Assembly (NCBI GenBank): GCA_038236735.1
Contig: JBBRZL010000001.1
Span: forward strand, 1 to 60,688
Reading direction: 5' to 3'
Source: Holophagales bacterium
GTDB taxonomy: Bacteria > Acidobacteriota > Holophagae > Holophagales > Holophagaceae
Length of the DNA: 60,688 nucleotides
A program made the position numbers and the translations under genes. Every line of letters starts with the position of its first letter. Positions within the stretch are counted from its first letter, which is position 1. Positions 1 through 60,688 of this stretch are shown piece after piece. A model generated the notes under the pieces. It saw only the letters and a program-made list of their open reading frames with translations, was not told the origin of the DNA and searched no databases.

Positions 1-2
1 AC

Positions 3-1271
3 GTGGCGGATGCGGTCTGCCTGGCCACCGGCGGCTATGGCAACGTCTTCTACCTGTCCACCAATGCCAAGGGCTGCAACGCCACGGCCATCTGGCGCGC
101 CTACAAGAAGGGGGCGGCCTTTGCCAACCCCTGCTACACGCAGATCCATCCCACCTGCATTCCCGTCACCGGAGACCACCAGAGCAAGCTCACGCTCATG
201 TCCGAATCTCTCCGCAACGATGGCCGCATCTGGGTGCCGAAACGCAAGGAGGACTGCGGCAAGCCCGCCAGCCAGATCCCCGAGGAGGACCGCGACTACT
301 ACCTGGAGCGGAAGTACCCCTCCTACGGCAACCTGGCCCCCCGCGATATCTCCAGTCGCGCCGCCAAGCAGGCCTGCGACGAGGGCCGCGGCATCGGTGG
401 CACCGGCCGGGGCGTCTACCTGGATTTCGAGGATTCCATCAAGCGCCTCGGCCAGCCGAAAATCGAGGAGCGTTACGGCAACCTCTTCGAAATGTATGAG
501 CGCATCACCGACGAGAACCCCTACCAGACGCCCATGCGCATCTATCCGGCCTCGCACTACACCATGGGCGGCCTCTGGGTGGACTACAACCTCATGAGCA
601 CCATCCCCGGCCTCTTCGTGCTGGGCGAAGCCAACTTCTCCGATCATGGCGCCAACCGCCTGGGGGCCTCCGCCCTCATGCAGGGCTTGGCCGATGGCTA
701 CTTCGTGATCCCCTACACCATCGGCGGCTACCTGGCCTCCATCAAGCCCGGCAGTCGCATCAAGGTGGACGACCCGGCTGTCAAGGCCACCGAAGCGACC
801 GTCGCTGAACAGATCAACCGCCTCTTCAGCATCCAGGGCAAGCAGACGCCAGACCACTTCCACCGGGAACTGGGCAAGGTCATGTGGGAATACTCCGGCA
901 TGGGCCGCAACGAGGCCGGCCTCAAGAAGGCCCTGGAACTGATTCCCCAGATCCGCGAAGAGTTCTGGAACAACCTGCGCATCCCCGGCACCGGCGACGA
1001 GGTCAACCAGTCCCTGGAGATGGCGGGCCGCGTCGCGGACTTCCTGGAACTGGGCGAGTTGCTCTGCCTCGACGCCCTGAACCGCCGGGAGTCCTGCGGC
1101 GCCCACTTCCGTGAGGAATGGCAGACGGGCGACGGGGAAGCCCTCCGCGACGACGAGAACTTCTGCCACGTCGCCGCCTGGGAATACACGGGTGAAGGGA
1201 ATGCGCCGGTCCGCCACACCGAGCAGCTCTCCTTCGAAAGCCTCCACCTTGCCACCCGCAACTACAAGTGA
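3..1271 (+). CDS. sdhA: Succinate dehydrogenase/fumarate reductase flavoprotein subunit, 5' part outside window
   Basis: LATGG, QIHPT, SESLR, HYTMGG, HGANRLG and ESCGAH motifs; followed by the Fe-S subunit. Confidence 0.95.
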
Positions 1272-1282
1272 GGAACTGAGCC

Positions 1283-2068
1283 ATGTCCAAGCACCTCAAT
1301 CTCACCCTCCATGTATGGCGGCAGAAGAACGCATCCTGCGACGGCAAGTTCGTCGAGTACCCCGCTGAGAACGTCAGCCCCGACATGTCCTTCCTGGAAA
1401 TGCTGGACGTGGTCAACGAAGGCCTCATCCGCAAGGGCGAGGACCCCATCACCTTCGATCACGACTGCCGCGAAGGCATCTGCGGCACCTGCAGCATGGT
1501 GATCAACGGCCGTCCCCATGGTCCGAAGGAGCGCACCACCACCTGCCAATTGCACATGCGCAGCTTCAAGGACGGTGACAGCATCACCCTCGAGCCCTGG
1601 CGTGCCGAGGCCTTCCCCGTCATCCGCGACCTCATGGTGGACCGCAGCGCCTTCGACCGCATCATCGCGGCCGGCGGCTTCATCAGTGTGCCCACGGGTT
1701 CGCCCCAGGATGCCAACGCCCTGCCCGTCGCCAAGGAGAACGCCGAGCTCTCCATGGATGCCGCCGCCTGCATCGGTTGCGGCGCCTGCGTAGCCGCCTG
1801 CCCCAACGCCAGCGCCATGCTCTTCGTGTCGGCGAAGATCAGCCACCTGGGCCTGCTGCCCCAGGGCCAGCCCGAGCGCTATCACCGCGTCCGCGACATG
1901 ATCGCCCAGATGGACGCTGAGGCTTTCGGCACCTGCACCAACCACGGCGAGTGCGAGATCGCCTGCCCCAAGGGCATCAAGATGGAGAACATCGCCCGCA
2001 TGAATCGCGACTTCATCAAGGCCAGCCTCACCTACCGGCCCGCCGTCATTGGTGGCGGCGCGGGCTGA
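1283..2068 (+). CDS. sdhB: Succinate dehydrogenase/fumarate reductase iron-sulfur subunit
   Basis: CREGICGTC...[13 protein letters not shown] and [12 protein letters not shown] cysteine clusters; GAGG SD. Confidence 0.95.
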
Positions 2069-2083
2069 GGCCCGCTCACCTCA

Positions 2084-2115
2084 ACAAAACGCCCGGCCAT
2101 CGCCGGGCGTTTTGT
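2084..2115. terminator. Bidirectional intrinsic terminator
   Basis: ACAAAACGCCCGGC-catc-GCCGGGCGTTTTGT perfect inverted repeat with A/T tails, between convergent genes. Confidence 0.85.
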
Positions 2116-2141
2116 GGCTGTACGGATGGCCCTCACACGGC

Positions 2142-3494
2142 TCAGGGCTCCCGGAGCTGCTTCCTCGCCAATTCCGCCAAGGCCCCGACCGTATTGAGCT
2201 TCGGCTCCTCAAGCACGGCCTCCAGCAGCTGCCGCTGCAGCTCGCCCAGCCAGGGGCCGCCCGGGCGTCCCGTCAGACGCATGAGCGCTGCCCCATCCAG
2301 GGCCAGATCCCGGATCGACAGCGGGGGCCCGGCCGCCGCCAGGGCCTCCAGGCGGCTCAGCATGGCCTGGTGTTCCCGTTCCCTGGCCTCGACCTCCAGC
2401 CCCTTGCCCCGGTGGTCGGCCAGCTGGAAGGCAGTCCAGCGCTGCAGCTCGAGGCCATCCTCGGCCAGCTTTCGGAGGAGGCGACGGCAGGCGGCATCGC
2501 TCCAGTCCGCAGTGGGATGGGCGCCGTGGTGGCGGATCAGGGCGAGCACGTCATCGCGCAAAACATGACTGGCCTTCAGCCGTTCCAGGATGCTCCTCGC
2601 CAGGCTCAACGAGCGGGCCTCGTGGCCATGGAAATGCGCCTCGCCATCCAGCCCGAGGGTGCGCGTGCCAGGCTTGCCCACGTCGTGCAGCAGGGCAGCC
2701 CAACGCAGGCCGGGCTCCGCCGGCGCGCTGCGCACCACCTCCAGGGTGTGCGTCCACACATCGTAGCGGTGGTGGTGGTTCTGCCCGCAGCCGAGCATCG
2801 GGCGCAATTCCGGCAGCCAGAGGTCCAGCAGGCCGCTGGCTGCCAGCAACGCCAGGCCCCGGTCGGGTTCAGCTCCGCGCAGCAGCTTGTCCAGTTCCGT
2901 GAAGACGCGCTCCACGGACACTTTGTGGGCGACTTCCAGGCACCTAGGGATCGCGGCCAAAGTCGCGGCCTCTACCTCGAAACCGAGCTGAGCCGCGAAG
3001 CGGCAGGCCCGCAGAGGGCGGAGGCCATCTTCGGCAAAGCGCCGGAGTGGATCGCCCACGGCCCGGATGAGCCGCGCGGCCAGATCCGCCCGCCCGCCGA
3101 AGGGATCCACCAGGGCGCCGCCGCCCACGGGCAGGGCCATGGCGTTGATGGTGAAGTCGCGGCGCGACAGGTCTTCCTCCAGGGTCACGCCCAGGCGCAC
3201 AGACTCGGGACGCCGGCCATCCAGGTAGTCGCCATCGCTGCGGAAGGTGGTCACCTCCACGGGTCGGCCTTCGAGCAGCACTGTCACCGTGCCGTGCTGC
3301 AGCCCCGTGGGGATCACCTTCAGGCCCGCGGCGCGCGCCTTCGCCATCAGGGCCTCCGGCAACAGCCGGGTGGCCAGGTCCCAGTCGCTGTGGGGGCGCC
3401 CCAGAAGTTCATCCCGGACGGCACCGCCCACCACCACCAGTTCCGCGTCGAGACCCAGGGCCTCTTGGAGCTGAAGCAGCGGGGCCCAGGTCAA
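2142..3494 (-). CDS. cca: CCA tRNA nucleotidyltransferase with HD domain
   Basis: GGAVRD..DWD, RRDFTINA, EDGLR and ERVFTEL motifs; flexible loop YLDGRRP; HDVGKP; TTG start overlaps the GNAT stop. Confidence 0.88.
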   Translation of the reverse strand: MTWAPLLQLQEALGLDAELVVVGGAVRDELLGRPHSDWDLATRLLPEALMAKARAAGLKVIPTGLQHGTVTVLLEGRPVEVTTFRSDGDYLDGRRPESVRLGVTLEEDLSRRDFTINAMALPVGGGALVDPFGGRADLAARLIRAVGDPLRRFAEDGLRPLRACRFAAQLGFEVEAATLAAIPRCLEVAHKVSVERVFTELDKLLRGAEPDRGLALLAASGLLDLWLPELRPMLGCGQNHHHRYDVWTHTLEVVRSAPAEPGLRWAALLHDVGKPGTRTLGLDGEAHFHGHEARSLSLARSILERLKASHVLRDDVLALIRHHGAHPTADWSDAACRRLLRKLAEDGLELQRWTAFQLADHRGKGLEVEAREREHQAMLSRLEALAAAGPPLSIRDLALDGAALMRLTGRPGGPWLGELQRQLLEAVLEEPKLNTVGALAELARKQLREP

Positions 3495-3973
3495 TCCGTC
3501 TCCCCGGCAAGCCGTTGCAGGGCCTCACCCTCCACCCGGCAGGTGAGCCAGGGCCGCATGACCTTCGCCCCATGGGCTTCGTAGAACTCGATGGCCGGTG
3601 TGTTCCAGTCCAGCACCTGCCAGACGAAACGGCTCCAGCCCTCCTGCACCGCCAGGGCGGCCAGGTGCTGGAGCAGGGCCTTGCCGATGCCATGGCCCCG
3701 GTAGACCGGGCGCACGAAGAGATCCTCGAGGTAGATGCCGGGCTTGCCTTCCCAGGTGCTGAAATTCAGGAACCAGAGCGCGAAGCCCGCAGGCGCCCCG
3801 TGCCACTCGGCCATGGTCACCTTCACCAGCGGCTGGTCGGAGAAGGCGTGGCGCTGAATATCGGCCTCAGTGGCGACAGCGGCTTCTGGCTCCCGTTCGT
3901 ACTCCGCGAGTTCGCGGATGTACTGCAGGATGAGGGCGGCATCGGCGGGGACGGCGGGACGGAGAGTGAGCAT
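3491..3973 (-). CDS. GNAT N-acetyltransferase (SSAT/diamine acetyltransferase-like)
   Basis: ELAEYER, FSTWEG..IYLEDLFV, RGHGIG, VLDWN.PAI.FY. Confidence 0.9.
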   Translation of the reverse strand: MLTLRPAVPADAALILQYIRELAEYEREPEAAVATEADIQRHAFSDQPLVKVTMAEWHGAPAGFALWFLNFSTWEGKPGIYLEDLFVRPVYRGHGIGKALLQHLAALAVQEGWSRFVWQVLDWNTPAIEFYEAHGAKVMRPWLTCRVEGEALQRLAGETD

Positions 3974-3978
3974 TGGAA

Positions 3979-3985
3979 TATGCTA
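3979..3985. promoter_or_regulatory. Overlapping bidirectional -10 elements (TATGCT on +, TAGCAT on -)
   Basis: Each hexamer is followed by 6 nt and then the ATG of a divergent gene (3991 +, 3973 -); no SD in the 17-bp gap. Confidence 0.65.
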
Positions 3986-3990
3986 ACCCG

Positions 3991-4929
3991 ATGGACCAGG
4001 ACACCGCCCTCCGCCTGCACGAGGCCATGCTGCTCACCCGCCTCACCGAGGAGCGGCTGGTGAAGCTCTTCCGCCAGGGGCAGACCCTCGGCAGCATCTA
4101 CCGCAGTTTGGGCCAGGAGGCCACCGCCTGCGCCACCGCCATGGCCCTGGGGCCCGAGGACGTGATCGCCCCCCTGATCCGCAACCTGGGCTCCATGTTC
4201 GTGCGGGGCGTGAGGCCTGGGGAAGTCTTCCTCCAGTACCTGGGCCGGGCCACAGGCCCCACCGCCGGGCGGGAGCACAACAACCACTTCGGCTCTGTGG
4301 AACGGGGCATCATCGCCCCCACCTCCATGCTGGGGGCGCTCATCCCGGTGATGGCTGGGGTGGCCCTCTCCTTCCGCCAGAAGGGCGAGCGCCGCGTGGC
4401 CATGACCTGGATCGGCGACGGGGGCAGTTCCACCGGGGCCTTCTATGAAGGGCTCAACTTCGCCGTGGTCCAGAAACTCCCGCTGATCGTCGTGGGCGAA
4501 GCCAACGGCTTTGCCTTCTCCACGCCGCCGGAGCGGCAGATGGCAGGGCGGATGTCCCTGCGCTCGCAGGGGGCCTTCACCTTGAACGTGGATGGCAATG
4601 ACGCCGTGGCCGTCTATGAGGCCGCCGCCCAGGCCCGCCAACGCTGCCTCGAGGGCAAGGGGCCGGTCTTCCTGGTCTGCGACACCTTCCGCATGTCCGG
4701 CCACGCGGAGCACGACGACCAGCGCTATGTGGAACCCGAGAGCCTGGCCCTATGGGCTACCAAGGACCCTCTGCCCCGCCTGGAGGCCTGGCTGACCCAG
4801 CGGGGCTGGGCGCCGGATCCCGGCCTCGGCGCCCGGCTCGAGGCGGAGCTGTTGGCCGCGGCCGAGGCCGCCTTGGAGGCCCCCTGGCCGGAGCCGGCGA
4901 ACCTTTCCTCTGGTGTTTTTTCGATCTAA
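3991..4929 (+). CDS. TPP-dependent 2-oxoacid dehydrogenase E1 alpha subunit
   Basis: GQEA, GDG...(24)...N TPP-binding motif, [13 protein letters not shown]; ATG at 3991 chosen as start. Confidence 0.9.
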
Positions 4930-4987
4930 GGATCAGCTATTCAACTGTTTCCCCTGCCTTCCGAAAAGAAGGGATCAGAGGGCACCC

Positions 4988-6586
4988 ATGAGCATCGCAT
5001 CGATGACAGACAACCTGCGGTTGCGCGGGAAGTTCAATCTGCTGCTTTCCATCCAGGTGCTGGCCCTGATGCTGGTGGGCGGAATTGGCTGGTGGACGGT
5101 GGCCGAACTCCAGAGCGGCCAGGCGGAGATCTCGGAGCAGTTGACCGAGACGGCCATGTTGTCCAGGGTGCTCAACGACATCAACCTGGTCCGGGCCGCC
5201 CACGTCAGTCTGATCGGGGCCGCAGTAGACACGGAGTACGTCACCGCCCGCGAGGGGAAGTTGAAGGAGTATTCGGAAACGCTCAGGAAGGATATGGCGG
5301 CCTTCAGGGCCCTGCCCATTTCCCCAGAGGACAAGATCCAATTGGATGAAGCCGAGAAAGCCTTCGAGAAATATGCCAAGGGCTTCCCGGCCCTGCTGGC
5401 CGAGGCCCGTGCTGATCGCAACCCGAAGACGCTCTCCCGGCTGATGGAAGGCAACATTGCCGACATCCGCGCCGCCCGTGAGCGGATCCAGAAGATCCAG
5501 ACTGCCTCCCTCGCCGATGGCGAGAAGGCCATCCAGGATGACGCCAGGCGCGCGGCCACCGGCAAGGTCTGGATCGCTGGGTTCAGCCTCGGTGCCAGCA
5601 TCGTCGGGATCCTGCTCAGCAGGCTGATCGGGACCAGGGTGGGCCGGAAAGCCCAGGACATCGAAACCGTCATGGCTGCGGTCGCCAAGGGCGACCTGAC
5701 CCACGCCCCCCGCGTCGAAGGCAAAGATGAGTTGGCCCAGGTGGCCGCTGGGTTGGGCCAGGTGATCCACGGCCTCCGCAGTGATATCCAGGCCATCTCC
5801 CAGTCCGCGGAAGGGACCGCCTCCAGCGCCACGGAATTGGCCGCGACCACAGAACAGGTGAACCGCACTACCGAGGAACTCCGCCGCAGCACGGAGCAGG
5901 AGCGCTTGGCCATGGAGCGCTCCTCGGCGGCTCTGGAGGAAATGAACGCCAATATCCAGCACGTGAAACAGAGCACCACCAGGGCTGAAGAACTGGCCCA
6001 CCGGTCCCAGGAGGCGGGTCACCAGGGCCTCCAGGCCGTTCAAGATACCGGCAAGGCCATGGAGGGTATCGAGGAGAGCTCCGCCAAGGTCAGCCGGATC
6101 ATCACCGTCATCACGGACATCGCCCGGCAGACCAACCTACTGTCCCTGAATGCCGCCATCGAGGCGGCCAAGGCGGGGGTCATGGGCAAGGGCTTTGCGG
6201 TGGTGGCCGAGGAGGTTCGCAAGTTGGCCGAACGCAGCGGCGCGGCTGCCAAGGAGATCACGGCCCTCATCCAGGAAAGCACGGACCGGGTGGGCCTCGG
6301 CGCGGACTCCGTGAAGGAGGCCTCCCGGAGTCTGGAACGCATCGAGAGTCATGTCCGGGAGAATGCCGGGCAGTTGAAGGAAATTGCCAATGCCATGGAC
6401 GAGCAGGGGCGGGCCAGCGAAGAAGTGGTCCAGGCCATGGCGTCCGCCACCCAGATGGTGGAACGCAACGCTTCGGCCGCCACCCAGCTGTCCGCCACGG
6501 TGCAGGAAACCGCCCGCACCACGGATGAACTGGCCACCCTGGCCCAACAACTCCAGACCCTCACCAGGCGCTTCAAGTTGTCATGA
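4988..6586 (+). CDS. Methyl-accepting chemotaxis protein (four-helix sensor, HAMP, signalling domain)
   Basis: Two TM helices; [38 protein letters not shown] hairpin tip. Confidence 0.95.
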
Positions 6587-6641
6587 CGACCGCAAGATCT
6601 ACAATGATGCCCCGATCCAGGCCCGGTGCCGGTAGACTGGG

Positions 6642-7829
6642 ATGGATATGGGGGAAACCGTGTACGTTCTCGTCCTGAATGCCGGCTCATCGAGCCTCAA
6701 GTTCAACCTCTTCGACATGGGCAAGGAGACGTCCATCGCCGAGGGCATGGCGGAACGGATCGGCCTCGACGAGGCCATCCTGGGCTGTGTCCTTGCTGGC
6801 GACAAGCGCAGGGATGTGCTGCCCCTGTCCACCCACAAGGAAGCCCTGGAGGCCATCCTGGAACGGCTCCGGTCCACGGTCCTGCACGACACGCCCGTCC
6901 ATGCCGTGGGCCATCGGGTGGTCCACGGGGGACCGAAGTATGGCGATTCCGTGCTGGTGACGGAAGAAGTGGTGAGCGACATCGAGCACTTCGCCATGTA
7001 CGCGCCCCTGCACAACCCCGCCAACGCCCTGGGCATCCGCACCGCCATGGAAGCCTTTCCGGACGTGCCTCACATCGCCGTCTTCGACACGGCCTTCCAC
7101 CACAACATCCCCGACGCGGCCCGCATCTACGGCATCCCCTTCGAACTGAGTCAGAAGTACGGCATCCGGCGCTACGGCTTCCACGGCACCAGTCACGCCT
7201 ATGTTGCCGCCCGCACCGCCATCCTGGTCTGCCGCCCCCTGCGCGCCCTGAAAGTCATCACCTGCCACATTGGCAACGGCACCAGCATTTGCGCGGTACG
7301 CAATGGCCAGAGCGTGGACACCAGCATGGGCATGACGCCGCTCCAGGGCGTCATCATGGGCACCCGCTGCGGCACCATCGACCCCAGCGTGGTGGAGATG
7401 CTCATGGAGTACGAGCACCTGGATTTCAAGGCCATCACCGACCTCCTGAACAAGAAGTCAGGCCTGCTGGGCATTTCCGGCGTGTCCTCGGATTTCCGGG
7501 AAATCGAGCTGGCGGCCGAACAGGGCAACGAGCGCGCCCTCCTGGCCCGCGACCTGCTGACTTACAACGTGCGGCAGTTCATCGGTTCCTACGCAACGGT
7601 GCTCGACGGCGTGGACGCCATCACCTTCACGGCCGGCATCGGCACGCACAGCACCTACGTCCGGGCCAAGGTCTGCAGCAAGCTGGGCTTCCTGGGCGTG
7701 AAGCTCGATCCAGAAGCCAATGAGCTCGGCAAGGGGGAGCGCATCATCAGCACCCCGGATTCGCGCGTGGTTGTCACCGTCGTCCCCACCAATGAGGAGC
7801 TCATGATCGCCCGCGAGACCGTGCGCTAG
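6642..7829 (+). CDS. ackA: Acetate kinase (true start may be 6648 or GTG 6660)
   Basis: VLNAGSSSLK, GHRVVHGG, APLHN, VFDTAFH, YGFHGTSH, TNEELMIA. Confidence 0.96.
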   Translation: MDMGETVYVLVLNAGSSSLKFNLFDMGKETSIAEGMAERIGLDEAILGCVLAGDKRRDVLPLSTHKEALEAILERLRSTVLHDTPVHAVGHRVVHGGPKYGDSVLVTEEVVSDIEHFAMYAPLHNPANALGIRTAMEAFPDVPHIAVFDTAFHHNIPDAARIYGIPFELSQKYGIRRYGFHGTSHAYVAARTAILVCRPLRALKVITCHIGNGTSICAVRNGQSVDTSMGMTPLQGVIMGTRCGTIDPSVVEMLMEYEHLDFKAITDLLNKKSGLLGISGVSSDFREIELAAEQGNERALLARDLLTYNVRQFIGSYATVLDGVDAITFTAGIGTHSTYVRAKVCSKLGFLGVKLDPEANELGKGERIISTPDSRVVVTVVPTNEELMIARETVR

Positions 7830-7840
7830 TGGTTTGCCCG

Positions 7841-7879
7841 CGCACGGAAAAGGCCCCGGTTCGGGGCCTTTTCCGTGCG
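7841..7879 (+). terminator. Intrinsic terminator hairpin after ackA
   Basis: 18-bp perfect inverted repeat CGCACGGAAAAGGCCCCG-gtt-CGGGGCCTTTTCCGTGCG. Confidence 0.8.
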
Positions 7880-7972
7880 GCCAAGAAAAGAGCTTCCTAA
7901 ACGGTGTCAAACCCATCTTCGTAATCCGTCCATCAACCGGCTTTTCCGGCGTCTTTCCCATCTGGGGGTTCC

Positions 7973-9193
7973 ATGCAGAAGCGATGGGTCATCCTGTCCG
8001 TGGCCGGGGCGGCCCTGGCGGCAGGCATGTTCTTCACCCTGAGGGGAGGTGATGGCAAGGCCAAGAAGGCCGAGGCCAATACGCCTTTCCGCCTGGGCAA
8101 GGTGCAGGCTGAGGATCTGCAGGTGAGCGTCCGGGAAGTCGGCGTGGTGGACCCGCTGGTCAAGGTGGACGTCAAGTCCACGGTGTCCGGCCGCATTGTG
8201 GGCCTGAAGGTCCGGGAGGGTGCCAAGGTGCGCGCGGGCGAGCTGCTGGCAGAGGTCGAGCCGGACGTGAACCAGGCGCAGACTCTGTCGGACGTCCAGG
8301 GCAGCGTCTCCCAGGCCCGGGTGAGCTTCAAGAATGCCGAGCGTGATTTCGACCAGCAGGCCGCCCTCTTCAAGGCCGGACTCATTTCCGATCAGGCCTT
8401 CCGCTCGGCCCGCACCGTGAAGGATCTCGCGGAGGAGACCTACAAGAGCGCCCAGACCCGCTACCAGATCGTCGAAGACCGTGGCATCCCCATCAGTGGG
8501 AACGCCTCTACCCAGAAGGCCCGGGTCACCGCCCCCATGAACGGCGTGGTCATCAAGAAGGGCGTGGAACTGGGTGATACGATCACCTCCGGCGTGAGTT
8601 CCTTCAGCGCTGGCACCGTGGTGTTCACGGTGGCCGACCTGGCTTCGCTCATCGTGAAGGTCAACCTCAACGAGGTGGACATCGCCAAGGTGCAAGTGGG
8701 CCAGCCCGTGCGCATTTCGCTGGACGCCTATCCGCAGCGCGCCTTCACCGGCAAGGTCCGTTTCGTGGCCCCGGCGGCGGATCTGGTGGAGAAGATCAAG
8801 GTCTTCAAGGTGGAAGTGGCCCTGGATGAGCTCACGGATTCCTTCAAGACCGGCATGAGCGCCAACGTGGAGATCCTCGGCGAGAAGCGCGACAAGGCCG
8901 TGAGTGTGCCCCTGGAGGCCTTGCAGCGCAGGGAGGGGCAGACCGTGGTCTACCGCCTGAAGGAGAATCTGACGCCCAAGGACACCGCCAAGGCCAAGGA
9001 CGGCCTCACGGGCCGGGGCAAGTTCATCTGGCTGGCCGACCACTGGAAGGAGTACTTCGATGTGGTGCCGGTCAAGGCGGGCATCGCCACCCTCGAACGA
9101 GTCGAGATCCTCTCGGGCCTCAAGGCCAACGAGCAGGTCAGCCTCGAAGATCCCAGTAAGAAGAAGGTCGAGAAGGACGATGAAAATAATTAG
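7973..9193 (+). CDS. Efflux periplasmic adaptor (MacA-like membrane fusion protein)
   Basis: N-terminal anchor, VSGRI..L.V.EG..V..G lipoyl halves, APMNGVV, EVDIAKVQVGQ, GMSANV. Confidence 0.9.
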   Translation: MQKRWVILSVAGAALAAGMFFTLRGGDGKAKKAEANTPFRLGKVQAEDLQVSVREVGVVDPLVKVDVKSTVSGRIVGLKVREGAKVRAGELLAEVEPDVNQAQTLSDVQGSVSQARVSFKNAERDFDQQAALFKAGLISDQAFRSARTVKDLAEETYKSAQTRYQIVEDRGIPISGNASTQKARVTAPMNGVVIKKGVELGDTITSGVSSFSAGTVVFTVADLASLIVKVNLNEVDIAKVQVGQPVRISLDAYPQRAFTGKVRFVAPAADLVEKIKVFKVEVALDELTDSFKTGMSANVEILGEKRDKAVSVPLEALQRREGQTVVYRLKENLTPKDTAKAKDGLTGRGKFIWLADHWKEYFDVVPVKAGIATLERVEILSGLKANEQVSLEDPSKKKVEKDDENN

Positions 9194-9890
9194 CGGATCG
9201 TCCTCATCCAGCATCATCCAAACCCAAGGCCTGACCAAGGTCTATGGCGCCAACGGCGCGGCGGTGCATGCCCTGCGTGGCATCGACCTCACGGTGGAGA
9301 AGGGCGAGTTCGTGGCCCTCATCGGCCCTTCGGGCTCAGGCAAGTCCACCCTCATGGCCATCCTGGGCTGTCTGGACCTGCCCACCGAGGGCACCTACAC
9401 CCTGGACGGGCGGCAGGTCCAGGGCCTGACCGGCGGCGAACTGGCGCGCATCCGCAACGAGAAGGTGGGCTTCGTCTTCCAGAGCTACAATCTGCTGCCC
9501 AAGGCGAGCATCGTTCGCAACGTGGAGTTGCCCATGCTCTATGCGGGCGTGGGGCGCAGGGAACGCCGCGAGCGAGCCCTGGCCCTGCTCGAGAAGGTGG
9601 GCATCGCCGACAAGGCCGACAAGCTGCCGGCCACCCTCTCTGGCGGCCAGAAGCAGCGCGTGGCCGTGGCCCGGGCCCTGGCCAACGAGCCCGCCCTCCT
9701 GTTGGCAGATGAGCCCACGGGCGCCCTGGATTCCAGGACCGGCGCCGAAGTGCTTGACCTCTTCCGCGAACTGCATCAGCAGGGCCATACGCTCCTGCTG
9801 GTGACCCACGATCCCTCCATCGCCGCCCTGGCGGAGCGAAGGGTCGAAATTCGGGACGGATTGATCGCCATGATCGAGGGAGTGGCCTAG
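9180..9890 (+). CDS. ABC transporter ATP-binding protein (LolD/MacB type)
   Basis: GPSGSGKST, LSGGQKQRVAVARAL, LLADEPTGALD, VTHD. Confidence 0.95.
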   Translation: MKIISGSSSSSIIQTQGLTKVYGANGAAVHALRGIDLTVEKGEFVALIGPSGSGKSTLMAILGCLDLPTEGTYTLDGRQVQGLTGGELARIRNEKVGFVFQSYNLLPKASIVRNVELPMLYAGVGRRERRERALALLEKVGIADKADKLPATLSGGQKQRVAVARALANEPALLLADEPTGALDSRTGAEVLDLFRELHQQGHTLLLVTHDPSIAALAERRVEIRDGLIAMIEGVA

Positions 9891-11141
9891 ATGACCGGCT
9901 CTGGCGCCTTCCGCGAGCGCCTGCTTGGGGCCTGGGTGGAACTCCGGGAGAACCTGGGCCGCTCTGTGCTGCAGGCCGTCGGCGTGCTGCTGGGCGTGGC
10001 CTCGGTGCTGGGGGGATTCTCCATTTCCGACAGCATGCGCAGACAGTCGGACAAGATGTTCGTGAAGATGGGCGGCCTCGACAAGCTGAACATCCAGCCC
10101 CGGGCCGCCATCCGGGAGGGCCAGCCCACGGCCCTCCAACAGGCCAACCTGGGCCTGCGGGACGCAGACGCCATCGGTGGCGAGGCCCTCAAGTCGGACG
10201 CCATCCAGGGCGTGAGCCGGCAGAAGGGCGCCCGGGCCCGGGTGGTGTCCGCCTATGCGGACCAGGACCGCTCGGTGAGCGGCATCGGCGGCGACTATAT
10301 TCCCGCCAACGGCTATGGCATCGCCCAGGGGCGGAGCTTCTCCAACAGCGAGATGGAGACCGGGGCGCCGGTGGTCGTGCTGGGCACCGAGGCCGCCAAT
10401 ACTTTCTTCCCGAAGGGTGATGCCCTTGGTCAATCCCTCAAGATCGGCAACCTTCCGGTCACGGTCATCGGTACCTTCGAGGAGCGGGTCTTCCGCTTCC
10501 AGGAGGGCCAGGGCAACCAGTTCTGGTGGCGCAATCGCATCATCGCCGTGCCCGCGAACCTCGTGCAGCGCCGCATGAATGGGGACACCTACCGCCGGGT
10601 GGACCGCGTGACCTTCCGCATCCCCGACCTGTCCGTGATGAGTGGGTTCGCCCAGCAGCTCAAGAATCTCGTGACGGCCAACCACCGCCTCCAGGATGAT
10701 TTCCGCCTCGACGACGTGACCGCCCGCGTACGCCGTCGGCAGAGCCAGGGTAGCGTCTACGATCTCATCTTCATGCTCTCGGGCGTGCTGGCCCTGGTGG
10801 GCGGCGGCATCGTCAACGTGAACATCCAGATGGCCAGCCTCAAGGAGCGCGTACGTGAGGTCGGCGTGAAAATGGCCATCGGCGCCTCGGGCCGCGAGAT
10901 CTTCAAAGGCTTCATGACCGAAGCCTTGCTGCTGACCGCCCTGGGCGGCTTCGCCGGCCTGATCCTCGGCATCGGCTTCTCCTGGATCATCACCAGCAGC
11001 ATCGGCATTCCACTCTTCATGACCCCTGCCAGCTTCCTCTGGGCCTACGGCCTGGCCGCGGCCTTCGGGTTCTGCTTCGCGCTGTATCCCGCCTGGAAGG
11101 CTTCGCGGCTGTCTCCCATGGAGGCCTTGCGCTATGAGTGA
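9891..11141 (+). CDS. ABC permease (MacB/FtsX family)
   Basis: TM1, large periplasmic domain, ERVREVGVKMAIGA, YPAWKAS..SPMEALRYE. Confidence 0.92.
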   Translation: MTGSGAFRERLLGAWVELRENLGRSVLQAVGVLLGVASVLGGFSISDSMRRQSDKMFVKMGGLDKLNIQPRAAIREGQPTALQQANLGLRDADAIGGEALKSDAIQGVSRQKGARARVVSAYADQDRSVSGIGGDYIPANGYGIAQGRSFSNSEMETGAPVVVLGTEAANTFFPKGDALGQSLKIGNLPVTVIGTFEERVFRFQEGQGNQFWWRNRIIAVPANLVQRRMNGDTYRRVDRVTFRIPDLSVMSGFAQQLKNLVTANHRLQDDFRLDDVTARVRRRQSQGSVYDLIFMLSGVLALVGGGIVNVNIQMASLKERVREVGVKMAIGASGREIFKGFMTEALLLTALGGFAGLILGIGFSWIITSSIGIPLFMTPASFLWAYGLAAAFGFCFALYPAWKASRLSPMEALRYE

Positions 11142-12447
11142 AGGCAGCCTCATCCTCCGCTCACCGGGACCTTCCCTGCTGAATGGCGAGGCCCCTGCCC
11201 CGCGCTCAGCCTCGCGTGGCTTCAGCCTGGGCATGTTCTGGGAGGTGGTCCGCACCGGCCTGGTGGAGCTGTGGGCCCACAAGCTGCGCAGCCTGCTCAC
11301 CCTCACCCTGTTGATGCTCGGGGTCTTCGCCCTGGTGGTGATGACGTCAGTGTTGGACGGCATCATGGACAAGATCACCACCGGCTTCGCGGGCATGAGC
11401 TGGGATGGCACCGTCCGCATCGCGCCAAAGGCGGCGGAGACCGGCGACGAACGCAAACGCTTCGACATGAGCCCGGGCCTGCGGTACGAGGACATCAGCA
11501 GGGTCGCGGCCACGAATACCAAGGTGCTGGCCTTCCTGCCCAGGGCGCAGAAGAGCGTCACGGTGCGCGTGCTGGGCGACACCGAGCGGATCTTCGTGAT
11601 CGGGGTGTCGCCGGACTACGCCCAATGGATGAACCGGCCCATCGGCCTCGGGCGCGGGCTCACGGAGGACGACCAGCGGCGGCGCTCCACCGTGGCGGTC
11701 GTGGGCGCGACCCTGGCCAACAAGCTCTTCGGCGGCGCCGATCCCGTGGGTCGCGACCTGGTGGTGGAAGGCGTGCCCTTCCGCATCGTGGGGGTGCAGG
11801 CTCCGGCCCAGATCTTCAACGACGAGAACTACTACGACGCCAACGGCATCCTGATTCCTCTGCAGGCCTACATGGACCGCATGGACCCGGCCCATAAGCT
11901 GGCCCAGATCACCGTGAAGCTGCGCCGTGCCGAGGATATGGGGGAAGTTTCGGCCATGCTGCTGGGCCGGGTGCGGCAGGCTCACCATGGCATCGAAGAC
12001 GTCGAAGTGGTGGACCTGGACGCCGAGGCCGCCAAGGGCTACCAGAATTTTCTTGCCCAGATGCGGGGCTGGAAGATCGTGCTGCTCAGCCTCGCCAGCA
12101 CAGTGCTGCTGGTGGGTGGCGTGGGCGTGCTGTCGGTCATGCTCATCAGCTTCAGCGACCGTCGCTTCGAGATCGGCCTGCGCAAGGCCCTGGGCGCTTC
12201 CGATCACGAGATCTTCATCCAATTCCTGCTGGAGGCCCTGGTGCTGGCGGCCATCGGCGCCCTGCTCGGCACGGTCTCGGGCGCCCTGCTCTGCCAGGCC
12301 CTGTCGGCGAGCTCCCCCTACGGGTTGGTGGTCAACCCCATCGGCCTGCTCACCGCATGGATCGTGGCCCTTTCGCTGGCCCTGATCTTCGGCCTCTATC
12401 CCGCCCTGCGTGCCATGCGCCTCAGCCCCATGGAGGCCATGAGGTAG
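11134..12447 (+). CDS. Second ABC permease (MacB/FtsX family); start may be at MFWEV
   Basis: HKLRSLLT, DRRFEIGLRKALGA, YPALRA..SPMEAMR. Confidence 0.92.
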   Translation: MSEGSLILRSPGPSLLNGEAPAPRSASRGFSLGMFWEVVRTGLVELWAHKLRSLLTLTLLMLGVFALVVMTSVLDGIMDKITTGFAGMSWDGTVRIAPKAAETGDERKRFDMSPGLRYEDISRVAATNTKVLAFLPRAQKSVTVRVLGDTERIFVIGVSPDYAQWMNRPIGLGRGLTEDDQRRRSTVAVVGATLANKLFGGADPVGRDLVVEGVPFRIVGVQAPAQIFNDENYYDANGILIPLQAYMDRMDPAHKLAQITVKLRRAEDMGEVSAMLLGRVRQAHHGIEDVEVVDLDAEAAKGYQNFLAQMRGWKIVLLSLASTVLLVGGVGVLSVMLISFSDRRFEIGLRKALGASDHEIFIQFLLEALVLAAIGALLGTVSGALLCQALSASSPYGLVVNPIGLLTAWIVALSLALIFGLYPALRAMRLSPMEAMR

Positions 12448-12495
12448 GCTCTAGGCTGTGGGCTCGAGGCTGTGGGCTGCGGGGTGTGGGCCGGA
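12447..12495. repeat. Degenerate heptamer tandem repeat, about 7 units of GGCTnnn
   Basis: ggctcta ggctgtg ggctcga ggctgtg ggctgcg gggtgtg ggccgga. Confidence 0.6.
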
Positions 12496-12512
12496 GGCGG
12501 TAGGATCACTGG

Positions 12513-12938
12513 ATGGCTGACCCGATCCAAATCACTGCCTCCGTCCGCGTCCCGGGCGAGGCCATCCGCTTCAAGGCGGTGCGGGCCGGAGGCGCCGGGG
12601 GGCAGAACGTCAACAAGGTGTCTTCCAAGGTGGAGCTGCGCATCGATCTCGCGGCCATCGAAGGGCTGCCCGAGGATGCCCTCGCCCGGCTACGAACGAC
12701 CCAGCGCAACCGGCTCGATGCCGAAGGTCTCTGGATGGTGGTCAGCGACCGCACCCGGGACCAGCTCAAGAACCTCCTGGATGCCCGGGAAAAGGTGGCC
12801 GAGGCCGTCCGGGCGGCGCTGATCCGCCCCATCCCCAGGCGGGCCACCCGGCCCACCAAGGGCTCCGAGGAGCGGAGGCTGGACTCTAAGAAGCGGGCCT
12901 CTGCGACCAAACAGCAGCGGCGCGGGGACTTCGAGTAA
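12513..12938 (+). CDS. arfB: Alternative ribosome rescue factor B
   Basis: GAGGQNVNKVSSKVELR GGQ domain; basic tail RRATRPTKGSEERRLDSKK. Confidence 0.95.
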   Translation: MADPIQITASVRVPGEAIRFKAVRAGGAGGQNVNKVSSKVELRIDLAAIEGLPEDALARLRTTQRNRLDAEGLWMVVSDRTRDQLKNLLDAREKVAEAVRAALIRPIPRRATRPTKGSEERRLDSKKRASATKQQRRGDFE

Positions 12939-12965
12939 CCTGTAGCCCCGATTCAAGGAGGCTCC

Positions 12966-13397
12966 ATGTCCGAACCCCAGACCTATGCCACTCACCGGCG
13001 CTTTGAGCCCCTTCAGCACTTCGTGCTGACGCCGATTTTCCTCATCACGGTGATCAGCAGCCTGGTGCAGTGCTACCGGCACCCCAGTCTCCACACCGCC
13101 TGGTTCGTGGTGCTGGCCTTGGCGCTGCTGCTGTTGGCCCTCCAGGTTCGCCTGTATGCCCTGAAGGTACAGGATCGGCTGATCCGCCTGGAGGAGACCC
13201 TGCGCATGGAGCGCATCCTGCCGGACGATCTGAAAGGCCGGATCCCTGAACTGACCTCGAAGCAGATTGTCGGCCTCCGCTTCGCCGCCGACGCGGAACT
13301 GGCCCATCGGGTGCGCGAAGCGCTGGAGGAGCACCTGAGCGGCGAAGCCATCAAGAAGCGCATCCAGGTCTGGCGCCCCGACACCTTCAGGGTCTGA
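12966..13397 (+). CDS. Conserved membrane protein (DUF6526-like)
   Basis: Two TM helices, RLYALKVQDRLIRLEE, GLRFA, WRPD.FRV; AAGGAGG SD. Confidence 0.75.
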   Translation: MSEPQTYATHRRFEPLQHFVLTPIFLITVISSLVQCYRHPSLHTAWFVVLALALLLLALQVRLYALKVQDRLIRLEETLRMERILPDDLKGRIPELTSKQIVGLRFAADAELAHRVREALEEHLSGEAIKKRIQVWRPDTFRV

Positions 13398-14468
13398 TCA
13401 ATCCCTGATGTAGTGGCAGGTATAGCCACCGGGGTTCTTGATGAGGTAGTCCTGGTGGTATTCCTCAGCCTTCCACCAGGGGCCCGCCGCGGTGATCTCA
13501 GTGACGATGGGCCGCGGCCACTTGCCGCTGGCGTTCACTTCGGCCTTGACCCGCTCGGCGGTCTGCCGCTGGTCGTCCGAGTGGAAGAAGATGGCGCTGC
13601 GGTAGGAGGTGCCCGTGTCATTGCCCTGACGGTTCAGGGTGGTGGGGTCGTGCATGCGGAAGAAGAACCGCAACAGGGCCTCGAAGGTGGTCTTCGAGGG
13701 ATCGAACTTGATCTGGACGGCCTCGGCGTGGCCCTCATGGTTCTGGTAGGTGGCATTGGCCGCCTTGCCGCCGGTGTAGCCCACCTCGATGGCCGTGACG
13801 CCGGGCTGCTTGCGGATCAGGTCTTCCATGCCCCAGAAACAGCCCCCGGCCAAGGTGGCGATCTCCTCCTTGGGTGCGGGCTTCGGCGCAGGGGCGGCCT
13901 TGCCGAACAGCGGCAGGAAGGAACCCAGCCCCTCCTTCTCCAGATCCGCCGCAGGGACGAAGCGCAGCGAGGCGCTGTTGATGCAGTAGCGGAGACCGCC
14001 GAGTTCCTTCGGGCCATCATCGAAGACATGGCCCAGGTGGGAATCGGCCTCCTTGGATCTGACTTCCGTGCGGGGCATGCCAAGGGTGAAATCCTGCTTC
14101 TCGACCACGTCCTTGCCCGCCAGGGGCTTCGCGAAGCTGGGCCAGCCACAGCCGGAGTCGAATTTGTCCTTAGAGGAGAACAGGGGCTTGCCGCTCACGA
14201 TGTCGACGTAGACGCCTTCCCGGTGCTCGTTCCAGTACTCGTTGCGGAAGGGTGGCTCGGTGCCTGCTTCCTGGGTCACGTGGAACTGCATGGGCGTGAG
14301 CTTCTGTTTCAGCTCAGCGGGGCTGGACTTCTTGGAATCGGTCACCTGATCCTCTCGGGTGGGTGGGGCGGTCGCGTTGGCGGGCCGGTGGGTGGAAGAG
14401 ACGGCAATTCCGAAGCCCGCCAGGGCCACGGTAAAGGCGATGCCGCCCAGGATTGCGCGCAGGTGCAT
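13398..14468 (-). CDS. msrAB: Exported bifunctional methionine sulfoxide reductase MsrB-MsrA
   Basis: Signal-like N-terminus from ATG 14468 (GGAGG SD); MsrB GWPSF, HLGHVF, RYCINS; Msr[19 protein letters not shown]. Confidence 0.93.
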
Positions 14469-14657
14469 GGAGCCCTCCGGAATAGGAATAGGATGCGCGA
14501 AAAGTATCAAATGGTACAAGCCGGTTTCCTGGCTGCCAGGCGAGCCTCCCGGAGGCACCAACAGGCGGTAGAAGCTGACCTTCATATCTGTAGACAGCCT
14601 GGGGTCGGGAGCGCAGGCTCGTCTCGCACCACAGCCGTGGTGGTCGAGGGGTGGCCC

Positions 14658-14840
14658 GTGCTGGACAAAGAAGATGAGGGTGCCGCCCTGCGGGACTTGG
14701 CTGAAGGTTTCCCGACCCTGAAAGAGTTGCGGCTGGCCAACCCTCCGGGCGCGGAGAAATTCCTGGCCGCTACCCGGCACCAATCCGAGAACTGGCCCAC
14801 CGACGCGCTCATAGATGGGTATCTGGATTCGCAGCCTTGA
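14658..14840 (+). CDS. Possible 60-aa hypothetical protein ([10 protein letters not shown]...YLDSQP)
   Basis: GTG start preceded by GAGGGG; protein-like composition; not in the ORF track as a separate ORF. Confidence 0.4.
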
Positions 14841-14891
14841 GGATTGGCACCCGTTTGCGGGGGCGAATCTAGAAAGGGGGATAGGGTACCC

Positions 14892-15080
14892 TCACTTCCC
14901 CTTGTTTCTGCCCCGCTGGTGGGCGATGGCGGTACGGGCGGGACGGATGCTCTGGATTTCCGTGGCCCCAGTCTTTGGGCTGGCTTCCGCACGCTTCGTC
15001 CCCTCGACAGGACCCTTCCCTGTGGGGTTGGCCGCCGCAATGGCCTTGAGGATTGCAGGGGGGATGACGGGTTTGGCCAT
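14892..15080 (-). CDS. 62-aa basic small protein, probably leaderless
   Basis: TAGAAT -10 hexamer 5 nt before ATG; Lys/Arg-rich C-terminus HQRGRNKGK. Confidence 0.6.
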   Translation of the reverse strand: MAKPVIPPAILKAIAAANPTGKGPVEGTKRAEASPKTGATEIQSIRPARTAIAHQRGRNKGK

Positions 15081-15152
15081 GCCACATTCTAGGGCTTAGT
15101 CAACGACTGAGCGCAGCCTCTATCTACCTGCTCACCACCTTGCAGTCGCTGC

Positions 15153-15452
15153 CTAGGGCCGAGGGGGCAGGCGGCGGAAGGGGATGACATTGGACGGGGG
15201 TGCGGTGGCCTCTGCCGAGGCGGCCTCCAGGTCCTCGACCCGGTAGCTGTTCTCGACGCCGCTGTCCCAGCGGACGAAGTAGGGCCTGGGTGCGGCTCCG
15301 GGTTTGTGGGGCCGGTCTTCGGCCACCAGCACAGTCCCGGGGCTCCCCCCGCCCTGGGCCTGAGGGACGAAGTGCGGCCAGGCTCCCCCGTAGAAGGTCA
15401 CCCCTGCGGGGGTGAGGCGCACTCGGTCTCCGGGCTTGAATTCGAGGTCCAT
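15153..15452 (-). CDS. 99-aa hypothetical protein, SH3/KOW-like barrel
   Basis: FKPGDRVRL...GTV...YFVRWDSG pattern; GGAG SD; GC3-biased codons. Confidence 0.7.
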   Translation of the reverse strand: MDLEFKPGDRVRLTPAGVTFYGGAWPHFVPQAQGGGSPGTVLVAEDRPHKPGAAPRPYFVRWDSGVENSYRVEDLEAASAEATAPPSNVIPFRRLPPRP

Positions 15453-15479
15453 GGCAGCTCCGAGTCCATTACACACCGA

Positions 15480-15580
15480 TCGGGATTCGAACTGCGCCTG
15501 GCTTCGCCAGTCGCCGGTCCCGCTTCGGCGTGCCATCTAGGCACGCCTCGGGCGGTCCCACTCGCAGGTTCGAATCCCGA
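15480..15580. repeat. Palindromic element with terminal inverted repeats matching the tRNA T-arm
   Basis: TCGGGATTCGAA-CTGCG (15480-15496) versus CGCAGGTTCGAATCCCGA (15563-15580); internal hairpins CTGGC-ttc-GCCAG and GGCGTGCC-atcta-GGCACGCC. Confidence 0.75.
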
Positions 15581-15589
15581 AGGGATTCA

Positions 15590-15633
15590 CTCCAATGAAA
15601 AGGCCCCCGCGCGCGGGGGCCTTTTCATTGGAG
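15590..15633 (-). terminator. tRNA terminator hairpin whose arms include the tRNA CCA end
   Basis: CTCCAATGAAAAGGCCCCCGC-gc-GCGGGGGCCTTTTCATTGGAG perfect inverted repeat. Confidence 0.8.
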
Positions 15634-15704
15634 CCAACTACAGGATTCGAACCTGCGACCTGCTGATTACGAATCAGCTGCTCTACCAACTGAGCTAAGT
15701 TGGC
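15629..15704 (-). tRNA. tRNA-Thr (anticodon CGT)
   Basis: GCCAACTTAGCTCAGTTGGTAGAGCAGCTGATTCGTAATCAGCAGGTCGCAGGTTCGAATCCTGTAGTTGGCTCCA; 76-nt cloverleaf with encoded CCA. Confidence 0.98.
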
Positions 15705-15744
15705 GCTCGCTTTCCAGTTTGCCTTGGAAGGGACCTTGAATCAA

Positions 15745-17883
<2,139 letters not shown>

Positions 17884-17955
17884 GGTGACCTCCCGAAGGA
17901 CTTTGGTGAATGCCCCACAGGATACCTCGCATCACTATGGTTATGCCAGGCTGAG

Positions 17956-20055
17956 TCAGGGCGTCGTCATGCCCAGGCTCTTCACCAGGAAGGCGAGGAC
18001 ATCAGCCCGCTCGGCGATGACCATGTCCGTGGGTTTGCCCGCGCCATGGCCCGCGCTCGTCGCAATGCGGGTGAGGATGGGCGCGGGACCCGCCTGGGCG
18101 GCCTGCAGGGTGGCCGTGAACTTGTGGCTGTGGGCGGGCACCACGCGGTCATCGTGATCGCCGGTGGTCACCAGGGTCGGCGGATAGGCCGTACCCGGCT
18201 GAATGGTGTGCAGGGGCGAGTACTGCATGAGGATGTCGAAGCCCTCCTTCGTCTCGCTGCTGCCGTAGTCGCTCTTCCAGCCCCAGCCCAGGGTGAACTG
18301 GTGGAAGCGCAGCATGTCCATGACCCCCACTTCGGGCACCGCCGCACCGAAGAGCTCGGGCCGCTGGGTCAGGCAGGCGCCCACCAGCAGACCGCCGTTG
18401 CTGCCGCCGTTGATGGCCAGCTTCGGGGCCGAAGTGATCTTCTGTTGGATGAGCCATTCCGCCGCCGCGATGAAATCGTCGAAGACGTTCTGCTTCTGGT
18501 CCTTTCGGCCCGCGTCGTACCACGCCAGGCCATATTCGCCGCCCCCGCGCAGGTTGGCCATGGCATAGACCCCGCCCAGTTCCAGCCAGACCAGGCGGGA
18601 GACGGAAAAGCCCGGCGTCAGCGACACGTTGAAGCCGCCATAGCCATAGAGCAGCGTGGGGTTCTGGCCATCGCGTTGCAGGCCCTTCTTGGACACCAGG
18701 AACATGGGGATCGGCGTGCCGTCCTTACTGGGGTAGAAGACCTGCTCCACCTCGAAATCGGCGGGGTCAAAGGCCACCTTCGGCTCGCGGAAAATCGCAC
18801 TCTGGCCGGTCTGCAGATCGAGGCGGTAGATGGTGCCCGGATAGGTGAAGCTGCCGAAGGTGTAGAAGGTCTCCGCGTCCTCGCGCCGCCCGCCGAAGCC
18901 GGCCACCGTACCCAGGGCCGGCAGGGCCAGAGGGCCCATCAGCCTGCCCTGCAGGTCATAGAACTCGACAGCGGAATGGGCGTCCCGCAGCCAGGTGGCC
19001 ACGAAGCGTTCCCCCACCAGGGACACGGATTCCAGGACGTCCTGCCCATGGGCCTGGGGAATGATCTCTGTCCACTGCCTGGGATCGGTTGCGCCCCTGC
19101 GGATGGCCACCAACCGGTTGCGGGGCGCAGCCTGGTTGGTGAGGACGAAGAAGGTGTCACCCGCGTTGTCCACCACGCTGTAGGTGGCATCCATACGGTC
19201 CAGGAAGGGTTCCACCGGGCTGCTCGGCTGCGTGAGATCCTGCAGGTAGAGGCTGGATTCAGGGTTGGTGCCCTTGCCGCAGGTGATGATCAGCCAGCGC
19301 CCATCGTCGGTAACGGCGCCGCCCAGATACCACTCGGGCTCGTCAGGACGCTGGTAGACGAGCCCATCCTCCGACTGCGGCGTGCCCAGGCGGTGGAAGC
19401 AGAGCTGGTGGTCGTTGTTCACGCCCGTGAGCGCCCCGCCCTCCGCGGGTGCCTCGTAGCGACTGTAGTAGAAGCCGCTGCCATCCGACCGCCAGGCGGC
19501 GCCACTGGCCTTGGACCAGTGGATCTCGTCGGCAAGATCCTGACCCGTGGCCACGTCCCGAACCTTCCAGGTCTGCCAGTCGGAGCCGGCCACGGAAATG
19601 GAATAGGCCAGCAACCGGCCATCCTCCGTGAGGTCCAGCCCGCTCAGGGCCACGGTGCCGTCCTGGCTGAGGGTGTTGGGATCCAGCAGCACCCGGCCCG
19701 GGGCCTCGGGCTCCTCGGTCACGAACAGCACGGACTGGTTCTGGAGCCCGGTGTTGCAGAAGTAGAAGTAGCGTTGGCCCCGCTTGAAGGGAGCGCTGTA
19801 TTTCTCGAAGTCCCAGAGCCGGGTGATGCGCTCCCGGATGGCGGCACGCCCGGGGATCTGCTCCAAGTAGGCGAAGGTCAGCTCGTTCTGGACCGCCACC
19901 CAGGCCTGGGTTTCGGGGCTGTGGTCCTCCTCCAGCCAGCGGTAGGGATCCGCCACCCGGGTGCCGAAGAAATCATCCACCACATCCGCTTTGCGGGTGA
20001 CGGGGTAGCGCAGCGGGGACTGCGCGGCTTGGGCGGTCTTATGGGCGAGATCCAT
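17956..20055 (-). CDS. Prolyl oligopeptidase (S9A), no signal peptide
   Basis: Same catalytic motifs as the neighbour; start placed at ATG 20055 because the longer ORF overlaps phoH2 antisense. Confidence 0.93.
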   Translation of the reverse strand: MDLAHKTAQAAQSPLRYPVTRKADVVDDFFGTRVADPYRWLEEDHSPETQAWVAVQNELTFAYLEQIPGRAAIRERITRLWDFEKYSAPFKRGQRYFYFCNTGLQNQSVLFVTEEPEAPGRVLLDPNTLSQDGTVALSGLDLTEDGRLLAYSISVAGSDWQTWKVRDVATGQDLADEIHWSKASGAAWRSDGSGFYYSRYEAPAEGGALTGVNNDHQLCFHRLGTPQSEDGLVYQRPDEPEWYLGGAVTDDGRWLIITCGKGTNPESSLYLQDLTQPSSPVEPFLDRMDATYSVVDNAGDTFFVLTNQAAPRNRLVAIRRGATDPRQWTEIIPQAHGQDVLESVSLVGERFVATWLRDAHSAVEFYDLQGRLMGPLALPALGTVAGFGGRREDAETFYTFGSFTYPGTIYRLDLQTGQSAIFREPKVAFDPADFEVEQVFYPSKDGTPIPMFLVSKKGLQRDGQNPTLLYGYGGFNVSLTPGFSVSRLVWLELGGVYAMANLRGGGEYGLAWYDAGRKDQKQNVFDDFIAAAEWLIQQKITSAPKLAINGGSNGGLLVGACLTQRPELFGAAVPEVGVMDMLRFHQFTLGWGWKSDYGSSETKEGFDILMQYSPLHTIQPGTAYPPTLVTTGDHDDRVVPAHSHKFTATLQAAQAGPAPILTRIATSAGHGAGKPTDMVIAERADVLAFLVKSLGMTTP

Positions 20056-20179
20056 GGAGACAATCCTCAGGCTGCAGGCGTTCCCGCGGGGGGCCATTTT
20101 CGCATCAAACTTCAGGAGAATCCCAGCCGTGCAAGCCCGCCCGCTTGGTGGTAGGGTGCCACCATCCCTGGAGGTCTCA

Positions 20180-21511
20180 TTGGTCCCGCCATCTGGCAAG
20201 AAGGTCTTCGTCCTCGATACGAACGTCCTCCTGCACGATCCGAACTCCATCCTCCACTTCCAGGAACACGACGTGGTCATTCCCATCGTGGTCATTGAGG
20301 AGGTGGACCATTTCAAGAAGGACCAGACCGAGGTTGGCCGCAACGCCCGCAGTGTCTCCCGCATGCTGGACAAGCTGCGGGCCAGTGGCACCCTCAGCCG
20401 GGGCGTGCCCCTGGAGGGTGGGGGGACGCTGAAGGTGGACGTGGCGTCCCACAGCCTGGACATCGGCATCCTTTCCGCGGACAAGCACAAGGCCGATAAC
20501 CAGATTCTCGCCTGCGCCCGGGAGCTGCTGCACACCTGCAAAGAGCGCGTCGTCCTCGTGACGAAGGACACGAACCTGCGCATCAAGGCCGATGCCATCG
20601 GCGTGCAGGCCGAAGACTACACCACGGACCGTGTGGAGATGGACGAGCTCTACACCGGCCACAAGACCTGGGAGGTGGATCCCGCCAAGGTGGACCAGCT
20701 CTACGACGGCGGCCTGCAGCCCGATCCCGACCTGCACCTCCAGCCCAACCAGTTCCTCACCCTGGTGGACCAGACCAACGCCAGCCACACGGCCCTGGCC
20801 CGCTTCATGTCGGGCGAGGGGCTGCTCCGGCCCCTCAAGCGCATGGAGGCCTATCCCTGGGGCATCAAGCCCAGGAATCGCGAACAGCAATTTGCCATGG
20901 AGTTGCTGCTGGATCCCGCCGTCCAGGTGGTCACCCTGCTGGGCAAGGCCGGTACCGGCAAGACCTTGTTGGCCATCGCCGCGGGCCTGCAGCTGGTGGT
21001 GGACGACGAAGCCTACGACAAGATCCTCGTGAGCCGGCCCGTGATGCCCATGGGCCGGGACCTGGGCTACCTGCCAGGCGACATCAGCGAAAAGCTGCGG
21101 CCTTACATGCAGCCCATCTACGACAACCTCGAATTCATCGTGGGGGCCAATTCCGAAGCCCGCAAGCGCACCACCATGACCGCGGGCCAGCTGGAGGAGG
21201 CCGGCTACCTCAGCGTGGAGCCCCTCACCTACATCCGCGGGCGCAGCATCCCCCGGCAGTATCTGGTGGTGGACGAGGCCCAGAACCTCACGCCACACGA
21301 GGTCAAGACCATCCTCACCCGGGCGGGCGAAGGCACCAAGGTGATCTTCACGGGCGATCCGCACCAGATCGACAATCCCTACGTAGACGCCAGCACCAAC
21401 GGCCTCAGCTTCCTGGCCGAACACTTCAAGCAGCTCGACATTTCCGGCCACATCACCCTGCAGAAGGGCGAGCGCAGCAGGTTGGCGGAACTGGCGAGCA
21501 ACCTCCTCTAG
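20180..21511 (+). CDS. PhoH2/YlaK: PIN ribonuclease plus PhoH ATPase
   Basis: VLDTNVLLHDP, KDTNLRIKA, GKAGTGKT, YIRGRS, DEAQN, GDPHQID; TTG start after GGAGG. Confidence 0.93.
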   Translation: MVPPSGKKVFVLDTNVLLHDPNSILHFQEHDVVIPIVVIEEVDHFKKDQTEVGRNARSVSRMLDKLRASGTLSRGVPLEGGGTLKVDVASHSLDIGILSADKHKADNQILACARELLHTCKERVVLVTKDTNLRIKADAIGVQAEDYTTDRVEMDELYTGHKTWEVDPAKVDQLYDGGLQPDPDLHLQPNQFLTLVDQTNASHTALARFMSGEGLLRPLKRMEAYPWGIKPRNREQQFAMELLLDPAVQVVTLLGKAGTGKTLLAIAAGLQLVVDDEAYDKILVSRPVMPMGRDLGYLPGDISEKLRPYMQPIYDNLEFIVGANSEARKRTTMTAGQLEEAGYLSVEPLTYIRGRSIPRQYLVVDEAQNLTPHEVKTILTRAGEGTKVIFTGDPHQIDNPYVDASTNGLSFLAEHFKQLDISGHITLQKGERSRLAELASNLL

Positions 21512-21520
21512 GAGCGATTC

Positions 21521-22072
21521 ATGGCCAATTCATCCTGGGACGACGGTGGCCGCGGCGTGCCCGCCAAGACCGGCCTGCCGCTCTGGGGCAAGATCGCTCT
21601 GGGCTGCGGCATCGCCTTCCTGGTGGTGCTGGTGACCTGCGTGGGGGGGATCGCCTTCGTCGCCAACAAGGTGAAGAAGGATCCGGAAGGGTTCAAGCAG
21701 AAAGCCATGACGCTGGTCGTCGACCGGGTGCGCCCGGACTGGGAGGATTTCCGCGTCGTGGTGGAACAGCTGCGCACACCGGCGGGCTGCCGGGCCCTCT
21801 ATGCTGCCAACCCTGACCTCGCGAAAACCTGGCCCACGGAGGCGGCCTTCCTGGAAGCCTCGTCCCGATGGCAAAAGGAGGTGGTCTCCGCCCCCGACCT
21901 GACCCCCGATGTCATGGAACACGGCGGCCTCCGGGTCAACCACGAAATGGGTGGCCACGTGAGCCTGGGCTGGAGTCCCGCGTCCGGTCGGGCGGTCTAC
22001 GTCACCTTCGAGAGATCCCGGCGACCCGGCGATACGGGGCCCCGGCGCGTGGTGGAGGTGGACGTCCGCTAG
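21521..22072 (+). CDS. Hypothetical single-pass membrane protein
   Basis: AGGAG SD; [24 protein letters not shown] helix. Confidence 0.75.
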
Positions 22073-22136
22073 GAACTGTCCGTGTTCCGCGCCCTTCCGC
22101 ATTGAGCCTGCAGGGTTTTTCCGCCAAGATGCAGGC

Positions 22137-23336
22137 ATGACTGTTGCTTCCGGCTCCACATCTGCTGCCCTTGCCCTGCTCACGAAGGGCACCGTGGCGT
22201 GCCACAAACTCGAGCAGCTCGAGGCGAAACTCAAGGAGGGCCGGCCCCTGCGGATCAAGGCCGGCTTTGATCCCACGGCGCCAGACCTGCATCTCGGCCA
22301 CGGCGTGCTCATCCGCAAGATGGCCCAGTTCCAGCAGCTGGGCCACGAGGTCACCTTCCTCATCGGCGATTTCACGGGGCTCATCGGCGATCCCACCGGT
22401 AAGAAGGCCACCCGTCCCCCCCTCACCCGCGAAGAGGTGCTGGCCAACGCCGAGACCTACAAGACCCAGGTCTTCAAGCTCCTGGATCCCGAGAAGACCA
22501 AGGTCCGCTTCAACAGCGAGTGGTTCGGCCACCTGGCCGGCGAGGGCTGGATCCGCCTGGCCTCCCGGTTCACAGTGGCCCAGATGCTGGAACGGAACGA
22601 TTTCGCCAAGCGCATGGAGGCCCGCGAACCCATCGCCCTCCACGAACTGCTCTACCCCCTCGTCCAGGCCTACGATTCCGTCGCCCTGGAGGCCGACGTG
22701 GAGCTGGGCGGCAACGACCAGCTCTTCAACCTCATGCAGGGTCGCATCCTCCAGGAGGCCTCGGGCCAGAAGCCCCAGGTGGTGCTCACCGTGCCGCTTC
22801 TGTTGGGCCTCGACGGCGTCGAGAAGATGTCCAAGTCCCTGGGCAACTACATCGGGTTCATGGAGGATCCGGACACCCAGTTCGGCAAGGCCATGAGCAT
22901 CAGCGACACCCTCATGTGGGACTGGTACCTGCTGCTCACGGACCAGCTGCCCGCGGAGATCGAGAAGCTCAAGCAGGGCCATCCCATGGCGGCCAAGAAG
23001 GCCCTGGCCCGCCAGATCGTGGCGGATTTCCACGGGGCCGCCGCGGGCCAGGAAGCCGAGGATCGCTGGATCCGCCGGTTCTCCGAACGCAACCAGGAAG
23101 AGGCCCCTGACATCACCATGGCCCCCACGGAAGGCGAGGTCCACCTGACCCGCCTGCTGGTGGACCGCGGCCTCGCTGGCAGCCGCAAAGAGGCCGAGCG
23201 CCTCGTCGGCCAGGGCGCCGTGAGCCTGGATGGCCGGAAGGCCCTGGATCCTGCCCTGCGACTGGCCCTGCATTCCGGTCAATCTCTGCTGGTGAAGGTA
23301 GGCAAACTCAAGCTCGAGCGATGGGTGGTCACATGA
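22137..23336 (+). CDS. tyrS: Tyrosine--tRNA ligase
   Basis: [13 protein letters not shown] (HIGH-type), [19 protein letters not shown]-terminal S4 domain. Confidence 0.97.
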
Positions 23337-24967
23337 GCCTTCTGGCCCTCAAGGATCTGTTCGCCCGGCACCGGGCCCGTGCCACCGGCCTGTGGCGCCT
23401 GGGCCAGGAGCCCACCCGGACGGTGTTCATCGATGCCGGCGACATTGTCTTCGCGGCCAGCACCCACCCCCTGGATCGCCTGACCCACCTGCTGGTGGAG
23501 CGGGGCAAGATCACTCAGGCCCAACTCGACTACACCATGGCCAATCTCAACCCGACCATGTCCATCGGCAAGAACCTCATCGAGATGGGCTTCATCACCC
23601 AGCGGGACCTGCTGGACGTGGCCCGGGCCCAGGTGGAACGGGTGGTCTGGGCCGGGATCGCGGATACGGCGGATGCGCCCGCCTTCGAGGCCAAGGACCT
23701 GGATGCCACCACGGTGCGGCTGCCCTTCGATACGGCCGCCATGCTGTTGGCGGGAGTCCTGGAACTGAAGGACCGCGAACGGGTTCTGGAAGAACTCGGT
23801 CCCCTGAACCAGGTGGTGGTGCTGGAGGGCCGCCGCCTCCAGGAAATGACCCTCCCCCCGGACCTGGCCAGACTGCCGGGCCTGCTCGACGGCAGCCGGA
23901 CCCTCATGGAACTGAGCCGGGAATCCGGCGTCGAACCCTTCCGGCTGGGGGCCTTCATCCTCTTCCTGCGGGAGATCGGGTGGGCCAGGCTCCACGAACT
24001 GCCACCTCTGGACCGCCGGGCCCTGGAACTGGCCCTGGACCCTCCCGACTCCATCATCACTCCGCCCCTGCCGGAACCCCCAGAGGCGCCCCAGCCCTCC
24101 CTGTTCGCCGAGATCCACGCCAGCCAGCTGCCGACCACGAATCTGGAACATCTTTCCGAGGCGCTGGATCGCTTGGGCCCCGAGGATGAACTGGACGATC
24201 CCTTCCCCCCAGAGACGAATCCCCCGGTCTCGGTCGAACCTGCCCTGCCCATTCAACATGAGGCCGCGGGCACCACGGAACAGCCGTCACCCCCTTCGAT
24301 GGCGGCGATCAGGGCACCTTCCCGGCGCTACCTCGGCCTGCTCGCTGTCCTGGTTCTTCTCGGGGGCCTCTGGGCCAGCCTCCGTTGGTTCCGTCAGCAC
24401 CGGGTCGCGCCGCCCATCGCCTCAATGGCCGCCGAGCCGAGCCCTAAGGCCAAGCCCCTGGTTCCCGTCCCGGAGGGTTCCAAACCCCTCCCAATCAAGG
24501 AGCCGGAGCCCGTACCCAAACCCGAGGCACCCCAACCGGAAGCCCCCAGACCCGAACCACCCAAACCAGCCAGCCCCCCACCGCCCGTTCCCAAGCCAGC
24601 GATGGCCACGGTTTCTTCTAAGACCGAACGGCTCCAGACCATCCTCCAGGGTGATTTCAAGCGAGCCCTGGTTCAGGGTGCAGCCCAGAGGAAGGCCCTT
24701 CAGGGTCGCTGGTCCCTCCGGCTGGAAATCGCGTGCCAGGGCAGCACGGTCCAGCATGCCGCCGACCTGCTCAAAGAGAGGGATCCTGACCTCTTCCTGG
24801 TACCGATGGCCATGCGCGACAGCAGAACCTGCTACCAGGTCTTTCTGGGGTCCTTCGGTTCCGAGGCTGCCGCCAAGGCCGCTGCCCAGAAGCTGCCCCC
24901 CCCCTTCCTGGCCGAAGGCAACCGCCCGAAGCCCTTCCGCGTGGCCCTGATTCCCGATCGGCAGTAG
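23333..24967 (+). CDS. DUF4388-like N-terminal domain, TM helix, Pro-rich linker, SPOR-like domain
   Basis: [31 protein letters not shown]; TM near aa 335; [23 protein letters not shown]; ATGA overlap with tyrS. Confidence 0.75.
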
Positions 24968-24970
24968 CGT

Positions 24971-25080
24971 ATTCTAAACACAACAATCGCAAGATATATC
25001 CTTATTTGAATGATGGCACCTTTACAAATGATCTAAACTCGACAATACTTTATATGTATACGAGCTGGTCCATTAAACAC
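24971..25080. promoter_or_regulatory. AT-rich intergenic block upstream of rlpA
   Basis: 36 G+C in 110 nt (about 33%) against a GC-rich background. Confidence 0.45.
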
Positions 25081-25228
25081 GACCTGTTGATCTTTGTGGA
25101 GCCCAATGACGTCCCTCTTCCATCCCACCAACTGGAGCAAGGCCTGTTCTTCCTGGATCCATGAGATCCATGTGGTCTTCGACCCTCCAGCTCCGGTGGA
25201 TCCTGGCAGAGGTGGATTCCTCCGGCTC

Positions 25229-25951
25229 ATGCGCTGGAGCACCCCAAGGGTGGCCACCCTGGTGATTCTCAGTTTCACCTTGCACTGCACGCGCCCTCCG
25301 GTCTCGCTCTCCACTCCTGAGAGTCGCTCGGGGGATGGCGCCAACGCTGCTGAAGGTCAGCCCTACGTGGAAGAGGGTCTGGCCAGCTGGTACGGTGGAA
25401 ATGATGACGGCTTCGCAGGCCGGCCCACGGCCAACGGGGAAATATTCGACCCAGAGCAGTACACCTGTGCCCATCGGACTCTGCCCCTCGGCAGTTTCGT
25501 GGAAGTCGAAAACCTCGACAACCACAAGCGGGCCGTATTGCGAGTGAACGATCGCGGTCCATTCATCAAGGGCCGAATCCTGGATCTCTCCAAAAAGGGT
25601 GCCCAGGAGTTGGGCTTCATGGGCCGTGGCACTTCCCGGATCCGCCTGCGTTCCGTGGATGCCATGGGCCTGCCCACGCCTCTGGATGCGGCCCTGGACC
25701 ATGCAGATCCCTTTGTGGTGCAGGTAGCAGCACTTTCTGATCCCAAGAATATCGAGCTACTTACGCGCGAACTTGAAAACACCTTCGGCGTGGTCACGCT
25801 GCAGGGGACCTACACCCGAGGCGGCCAATCCGTGAAGCGGGTGCGCGTGGGCAGCTTCACCCGTCGGCAGGATGCGGAGCAGTCCGCCGAGCAGATCGCC
25901 AAGCTCCTCAAGGACCGCGGAGTCGAACCCTTTGTCACGCGACTCCACTGA
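25229..25951 (+). CDS. rlpA: Septal ring lytic transglycosylase RlpA with SPOR domain
   Basis: Lipoprotein-like FTLHC; GLASWYG, TANGE, AHRTLPLG, VNDRGPF, RILDLS; C-terminal SPOR. Confidence 0.93.
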   Translation: MRWSTPRVATLVILSFTLHCTRPPVSLSTPESRSGDGANAAEGQPYVEEGLASWYGGNDDGFAGRPTANGEIFDPEQYTCAHRTLPLGSFVEVENLDNHKRAVLRVNDRGPFIKGRILDLSKKGAQELGFMGRGTSRIRLRSVDAMGLPTPLDAALDHADPFVVQVAALSDPKNIELLTRELENTFGVVTLQGTYTRGGQSVKRVRVGSFTRRQDAEQSAEQIAKLLKDRGVEPFVTRLH

Positions 25952-26624
25952 ACCGCAACCCATCTTCCTGATCATTCCCGCTGGAGGACGAGGGCTGCGC
26001 ATGGGCGGAGGCCTGCCCAAGCAGTTCCGGGACTGGGATGGACGCCCCCTGCTGCAGGCCACCGTCGAGGCCTTCCTGGCCCACGGAATGCCCAACCTTG
26101 CGGGCATCGCCCTGGCCGTCCCGGAATCCCACCTGACTGAAGCTCGCAGCTGGTCCTTCGGGGTTCCCTGCGTGGTGGTCCCCGGTGGCGGCACCCGGCA
26201 GGAATCCGTGTGGGCGGCCCTGCGCGCCCTACCGAACCGACCCCTTGCCCCAGTGATGATCCACGATGCCGTGCGTCCCTTCCCGCCAGCCGCACCCCTC
26301 TGGGAGGCCCTTGATACCCTCAATCGGTTCGATGGTGTCCTGCTGGGGGAACCCTCTACCGACACCCTCAAGCGGGTGGATTCGCGTGGCTGCGTCCTGC
26401 GTACCGAGCCGCGCGAGGAGTTCTTCCGGGCCCAGACACCGCAGATCGCCCGCCTGGAGACCTGGCTCAAGGCCTTCCAGTCCGCCCACGAAGCCGGGGT
26501 CACGGGTACGGATGACGTGGCCCTCCTGGAACGCCTAGGGCTGACCGTGAAACTCATTCCCAGTCCAAGTTCCAATCTGAAGCTGACCACCCCCGAGGAC
26601 TGGGAGCGCTCACGCCCCCACTGA
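25932..26624 (+). CDS. ispD: 2-C-methyl-D-erythritol 4-phosphate cytidylyltransferase
   Basis: PAGGRGLRMG..PKQF, GGGTRQESV, IHDAVRP, AQTPQ, TDD, NLKLTTPED; TTG start inferred. Confidence 0.9.
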   Translation: MSRDSTEPQPIFLIIPAGGRGLRMGGGLPKQFRDWDGRPLLQATVEAFLAHGMPNLAGIALAVPESHLTEARSWSFGVPCVVVPGGGTRQESVWAALRALPNRPLAPVMIHDAVRPFPPAAPLWEALDTLNRFDGVLLGEPSTDTLKRVDSRGCVLRTEPREEFFRAQTPQIARLETWLKAFQSAHEAGVTGTDDVALLERLGLTVKLIPSPSSNLKLTTPEDWERSRPH

Positions 26625-26718
26625 CCACAGTGTGTGGTCATTACACCCACAAAGTGTCCTTACGAGCACAATCTAAGTCATGAAATGATTTAGATTGTGC
26701 CGTGGCACAGAATTGGCA
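26622..26718 (+). promoter_or_regulatory. Candidate sigma-54 promoter with upstream palindromes
   Basis: TGGCACAGAATTGGCA at 26703-26718 (GG-N10-GC); TGACCACA-N3-TGTGGTCA at 26622-26640; 16-bp near-perfect inverted repeat at 26666-26700. Confidence 0.55.
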
Positions 26719-26739
26719 TGTGGAACCGCGAGGATTCCC

Positions 26740-27660
26740 ATGCCCCGCACTGTCACGCCCCAGACCCTGAGCCGAGAGATCACGATCTCCGGCCATGGCC
26801 TGCATGGCAACCGGCCCTGCTCCGTGCGGCTGGTGCCCGTGACCACCCTTTCGGGCCTGACCTTCGTCCATACCCCCACCGGCACCGAGATTCCCGCCAA
26901 GGCGGAACTCGCCGGTGACCTTGTCCTCTCCACCACCCTGGTGAAGGACGGCGTGCGACTCCAGACCATCGAACACCTGCTGTCCGCCCTGTCCGGTCTG
27001 GAGGTGGAGCACCTTCGCATCGAAGTGGACGCCGAAGAACTGCCCATCCTGGACGGCAGCGCCGCCCCCTGGGTGGACGCCATCCTGCAGGCGGGTCTCC
27101 AGGCCCTGGAGGGTCGTCGCCGGTTCATGAAGATCACCCGGCCCGTGGAAGTGCGGAATGGCGACCGCTGGATTCGCGCCCTGCCCTTCGATGGCTTGCG
27201 CCTCCGCTACGTCATTGATTTCCCCATTCCCGCCCTGGGCCGCCAGAGCCGCGAACTGAGCCTCACGCCGGAGAAGTACCGCCGTGAACTGGGTGCCGCC
27301 CGCACCTTCTGCCTGGCCCAGGAAATCGACCAGATGCGCGCCCGTGGGCTGGCCCTTGGCGGCAGCCTGGACAATGCCGTGGTTTTCGGCGCCGAGGGCC
27401 CCTTGAACGAATCCCTCCGCTTCGAGGACGAAGCCGTGCGCCACAAGATGCTCGACCTGGTGGGCGATCTGGCCCTGCTGGGCGCGCCCCTGCTGGGTCT
27501 CGTGGAGGCCCACGCAGCCGGCCACGCCCTGCATGTGGCCCTGGCCCAGGCCATCCTTGCCGACCCCAGTTGCTGGGAATGGACCGAAGAGGCCGAACCC
27601 GCGAACGTGCGGTTCTTCTTTCAGGCTGCCGACCTCAGTGCTGCCGCCCAGACGGCCTGA
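26740..27660 (+). CDS. lpxC: UDP-3-O-acyl-GlcNAc deacetylase
   Basis: GHGLHG, TIEHLLSAL, ELPILDGSA, ARTF, GGSLDNA, RHKMLDLVGDL, AGHALH. Confidence 0.96.
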   Translation: MPRTVTPQTLSREITISGHGLHGNRPCSVRLVPVTTLSGLTFVHTPTGTEIPAKAELAGDLVLSTTLVKDGVRLQTIEHLLSALSGLEVEHLRIEVDAEELPILDGSAAPWVDAILQAGLQALEGRRRFMKITRPVEVRNGDRWIRALPFDGLRLRYVIDFPIPALGRQSRELSLTPEKYRRELGAARTFCLAQEIDQMRARGLALGGSLDNAVVFGAEGPLNESLRFEDEAVRHKMLDLVGDLALLGAPLLGLVEAHAAGHALHVALAQAILADPSCWEWTEEAEPANVRFFFQAADLSAAAQTA

Positions 27661-27726
27661 GCCGATCAGCATTTCCAGTTGCGGTGCTGCCACTGAAGCT
27701 GGCAGGCTGAGTCCTTCACCTTCGAG

Positions 27727-29088
27727 GTGCACAGGTGTTACTTCATCCCCATCACTGAGCTGACGAACCGGGCGGACCTGCCCGGGTGGGTGGCCGCTCT
27801 GGCCAGAAACAGTGAGGGGGAGCTGGCAACCCGGGAGGCCGTGGCCGCCATCCTGGCGGACGTGCGCCGGGACGGGCTGCTGGCGGTACTCGCCTGGACC
27901 ACCCGGCTGGACGGCGTGCGCTTGGACGCGGCCTTCGCCCGAATTCCCGAGGCAGCCTTGCAGCAGGCCCGCCGAGAGCTTGATCGCACCCAGCCGGAGC
28001 TCATGACGGCGCTGCGCACCATGATCGCCAACATCCGCCGCTTCGCCGAAGGGCAGCGGTCCTGCCTGCTGGACCTGGCCCTGCCCCTGTCTGGAGGCGG
28101 CACCGTGGGCGAGCGCTGGTGCCCGCTCCAGACCGCGGGCGTCTACATCCCCGGCGGCCGGGCCTTCTACCCTTCCACCCTGGCCATGACGGTCATCCCA
28201 GCCCAGGTCGCGGGCGTGGGCCGCATCGTGGGCGTCACGCCCCCAAAGGTCCAGCCCACGCTGCCTGGCGCCTGGGGCGTGGATCCCCTGGTGCTGGCCT
28301 GCGCGGCGGAACTGGGCCTCACGGAACTCTATCCCTTCGGCGGCGCCCAGGCCCTGGGCTGGCTGGCCTATGGTGAGCCCACCGTGGATCTTATCGCCGG
28401 TCCCGGCAACCGCTTTGTGGCCGAGGCCAAGCGGCAGCTCATCGGCACCTGCGGCATCGATGCCCTGGCCGGGCCCACAGAACTGCTGATTCTCGCGGAT
28501 GCCAGCGCCAATCCCGCCTGGCTCGCCGAGGATCTGCTGGCCCAGGCCGAACACGATCCCGATGCGGCGGCGGTGCTGGTGAGCGCTGACCGCGCCCTCC
28601 TGGAGGCTGTGGCCGTGGAACTCCTTGCCCGCGTCGAGGCCTCGCCCCGCCGGGACATCCTCGAACAGAGCCTGGGCACGCACGGCCGGCTGGTCTGCGC
28701 CGACCGGGACCTGGCCATCGCCCTGGCCCAGGTCTGGGCCCCCGAGCACCTCGAACTCTGCGTCAGCGAGCCGGACGCCTGGCTACCCTGGCTCACCACC
28801 GCGGGCGCCGTCTTTATAGGCAGCGCCAGTGCCGAAGCCTTCGGCGATTATGGCGCGGGACCGAATCACGTGCTGCCCACGGACCGCAGCGCTCGCTACA
28901 CCAGCCCCCTGGGCGTGGCCACCTTCCTCAAGCGTCAGAGCCTCCTGCGCCTGACCTCTGCCGATGCGGCGGCCATGGCCCCCTGGGTGGCGCGGCTGGC
29001 CGAAGCGGAAGGGCTCCCGCACCACGGCCGCAGCGCCAGTCTGCGCACCCAGTCAGATCCGAGTCTGCGCGCCCAGCATCGTCCCTAG
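27727..29088 (+). CDS. hisD: Histidinol dehydrogenase
   Basis: GVYIPGG, GGAQA, GPGNRFVAEAK, AGPTE, QAEHD, APEHL, GPNHVLPT. Confidence 0.95.
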   Translation: MHRCYFIPITELTNRADLPGWVAALARNSEGELATREAVAAILADVRRDGLLAVLAWTTRLDGVRLDAAFARIPEAALQQARRELDRTQPELMTALRTMIANIRRFAEGQRSCLLDLALPLSGGGTVGERWCPLQTAGVYIPGGRAFYPSTLAMTVIPAQVAGVGRIVGVTPPKVQPTLPGAWGVDPLVLACAAELGLTELYPFGGAQALGWLAYGEPTVDLIAGPGNRFVAEAKRQLIGTCGIDALAGPTELLILADASANPAWLAEDLLAQAEHDPDAAAVLVSADRALLEAVAVELLARVEASPRRDILEQSLGTHGRLVCADRDLAIALAQVWAPEHLELCVSEPDAWLPWLTTAGAVFIGSASAEAFGDYGAGPNHVLPTDRSARYTSPLGVATFLKRQSLLRLTSADAAAMAPWVARLAEAEGLPHHGRSASLRTQSDPSLRAQHRP

Positions 29089-29171
29089 CGCGGCCCTGTT
29101 CGACCCAGGTTCCCGCCTCGCTTCTCCTCGCAGAAGGCCCGGCTTTCCTCCTACTCTCAAATTGAGCCCCC

Positions 29172-30935
29172 ATGCCACTCCTACGCCCCGACCTGTCCGA
29201 CCTGCCCGCCTATCAGCGGCCGCCTGAGCCGTCTGGAGGCCTGCGCCTGCACATGAACGAGGCCGCCAACGACTGGCCCGAAGTGGCCCGGAAGGCCCTC
29301 CTGGCGAGGCTTCGCGACCTGCCCTTCAACCTGTATCCAGAGCGCCAGGGCGAGCTCACTGAACGGCTGCGGAGGCGTCTGGGCGTGCCCGAGGGCGGCC
29401 TGCTGTTGGGGCCCTCCTCCGGCGCCCTCCTGGACCTGGTGGCCATGGCCGGTCTGACTCCCGGCGACGAGGTGGCCATTCCCGAGCCCGGTTTCAGCCT
29501 CTATCCCCTGCTGGTGCGGCGGCACGGCGGCCGGGTGCGGCCGGTGCCCCAGGGCACCGGCTTCCCCCTGGCGCCCTGGTTCCAGACCCTGGACTGCCGC
29601 CAGATCTGGCTCACCCTGCCCAACAATCCCACGGGAGCATGGGTTGCTCCGGCGGTGCTGGAGCCCCTGCTGGCCGCGGCGGCGGCCCAGCCCGATCCCC
29701 CCCTGGTGGTGCTGGACGAGGCCTATGCAGAGTTCGCCCCGGCCACCCACCGCCTCGCCGTGGACCGCTATCCGAACCTCGTGTTGCTGCGCACCTTCAG
29801 CAAGGCCCTGGCCTCTGCCGCCTGGCGCCTCGGCTACCTGGTGGGCGATCCCACCCTGGTCGCGAAGCTCACCACCCTGCAGCTGCCCTACTCCCTGCCC
29901 GCGGCCAGCCTGGAGGCCCTGGACGTGGCTCTGGATTTCGCCAGCGAGTTCGAGGCCGTCGTGCGCGCCTTGCCTGAGCGCCGCGATCGCCTCGCCGCCG
30001 CTCTGCCCGCCCATCACACCGCTCCGAGCGCCGGCAACTTCCTGCACCTGTCGCCAGATCCCTCGAAGGTCCTGGAGGCCGCAGGCCTGAAGGTGCGCCG
30101 CCTGCCCGGCGCCGATGCCGCCCGCATCACCATTCCCACCGAGGAGGGCACGGCTCGCCTGGCCTCCGCTCTCGGCGCGACCCTGCCCGGTCCGGCGCCG
30201 AGACCGCGCCGGCGGCTGCTTGTCCTCGACATCGACGGCGTGCTCATCGACGCGGATCGCAGTTTCATGGAGGCCGTGGCCCGCGCCTTGGCGGAACTGC
30301 GTCCCACCCTGCCCTGGTCCGACGGGGCCTACCGCGCCTTCAAGCGCCTGGGCGGTTTCAATAATGATTTCCGCCTGACGGCCGGGGCTCTGGCCCTGGC
30401 CGAAACCAAAGGAGACGTGAACCTGCAACCGATCGTCGAGCAGGCCGTGGGCCGTGGCTTTCCGGAGCTGGAGGCCCGCATGCAGGCGCTCGAACCCCCG
30501 GCACAGGTAGTGGTACAGAAGCACTACGCCAACACCATCCACCTGGAGCGGCCGCTGGTGTCGCTGGCGGAACTCCAGACCACGGGCTGGGAGCTGGCGG
30601 TACTGACCGGTCGGCCCCCGGAGGAACTGGAACTGGCCTGGCGAGTGCTCGGCTTCCAGCTGCCCGCGGTCTGTGATGCGGCCCCTCACCTCCGCAAGCC
30701 GGAACCTGCAGGGCTGCTGCAACTGGCGGACGCCTTCCGAGCCGAGGAGATCCTCTTCGTGGGCGACACCGTAGACGATGCCGGCTGTCTGCGGGCCGCT
30801 GCGGCCCAGCGGCCGGAGTTCCAGTGGCGCTTCGCCGCCCTCGGGCCGGACCGCGCGCGCTTCGTTTCGCCAGCAGATGTCCAAGCCGTCAGCCTGCGCG
30901 ACCTGCTGCCAATCTTGAACCAGGAGCTGCCATGA
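29172..30935 (+). CDS. hisC: Histidinol-phosphate aminotransferase fused to a HAD phosphatase (probable histidinol-phosphatase)
   Basis: NNPTG, DEAY, LRTFSKA; then LDIDGVLID, GGFNND, LTGRP, KPEP, GDTVDD. Confidence 0.88.
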   Translation: MPLLRPDLSDLPAYQRPPEPSGGLRLHMNEAANDWPEVARKALLARLRDLPFNLYPERQGELTERLRRRLGVPEGGLLLGPSSGALLDLVAMAGLTPGDEVAIPEPGFSLYPLLVRRHGGRVRPVPQGTGFPLAPWFQTLDCRQIWLTLPNNPTGAWVAPAVLEPLLAAAAAQPDPPLVVLDEAYAEFAPATHRLAVDRYPNLVLLRTFSKALASAAWRLGYLVGDPTLVAKLTTLQLPYSLPAASLEALDVALDFASEFEAVVRALPERRDRLAAALPAHHTAPSAGNFLHLSPDPSKVLEAAGLKVRRLPGADAARITIPTEEGTARLASALGATLPGPAPRPRRRLLVLDIDGVLIDADRSFMEAVARALAELRPTLPWSDGAYRAFKRLGGFNNDFRLTAGALALAETKGDVNLQPIVEQAVGRGFPELEARMQALEPPAQVVVQKHYANTIHLERPLVSLAELQTTGWELAVLTGRPPEELELAWRVLGFQLPAVCDAAPHLRKPEPAGLLQLADAFRAEEILFVGDTVDDAGCLRAAAAQRPEFQWRFAALGPDRARFVSPADVQAVSLRDLLPILNQELP

Positions 30936-31516
30936 GGACCGCCACCCTCCACCGCGCCACCGCCGAAACGGATGTACGGCTGACCCTGCATCTCGATGGT
31001 GGCGAGGCCCGCATCCAGACGGGCCTCGCCTATTTCGACCACATGCTGATGCAGCTGGCGAAGCACGGGGGCTTCGGGCTCATCATCGAGGCCACGGGCG
31101 ACCTGCCCGTGGACTGCCACCACGTGGTCGAGGACGTGGGCCTCTGCCTGGGTGATGCCCTGAGGTCGGCCCTGGGCGACCGCACCGGCCTCACCCGCTT
31201 CGCCCACGCCTACGTGCCCCTGGATGAGGCTTTGGCCCGGGTGGTGGTGGACCTGTCGGGCCGCCCCTGGTGCGAGTTCCACGCGGAGCTGCCGCCCATC
31301 ATCATTGGCGACGGCTTCCAGGTGGAGATGGTCCGGGAGTTCTTCATCGCCCTGGCCATGCGCGGGGGCCTCGCCCTCCACGCAGACCTGCTGCGAGGGG
31401 TGAACACCCATCACAAGGTCGAGGCCCTCTTCAAGGCCCTGGCGAAGGCCTTGCGCCAGGCCACGCGGGTGGAGGGCACCAGCGTTCCCTCCACCAAGGG
31501 GACGCTCTCCGCATGA
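30932..31516 (+). CDS. hisB: Imidazoleglycerol-phosphate dehydratase (monofunctional)
   Basis: FDHML, GDL.VD.HH.VED, PLDEAL, NTHHKVEALFKA, PSTKG. Confidence 0.96.
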   Translation: MRTATLHRATAETDVRLTLHLDGGEARIQTGLAYFDHMLMQLAKHGGFGLIIEATGDLPVDCHHVVEDVGLCLGDALRSALGDRTGLTRFAHAYVPLDEALARVVVDLSGRPWCEFHAELPPIIIGDGFQVEMVREFFIALAMRGGLALHADLLRGVNTHHKVEALFKALAKALRQATRVEGTSVPSTKGTLSA

Positions 31517-32157
31517 GCGAACCGGACGTGATCACCCTCATCGACTACGACGCGGGCAACCTGGCGTCCCTGGAAGGCGCCCTGGATCGTCTGGGGCTGC
31601 CCTACCAGCGCGCCGCGACACCCGATCAGGCCGCCCTCGGCGGGCCCATCGTGCTACCGGGCGTAGGCCATTTCGAGGCGGCGCAACGATCGCTGCGCGA
31701 ACGCGGCTGGTGGCGGCTCCTGCCGACCCTGGTGGCCGAGGGCCGGCCCCTGCTGGGCATCTGCCTGGGCCTGCAGCTGCTCGCCGAGGGCAGCGAGGAA
31801 GCCCCCCGGGCCTCCGGACTAGGGCTCCTTCCCGGCATCGTGCGGCGCCTGGGGCCGGGCGTGAAGGTGCCCCACATGGGCTGGAGTCGGGTGCGCCAGT
31901 ACAATCCCCATCCGGCCCTCGCGGATCCTCAGGGCGGTTGGCTCTACTTCGTCCACAGCTTCGCCCTGGAACCCTCCGTGCAGACCGTCTTCGTGGCCGA
32001 GCACGGCCGGCCCTTCACCGCCATCGCCGCCCGGGGCTCTGTCCTGGGCTTCCAGCCCCATCCCGAGAAATCCGGGCCCGTGGGCCTGCTCATGCTGAAG
32101 TCCGCCCTGGCCTGGATGGGCATCGCGGCACCTGCACCGGAGGTGCCATGCAACTGA
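31513..32157 (+). CDS. hisH: IGP synthase glutaminase subunit
   Basis: DYDAGNL, LPGVG, GICLGLQ, VPHMGW, YFVHSF, QPHPEKSG. Confidence 0.95.
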   Translation: MSEPDVITLIDYDAGNLASLEGALDRLGLPYQRAATPDQAALGGPIVLPGVGHFEAAQRSLRERGWWRLLPTLVAEGRPLLGICLGLQLLAEGSEEAPRASGLGLLPGIVRRLGPGVKVPHMGWSRVRQYNPHPALADPQGGWLYFVHSFALEPSVQTVFVAEHGRPFTAIAARGSVLGFQPHPEKSGPVGLLMLKSALAWMGIAAPAPEVPCN

Positions 32158-32861
32158 TTCCGAGCCTGGACCTGATGCAGGGCCGCCTGGTGCGGCTGCG
32201 CCACGGCGACCCAAAGCAGGCCACCTTCTACGATCTCGATCCCGAGGACTGGATCGGCAGCCTGGCCGAGGCCGGCGCGCGGCGCATCCACCTCGTCGAC
32301 CTGGACGGCGCCTTCGGCAAGCACCGCCAGGGCCGGTTCACGGCCATTCCCGTGCGCTTCCCCGAGATCCGTTTCCAGCTGGGTGGCGGGCTGCGGGATC
32401 GCGCCGCCATCGAGGGCGTGCTGGACCTGGGCTTTGACGCAGTGGTCGGCACCCTCGCCGTGGAACATCCAGCGTCCCTGCGGGGACTGTCAGGCGAGCA
32501 CATCGTGGCCGCCCTGGACCTGAAGGGCCAGCGCATCGTCACCCGCGGCTGGCAGGCCGCCAGCGAGTGCGCCGCCACTGAGGTCTTCGAGGCCCTGCTG
32601 TCGCTCGGTCTCAACCGGGCCCTGGTCACCGACGTGAGCCGCGACGGAACCCTGGAGGGCCCCGGCCTCGAAGCCGCGGCCTGGGTGGCGAAACAGGGCT
32701 TCCAGGTGCAGGCCTCGGGCGGCATGAGGGCCCTGGACGATCTCGCGCTGCTGTCCGAGATTCCGGGCGTGGTGGGTGCCATCTGCGGCAAGGCCCTGAT
32801 GGAAGGCTTCATCCTCCTGGACGATCCCGGCACCCGCAGAGCGCTGGCGGGCGGCGCCTGA
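32148..32861 (+). CDS. hisA: ProFAR isomerase
   Basis: IPSLDL, HLVDLDGA, QLGGGLR, TDVSRDGTLEG, ASGG. Confidence 0.93.
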   Translation: MQLIPSLDLMQGRLVRLRHGDPKQATFYDLDPEDWIGSLAEAGARRIHLVDLDGAFGKHRQGRFTAIPVRFPEIRFQLGGGLRDRAAIEGVLDLGFDAVVGTLAVEHPASLRGLSGEHIVAALDLKGQRIVTRGWQAASECAATEVFEALLSLGLNRALVTDVSRDGTLEGPGLEAAAWVAKQGFQVQASGGMRALDDLALLSEIPGVVGAICGKALMEGFILLDDPGTRRALAGGA

Positions 32862-33613
32862 TGCCCGCCAAGCGCATCATCCCCTGCCTGGACGTGAAAC
32901 AGGGCCGCGTCGTGAAGGGCGTGCAGTTCAAGGATCTCCGGGTTCTCGGCCACCCGGCCGAATTGGCGCGCCGCTACGATGCCGAGGGCGCGGACGAGCT
33001 GGTCTTCCTCGATATCGCGGCCTCGCTGGAGAACCGGGGCACCCGGGAATCCTGGGTTCGCGAGGTGGCGCACGAACTGAGCATCCCCTTCACCGTGGGC
33101 GGCGGCGTCACCCACGTGGACGATGCCCGGAGCCTGCTGCGCTCAGGCGCCGACAAGGTGGCCGTGAACACGGCCGCTTCCCTGCGACCAGCCCTGGTTT
33201 CCGAGCTGGCGGACGCCTTCGGCCGCCAGTGCGTGGTGGCGGCGGTGGATGTGAAGCGTGACCTGGAGCTGGGCTGGCGCGTGTTCCTGAAAGGCGGCAC
33301 CGAACCCACGGACCGCGCCGCCCTGGATTGGCTCTGGGAGCTGGACCACCTCGGCGCCGGGGAGATCCTGCTCACCTCCATGGACCGGGACGGCACAGGC
33401 GATGGCTTCGACCTGATGCTGCTGGACCTGGCCTCGCAGCTGCCCATTCCTCTCATTGCCTCCGGTGGCGCAGGCAGCGAGTTGCATTTCCTCGAGGCCT
33501 TCGAGCACGGCGCAGACGCGGCGCTGGCCGCCACGCTTTTCCATGAGGCCATCCTCCCCATTCCCCGGCTCAAGGCCTATCTGGCCGAGCACAACCTCTC
33601 CGTACGGAGCTGA
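32861..33613 (+). CDS. hisF: IGP synthase cyclase subunit
   Basis: KRIIPCLDV, GADELVFLDI, PFTVGGG, GAGEILLTSMDRDG, ASGG. Confidence 0.96.
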   Translation: MPAKRIIPCLDVKQGRVVKGVQFKDLRVLGHPAELARRYDAEGADELVFLDIAASLENRGTRESWVREVAHELSIPFTVGGGVTHVDDARSLLRSGADKVAVNTAASLRPALVSELADAFGRQCVVAAVDVKRDLELGWRVFLKGGTEPTDRAALDWLWELDHLGAGEILLTSMDRDGTGDGFDLMLLDLASQLPIPLIASGGAGSELHFLEAFEHGADAALAATLFHEAILPIPRLKAYLAEHNLSVRS

Positions 33614-33614
33614 C

Positions 33615-34262
33615 ATGGACCTCGACTTGCTCCGCTTCGGGCCTGACGGCCTCCTTCCCGGCATCGTGCAGAGCCCCTCGGGCGAGGTCCGCATGCTGGC
33701 CTGGCTCAACCGCGAGGCCCTCCAGCGCACCCTTGCGACGGGCTTCGTCACCTTCTGGAGCCGTTCCCGGCAAGCCTTGTGGGTGAAGGGCGAGAGCAGC
33801 GGGAATCGGCTGCGACTCCTCCAGATTCGTCCCGACTGTGATGCTGATGCCCTGCTCATTCTGGCGGATCCAGAGGGCCCCAGCTGCCACCGGGGCACCG
33901 ACAGCTGCTTCGATGCCACTGCCGAAGGAGACCGGAACATCGGCCCGTGGCCTGCCACCCTGCCTTGGCTGGGTCGGCTGGAGACCCTGCTCCGCACAAG
34001 GAAAGCCACGGCGGATTCCGCCGGCAGCTATACCCAAAAGCTCTTCGCCCAGGGCGTGGACCGCATCGCGAAGAAGGTCGTGGAGGAAGCAGGGGAAGTG
34101 ATCCTCGCCGCCAAGAATGACGACCGCGAGGCCTTCCTGGGCGAGGCCGCCGATCTGCTCTTTCACCTGGAGCTGCTGCTGCTGGAGAAGGATGCGAGTC
34201 TGCTCGACGTGGTAGCGGTGCTCCACCACCGCCACGCGGACCGAGCCGGAGGGACTTCCTGA
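33615..34262 (+). CDS. hisIE: Bifunctional PR-AMP cyclohydrolase / PR-ATP pyrophosphatase
   Basis: SRSR..LW.KGESSG, DCDAD, CHRG..SCF; SYTQKL, KKVVEEAGE, EAADLLFH. Confidence 0.95.
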   Translation: MDLDLLRFGPDGLLPGIVQSPSGEVRMLAWLNREALQRTLATGFVTFWSRSRQALWVKGESSGNRLRLLQIRPDCDADALLILADPEGPSCHRGTDSCFDATAEGDRNIGPWPATLPWLGRLETLLRTRKATADSAGSYTQKLFAQGVDRIAKKVVEEAGEVILAAKNDDREAFLGEAADLLFHLELLLLEKDASLLDVVAVLHHRHADRAGGTS

Positions 34263-35230
34263 TGCCCGTCCGCACGCCGCACTTTCCCGACCTGCTGTTC
34301 AGCTCCGCCGCCCGGCTCCGGCGCTGGGAGGACGCCCTCATGGGCCTGCTCGCCGCTCACGGCTATTGCGAACTGCATCCCTCCCTGGTGCTGCGGGAAC
34401 CCGCGCCCGACGGGGCCCTCCGCTTCTTCGATGGCGACGATCTGGTGGCGTTGCGCTGGGATTTCACGGTAGCCCTGGCCGGCCTGCTGGCCAAGGGCTT
34501 TCCCACCCCGCCACCCCGCCTCTCCTATGCCGGCGCCGTGTTCCGTCGTGCGGTCCAACCCTGGGAGGCGGTGGAGCGTTTCGAGGTGGGCTGCGAGCGC
34601 ATCCAGCCGGAGGGAGAACCTTCGGGCGAAGCCGACGTGGAACTGGCGCGCCTGCTCATGGCCATCCCCGGCATCCTCGGGCTGAAGAGCGCCATCCTGC
34701 ACCTGGGCAACGCGGCGCTGGTGCGTCGGCCCCTGGAAGCGGAAGGTTTGTCAGCGGAGCTTTCCAACGCGGTGGTGGCGGCTCTCTCCCGGCGTTCGCC
34801 CCACCGGGTGCGGGAGGTGCTGGACGGCCATGCCGCCGCGCTGCGGCTCTCGGCCCACGCCGAGGCGCTGCTCTCCGAGCTGGACGGCCCCGGTACCCTC
34901 GTCGCGCTGGAAGCCAGCCCCTACGCGGAACTGCTGCAAGCTGAGCGGGCCCAGATGGACCGTGCCCTCAAGGCCCTGCTGCCCCTGCTGCCGCCCAATC
35001 TGGAGCTGCGGGTGGACCTCGCCGACGTGGCCGGCCTCGACTTCTACACGGGACCGACCCTGCGCCTCTGGGCCCCGGGCGCCCAGCAGGAGCTGGCCGC
35101 GGGCGGCCGCTATGACCGCCTCTTCCCCGGCCTGGGCCGACCCTGGCAGGCGGCGGGGTTCTGCGTGCGCCTGTCGCGCCTCCTGGACCTGGCTGAAACC
35201 CGGCCCGACCTCTTCGAGGAGCCCCGATGA
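34262..35230 (+). CDS. hisZ: ATP phosphoribosyltransferase regulatory subunit
   Basis: HisRS-like ALR.DFT, Y.G.VFR, FYTG, GGRYD; adjacent to a short hisG. Confidence 0.88.
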   Translation: MPVRTPHFPDLLFSSAARLRRWEDALMGLLAAHGYCELHPSLVLREPAPDGALRFFDGDDLVALRWDFTVALAGLLAKGFPTPPPRLSYAGAVFRRAVQPWEAVERFEVGCERIQPEGEPSGEADVELARLLMAIPGILGLKSAILHLGNAALVRRPLEAEGLSAELSNAVVAALSRRSPHRVREVLDGHAAALRLSAHAEALLSELDGPGTLVALEASPYAELLQAERAQMDRALKALLPLLPPNLELRVDLADVAGLDFYTGPTLRLWAPGAQQELAAGGRYDRLFPGLGRPWQAAGFCVRLSRLLDLAETRPDLFEEPR

Positions 35231-35868
35231 GCCACAGTTCCCTGCTCATCGCCTTCCCCAAGGGCAGGCTCGGTGACGAACTGGTGCCGAAGCTGGTGGG
35301 CACACCACTCGCGCTGGACGCCGAGGCCCTGAAGTCGCGCGTGCTGCGCATTCCCACGGCCCTGCCCGGAGTCTCGGCCCTGCTGCTCAAGGGCGCCGAC
35401 CTGCCGCGCTATGTGGCAGCCGGGGTGGCTGCCCTGGGCATTGTGGGTTCGGACACCCTGGACGAGATGGACATGGACCTGCTTGAACTGGCGGATCTGG
35501 GCTTCGGTGCCTGCCGGCTCTCACTCTGCGCCCAGGTCGGCGTCACGCTGGACGCGCTGCGCGCCAGGCCCCACCTGCGCCTGGCCACCAAGTTCCCCAA
35601 GGCCACCGAAGCCTGGCTCACCCGGGAGGGCCTCACCGCCGAACTGGTGCCCCTCAGCAGCAGCGCCGAACTGGCCCCGTTGCTGGGCCTGGCGGATGCC
35701 ATCGTGGATCTGGTGCAGACCGGCGGCACCCTGCGGGCCCATGGCCTGGTGGAGACCCTGGTGCTGGGTCGATCCTCCGCCCGCCTGGTGGCCGCCCGCG
35801 GCGCCTACCTCAGCGAACCCGGTCGCATCCGGCCCCTGGCGGACCTGCTCATTGCGGCACTGCGGTAG
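35227..35868 (+). CDS. hisG: ATP phosphoribosyltransferase, short form
   Basis: PKGRL, DL.FG.CRL, ATKFP, ELAP..GLADAIVDLVQTGGTLRAHGL; 213 aa. Confidence 0.95.
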   Translation: MSHSSLLIAFPKGRLGDELVPKLVGTPLALDAEALKSRVLRIPTALPGVSALLLKGADLPRYVAAGVAALGIVGSDTLDEMDMDLLELADLGFGACRLSLCAQVGVTLDALRARPHLRLATKFPKATEAWLTREGLTAELVPLSSSAELAPLLGLADAIVDLVQTGGTLRAHGLVETLVLGRSSARLVAARGAYLSEPGRIRPLADLLIAALR

Positions 35869-35965
35869 CCAGACGATCTGTGCAGTCAGGTCCTTCGAGA
35901 TTGTCATGGCTGTGTCTCATGGGTGGATAGCCGAGCGGTTGTGGCAAGATCTGCCAGGAGTTCCC

Positions 35966-36625
35966 ATGACCAGCCACCGCCACTCCATGCTTCCCCTGCT
36001 ACTGGTCCCCAGCGCGCTTCACGGCCAGGTGCCTGCCCGCCCGCCCCAGCCAGTCCGCCCACCTCTCATGGCCCCAAGCCCTCGCCCGGGCGCCCCGGTC
36101 ATGAGCCCATCCGATCAGGCGCGGCTCGCGGACCTAATGGCCCAGCACCACCGGGTGAAGGCTCGGCTGAGCCCGGAGGAGCAGGCCGACCTGGATCGCC
36201 TGACCGCCACGGTGAAGCGCCAGCTCTTCGCCCGGCCCCTGCCGCTCAACCTGCTGTTGGCGGTCACGAATAGGGTGTCTGGTGACATAGCCGGTCTCGC
36301 GCCGCAAGAGGCTGCCAGCCTCGGGGAGTATGTCCTCGGCGGCATCGCCGCCGGCGGTGCGCTGGGGCAAGGAACTTCCACTGTTGGCGGAATGGCCGTG
36401 GGCACTGGTTCGGCGGCCATCGGCGCCGCCGCAGGTCACGGTTCGTCCCAGCAGTCCCTGCTGAACGCCACCAAGCAGATGCAGGAGATGCAGATGAGCT
36501 TCAACCTGCAGTACCTTCAGCTCCAGTCGCAGATGCAGAACGAGAACCGTTCCTATACCGCCGTCAGCAACATCATGAAGACCAAGCACGACACGGTGAA
36601 GAACAGCATCAGCAACATCCGCTGA
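35966..36625 (+). CDS. Hypothetical exported protein with C-terminal T3SS needle (SctF)-like helix
   Basis: AGGAG SD; signal-like MLPLLLVPSALHG-Q; C-terminus LQSQMQNENRSYTAVSNIMKTKHDTVKNSISNIR. Confidence 0.75.
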   Translation: MTSHRHSMLPLLLVPSALHGQVPARPPQPVRPPLMAPSPRPGAPVMSPSDQARLADLMAQHHRVKARLSPEEQADLDRLTATVKRQLFARPLPLNLLLAVTNRVSGDIAGLAPQEAASLGEYVLGGIAAGGALGQGTSTVGGMAVGTGSAAIGAAAGHGSSQQSLLNATKQMQEMQMSFNLQYLQLQSQMQNENRSYTAVSNIMKTKHDTVKNSISNIR

Positions 36626-36767
36626 GCCTCGAGTGGCTGCGGATGGGAAACGAACGCCCATTTGGGTTCGGTCTCTCGATGGGGCAATGAAATCCGGGGT
36701 GGAGTTCCTCAGCCCTTGTCGGCGTCCTGGGGTGTTCGGCCTTCCCACCCTTCCAACTTCTGGTGGC

Positions 36768-37649
36768 TCAGCTTCCCCACCACAGCAACCGCCGCAGAAA
36801 CGGCACGCCCAGGTTGGCGTGGAGCGAATAGGACACCAGCAGGCCCAGCACGAAGCCCAGGCTGGCGCGGGTCAGGGACAGGGGCCGGGCCAGCCGGGGC
36901 CACAGTGCGCCCCAGCAAAGCCCCACCGCGGTGCCCCAGGCGAGGGCCCAGGCCGAGGGATACAGGACGAAGGCCAGGGCGAGCAGGAGCAGGGGCACGG
37001 CATTGGGCAGGCGCTCCAGCCGCTTCTGAATCCAGGGGAGACCAGCGACACCCACCGCCAGGGCGAAGAGGGCCAGGACCGGCGCCCAGGTGCTCTCCAG
37101 GTTGAAATCGAACCAGGACTTGGAGACCACCAGACCCAGCAGCGTCAGCGCCCAGAACGGGCCGAGGCGACGGGTAGAGGGCACCAGCGGTTGGCCTTCG
37201 GGCCAACGGTTGAATCCGCCCAGGCAGGCCGCCAGGCCCGCGCCGAGGAAGGTGAGGACAGGATGCCAGCTGGCCGCGAAGAGCCAGGCCGCGATCCAGA
37301 GCCAGAGGCCCAAGCCAGCGCCCTCCCGGGGGACCGAGCGGACCACCAGCAGCAGGCCCAGGCCCAGCAGCGCACAGAGCGCAGCCAGCCCCAGGTGGCG
37401 GGTGTCCCAGAAGCCCAGGTTCAGGCTCCGGGCCAGGGCCAGGGCGCTCAGCAGGGCCAGCACTCCGGCCACGCGCAGGGCGGTTTTTCCCGACAGCCAG
37501 GGCAGGAGTCGACAGAGCCGGTCCATCACGGGCAGCGCCAGGATCGGCAGGGCCATGAGCAGGGTGGCCGGACGGTTCAGGTCCAGGCGATACAGGGTGA
37601 GCATCTGGAACAGGCAGCCGAGGTAGAGGAAGAGCCAGATCGCGTTCAT
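36768..37649 (-). CDS. Multi-pass membrane protein of unknown function
   Basis: Leu/Ala/Trp-rich with many hydrophobic segments; ATGA-coupled to the upstream gene. Confidence 0.75.
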   Translation of the reverse strand: MNAIWLFLYLGCLFQMLTLYRLDLNRPATLLMALPILALPVMDRLCRLLPWLSGKTALRVAGVLALLSALALARSLNLGFWDTRHLGLAALCALLGLGLLLVVRSVPREGAGLGLWLWIAAWLFAASWHPVLTFLGAGLAACLGGFNRWPEGQPLVPSTRRLGPFWALTLLGLVVSKSWFDFNLESTWAPVLALFALAVGVAGLPWIQKRLERLPNAVPLLLLALAFVLYPSAWALAWGTAVGLCWGALWPRLARPLSLTRASLGFVLGLLVSYSLHANLGVPFLRRLLWWGS

Positions 37650-38812
37650 CGGCGGGTCTCCCGGAGCCAGGTGCCGGAAGGCGTGCTGGCGATGGGCGTG
37701 GGGCTGGGCTGCCCGGGCAGGTCCTGGGTGTAGCGGAGGAGCCGGCCTTTCTCGAAGGTGAGGATGCGGTAGCCGTTGTTCTTGAAGGGCCAGCGCGTCA
37801 CGCGACGGGGCGCATCACCCAGGGCCGTGGTCACCACGAACTTGGTACCCGGGAAATCGGGTGTGTCGTCCCGGAAGCGACCTTCCGAGTCGAACACGGC
37901 GTCCTGGTGCCAGTGCCCCGTGAGCACGATGGGCACCTGGCGCTCCAGGCAGAGCCTGACGAAGGCATCCCGATAGCCAAACAGCGGCCCGCCGCTCTTC
38001 TCGCCATCGCCGTGGAGTGCGGCTCCGGGCGGGAAGGTCGGGTGATGCATCTGGACCAGGGGCACGCGGCCTTCCAGGGTGTCCAGCTGCTCCCGAAACC
38101 AGTGGATCTGACTGGGTGTGAGGCGATCGCGGCCGTGGGCCGAGTCGAGGCTAAGCACGGCGAAAGGTCCCAGGTTCACCCGATGGGTCGTGCGCGGACC
38201 AAAGTAGGTGAGGAAGCGGGCCCAGCCACCCCGCTCGTGGTTGCCCGGGCAGGCGATCACCGGAATTCCCAGGGCCTCCAGGCGCCGGAACTGGCCCAGC
38301 AGAAAGCGGTACCAGGCCTCGTTGGAGTCGTAGGCCATGTCGCCGGAAGCCAGGAAAGCCTGGGGTCGCAGAACGGCCATCTCATCGACAAAGTGTTCGA
38401 GGACCACTTCCTTGCCAGTATTCGGGAAGCAGGCCGCATGCACCAGCATCAGGTTGTCGGGCAGGATGCCCTGCCCCCAGTGTTCGAGCCCGTCCACGGG
38501 TCGCCTCAAGGCACCCTGCACCGGCGTGGGATCGGCCAGAGTGATGAAGTAGCGGTTCCCCTGGCTGCGGTGCCCGAGGATGCGCCGTTGCCCGGTTTCA
38601 AGCCTGAACCCCCACTGCCGCTCCACCGCATTAGCGGCCATGCGCCAGGGTACGAAGGGCAGGCTGGTGGCGAATTCCACCTCGAAAGATTGTCCGGCGG
38701 GCACGATGGCCGGGGCGCCCAGGCGGGGCGCGTCCAGGCGCGTGCGCAGGGGCAGCCCCACGACCAGCAGGGCCGCGGCGGCGCAGGCGTAGGGCAGGAT
38801 CCAGTGCCTCAT
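37646..38812 (-). CDS. Membrane-anchored/exported calcineurin-like metallophosphoesterase
   Basis: GDMAY, GNHE, MHHP and GHWH motifs; N-terminal hydrophobic segment. Confidence 0.82.
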   Translation of the reverse strand: MRHWILPYACAAAALLVVGLPLRTRLDAPRLGAPAIVPAGQSFEVEFATSLPFVPWRMAANAVERQWGFRLETGQRRILGHRSQGNRYFITLADPTPVQGALRRPVDGLEHWGQGILPDNLMLVHAACFPNTGKEVVLEHFVDEMAVLRPQAFLASGDMAYDSNEAWYRFLLGQFRRLEALGIPVIACPGNHERGGWARFLTYFGPRTTHRVNLGPFAVLSLDSAHGRDRLTPSQIHWFREQLDTLEGRVPLVQMHHPTFPPGAALHGDGEKSGGPLFGYRDAFVRLCLERQVPIVLTGHWHQDAVFDSEGRFRDDTPDFPGTKFVVTTALGDAPRRVTRWPFKNNGYRILTFEKGRLLRYTQDLPGQPSPTPIASTPSGTWLRETRR

Positions 38813-40968
38813 GGTTGCCGCCCGATGGGTTTGTTATGGGAGAGCAGGAATTTCGACCACTGATGAAAGCCCTGGCCCAGGCGGGTCATGGCGCGGGCCC
38901 GCTCGGGCTCTTCAGCGCTGTGGTCCCGGGGCGTGGATTCGTCGATGCGATACAGCGCCGACCGGCCACCAGGTTCGATGTTCACGTACCAGTCGCCCTG
39001 GATCAGGCCCACCCGCGCGGGCCGGCGGAAGGTGGTGAAGGTGAAGGCGGCGGCCTTGTCCGCCCAGGCCGGATCCAGCAGATCCTTGCCCAGGGTCTGG
39101 TGGTCGAGGGGATGGCCCAGCAGCGAAGCCAGCGTGGGTAGCAGGTCCATCTGGGTGCCAAGAGTGGAAATGCGTTCAGGCTTCAGGAGTTTCGGCGCGT
39201 AGATGACGCACGGGATGTGGTGCACGCCCAGGGCGAGATCGCCGAAGCGCTTGTCCACGAGGCCACGGGGGATGCCGTGATCGGCCCACAGCACATAGAC
39301 GGTGTTGGCAAAGCCGGGACTCTGCTCCGCCCGCTCGAAGAACTTGCGCAGGCTGTAATCCATCAACCGGACAGCGTTGTACTCCTCGTTGTCCACGAAC
39401 CCCGCCCGTTCCAACTCGGCCTGGGCTTTGAAGTCCCGGTGGAAATCCTTCAGATGCTCGGGAATGGTGAAGGGCGGGTGGTTGCCGCTGGTCTGGATGT
39501 AGGCCCAGTAGGGGGCCTGTTCCTTTTCCATAACGGCCTGGGCTTCCAGCAGCAGGTCGGCATCGCAGACGCCCCACACGTCGACCCTGGGCCCCTTGAA
39601 GAAGCCCTCTTCGTAGAGCTTCAGGTCCTTGAAATTGTTCTTCAGGATGCCCCGCATCTGAGCCCAGTTGGCGCTGCCGCCCAGGAAGTAGGCTTTGCGA
39701 TAGTCATCGAAGACGCTCAGCGCCGAGTGCTGATCCAGCAGCAGGGGGTTGCGAGTGGCGTTCTGGACCGAGCTCACGTCGGGGATGCCGAACAGTGTGG
39801 CGAACATGGAGCGGCTGGTGTTCTCCATGGCTACGTGGAAGCGGTCGAAGAAGATGCCCTTGGCCGCCAGTTCATCCAGATAGGGCGTGGGCTTCAGGGG
39901 ATTGCCCAGCACGCCGGTCTTGAAGCCCGCGAGGCTCTCCAGCTGGATGAGGACAATGTTCGGGTGGCCCTGGATCCGGGGGCGGGGTTCCTGATGGCGG
40001 CGCAGGGTGGGCAGTCCCTGGTCGTCGAACCGGACGGGAATGCCGAAGTAGTCGGCCATGGCTGGCTGGGTGGCTTTCACCTGGTCCAGGTCGAAGCCCC
40101 CGTCCATGTCCTGGCGGGTTTCCAGGAAGAAGAGGATGGGGTTCAGGGCCAGGTGCGCATGGAAGCCCTGCTTCGCCTCGAAGGCCTCGGACCAGCGCAG
40201 GGGATAGGCACTCCACTTGGCCCACATGAGTGCCAGCAGGCCGAGCGTGAAAGCGACATTGACTGTCCTTCTCGCCCAGGGTGCAAGCCGAAGCCCGGCC
40301 AGCCCCCGCGTGAGGCGCCGTAGGCCCCAGAGGGCTGCGGAGGTGAGCAGCAGGAGGGCCAGGGCCAGGCGGCCAAAGGGATAGCTCTCCCACATCATCC
40401 GGAAGCTGGTGGCGGCATTGTCCAGAAACATCAGGAGGGTGCCATTCAGGCGGGTGTGGATGTAGCCGTAGCTGCCTGCGTCCACCAGGTAGCCGAAGAT
40501 CAGCAGGGCGATGAGGCAGGTCGCGAAGGCGGCCCAGAGCCAGCGTCCGCTGCGGGACGAGAGGCCGTGCCCGGGGGTGCCGTACCGGTAGCCCGCCGCG
40601 AGCAACAGGAAACCCACCAGGATGGGCCGGGCGGCCCGATCGTCCACCATGGCCACCAGCACCATGGCCACGTAGGTCGCAAGGGCCGCAGCCAGAAGCC
40701 AGGGGGCGAGCCGCCGGCGCCAGGTTGCGACTCCCGGTTGAGGGTTACCCGCCCCCAGCAGCAGCCAAGCTGGCAGCACCAGGATGGCCGCCAACCGCAG
40801 GTCGAATTTCAGGCCCAGGTAGAGCGAGCGCCAGGTATCCGGGTCCTGGAGGCCATGCAGGCCTTCGAAGCCCGCGAGAAAGCCCACCCGCGCCAGGGAG
40901 AACACCACTCCCAGCGCCGCGAGCAGCAGCAGCATGCTGAGGATCTTGGGTCGGTTTGAGGCACTCAT
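38809..40968 (-). CDS. LTA synthase / MdoB-like alkaline phosphatase superfamily membrane protein
   Basis: N-terminal TM bundle; IQLESL, NTSRS (Thr nucleophile), NHPPF, ADHG, TQMDLLPT. Confidence 0.88.
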   Translation of the reverse strand: MSASNRPKILSMLLLLAALGVVFSLARVGFLAGFEGLHGLQDPDTWRSLYLGLKFDLRLAAILVLPAWLLLGAGNPQPGVATWRRRLAPWLLAAALATYVAMVLVAMVDDRAARPILVGFLLLAAGYRYGTPGHGLSSRSGRWLWAAFATCLIALLIFGYLVDAGSYGYIHTRLNGTLLMFLDNAATSFRMMWESYPFGRLALALLLLTSAALWGLRRLTRGLAGLRLAPWARRTVNVAFTLGLLALMWAKWSAYPLRWSEAFEAKQGFHAHLALNPILFFLETRQDMDGGFDLDQVKATQPAMADYFGIPVRFDDQGLPTLRRHQEPRPRIQGHPNIVLIQLESLAGFKTGVLGNPLKPTPYLDELAAKGIFFDRFHVAMENTSRSMFATLFGIPDVSSVQNATRNPLLLDQHSALSVFDDYRKAYFLGGSANWAQMRGILKNNFKDLKLYEEGFFKGPRVDVWGVCDADLLLEAQAVMEKEQAPYWAYIQTSGNHPPFTIPEHLKDFHRDFKAQAELERAGFVDNEEYNAVRLMDYSLRKFFERAEQSPGFANTVYVLWADHGIPRGLVDKRFGDLALGVHHIPCVIYAPKLLKPERISTLGTQMDLLPTLASLLGHPLDHQTLGKDLLDPAWADKAAAFTFTTFRRPARVGLIQGDWYVNIEPGGRSALYRIDESTPRDHSAEEPERARAMTRLGQGFHQWSKFLLSHNKPIGRQP

Positions 40969-41049
40969 AGCTCATCCACGCAGCCTCAAAGGGCTTCTGG
41001 CTCCAGTTCGGATTTCGGGTTCAGGGCTCAATGCCATTATTGCTGGGGT

Positions 41050-42162
41050 TCAGACCGGAACCTCACCGTAAATGTTGTCCCGCTGCCAGGGTTCGAAGCC
41101 GGCAGCGCGGATCAGGCGGGTCATTTCGTCCTCGTTGACGCTGTAGCAGGTGCCTGCGGCGCTGACGACGTTCTCCTCAAGCATGAGGCTGCCCATGTCA
41201 TCGCAGCCGTAGTGCAAGGCCAGTTGGCCGGTCTTGCGGCCCATGGTGACCCAACTGCTCTGGATGTGCGCGAAGTTGTCCAGGAAGATGCGCGCCACGG
41301 CGATGGTGCGGAGGTACTCCACGTCCGTGGGCTTGGGCACCTTGCCTTCCCAGGGCGTGTGGCCGCTCTGGAAGGGCCAGGCGGCGAAGGCCGTGTAACC
41401 GCCACCCCCCCCGTTGGCCTTGTTGCGGGCCAGGGCCCGGTCCTGCTGGTCACGCAGCACCTGGAGGTGGTCGATGCGCTCGGCGAGGGTCTCGGTGATG
41501 CCGAACATCATGGTGCCCGTGGTCTTCAGGCCTTCCTCGTGGGCAGCCTCCATGACCTCGAGCCACTTCTCCCGGCCACCCTTCAGCGGCGCAATCTTCT
41601 TGCGGATGCGATCCACCAGGATCTCGGCGCCGCCGCCGGGAATGGAGCCGAGGCCCGCGGCGCGTAGCTCCGCAATGGTCCCGCGCAGGCCCAGCCCACT
41701 CAGTTTCGCCATCATCTGAATCTCCACCGGGGAGAAGCCGTGGACCCAGATGCCCAGATCGTGATGAAGGTAGCGCACCAGATCCAGATAGTAGTCCCAG
41801 GGCAGATCGGGGTTCACGCCGCCCTGGAGCAGGAAGCCCGTGCCACCGAGGGCCTTGGTCTCCTCCGCCTTCTGCTTCAGCTGCTCCCGGGTGAGCACGT
41901 AGCCGCGGCTGTCGCCGGGCTTGTGGTAGAAGGCGCAGAAGGTGCAATAGACGTTGCAGACGTCCGTGTAGTTCACGTTCCGGTCGATGACGAAACTGAC
42001 TCGCCTGGGATCGTTGTGGCGATCCCGGACGGCCGTGGCCGCCACGGCGAGATCAGTCAGTTCCGCCTGTTCCAGAAGCATCAGGGCCTCGGCCGCGGCG
42101 ATGCGGCGGCCCTGCTGGACTTCGCCCAGGATCGCCTCCGGCGTGGCGAGTGGGGAAGGCAT
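41050..42162 (-). CDS. mqnC: Cyclic dehypoxanthinyl futalosine synthase (radical SAM)
   Basis: DRNVNYTDVCNVYCTFCAF, LLQGG, PGGGAEIL, IQSSW, GSLMLEENVVSAAG. Confidence 0.9.
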   Translation of the reverse strand: MPSPLATPEAILGEVQQGRRIAAAEALMLLEQAELTDLAVAATAVRDRHNDPRRVSFVIDRNVNYTDVCNVYCTFCAFYHKPGDSRGYVLTREQLKQKAEETKALGGTGFLLQGGVNPDLPWDYYLDLVRYLHHDLGIWVHGFSPVEIQMMAKLSGLGLRGTIAELRAAGLGSIPGGGAEILVDRIRKKIAPLKGGREKWLEVMEAAHEEGLKTTGTMMFGITETLAERIDHLQVLRDQQDRALARNKANGGGGGYTAFAAWPFQSGHTPWEGKVPKPTDVEYLRTIAVARIFLDNFAHIQSSWVTMGRKTGQLALHYGCDDMGSLMLEENVVSAAGTCYSVNEDEMTRLIRAAGFEPWQRDNIYGEVPV

Positions 42163-42329
42163 CACTGGACTTTGTACCCCATCACCTGGAGGCAGCGGCG
42201 GCAGACACATTCCTGACCCTCCACGCCGTGCTGGAAATGATCCAGGGTGTAGGGACAGCGGCATTTCTCGCAGACCTGGGTGGGCTCGGTGCTGGTCTTG
42301 GGGGCGTAGAGATGGGTGGGATCGGGCAT
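42162..42329 (-). CDS. 55-aa Cys-rich zinc-ribbon-like small protein
   Basis: CEKC...CVCRRC; GGAG SD; TGATG overlap with the mqnC start. Confidence 0.65.
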   Translation of the reverse strand: MPDPTHLYAPKTSTEPTQVCEKCRCPYTLDHFQHGVEGQECVCRRCLQVMGYKVQ

Positions 42330-42392
42330 GGGGGACTCCGGCCCTCCAGGATAGCGTGGATGGTGACGGTTCCGAACCTTCCCCGTTCGCGG

Positions 42393-42418
42393 CAAAGGCG
42401 GCCAGAAGGCCGCCTTTG
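42393..42418 (-). terminator. Hairpin terminator after hpf
   Basis: CAAAGGCGGCC-agaa-GGCCGCCTTTG. Confidence 0.6.
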
Positions 42419-42441
42419 ATGGAACAAGGCTGACCGGTTGT

Positions 42442-42765
42442 CTACTCTTCGACGACGGCGGCCTTGGCGCTCTCGTGGGGGCGGGTGTTCCGCTTGTCCT
42501 GGAGCTTGTGGGCCTGCGCCTCCAGTTTCTCGACGGCCTGGGTGATGCTGGCATACATGTCATCGGTGGTCGCCGAGGCCACAAAGGCACTGGCGCGCGT
42601 CTTCAGCGTGATCTCGGCCGAGTGGCGGTGCTTCTCCACACTCAGGATCACGTGGACATCGATGATGTCGTCCAGGTAGGTGGCCATCTTGTCCAGCCGC
42701 TCCTTCGTGAACTGCTTCAGGGGCTCGGTGAGCTCCATGTGGCGGCCGGTATAGTTGACCTTCAT
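42442..42765 (-). CDS. hpf: Ribosome hibernation promoting factor (short HPF/RaiA)
   Basis: TGRHMELTEPLK, V.LSVEK, DMYASI..AVEKLE.Q; directly after rpoN. Confidence 0.93.
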   Translation of the reverse strand: MKVNYTGRHMELTEPLKQFTKERLDKMATYLDDIIDVHVILSVEKHRHSAEITLKTRASAFVASATTDDMYASITQAVEKLEAQAHKLQDKRNTRPHESAKAAVVEE

Positions 42766-42817
42766 GGGATGCTCCTGAAAGGGGCCGGTTGGCCCGAAAT
42801 GGATGGATCCGGCACGA

Positions 42818-44386
42818 TCATCGGCGCCGGCGTTGGGAAGCGGGGGGAATCTTCAATTCCTCTCGGTACTTGTTGACCGTGCGGCGGGCCACCTTGATGC
42901 CATCCCGCTCCAACAGGCCCGCGATGGCCTCATCGGACAACGGCTTGGCGATGTCCTCCGCGGAGACAAAGGCCTTGATCCGGTGTTTCACCACGGTGGC
43001 GGAGATATCGGACTCCTTGGGCCGGGCCGAGAAGAAATAGTTCAGGTCGAAGAGGCCCTGGGGCGTGTGGATGGTCTTCGCCTTCACCACCCGGCTGATG
43101 GTGCTCTCGTGGAAACCGGTCGCCTCAGCCACGTCGCGCAGCACCATGGGGCGCAGGCTCTCGATGCCGTGCTCGATGAATTCCTTCTGCAGGTCCACGA
43201 TCTGGGCCGACACGCGCAACACGGTGCGATTCCGGTCCTCCACGCCCCGGATGAAGTCCCGGGCGCTGCGGAACCGCTCTCGGATGAAGTCCTTGTCGGA
43301 TTTGGCCTCACTGGAGGCCATGAAGCGCTGGTACTCGCCGTTCACCTTCAGGCGGGGCAGGCCCTCGTCGTTGAGGTACACCTTCCAGTTGCCATCTTCG
43401 CCCTTGAGCACCACCACGTCGGGCTTCACCACACGTTCGCCTTCGGGATCAAAAGCGCGACCCGGGGAGGGATTGAGGTGCTTGAGCTGCTCCATGGCCA
43501 GACAGAGTTCATCGTCGGTACAACCCAGGGCCCGGCGCAATTTGGCGCTGTCCCGTTGGGACAGGAGTTCCGTGAAGTCCTGGATGATGCGCACGGCCAG
43601 GTCATCGGGTTCGGCGCCGGCGTGGCGCAACTGCAGGAGCAGGCTCTCCTTGACGGTGAAGCAGCCCACGCCCGAGGGGTCGAATTCCTGGAGCACATCC
43701 ACGGCCGCGCACAGGGCCTCTTCGGTGACTCCAAGATCCGCTGCCAGCGCCGCCGGCGTGACTTCCAACGACTGCTGATCGGGGTCCATCCGCAGGAAGC
43801 CCTTGGGGTCCATACGGTCGATGAGCCGTTCCACCAGCGCGGCCCGGGGATCGTCATTCTCCAGGGTCTCGTAGAGCTGCGCCACCAGATGGTCCTGCAG
43901 GGATTCGAAGGCGCTGAGCCGATCCTCCCAGGAGAGCCGGTCTTCTTCCGGCAGATTGCTGGTGCGGGGCAGATCCTGATCCCAGCTGTTCTCGGCACCC
44001 AGTTCAGTTTCCTGGACCTGAGCCACGCCCTCCTCAGTGAACTTCTCCAGATCACCTTCGGGATTCATCTCGCCGGCACCATCCAGCAGTGGTCCCAGGT
44101 CGACTGTGTCCGTCCCTTCCGGAACTTCCCCGGCATCCGACATCTGCTCGGCAGAGCCCTCGGTCACATCCGAATCCCGGCCCTCTTCGATGGCCTCAAG
44201 GGTCGGTACTTCGTCGGCATCCTCCGCCAGCTCCAGCAGAGGGTTGTCCTCCAGTTCCCGCTCGATGGTCTGCGACAACTCCTGCAGGTTCATCTGCCAC
44301 AGCTTCAACTTCAGCTGCATGGCCGGCGTGAGGGCGAGGGTCTGGCTCTGGGCCAGGCGTTGGGAGAGGAAGGGTCCGGCAGCCAT
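42818..44386 (-). CDS. rpoN: RNA polymerase sigma-54 factor
   Basis: Gln/Leu-rich region I, NPLLE, HESTISR HTH, RpoN box ARRTVNKYRE. Confidence 0.96.
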   Translation of the reverse strand: MAAGPFLSQRLAQSQTLALTPAMQLKLKLWQMNLQELSQTIERELEDNPLLELAEDADEVPTLEAIEEGRDSDVTEGSAEQMSDAGEVPEGTDTVDLGPLLDGAGEMNPEGDLEKFTEEGVAQVQETELGAENSWDQDLPRTSNLPEEDRLSWEDRLSAFESLQDHLVAQLYETLENDDPRAALVERLIDRMDPKGFLRMDPDQQSLEVTPAALAADLGVTEEALCAAVDVLQEFDPSGVGCFTVKESLLLQLRHAGAEPDDLAVRIIQDFTELLSQRDSAKLRRALGCTDDELCLAMEQLKHLNPSPGRAFDPEGERVVKPDVVVLKGEDGNWKVYLNDEGLPRLKVNGEYQRFMASSEAKSDKDFIRERFRSARDFIRGVEDRNRTVLRVSAQIVDLQKEFIEHGIESLRPMVLRDVAEATGFHESTISRVVKAKTIHTPQGLFDLNYFFSARPKESDISATVVKHRIKAFVSAEDIAKPLSDEAIAGLLERDGIKVARRTVNKYREELKIPPASQRRRR

Positions 44387-45123
44387 CAGTCCAACCTGAA
44401 CCGGTCGCCCAGATAGACCCGGCGGATGTCCGGATCCTCTGCGATCTCGCTGGGCGTGCCGTTTTTCATGATCATCCCGTCCGCCAAGATATAGGCCCGG
44501 TCGGCGATTCGCAAGGTCTCACGGACATTGTGGTCGGTGATAAGGACGCCGATGCCTCGCGCCTTGAGGTCGGTGATCAGGCCCTGGATCTCCAGCACGG
44601 ACTTGGGATCCACCCCGGCGAAGGGCTCGTCCAGTAGCATGATCTTCGGCTCGGTCACCAGCGCCCGGGCCAGTTCGCAGCGCCGCCGCTCACCGCCGGA
44701 GAGGCTCATGCCCTGGGTATCCCGCACTTTCTCCAGGTGGAATTCAGCCAACAGACGCTCGCACCGTTCTTTCTGCTCCGCCTTGGGGATGGGTTGCAGT
44801 TCGCCCAGGGCCAGGAGGTTCTCCCACACCGTCAGGCCCCTGAAGATGCTGGATTCCTGAGCCAGGTAGCCGATGCCCAGTCGCGCCCGGCGGTGCATGG
44901 GCAGGGACGTCACATCCTGCCCCAGCCAGCGGATGGTGCCCCGATCCGGGGCCTCCACTCCCACCACCATGTAGAAGGTCGTGGTCTTGCCAGCGCCGTT
45001 GGGCCCCAGGAGCCCCACCACTTCCCCCATCTCAACGCAGAGGCTCACGTCCCGGACCACGGTGCGTTCACCGTAGCGCTTCTGGAGGTTCAGGGCCTCA
45101 AGACAGTGGGTGGGTTCGGTCAT
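44386..45123 (-). CDS. lptB: LPS export ABC transporter ATPase
   Basis: [50 protein letters not shown]. Confidence 0.96.
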
Positions 45124-45163
45124 GGTTCTATCAGAACACACGTGGCCGCTCTTTGGTTCCGGC

Positions 45164-46912
45164 CTACCATCCGGTGCCGGTGCCCTTGCCGCGCACACTA
45201 CCCTGCCAGCGCACGATCTGGGGACCCGGCTCCAGTTCCAGCGCCTCGCCCTGCCCTTCGCCCAGGCGGCCCCGCAGTGTGACGGCGCCCTGGGCATGCA
45301 CGAGCTTCACGGAGCGGTCTGCGCCCAGAGTGACCGTCACGGTATCTGCAGCCAGCCGCCAGCCCTGGCCCTGGCACTCCACGCCCCCGCTGAGGAGGAT
45401 GCGCTGGGTTTCGCTCTGGCCCCGCTCGGCCCGCAGGAACAGATCGCCATCGGCCGCGGCCAGGGTGCCATTGAGACCCTCGGGGAAACTGACCACTTCG
45501 CCCTTGCGCAGGATGCGGGGACCCGAGAGCCTTTCCCGCAGGCGGCTCCAGGCGGCAGGTCGGCCCGTGAGCGTCCAGAGTGCGTCCTCCCACACCAGTT
45601 TGGCACCCCGCAGGTTACCGCCGGAAAACAGGTTCACCTGCACGGGGCCCTCGATGGTCCAGGCGCGCGGAGCGCCCTGACCGGCGCCTCCGGTGAAGGT
45701 GCCATCCTCGCCGCGGCCCAGGACCGGGCTCTGGAGCTTCCAGTGCCGGTTGGCGCGTTCGACGTCGATGCGGGGTGACGATAGGGTGCGCCGCCCCCAG
45801 GTGAGCACCGCCTGACCTTCCGCCACCGCATGACCCACCGGCAGGGATTCGGGCAGATCTTTTCCCGGTGCTTCGCGCATGAGTACCCGCGGTGCGCGCA
45901 GAATGAGGCGCTGGCCATCCACCGGCTGATCCCAGATCACGTTCCCTTCCAGGCGCAGGCCCGCCGGCGTCCAGCGGGCGCCGTTGGTGGCGAGCTGCTC
46001 CTCCCCGTCGGGCAGGCTGCGGCGAGCCCGGAAGGCGCGCAGTTCTACCTGCTGGAAACTGGCGCCGGGCAAGGGTCTTGGCGCCAGGCCGCCCTGGGCC
46101 TCCCCATGCCAGCCATCGACGCGTTCGAAGGCGAGGTGGCCAGGCCAGGTGATGGTTGCCGGTGACAGGTCCGCCACGGAGGCCTGCAGGGAGCCCTCGC
46201 TGAGCCGAGCCTTCACGCCCTCCAGGTGACCCGTCAGGAAGCCCGGAGCGGCCCAGAGGCGCTCAGCGTCCATGGCCTGAAGCGTGGCGACCACGGGCGT
46301 ATCCGTGGGGGACACCCAGCGCACGGGACCATGGTCCACGCGCAGGTTGCCTTCGACGTCCCGGCGCCACCCCGCGGGCAGGTTCCAGACCCCCCGGGTG
46401 GAGCCTTCCAGGGATTCCCAGCGCAGGGGCGCCAGACCGTCCCATTCGCCGCCGGTCCAGCGGATGGCCGGCCCTTCCTGTTCGATGTGCCCGCGGCCCA
46501 GGGGTTCCTGGGTGCCGGGCTTCATGACCCCGAGATCCATGGGCCCCTGCAAGGTCCAGACCCCGGCCTGGCGCCGGGCCTTGGGCGACAGCAGGCGCCA
46601 CTGGCCAGCCGCTTCGTCCAGGCGACCCGTCACCTGTTCCAGGCGCAGATCCTCTTCCGAACCCTCGATGGTCTTGTAGGAGAGCAGCATGCGATTGGGC
46701 CCCAACTGCTCGGTGAGCGTGCCCACGCTGCCACGGGTGCCCTCGCCGAAAAGCGGATCCCCACCCACGGTGCGACTGGGGCCGCCGTCGGTGCCTCGCA
46801 TCATGAGCCGGAAGGTGAAGCCCAGGGTGCCCACCAGCAGGAGCCAACCCAGCCTTCGCCAGAGGGGAGCCCGGGCGGGGGGAAGAGCCTGGAGCAGGGT
46901 GGACGCTTTCAA
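45164..46912 (-). CDS. Long LptC/LptA-like beta-jellyroll protein
   Basis: One N-terminal TM then repeated beta-strand segments (L.G.V, A..L.W); lies immediately upstream of lptB-rpoN-hpf; TTG start overlaps the recJ stop. Confidence 0.6.
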
Positions 46913-48576
46913 GGGACCGCCTCCCCCAGGACTGCGTCCACGAGCCAGGAGCGGCCCCACCGGGCACTGCCCTGGGGCAGCGCGGCCACGCAAAGACGCT
47001 CGCCCGGGCGCGGCAGCGTGGGCCGCTCCGAACTGGCGAACCAGGTGAGGGGATCAGGCAGACCTGGCAGTCGCAGCTTCCAGTGGTCCGCCCCAAAAAC
47101 GGCCGCAGAAGCGACGAGGCCCTCCAGCTTCGCCAGGGGCGGTGCGAAACCCTGGCCGAAGGGCTCCAGCCGGGCCAGGTCCGCGTCACTGGGCAGATCC
47201 TCGGGACCGCCATCCAGCAGCAGCGGCGACTTGGCCTGGCCCTGGGCCTGAGCCTCCGCGCCCCGCTGGAGGGTCTGGCGCACGAAGGCGAAGCGGGCCG
47301 CGTCGAAGCTGAGGCCGGCCGCGGCCCGATGGCCACCTCCCCCCAGGATGAAGGGCTGGGCCAGGACCAGCAGTTCGCCCAGGTCGTAGCCCTCCGGAGC
47401 TCGCAGGCTGCACTGGGCCACGCCCTCGACCACGGTGCAGACGCCCGCGGGCCGGCCGCTGGCGCGCATGCGCTGGCCAGCCACGATGCCGATGACGCCC
47501 TTGTGGGCCGTGGGGTCCAGCACCAGATCGAAGGCGCCGTCCTCGGGTTCCGGCAGGCGCAGGGCCAGCTCCTGTTGGATGACGCGGCGCTCCTGGTTGA
47601 GGGCCTCCACGCGAACCATGAGCCGCTCGGCTTCTGCCTCGTCCCGCGTCAACAGCAGGCGGACGGCATCCTCCGCGCCGCCCATGCGGCCCACGGCGTT
47701 AAGGCGCGGCCCCAGGCCGAAGGCGATGTCCTGGGCGCCCAGCACCCCTTCCTTCTTCGCGGCCCGCAGCAGGGCCGCCAGGCCAGGGCCGTTCCTGCCA
47801 CTGAGCGAGCGCAACCCACGCCGCACCAGCAACGCGTTCTCGTCCAGCAGAGGCATCATGTCCGCCACGGTACCGATGGCCACGAGCTTGAGCAGTCCGT
47901 CCAGAAAGACGGCATCGGCGCCCACCGGAGTTGGCACCGCGCCCAGCAGAGCTTGGGCCAGCTTGAAGGCCACGCCGACGCCCGCCAGGAAGCGGTTCGG
48001 GTAGCCGTCCAGGTGGGGATGCACCACGGCGCAGGCTGGGGGCAGGTCCGCGCCCAGTGCATGGTGATCCGTGATCACCCAGTCGAGGCCCAGCTCCGTG
48101 CTGGCCTGCACCTCGGCCACGCTGCGGACGCCGCAATCGACGGAGATGAGCAAGGCCGGGTTGCGGGTGGCCTTCAATTCCTGGATGCAGTCCAGGTGCA
48201 GGCCATAGCCGTCCGAGAAGCGGTTGGGGATGAAGAAGGACGCGTCGGCGCCCAGCTTCTCCAGGGCCCGCATCAGCAGCGCCGTGGCGGTGACGCCGTC
48301 CACGTCATAGTCACCGTAGACCACGATGCGCTCATGGCTCTCGATGGCCCGGCGGATGCGCGCCACGGCAGCGTCCACGCCCGGCAGCAGGTGGGGGTCC
48401 GTGCTGCGCGCCCAGGCAGGGTCGAGCCGCCAGGCCAGGGCTTCGGGCCCAGCGATGCCGCGCAGCCAAGCCAGCCGGGCCAGCCGGAGATCCAGCTCCC
48501 AGGCCTCCGCAAGGGCCTTCCAGGGCGTCAGTCCCGCCGGAATCTGCCGGCGGAGGCGCCAAGGCTGGGTCGACAT
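46909..48576 (-). CDS. recJ: Single-stranded DNA exonuclease RecJ
   Basis: GDYDVDG, NRFSDGYG, VDCG, TDHH, LAGVGVAFK, PRLNAVGR, GGGHRAAAG. Confidence 0.93.
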   Translation of the reverse strand: MSTQPWRLRRQIPAGLTPWKALAEAWELDLRLARLAWLRGIAGPEALAWRLDPAWARSTDPHLLPGVDAAVARIRRAIESHERIVVYGDYDVDGVTATALLMRALEKLGADASFFIPNRFSDGYGLHLDCIQELKATRNPALLISVDCGVRSVAEVQASTELGLDWVITDHHALGADLPPACAVVHPHLDGYPNRFLAGVGVAFKLAQALLGAVPTPVGADAVFLDGLLKLVAIGTVADMMPLLDENALLVRRGLRSLSGRNGPGLAALLRAAKKEGVLGAQDIAFGLGPRLNAVGRMGGAEDAVRLLLTRDEAEAERLMVRVEALNQERRVIQQELALRLPEPEDGAFDLVLDPTAHKGVIGIVAGQRMRASGRPAGVCTVVEGVAQCSLRAPEGYDLGELLVLAQPFILGGGGHRAAAGLSFDAARFAFVRQTLQRGAEAQAQGQAKSPLLLDGGPEDLPSDADLARLEPFGQGFAPPLAKLEGLVASAAVFGADHWKLRLPGLPDPLTWFASSERPTLPRPGERLCVAALPQGSARWGRSWLVDAVLGEAVP

Positions 48577-48577
48577 T

Positions 48578-49537
48578 TCAGCCCACGCTGCCCATGTGGG
48601 CGAATTTCTGGTACCGCTCTTCGACGAGTTGCTCCGCAGAGAGCTCGGAGAGCTCGGAGAAGGCCTCGATGATGGCCTCCTTGAGGGCCACCGCCGCCGC
48701 GTCGAAATCCGCGTGGGCCCCGCCCAGGGGCTCCTTGACGATGCCATCGATGATGCCCAACTCCAGCAGGTGCGGGGCCGTGAGCTTGAGGGCGGCGGCG
48801 GCCTTGGGGGCCTGGCTGGCGTCCTTCCAGAGGATGGAGGCGCAGCCCTCCGGAGAGATCACGGAGTAGATGGCGTTCTCCATCATCAGCACACGGTCGG
48901 CCACGCCCAGAGCGAGGGCCCCGCCGCTGCCACCCTCGCCGATAACCACCGCCACCACGGGCACTTCGAGCTTGGCCATCTCCAGCAGGTTCCGGGCAAT
49001 GGCCTCGGCCTGGCCGCGCTCCTCGGCATCCACGCCCGGATAAGCGCCCGGCGTATCGATGAGGCAGAGGATGGGCCGCTGGAATTTCTCGGCCAACTTC
49101 ATGAGGCGCAGGGCCTTGCGGTAGCCCTCAGGCTTGGGCATGCCGAAGTTGCGCAGGATCTTCTGCTTGGTGTCGCGACCCTTCTGCTGGCCGATGATCA
49201 TGACGGCATTACCCTCGATCCAGCCCATGCCGGCCACGATGGCGGCGTCATCGCCGAACCGGCGGTCGCCGTGCAGCTCGTCGAAGCGCTCGGTGATGCG
49301 CTCGATGTAGTCGAGCGTATAGGGTCGCTTGGGATGTCGCGCCAGCTGGGCCCGCTGCCAGTCCGTGAGGTGCGTGAAGAGGTCGGCCTTCAGCTTGCCG
49401 AGCTTCTTCTCCAGCTTCTCCCGCTCCTTGGTCTGGGCCGGGTCCATCTCCATGGCCCGGATCTGGGCCTCCAGCTCAAGCACCGGCTTTTCCAGCTGGG
49501 AGAGGTCCATGGCCTGTTCGCCGGCGTCGTCTTTCAT
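48578..49537 (-). CDS. accA: Acetyl-CoA carboxylase carboxyltransferase alpha
   Basis: ARHPKRP, ELHGDR, PEGYRKA, DTPGAYPG, GEGGSGGALA, VISPEGCA. Confidence 0.97.
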   Translation of the reverse strand: MKDDAGEQAMDLSQLEKPVLELEAQIRAMEMDPAQTKEREKLEKKLGKLKADLFTHLTDWQRAQLARHPKRPYTLDYIERITERFDELHGDRRFGDDAAIVAGMGWIEGNAVMIIGQQKGRDTKQKILRNFGMPKPEGYRKALRLMKLAEKFQRPILCLIDTPGAYPGVDAEERGQAEAIARNLLEMAKLEVPVVAVVIGEGGSGGALALGVADRVLMMENAIYSVISPEGCASILWKDASQAPKAAAALKLTAPHLLELGIIDGIVKEPLGGAHADFDAAAVALKEAIIEAFSELSELSAEQLVEERYQKFAHMGSVG

Positions 49538-49688
49538 GAAACCTCAAGACAGGAAGTCCAACGGTTCAGTGTAGAGGGGCCAGCTACGATTGAATAGGGC
49601 AGGCTGACCCGGAGTAGCCTCTGCCTTGCTTGACCAAAACCGGTCTGTGTTTCACAGGCAGGCACAATATCCAAGGGAGAACCCGATC

Positions 49689-51773
49689 GTGCATGTCAGC
49701 CCTTTTCCCCTGCTAGGCCTCAGTGGTGGCATTGCCGCGGGCAAGAGCTTTGTCGCCGCGCGGCTCGCGGCGCTCGGCTGGACCGTCATCGACGCGGACG
49801 AGCTGGCACGGCAGGCTGTCGCACGGGGGAGCGAGGGCTTGCGGGCGGTGACTCAGGCCTTCGGTCCCCCCTGCCTCCAGGCCGACGGAGCCCTCGACCG
49901 GATCTGGATGGCCGACCAGGTGTTCGCGGACCCTGCCGCCCGGGCCCAGCTCAACGCCATCCTCCATCCGCGCATCGAGGGATTGCTTGCAACTCGCCTG
50001 CAGGCACTCCCAGCGACTACCCTTGGCGCGGTGCTGGATGCGGCGCTCTGGGTGGAGCGCGGCCGGGCCCACCACTTCGACGCCTTCTGGACCGTGGACG
50101 CGCCGGAGGAGTTGCGCCTGGGGCGCCTCATGGCCCGTGACGGGCTGGGCCGGGAGGCGGCCCTGGCGCGGTTGCGGGCCCAGGCCTCGGCCCCAGAGCG
50201 GGCCTTGCATGCGGACCTGGTGATCCCCAACGACGGCAGGGAGCTATCAGGAATCATCGAGGGGTCGGCCGCCGCCCTTCTGGCAGACTGGAGGGTCCGC
50301 CGCGCGCGGACCTGGAGACCGATCATGCCCGCACCATTCAGCGCCGCCCAGCTGCGCGATGTCCTGGCCGCCCTGCTCAGCCGCGGTGGCGACTACGGCG
50401 AAGTGTTCGTGGAACGCCGCCGGGCCCATGCCCTGGGCATGGATGACAGCCGCATGGAGGACGTGCTGGCCGCGGAAACCTTCGGCGCCAGCCTGCGCCT
50501 CATGGAGGGCGAGACCACCCGCTTCGCCGATCTCATCGCCCCGGCTCTGGACGAGTTGCTCGAGGCCGCCCACACCCTCTCGGCGCCCGGCACGGGAACC
50601 CCAGCAGCGATCCCCGCGCTGGAAGTGAAAACTTACCCCACCCCCAGCCCCGTGACCCAGGATCCCGGCTCAGTGGCCCTGGCGGACAAGGTGGCCCTCG
50701 TGCGCCGTGCCGAGGCCATTGCCCGCGACCACGGGGAGGCCCTGCGCCCAGGCGCCCTGAAGCAGGTGTCCGTGGGCTACGGCGACAGCACTCAGCGGGT
50801 CTGGATCGCGGCGGCGGAACCACTGGATGGCGTCTGGAGCGGGCGGATCACCGAGGACCATCGCACCCAGGTGGTGTTACGGGTGAACGCCACCGCTGGC
50901 GATGGCACTCAGCTTCAAACCGGCTACCAGGCCCTGGGCGAGACTCGTGGTTTTGAGTTGTTCACGGAAGAAGCCGTGGCCGGCCTGGTGCACGAGGCCG
51001 TGCGTCTGGCCCTGCAGGCTCTGGACGCGCAGCCCGCCCCCGCCGGGACCTTCCCGGTGGTACTGAGCAGCAGCGCCGGCGGCACCATGATCCACGAAGC
51101 CTGCGGCCACGGCCTCGAGGCCGACCTGGCCCTGGCCGGCATGAGCGCCTTCGCTGGCAAGCTGGGCCAGCAGGTCGCCGCCGAGGGCGTGACCATCATC
51201 GACGACGGCACCCTGCCGCATAAGCGTGGCAGTCAGGCCATTGATGACGAGGGCAATGCAACCAGCCGGGTGGTGCTTATCGAGAACGGCATTCTCAAGG
51301 CCTACCTGCACTCGCGGAAGACTTCCCGGAAGATGGGCAGCGAACCCACCGGCAATGGCCGCCGGGAAAGCTACCGCCATCTGCCCATCCCGCGCATGCG
51401 CAACACTTTCCTGGCCGCCGGCAGCGAGGCCCCCGAGGCCATCCTCCGCGACCTGGACCGGGGTCTGCTCGTGAAGCGCATGGGCGGCGGTCAGGTGGAC
51501 ACGGTCACCGGCAACTTCGTTTTCCAGGTGACTGAGGGCTACTGGGTGGAGCAAGGCGTGGCGCTCTATCCAGTGAAGAACGCCACCCTCAGCGGCTGCG
51601 GGCCCGAGGTGCTGCGGGGCCTCACTCGCATCGGCGATGACCTCCACCACTTCGACATCGGCACCTGCGGCAAGGACGGCCAGGGCGTGCCCGTCAGTGA
51701 CGCCCTCCCCACCATCCTCTGCCCTGCCCTAGTGGTAGGAGGCACCGCCGAGCCCCTGCCCAGCGTAATCTGA
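49689..51773 (+). CDS. coaE-tldD: Dephospho-CoA kinase (CoaE) fused in frame to TldD metalloprotease
   Basis: GLSGGIAAGKS, DAD, LNAILHPRI; then HEACGHGLEAD, GNGRRESY, RMRNT, CGKDGQ; GTG start after AGGGAG; internal SD and ATG at 50325. Confidence 0.85.
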   Translation: MHVSPFPLLGLSGGIAAGKSFVAARLAALGWTVIDADELARQAVARGSEGLRAVTQAFGPPCLQADGALDRIWMADQVFADPAARAQLNAILHPRIEGLLATRLQALPATTLGAVLDAALWVERGRAHHFDAFWTVDAPEELRLGRLMARDGLGREAALARLRAQASAPERALHADLVIPNDGRELSGIIEGSAAALLADWRVRRARTWRPIMPAPFSAAQLRDVLAALLSRGGDYGEVFVERRRAHALGMDDSRMEDVLAAETFGASLRLMEGETTRFADLIAPALDELLEAAHTLSAPGTGTPAAIPALEVKTYPTPSPVTQDPGSVALADKVALVRRAEAIARDHGEALRPGALKQVSVGYGDSTQRVWIAAAEPLDGVWSGRITEDHRTQVVLRVNATAGDGTQLQTGYQALGETRGFELFTEEAVAGLVHEAVRLALQALDAQPAPAGTFPVVLSSSAGGTMIHEACGHGLEADLALAGMSAFAGKLGQQVAAEGVTIIDDGTLPHKRGSQAIDDEGNATSRVVLIENGILKAYLHSRKTSRKMGSEPTGNGRRESYRHLPIPRMRNTFLAAGSEAPEAILRDLDRGLLVKRMGGGQVDTVTGNFVFQVTEGYWVEQGVALYPVKNATLSGCGPEVLRGLTRIGDDLHHFDIGTCGKDGQGVPVSDALPTILCPALVVGGTAEPLPSVI

Positions 51774-51777
51774 TTTT

Positions 51778-51866
51778 TTTACCGCAGATGACGCAGATTT
51801 CGCAGGTGAATTCCCACCCAGCGTTTTGATTGCTCATCTGCGCCCATCTGCGTCATCTGCGTTAAA
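51778..51866. repeat. Intergenic palindrome built from CGCAGAT units
   Basis: CGCAGATGACGCAGAT (51783-51798) is the perfect inverted repeat of ATCTGCGTCATCTGCG (51846-51861); three units per arm. Confidence 0.8.
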
Positions 51867-51881
51867 CAACAAAGGTTTTCC

Positions 51882-53267
51882 ATGAATCCCTTCGCCACTT
51901 TCATTCCAGCGATCCTCGAGGCCCGCCTTCAAGACGGGATCCAGCACGCGTTGAGTCTGGGCGCGGAAGGGGCCGAAGCGTTCATCTCAGTCTCCCGCAG
52001 CCGCAAGGCCAAGGTACAGAACGGCGCGCTGGAGGATCTCAAAGTGAGCAAGCGAGGTGGCCTGGGCGTGCGCGTGCTCCGCCCCGGCTCCAAGGGCACC
52101 CGCACGGGACTGGCCACCACCACGGACCTGACGGCACCGGATTTTCGCCAGCTCTTCGCCCAGGCCTGGGAGCTGAGCGCCCTGGGCGACGAGGATCCCT
52201 GGCTGCGCCAGGCGGAGCCTTCCGGCACTGATGACCTGCCCAGCCGCTTCGACCCAGCCGTGGACGCCATCACGCCGGAGCAACGCATCTCCTGGGCCCT
52301 CCAGCTGGAGGTTGAAGCCCGCAAGGCTTCGACCAAGGTTGCCGCCGTGCGGGAGGCCTCCTGGAGCGACGGTTCCGGCGCCAGCCTGCTGTTGACCCAG
52401 AAGGGCGTGCGAGCTGCGGATGTCTTCTCCAGCTGCTCGGCGGCCATCGAACTGGCCGTGGCCGACGGCGAAGAGCGGCAGGCGGCCTCGCACTGGGATG
52501 TGGCCCGCCGGCCCAACCTGGATCTCGCCGCTATCGGCACCGAGGCCGCCCTCAAGGGGGAACGGAAGCTGAATCCCCGGCGGCTGCCTGCGGGCCGGTA
52601 TCCGGTGGTGCTCCACCCGGAAGTGACCGTGGACCTGCTGGGCATCGTGGCGGGCATGCTGGACGCGGAATCGGTCCTCAAGCAGCGCAGTCTATTCGCA
52701 GGCAAGCTGGGCGAGCGCATCGCCTCGCCCCTGCTCACCCTCATCGACGACGGCCGCCTCCTGGAGGCCCCGGGCCGAGCGGCCCTGGGCACCGAGCCCT
52801 GGGATGCGGAGGGTCTGCCCACGCGGCGCAACATGCTGCTCGAGGGCGGGGTCCTGCGGACCTACCTCCACACCCTCAAGACCGCTGCGGAGATGGGCCT
52901 GGCCCCCACCGCCAGCGCCGGTCGCGGCTTCGGCAGCCAACCCGGGGCCACCACCTTCAACCTGTTCCCCCTGGCCGGAAATTCAGCGCCTGAGGCGTTG
53001 TACCGCCAGGCCGCCAACGGCGTGCTCATCACTGAGATCATGGGCCTCCACACGGTGGATCCCGTGAGCGGCGACCTCAGTGTGGGTGCCAGCGGCCTCC
53101 GCATCCGCGATGGTCAGTTGGCCGAGCCCGTGGACCAGATCACCTTCGCCGGCAACCTGCGGGATTTCCTCACCCGCATTGTGGCCGTGGGCAGCGACCT
53201 CCACTGGTACGGCAGCAGCGCGGGCCTGAGCCTCCTGCTGGAGGACATCGCCCTGGGCGGCGCCTGA
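51882..53267 (+). CDS. pmbA: PmbA/TldE, non-catalytic partner of TldD
   Basis: TldD/PmbA motifs (GLGVRV, LIDDG, DAEG.PT, SGDLSVG, AGNL); no HExxxH. Confidence 0.9.
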   Translation: MNPFATFIPAILEARLQDGIQHALSLGAEGAEAFISVSRSRKAKVQNGALEDLKVSKRGGLGVRVLRPGSKGTRTGLATTTDLTAPDFRQLFAQAWELSALGDEDPWLRQAEPSGTDDLPSRFDPAVDAITPEQRISWALQLEVEARKASTKVAAVREASWSDGSGASLLLTQKGVRAADVFSSCSAAIELAVADGEERQAASHWDVARRPNLDLAAIGTEAALKGERKLNPRRLPAGRYPVVLHPEVTVDLLGIVAGMLDAESVLKQRSLFAGKLGERIASPLLTLIDDGRLLEAPGRAALGTEPWDAEGLPTRRNMLLEGGVLRTYLHTLKTAAEMGLAPTASAGRGFGSQPGATTFNLFPLAGNSAPEALYRQAANGVLITEIMGLHTVDPVSGDLSVGASGLRIRDGQLAEPVDQITFAGNLRDFLTRIVAVGSDLHWYGSSAGLSLLLEDIALGGA

Positions 53268-53320
53268 GTTCTGCATCATGCTTTCTGTCTCTGGATCTGG
53301 CCATTTCCTGTGAGGTTCCC

Positions 53321-55024
53321 ATGTCATCCCTGAGCGCCGCGAAACAGTATCTTTCCTTTCCCCACTTGGAAGCCGAGCTCCGCACTGAGCTGGAACCACT
53401 CGTGAAGGCCGCCGAGGCCGGCGACGCCAAGGCCATCGCGGAACTGGAGGATCGCTTCTTCGAACCCCTCGCTTTCGGCACCGGCGGCCTGCGTGGCTTC
53501 ATGGCGGCCGGACTGCGCCGCATGAACCAGCCCAACGTGCGGCGCACCACCCTGGCCCTGGCGGCGGTGGCTCTGCGGCACGCGCCGGACAAGAAGATCG
53601 CCGTGGTGGGCTACGACACCCGCCTGCGCTCCGACGTCTTCGCGGCGGAGAGCGCCGCCGTCCTCGCCGCGGCGGGCTACCAGGTGTTCCTCGGCACGCG
53701 GCCCATGCCCACGCCCTTCCTCTGCTTCGCCATGAAGGCCCTGGGTTCAGGCTGCGGCGTGATCATCACCGCCAGCCACAATCCGAAGGAATACAACGGC
53801 TACAAGGCCTACAACGATCGCGGGGGTCAGGTGGTGGAGCCCTGGGATGCGGAGGTCGAGGCCCACATGGCCAGCCTGCCCATGGTGCCGGATCCACCGG
53901 TGGCGCTGCCCGGCCATATCGGCCCCATTCCGCTGGAAGTCGAGAACGCCTACCTGACCCTGGGCCAGGAACTCCTGCAGCACCCCCAACCCTTCACACC
54001 TGTTCGCATCCTCTACACGCCCTTCCACGGCACGGGGGTCGCGTTCGTGCCGGAGCTGTTCAAGCTGGCCGGCATCCCCCTCACCGTGAGCCCCAGCCAG
54101 GGCATCCAGGACGGCACCTTCCCCACGGCGCCCCGGCCCAATCCCGAAGAGCTGGCCGCCTACGCCTCACCCATGAAGGAAGCCGCCGCCATGGACGCGG
54201 AACTCATCCTCGCCAACGATCCCGATGCCGACCGCATCGGCGTGGTGGCCAGGCGTAACGGCGCCTGGGAGCTCATGAGCGGCAACGACCTCGCGGCCCT
54301 CACCCTCGACTACCTCTGCTCCCACAAGGGTCGAAAGGGGGCCGTGGTGAGCACGGTGGTCACCTCCGACTTCATGGCCGAGGTGGCCCGGAAATACGGG
54401 TTGCCCGTGGTGTGGACCCTCACCGGCTTCAAGAACATCGCCGTGTGCATGGACCGCCTCGAAGCCCTGGGCGAGGCCTATGCCTTCAGCGCGGAAGAGA
54501 GCTACGGCATGCTGATTCCACCCAGCCTGCGCGACAAGGATGGCGTCACCGCAGCGCTGGTGGTGGCGGAGATGGCGGGGCACTACAAAGCCAAAGGGAT
54601 GACCCTCTTCGAGGCCGTGGAGGCCCTCATGGCCCGGGTGGGCACCTTCCACAACCGCCTGGTGAACCTCGAGGATCCCCGGCCCGGCGGCGCCAAGCGC
54701 TTCGCCGAGGCCATGGGCCGCATTCGCAATGCGGGCCTCGCCACCTTCAGCGGCGAGAAGGTGGCCAGCTGGGAGGATTTCCAGACCGGCCTGTGGCACG
54801 GCGAGGGTCGCACCGAGACCATACTCGACCGGCCCGACCATCGCGCGGTCGCTCAGCCCATCCCCCTCAGCAACGCGCTCAAGTTCCGCCTGGAGAGCGG
54901 CGCCTTCGCCGCCTTCCGCCCCAGCGGCACCGAACCCAAGCTGAAGGTCTACCTGCAGAGCCGCACCGATGCCGCCCTGCTGGACCGCATGGAGGCCGAG
55001 GCCCGGACCCTGCTCGGCCTCTAA
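53321..55024 (+). CDS. Phosphoglucomutase/phosphomannomutase
   Basis: FGTGGLRG, TASHNP, DPDADR, EESYG, DKDG, RPSGTEPKLK. Confidence 0.95.
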   Translation: MSSLSAAKQYLSFPHLEAELRTELEPLVKAAEAGDAKAIAELEDRFFEPLAFGTGGLRGFMAAGLRRMNQPNVRRTTLALAAVALRHAPDKKIAVVGYDTRLRSDVFAAESAAVLAAAGYQVFLGTRPMPTPFLCFAMKALGSGCGVIITASHNPKEYNGYKAYNDRGGQVVEPWDAEVEAHMASLPMVPDPPVALPGHIGPIPLEVENAYLTLGQELLQHPQPFTPVRILYTPFHGTGVAFVPELFKLAGIPLTVSPSQGIQDGTFPTAPRPNPEELAAYASPMKEAAAMDAELILANDPDADRIGVVARRNGAWELMSGNDLAALTLDYLCSHKGRKGAVVSTVVTSDFMAEVARKYGLPVVWTLTGFKNIAVCMDRLEALGEAYAFSAEESYGMLIPPSLRDKDGVTAALVVAEMAGHYKAKGMTLFEAVEALMARVGTFHNRLVNLEDPRPGGAKRFAEAMGRIRNAGLATFSGEKVASWEDFQTGLWHGEGRTETILDRPDHRAVAQPIPLSNALKFRLESGAFAAFRPSGTEPKLKVYLQSRTDAALLDRMEAEARTLLGL

Positions 55025-55151
55025 TTCAACTCGCCTGACATACCTGGATCAATGGGTTGATGGCGAGGTGCCCTTCCATCGGGGCATGGCCCCTCTGGCG
55101 CCCTTGCGCGCAGACGCACCGGGGCTGTCACCCTGCTGGAGGCACTGGCCT

Positions 55152-55267
55152 CCAGGGATCGCGCGCTGCGCGTGCTCCCACTCGCCAAGGCTCGCGGACC
55201 TGGAGCCTCCCAGGGATCGCGCGCTGCGCGTGCTCCCACTCGCCAAGGCTCGCGGACCTGGAGCCTC
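55152..55267. repeat. Two perfect tandem copies of a 58-bp structured unit
   Basis: CCAGGGATCGCGCGCTGCGCGTGCTCCCACTCGCCAAGGCTCGCGGACCTGGAGCCTC at 55152-55209 and 55210-55267. Confidence 0.92.
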
Positions 55268-55336
55268 TCTCCAGACCCCCTGCCGCGTGGTGCCCACGGA
55301 CGTGGCGGATGGTCCGGTTATTTCGCGCGGGCACCC

Positions 55337-57439
55337 CTAGCCCAGCTTCAGGATGCTCGAACCATCGGCGTAATCCTCCGTTGGCGTCTCGCGCATCTTC
55401 TGGAGCACCTGCACCAGGGCGCGGATGCGCTCCACCATTTCCCCGATCTTGGCGAGCTTCATCTCCTCGGGGTACTTCCGTTGCAGCATCTCCACCTGCA
55501 TGGAGATGATGGCCAAGGGGTTATTGATCTCATGCTTCAGGGTGCCGGCCATCTGCCGGAAGGATTCCAGGCGTTCGGCCGCAAGGGCCCTCTGCTGAAG
55601 CTCGGTATGGCCGCGCAGCACCTGAAGACGGTGGTGGAGGGCCTCCCACCGGAAGCCCTCGGCCAGCCAGTCCGTGGCGCCGGCGTCGATGAGCCGGGGG
55701 GTCTCGTCCTCCGTGCAGCGGATCACGAGGATCGGCGTGGTGGCGAAGGAGGGATGATGCCGGTAGATCCGGATGCAGCCTTCCAGATCCCGGTTGCCCT
55801 GGGCGTCTACCACCAGGAACCGGAACTTGGGCAGGGGCGGCGGCGGCGGTTCCTGCTCCAGGGGATGCAGCCAGAGATTCCCGGCCTCGGCCACGGTCTG
55901 GAAGAGGCCCACCAGATTCAAATCCTCGCTGACCAGCCCCAACAAAGGCAGGGCGGGTTCTTCCGGCATGACATCTGGACTTTCGGGCAGGAAGACATCC
56001 AGGGCCTGGTCCGCCCAGTGCCAGCGCACGCCGGCTTCCTGGAGCACCCGCTGGGTCCAGGGATCGGGAATGGGGCCATGCAAGCCTGCCGGAAGACTCA
56101 ACCTCAGGACCCGAAAACCCCGCTCGATATCCCAGCGGGAAGTGACCGAGGCCTTTTCCGCGAGCTGCATGAGCATGGGTTCCACCAGCCCCACGAGGGC
56201 CACCAGCAGGGGACCACCGGCCATCCAGACTGATGCAGAAGGTGCCTCCCCCACGCACATCCGTACCCTCCGCAGGCGGAGCAGGGATTCCCAACGCCGG
56301 ATAAGGTCCTCCTGCAGCGTCGCCACCGGGAAGGGATGGCCGCCCAGGGGCGTGCCTTCTACCTGTCCTTCGCGGCTGCCGTATTCGAGCAGAGCCGACA
56401 GTTGTTCCAGCTGGGAGCGGATGGCCTCCCCCGCATGATCTGGGAGATCCTCGGCCCAGCTTTGCACACGCATCAATGGCCCGGCCAAGGCGGCGAGCAG
56501 CTGCCCATGGCGATCAGACTCACGCTGGCGATCGGTACGTAACCTCAGGATTTCACCCTGTTGTTCGGCCTGGCCGAGGGCCCGCCGGTTGAGCAGAGCC
56601 TGGCGGAGCGCCATGGAGCCGAGCCGCACGAAGGCTTGGAAAATGGCCAAGTCGAAGCGGCTGAAGGGTCGGCCTTCGGATTCCCGGTCCAGGTACAAAG
56701 CGCCATGGATCTCACCCTCATGCTCCATGGGAGCGCAAAGCAGGGAGCCCCGATGCAACTCGACCAGGCTCATGCCCCCGAAGCGCGGATCTGCCAGGGG
56801 CTGGTTGGACAGCACGGCGGTGCGCTCCCGCGCCACATATTCGAGTACGGAACGGGAGAGGCCGATGCCTTCCTGCACGTCACCCACCCGGTGCGCCGTG
56901 CGCCACTCCCCTTCCCGTTGCCGCATGACGAGAAAGCCACGATCACCGCCCAGGAGACGCAGTGATTCCTCCAACAGCCCCTTCACCATGGCGTCGGCAT
57001 CCACTTCCTGAAGCAGTTTTTCCGTGGCCCGGTGGAGCAGCTCGATGCCCCGGATCAGCACCATGGCCTGGGCCGGCTCGGGCCGGACTTCCTGGAACAG
57101 GTCACCCACCCGCTCCACGAAGACCTGGTTGTCCAGCCCCGGGAAGCCCAGGGTGAAGGTGAGATGCCACCCCCCCAACACCAGTTCATCGCCCTCTTCG
57201 AGGGGATGGCCCTGAGGGTGAGCCAGTCCGACTCCGTTCAACAGGGTGCCATTGGACGAATCCAGGTCCTTGATCCACCAGATCCCGCCAATGCGGTCAA
57301 TGGACGCATGCACCCGGGACAGCCCCTCCTGGTTCGGCTGGGCCAGGGCGCAGAGAAGGGGATCCCGGCCCAGTTGGCAGGCCTCATGAAGGGCATGCCG
57401 CATGAGTTGCTTCCCTTCCAGCCAGGACAGGTAGGGCAT
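55337..57439 (-). CDS. FHA-GAF signalling protein with degenerate kinase/receiver modules and terminal HisKA
   Basis: FHA LGR..SR.HA..DL.S.NGT; GAF LSRSV..DPRF..LCAP..LYLD; REC-like TPILV..GATD; LKHEINNPL near the C-terminus. Confidence 0.8.
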   Translation of the reverse strand: MPYLSWLEGKQLMRHALHEACQLGRDPLLCALAQPNQEGLSRVHASIDRIGGIWWIKDLDSSNGTLLNGVGLAHPQGHPLEEGDELVLGGWHLTFTLGFPGLDNQVFVERVGDLFQEVRPEPAQAMVLIRGIELLHRATEKLLQEVDADAMVKGLLEESLRLLGGDRGFLVMRQREGEWRTAHRVGDVQEGIGLSRSVLEYVARERTAVLSNQPLADPRFGGMSLVELHRGSLLCAPMEHEGEIHGALYLDRESEGRPFSRFDLAIFQAFVRLGSMALRQALLNRRALGQAEQQGEILRLRTDRQRESDRHGQLLAALAGPLMRVQSWAEDLPDHAGEAIRSQLEQLSALLEYGSREGQVEGTPLGGHPFPVATLQEDLIRRWESLLRLRRVRMCVGEAPSASVWMAGGPLLVALVGLVEPMLMQLAEKASVTSRWDIERGFRVLRLSLPAGLHGPIPDPWTQRVLQEAGVRWHWADQALDVFLPESPDVMPEEPALPLLGLVSEDLNLVGLFQTVAEAGNLWLHPLEQEPPPPPLPKFRFLVVDAQGNRDLEGCIRIYRHHPSFATTPILVIRCTEDETPRLIDAGATDWLAEGFRWEALHHRLQVLRGHTELQQRALAAERLESFRQMAGTLKHEINNPLAIISMQVEMLQRKYPEEMKLAKIGEMVERIRALVQVLQKMRETPTEDYADGSSILKLG

Positions 57440-57484
57440 CGAACCTCCACCGTTCTGTTTCGGCCGAGGTCTTCGAAGTCTTAA

Positions 57485-57784
57485 TTAGGCAGGCAAAGGA
57501 TACCGCGTGTCCCGGGTTCGGCTGGGGCGGAAGAAGAGCATGGTATGGCCGATGGTCCAGACGTGTTCCAGGCCGGAAACGGAGGCGCACATGGCCATGG
57601 CGGCGGTCCCCTCGTCCTCGAAGCTGTTGGGATTGATCTTGATCTTCACAAGCTCGAGGCTTTCAATCATCACCTCCAGCTCCGCGGCCTGGGCTGGCGT
57701 GACGCCGCTCTTGCCTACGTGCATGACAGGCTTGAGCTTGTGGGCCTGGGCCTTGAGAAACTGGCGTTGTTTAGGCGTGAGCAT
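57485..57784 (-). CDS. yhbY: Ribosome assembly RNA-binding protein YhbY (CRM domain)
   Basis: MLTPKQRQFLKAQAHKLKP..VGKSG, ELVKIKI, IGH. Confidence 0.92.
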   Translation of the reverse strand: MLTPKQRQFLKAQAHKLKPVMHVGKSGVTPAQAAELEVMIESLELVKIKINPNSFEDEGTAAMAMCASVSGLEHVWTIGHTMLFFRPSRTRDTRYPLPA

Positions 57785-57801
57785 CGGAACTCCGGTCTCT
57801 C

Positions 57802-57811
57802 AGTCTATCTT
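57802..57811. promoter_or_regulatory. Overlapping divergent -10 elements (TAGACT on -, TATCTT on +)
   Basis: AGTCTATCTT in the 44-bp gap; each predicted TSS leaves room for an SD (GGAG, GAGGTG) before its ATG. Confidence 0.5.
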
Positions 57812-57828
57812 GGATGGCGAGGTGCCCC

Positions 57829-59223
57829 ATGCGTCCAACCATCCTCCGCCCCCTGCTGCTGTCCCTGGCCACCATGGCTTGTCTGGCCGCCCCGCCACGC
57901 ACCCTGCGCGTGGACTATGGCCACACGGGTGACGCGGCCTCCGAGCGGTTCGGCATGGATCGTGTGGTGCTGGAGCCCCTACCCTGGCCAGGCGACCTGA
58001 CCAAGGCGCTGGACACCAGCAACCTGGGGAAGTACTGCTTCGAAGTCACGGACAAAACCAGCGGCAAGCTGCTCTACTCCCGGGGCTTTGCCAGCATCTA
58101 TGGCGAATGGGAGACCACGGACGAGGCCAAGGCCCAGAGTCGCACCTTCTCCGAATCCCTGCGCTTCCCCCAGCCGGATCGACCCGTGCGCATCCAGTTG
58201 AAGAAACGCAATGAGAGAAATGCCTTCAAGGCCATCTGGGCCTTCGACCTCGATCCGAAGGATCCCCTCATCGAGCGGGCCCCGGCCCCGGAGGCCGGTG
58301 GTCTCATCACGCTCCAGAACAGTGGCGACTCGCCAGACAAGGTGGACTTCCTCATCCTGGGCGACGGCTACACCCTCGCCGAGCGGGGCAAGTTCGAACA
58401 ACAGGCCCGCAAGGTCATGGAACTGCTCTTCGAACAGACCCCTTTCAAGGAGCACCGGAAGGACTTCAATGTCTGGGCCCTCTGCCCACCCTCACGGGAA
58501 AGCGGTATCTCCCGGCCCTCCACGGGCGTGCATCGACGCACCCCACTGGGCACCACCTTCGATGCCTTCGGCAGCGAGCGCTACGTGCTCACCTTCGACA
58601 ATCGCGCCTTCCGGGACCTCGCCGCCCAGGCCCCCTACGAATTCGTGGAGATCCTTGTCAATGCCGAAACCTATGGCGGCGGAGGCATCCACAACCTCTA
58701 CAGCACCGCCGCTGCGGCCAACAGCACCATCGGCTACCTCTTCGTCCACGAGTTCGGCCATCATTTCGCGGGCCTGGCCGACGAGTACTACACGTCGGAC
58801 GTGGCCGTCACCAACAGCGCCACTCGGCCGGAGCCATGGGAGCCCAACGCCACGATCGACCCGCAGCACCCCAAGTGGAAGAACCTACTGAGCCCGGGCG
58901 TACCGCTGCCGACTCCCTGGGTCAAGGAGGCCTTCGAAGCACACAGCCATGAGTACCAGAAGGAACGCCGCGCCATCCGCGCCGCCAATCGGCTCGAAGC
59001 CGAGATGGATGCCCTCTTCGCCAAAGAGAAGGTCTTCGAGATGAACCTGCTGGGCAAGGACACCTACGCCGGGAAGGTGGGTGCCTTCGAGGGCGCCAAC
59101 TACGAAGCCAAGGGCTACTTCCGCAGCCAGGAGGATTGCCTCATGTTCTCCCGCGACGATGTGGGTTTCTGTGCTGCCTGCCGGGCCGCCATCGCGCGTG
59201 TGATCCAGCAGTACGCGAAATAG
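57829..59223 (+). CDS. Secreted M64 family (IgA peptidase-like) metallopeptidase
   Basis: Signal peptide; LGDGYT, YGGGG, HEFGHHFAGLADEY, GAFEGA, CLM..FC..C. Confidence 0.9.
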   Translation: MRPTILRPLLLSLATMACLAAPPRTLRVDYGHTGDAASERFGMDRVVLEPLPWPGDLTKALDTSNLGKYCFEVTDKTSGKLLYSRGFASIYGEWETTDEAKAQSRTFSESLRFPQPDRPVRIQLKKRNERNAFKAIWAFDLDPKDPLIERAPAPEAGGLITLQNSGDSPDKVDFLILGDGYTLAERGKFEQQARKVMELLFEQTPFKEHRKDFNVWALCPPSRESGISRPSTGVHRRTPLGTTFDAFGSERYVLTFDNRAFRDLAAQAPYEFVEILVNAETYGGGGIHNLYSTAAAANSTIGYLFVHEFGHHFAGLADEYYTSDVAVTNSATRPEPWEPNATIDPQHPKWKNLLSPGVPLPTPWVKEAFEAHSHEYQKERRAIRAANRLEAEMDALFAKEKVFEMNLLGKDTYAGKVGAFEGANYEAKGYFRSQEDCLMFSRDDVGFCAACRAAIARVIQQYAK

Positions 59224-59360
59224 TCAACGGCCACGCTCCGGCGACCATAGAAGCTTGCACTGTTCGTCCTGCTCCCGGTCATGGTGGCCACGCTCTGCCG
59301 CATGCGGCTGCTGGCATCCTGATCCGTACCCTGGGCCATGCCCTGGTCGGCTGGAACCTG

Positions 59361-60368
59361 TCAGCGGCGGGGCATGCCGAGAGCCCTCGCCCGGAGCTCC
59401 TGCAGGAACCCAGCATCCACCCACCAGAGGGCCGTGTACCCATTGCCCCCTTGGGTGCGCTCCGCCAGGAGGTCGGTCCAGCGGAGGGGCTTCCCATCCA
59501 GTCTGGGCAGGGCACGATCACTGCCGAAGAAGACCACCCTGCCATCAGGGCTCAGGTTGATGGAGTATTCATCCCCGGCGGCACTGTTCACGGCCGGCCC
59601 CAGGTGGACAGGCTCTGTCCAGGTGCCATCCTCCCGGCGGAAATACCCGTAGTAGTCGGCTCCACCCAGCGAATCTGGCCGGCCCATCAGGGGCACCAGG
59701 ATGAAGCGGCCTTCCGGATCCACCCGGGGATTGGCCTGACGCGGGTTTGCATTGAAAGGGGGTGGCAGCTTTGCCGCCGCGGTCCAGGTCCCATCCTTCC
59801 AGGCGGAGCGCATGAGCCAACCGCCTTGGCCTTCCTCCTGGAGGAAGTGGAGCAGTCCCTCCCGGGTGATCGACGGATAGAAGACGTTGCCAGTTCCGTT
59901 CACCCCCTCGGGCAGGCGCCGAGCCTCGGACCAGTCGCGGCCAACCCGCTCCATCACCCAGATCCCGAAGGGACCGGGCTTGCTGGCCTTGGGATCCACC
60001 GGGCGGTCGGAGACGAAGAAGAAGCGTTGCCCATCTGGGCTGATGCAGGGTTCCATGCAGCGCCAGCGTGGATCCCGGGAAAAGGCCGCCACTTCCGGAA
60101 CCGACCAGCCGTCGCCTTGCTGGCGGGTCTCGATGATCACGGCCCTGCGGAAGCCCGGCATGAAGATCCCCACGTAGATCTCCGAGCCATCGGGCAGCAT
60201 GGTGATGTCCCGGGTGGCCAGGCCGGTGTTCAGGATTCCCGGCGCAAATAGGACTGCCTCGCGACCAGGCTGGGGCTGGCCCAGGTACGGACCTGTCCTC
60301 GTCTGGCCCGGGAGCCCTGCCCAGAGGCAGCCAAGCAGCACGCCTATTTGGATCGATCGTGACGCCAT
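59361..60368 (-). CDS. Exported PD40/TolB-like beta-propeller protein
   Basis: Signal peptide; PYLGQ..PG..FAPG, SPDG..FF.SDR repeats, W..P..LG..VNS. Confidence 0.85.
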   Translation of the reverse strand: MASRSIQIGVLLGCLWAGLPGQTRTGPYLGQPQPGREAVLFAPGILNTGLATRDITMLPDGSEIYVGIFMPGFRRAVIIETRQQGDGWSVPEVAAFSRDPRWRCMEPCISPDGQRFFFVSDRPVDPKASKPGPFGIWVMERVGRDWSEARRLPEGVNGTGNVFYPSITREGLLHFLQEEGQGGWLMRSAWKDGTWTAAAKLPPPFNANPRQANPRVDPEGRFILVPLMGRPDSLGGADYYGYFRREDGTWTEPVHLGPAVNSAAGDEYSINLSPDGRVVFFGSDRALPRLDGKPLRWTDLLAERTQGGNGYTALWWVDAGFLQELRARALGMPRR

Positions 60369-60548
60369 GACAGCTCCGGGATGAGTTCCATGCTGCCACT
60401 TATACCTCCATGAAAGGCGGTCAGCAGGGGCCACCCGTGAGGAAACGGGGGCTACTGCACCAATCTGGCGAATCGTTCACCCAGAGCCTTGTTGGGGGAT
60501 GCCCACAAGGGATTTACACCTTGGCGGCATACGCGAGACCTCCCGCTC

Positions 60549-60688
60549 TAGTGTAGTGCGCTCAAAATAGAGGGACCTATGTTTGAGTCACCGCACTTGA
60601 TACTAAGAGGTATCGAGTGCGGGATTTTGTGCTGATCGAACTGACCACCATCGAACGTGAGCGCCTGGAAAGCACAGCGCGAAGCCGG
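60549..60688 (+). mobile_element. Left end of a probable IS630-family insertion sequence, truncated by the window
   Basis: CTAG-TGTAGTG junction (TA target typical of IS630), lower GC, followed by a transposase-like N-terminus. Confidence 0.6.
60617..60688 (+). CDS. Probable IS630 transposase, first 24 codons
   Basis: GAGG SD, GTG start, open to the window end: MRDFVLIELTTIERERLESTARSR resembles the I.L...ER..L....RSR start of IS630 HTH regions. Confidence 0.55.
   Translation, partial: MRDFVLIELTTIERERLESTARSR

What the first reader, a model, noticed from the sequence alone, without database searches (positions are those of the whole stretch)
35966..36625. Orphan exported protein ending in a type III secretion needle-like helix
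Seen: a 219-aa ORF with its own SD inserted after hisG. It has a signal-like N-terminus, a Pro-rich segment, a helical region, a Gly/Ala linker and the C-terminus LQSQMQNENRSYTAVSNIMKTKHDTVKNSISNIR. Known: the Salmonella needle subunit PrgI ends YQSKLSEYNLYRNAQSNTVKVFKDIDAAIIQNFR (recalled from memory). The two align without gaps at 11 of 34 positions, including S-N-x2-K-x3-D-x5-I-x-N-x-R at the extreme end, the helix that drives needle polymerisation. True SctF proteins are about 80 aa, have no Sec signal and sit in T3SS loci. No T3SS gene is in this 60 kb. Inference: a Sec-exported filament-forming protein that reuses the needle polymerisation module, or a decorated needle-like subunit for an apparatus encoded elsewhere. 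This is the best candidate here for an undescribed system.
Basis: partly seen in the sequence, partly recalled or inferred. Interest (0 to 1): 0.82.

Follow-up and report, generated by a model that had tools for sequence, protein, structure and literature searches.

The report
Exported mimic of predator injection needle
A sediment bacterium with no injection machine detected in its genome has a lone gene whose product ends in a near-copy of the likely needle subunit of predatory myxobacteria and starts with a predicted ordinary export signal; it likely acts as a decoy that jams a predator's needle, and its relatives point to the needle protein that myxobacteria were reported to lack.

Summary
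The 219-aa ORF is real. Its last ~60 residues belong to the type III secretion needle (SctF) superfamily: a needle profile built without it ranks it 2nd of 16,635 C-termini in its own genome. Close homologues sit at the needle position (gene, TPR chaperone, sctI, sctJ) in Myxococcota and Acidobacteriota T3SS loci. They include MXAN_2434 and MXAN_5654, the head genes of the two 'needleless' Myxococcus xanthus clusters. Outside those loci the tail ends signal-peptide proteins with interchangeable bodies in many phyla. It is an orphan, and 46 of 60 such genomes show no type III export gate. This genome shows flagellar export genes only. Some carriers keep just the last 16 residues, or also hold short VgrG, Hcp or needle pieces. 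Best reading (0.45): an exported needle mimic that caps or plugs a predator's needle. Export, binding and function are all untested. Pfam and NCBIfam do not call the tail SctF, and the predicted fold lacks the SctF hairpin.

The parts
35956..35960 (+). Shine-Dalgarno-like AGGAG, 5 nt before the ATG
   Evidence: sequence
35966..36625 (+). Whole gene, 219 aa (P0001)
   Evidence: 1341 homologues at E<=0.001
35966..36025 (+). Predicted Sec signal peptide, residues ~1-20; weak in this copy, cleaner in homologues
   Evidence: crude rule: 70 of 102 long homologues and 39 of 53 usable non-myxobacterial loci pass, against 1 of 142 needle proteins
36026..36100 (+). Pro-rich linker, unconserved
   Evidence: 13% mean identity over residues 1-45; low pLDDT
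36101..36361 (+). Four-helix carrier domain, residues 46-132; one of several interchangeable bodies; no clear fold match
   Evidence: pLDDT 90; best Z 5.8, no Foldseek hit; 44% mean identity; a similar-looking segment follows an esterase in P0454 (by eye)
36362..36445 (+). Gly/Ala linker; its end shares a short motif with the T3SS-locus genes of L007, L013 and L024
36446..36622 (+). Needle-like tail ('tail A'), residues 161-219; Q187, K205 and D209 align with the near-invariant needle columns
   Evidence: 89% mean identity over residues 172-219; one 58-residue helix in the model
35227..35868 (+). hisG, upstream neighbour (context only); its 3' flank carries other DNA in 5 of 5 genomes of the genus examined

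Best explanation
The gene encodes a four-helix carrier ending in a needle-family helix nearly identical to genes in myxobacterial type III secretion loci; it is predicted to leave the cytoplasm by Sec and likely works as a decoy subunit that would dock on a predator's needle and cap or plug it. Shown: homology to SctF, the T3SS location of the nearest homologues, orphan status, purifying selection on the tail, and no injectisome detected in this genome. Predicted: Sec export. Inferred: that the T3SS-locus homologues are the needle subunit; that the mature protein waits in the periplasm or at the surface; that its tail joins the tip of an incoming needle through the native helix contacts while the bulky body blocks growth or passage; and that the benefit is protection from contact-dependent predation. 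The C50 'tail B' protein would be a second decoy, modelled on the tip/filament protein of the same machine.
For: (1) The tail is held to a foreign template. 44-46 of 48 residues stay identical across phyla while 28-29 of 39-40 degenerate codons differ from Bacteroidota copies. 54 of 59 non-T3SS tails are nearest to the L007/L024 T3SS genes. (2) Bodies are interchangeable: four-helix, coiled coil, esterase, and ~1050-aa Ig/FG-GAP proteins; 135 of 137 tail matches end at the C-terminus. (3) No partner gene: among 80 loci plus the window, the only neighbour cluster shared across distant genomes is the myxobacterial T3SS cluster. (4) Patchy: 3 of 49 genomes of the genus, one a 36-codon remnant; 2 strong hits in 301 Bacteroidota genomes. 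(5) Two ~76-aa signal-peptide proteins keep only the last 16 residues (L179, L181), in genomes with no export gate found. That is too short for a needle subunit and matches the segment modelled in the chaperone groove. (6) Other carriers hold short pieces of attack machines: two VgrG stretches in L080 (E 2.7e-7); in P0460, 14 of 15 letters of an Hcp segment (whole-protein E 0.07) and a piece like the MXAN_2434 N-terminal part (E 3.7e-5 in a 175-protein set; profile E 2.6e-7). (7) Export gate found in 18 of 19 myxobacterial-type genomes but 14 of 60 others.
Against: There is no experiment on export, binding or protection. Points 5 and 6 come from other carriers: P0001's own body holds no other captured piece, and no other such protein was found in its genome. 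The nearest-template count is biased, because the collection scan used exact patterns from the tail. P0001 keeps the full ~60-residue helix and D209, the counterpart of MxiH D73/PscF D76, and PscF forms filaments by itself without chaperones (PMC6455054 passages), so self-polymerisation is possible. M. xanthus T3SS* is reported to lack a secretin, so its needle may never reach a prey. The tail tree is unresolved, and L007/L024 nest among exported forms, so the direction of transfer is not shown (quick tree). 14 of 53 non-myxobacterial loci fail the signal rule. Most genomes are incomplete MAGs.
Confidence: 0.45

Rival explanations
1. Self-assembling, T3SS-independent filament: after Sec export the tails polymerise into a needle-like core with the bodies outside, possibly tipped by tail-B proteins.
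For: The full helix and Q187/K205/D209 are kept. Needle cores are built from the C-terminal helix with the N-terminus outside, and PscF polymerises in vitro (PMC6455054 passages). All 3 tail-A genomes of the genus carry tail B, against 3 of 46 others (Fisher p 0.001, kin not independent). Strong purifying selection.
Against: No conserved outer-membrane channel, chaperone or anchor next to the gene. Tail B was found in only 14 of 60 non-myxobacterial tail-A genomes with a single-sequence query and never as a neighbour. No proline turn (10 of 137 carriers against 97 of 142 needles), though T3SS-type copies lack it too (0 of 120). 16-residue versions cannot build a needle. One of the three co-occurring tail-A copies is a remnant.
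Confidence: 0.28
2. Portable clustering or anchoring tag: the captured helix oligomerises or binds a widespread envelope partner in the producer's own cell, tethering varied secreted domains.
For: Always C-terminal and fused to enzymes and Ig-like proteins; amphipathic end (moment 0.45).
Against: One copy per genome in nearly all non-T3SS cases seen, whereas sorting tags normally come in many copies with a dedicated machine (established knowledge). No conserved partner gene. It does not explain the near-identity to a foreign T3SS gene.
Confidence: 0.17
3. Substrate of a type III apparatus in the same cell (flagellum or an unassembled injectisome).
For: The genome has flagellar export genes and is 90% complete in 251 contigs.
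Against: One YscJ/FliF hit of FliF size and one FliI/YscN over cut-off, both among flagellar genes on C113; no PF09392 hit; no sctI-like gene. G509 (98% complete) has an intact copy and no export gate. Signal peptides are foreign to type III substrates.
Confidence: 0.05
4. Recently transferred fragment with no function.
For: Patchy; one remnant in G516.
Against: Amino acids are kept while silent sites diverge; 1341 homologues.
Confidence: 0.03

Closest known systems
T3SS needle subunit SctF (PrgI, MxiH, YscF, PscF; Pfam PF09392, TIGR02105)
   Same: C-terminal helix in register to the last residue, with Q/K/D kept; profile-profile probability 85% (tail A) and 93% (with T3SS-locus homologues added).
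   Different: 219 aa, signal-like start, extra domain, no T3SS locus, no proline turn, no Pfam or NCBIfam call.
Myxococcus xanthus 'needleless' T3SS* (MXAN_2434-2464) and T3SS(2) (MXAN_5643-5654); 'Myxo' NF-T3SS of Abby and Rocha 2012
   Same: Their head genes MXAN_2434 and MXAN_5654 carry the same tail: 21 and 25 of the last 40 residues identical to P0001; tail profile 56 and 83 bits.
   Different: No signal peptide, Gly-rich N-part, inside T3SS clusters. Papers state that these systems lack a needle (passages of PMC3459982, PMC10433427, PMC12075869).
Needle-chaperone complexes (PscE-F-G 2uwj, YscE-F-G 2p58, 7y6c; needle chains listed)
   Same: The myxobacterial tail models into the downstream TPR protein: score 0.93 against a best control of 0.01. 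The mark was reached by 116 of 157 solved complexes and 2 of 215 mismatched pairs; runs agree in >=87% of contacts; partner pLDDT >=72. The TPR resembles CdsG/SycD below cut-off.
   Different: The pass may come from likeness to these solved complexes. It was run on L063 proteins, not P0001. The upstream gene is not SctE by profile (E 0.47) and barely touches. Exported copies have no such neighbour.
Assembly blockers that mimic or poison structural subunits, e.g. prophage tail-assembly blockers (recalled, from no call)
   Same: Proposed logic: a stand-alone accessory gene spoils an attacker's polymer.
   Different: Those act in the cytoplasm on phage tails; no sequence link was tested; nothing equivalent for T3SS needles turned up in my searches.
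EspA/Bsp22-type T3SS tip filaments (names recalled)
   Same: Tail B has two terminal helices, and its T3SS form L089 lies divergent to a SycD/translocator-like operon.
   Different: Applies to tail B, not P0001; no EspA family hit.

Membership tests
SctF needle subunit | Match to PF09392/TIGR02105 above cut-off | tested here: not met
   No hit for P0001 or its tail; MXAN_2434 only E 0.017-0.019; 0 of 11 small T3SS-locus homologues hit
SctF needle subunit | Homologous C-terminal helix with conserved Q, K, D in register | tested here: met
   caution: the inner rod SctI scores 15.0 bits on the same profile, against 17.6 for P0001
SctF needle subunit | ~80-aa helix-turn-helix hairpin with a proline turn | tested here: not met
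   219 aa; single helix 161-218 in the monomer model; proline in the turn window in 10 of 137 carriers
SctF needle subunit | Encoded in an injectisome locus, no Sec signal | tested here: not met
   Orphan after hisG; flagellar export genes only; signal-like start
SctF needle subunit | Polymerises into a hollow helical filament | not testable with these tools
   needs EM
SctF needle subunit | Fold match to needle structures | tested here: inconclusive
   generic long-helix matches only
SctF role for the T3SS-locus homologues (MXAN_2434 type) | Needle position: upstream of TPR chaperone and/or sctI-sctJ, distinct from SctI | tested here: met
   9 of 9 non-FliF sctJ hits in 5 genomes have a tail-A match within 2.5 kb upstream; a separate SctI was seen in the 4 such loci read; 78-98-aa versions in Acidobacteriota loci
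SctF role for the T3SS-locus homologues (MXAN_2434 type) | Bound by an SctG-type TPR chaperone | tested here: inconclusive
   model passes but may reflect likeness to solved complexes; not shown by experiment
SctF role for the T3SS-locus homologues (MXAN_2434 type) | SctE co-chaperone upstream | tested here: not met
   the conserved small gene has no PF08988 hit (0 of 15) and no profile match
SctI inner rod | Match to the SctI profile | tested here: not met
   -0.1 bits
Sec-exported protein | Cleavable signal peptide | tested here: inconclusive
   crude rule passed narrowly; the family largely passes; the rule tried every Met, which inflates passes

The most novel reading that the evidence does not exclude
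Prey bacteria across phyla export captured pieces of predators' injection machines (needle, tip protein, Hcp, VgrG) as decoys, an undescribed class of envelope-level anti-predation defence; and the template is the missing needle subunit of myxobacterial T3SS (MXAN_2434/MXAN_5654), so T3SS* is not needleless.
Probability: 0.4. Interest if true: 0.93.

Novelty: categorically new. Interest (0 to 1): 0.82.

Why it matters
Either leading reading is undescribed in the papers searched: a decoy against bacterial injection needles, or a needle-derived filament built without a type III machine. The by-product is directly testable in a model organism. Papers through 2025 call M. xanthus T3SS* needleless and ask how it delivers cargo, yet the first gene of that cluster, MXAN_2434, carries a needle-family tail and is followed by a chaperone-like TPR gene (I put ~0.75 on its being the needle subunit). 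That would revise the scenario in which myxobacteria lost SctF. A natural needle-capping protein would also be a lead for T3SS inhibitors.

Tried and rejected
Pfam, NCBIfam and PDB sequence searches of P0001 gave nothing significant (HrpA pilin in 5 of 54 members, best E 0.0085). Fold searches of the whole model and of the four-helix domain gave no clear match. Atlas hits to clusters with 10-27% PF09392 scored under 0.9 and are leads only. The idea that the four-helix domain derives from tail-B proteins was rejected (E 0.034). The idea that the upstream myxobacterial gene is SctE was unsupported. The T3SS-locus profile searched against PDB ranked a needle-complex chain only 4th, at E 0.49. The tree: careful run unfinished; the quick tree groups all tail-A rows (99) but leaves 60 of 87 forks open. 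No RNA holder listed. No sigma-70 promoter or + strand terminator match. The empty-site test was inconclusive, because the hisG 3' flank differs in all five relatives. Ten paper searches found no description of this family or of a needle role for MXAN_2434/5654. The library omits most subscription papers; Thiery et al. 2022 was not seen and no supplements were read. I did not sort the export-gate hits in the 14 non-myxobacterial genomes into FlhA and SctV. L067, counted among 'others', looks T3SS-type.

Full report
Observation. The ORF at 35966-36625 encodes 219 aa with the described layout and an AGGAG five bases upstream. The 11-of-34 match to PrgI holds against the sequence printed from PDB (counted by eye). 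Standard libraries do not name the protein. It has 1341 homologues of similar length (best 120 seen). In 54 aligned members, residues 172-219 are 89% identical on average, 46-130 are 44%, and the rest 13-17%. AlphaFold gives a four-helix domain, a disordered linker and one 58-residue terminal helix; fold searches were uninformative.

Is the tail needle-like? I collected four PF09392 proteins and searched the representative library with them, keeping 142 of 150 hits of at most 130 aa. All 78 members tested hit PF09392, and their profile finds PrgI, MxiH, YscF and PscF. The 142-member profile holds no tail sequence. It ranks P0001 second of 16,635 C-terminal 62-mers of the genome (17.6 bits). 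First is another signal-peptide protein on contig C50 ('tail B', 21.7 bits); third scores 9.4. Over 187 distinct tails the median is 16 bits, against 2-3 for shuffled or reversed copies. Profile-profile probabilities are 85-86% for tail A, 96% for tail B and 93% when T3SS-locus homologues are added. Q187, K205 and D209 fall on the near-invariant needle columns. Against: SctI scores 15.0 on the same profile, Pfam misses even the small homologues (0 of 11), and the proline turn is absent. So the tail is a needle-superfamily homologue, but P0001 is not an SctF member.

Where homologues lie. A scan of one genome per species gave 155 places, of which 80 were kept. They fall into two kinds. In Myxococcota-labelled records the gene has no signal peptide at its first Met and sits before a TPR gene resembling CdsG/SycD (17 loci); where the cluster is intact, FliA, SctI, SctJ, SctN and SctO follow. 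A tail profile hits 209 of 251 Myxococcota genomes and an export gate is found in 225 (the tallies include unpublished G736, on which nothing rests; weak hits were not inspected). In five well-assembled genomes, 9 of 9 non-FliF sctJ hits have a tail match within 2.5 kb upstream, separate from SctI in the four loci read. Two such genes of G786 share 90% clusters with MXAN_2434 and MXAN_5654. In Acidobacteriota loci, versions of 78-98 aa stand before TPR, sctI and sctJ. A model puts the last 15 residues of a myxobacterial tail in its TPR neighbour: 0.93 against a best control of 0.01, with the mark reached by 116 of 157 solved and 2 of 215 mismatched pairs, contact agreement of at least 87% and partner pLDDT of at least 72. 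Like complexes are solved, so this shows likeness. Passages of PMC3459982, PMC10433427 and PMC12075869 state that these systems lack a needle; PMC10196010 passages give the cluster bounds.

The second kind, to which P0001 belongs, occurs in records labelled Acidobacteriota, Bacteroidota, Chlorobi, Proteobacteria, Chloroflexi, Actinomycetes and one archaeon. By a crude rule 39 of 53 usable loci and 70 of 102 long homologues have a signal-like start, against 1 of 142 needles; 4 of 20 myxobacterial copies pass, only from internal Mets. Neighbours are not conserved. An export gate was found in 14 of 60 of these genomes and 18 of 19 myxobacterial-type ones (groups set by me; mostly MAGs). The own genome (90% complete) has two partial export-gate hits at contig ends that overlap like one split gene, one FliF-sized ring gene and one export ATPase, all among genes I recognised as flagellar from their translations. 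G509, 98% complete, has an intact copy and no gate. The gene is in 3 of 49 genomes of the genus, one as a 36-codon remnant. Tail B is in 6 of 49, including those three, but in only 14 of 60 other carriers.

Mechanism. The tail is 44 of 48 identical to T3SS genes of L007/L024. It stays 43-46 of 48 identical across phyla while silent sites diverge. Bodies vary from coiled coils to an esterase and ~1050-aa Ig/FG-GAP proteins. Two small signal-peptide proteins keep only the last 16 residues. Other carriers hold short VgrG, Hcp or needle N-terminal pieces, the Hcp match being statistically weak. An orphan, patchy gene held to a foreign template on exchangeable scaffolds is what a decoy should look like. 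I infer Sec export, docking of the tail on a predator's needle, and blocking by the body (0.45). The filament reading (0.28) rests on the kept helix and D209 and on PscF self-assembly (PMC6455054 passages), but lacks any linked export or anchor gene. Weak points of the decoy reading: P0001 has no other captured piece, the scan favoured close variants, the direction of transfer is unresolved, and M. xanthus T3SS* reportedly has no secretin.

Novelty. Ten paper searches found no description; five papers were read as passages only and no supplements were read. Earlier scan notes on exported orphan Hcp and tail-tube proteins suggest a wider pattern; they are unchecked leads. Verdict: real, undescribed in what I could search, function untested; interest 0.82.

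Noticed in passing
L162:8708-9274 and L163:12137-12601 (G786); P0407, P0398: Head genes of both Myxococcus-type T3SS clusters (90% clusters with MXAN_2434 and MXAN_5654) carry tail A: candidate needle subunits of systems published as needleless.
   Followed up: yes
G000:C50:11775-13667 (L081:2776-4668): 631-aa signal-peptide protein with a second needle-superfamily tail ('tail B'); its helical part matches the T3SS protein L089 (E 1.6e-17). Relatives hit PF09392/TIGR02105 weakly.
   Followed up: partly
G062 (L166, L167) and G061: 35 and 12 tail-B matches, mostly in 500-1400-aa ORFs; the two read in L167 are each followed by a small gene (one a TPR-profile hit); the canonical copy lies divergent to a SycD/translocator-like operon. 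G062 also has tandem tail-A genes (L024).
   Followed up: partly
P0456-P0463, L080, L180: Secreted mosaic proteins studded with short repeated peptides, some matching VgrG, Hcp or the myxobacterial needle N-part; two look like protein-kinase motifs (recalled, untested).
   Followed up: partly
L179:1321-1548, L181:1501-1857: ~76-aa signal-peptide proteins ending in only the last 16 tail residues, in Bacteroidota genomes with no export gate found.
   Followed up: partly
L185-L201: Acidobacteriota T3SS loci with 78-121-aa needle-like genes that Pfam misses; L190, L197 and L198 carry a second short needle-like gene upstream.
   Followed up: partly
L126, L127: Tandem pairs of tail-B-like genes in two large genomes of the same class.
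   Followed up: no
L119 (G516:C49:5601-5711): Tail A survives only as a 36-codon remnant identical in protein sequence to the window's.
   Followed up: partly
L017:2537-2935: Second signal-peptide gene directly after a tail-A gene, with a helical C-terminus scoring 7.6 bits on the needle profile.
   Followed up: no
window 35869-35965 and L172-L176: The 3' flank of hisG holds different DNA in each of five relatives: a variable site.
   Followed up: partly
window 36768-37649 (-): 293-aa multi-pass membrane protein converging on the gene, no Pfam hit.
   Followed up: no
window 29172-30935: 587-aa hisC-like ORF apparently fused to a HAD-type phosphatase domain (recognised by eye).
   Followed up: no
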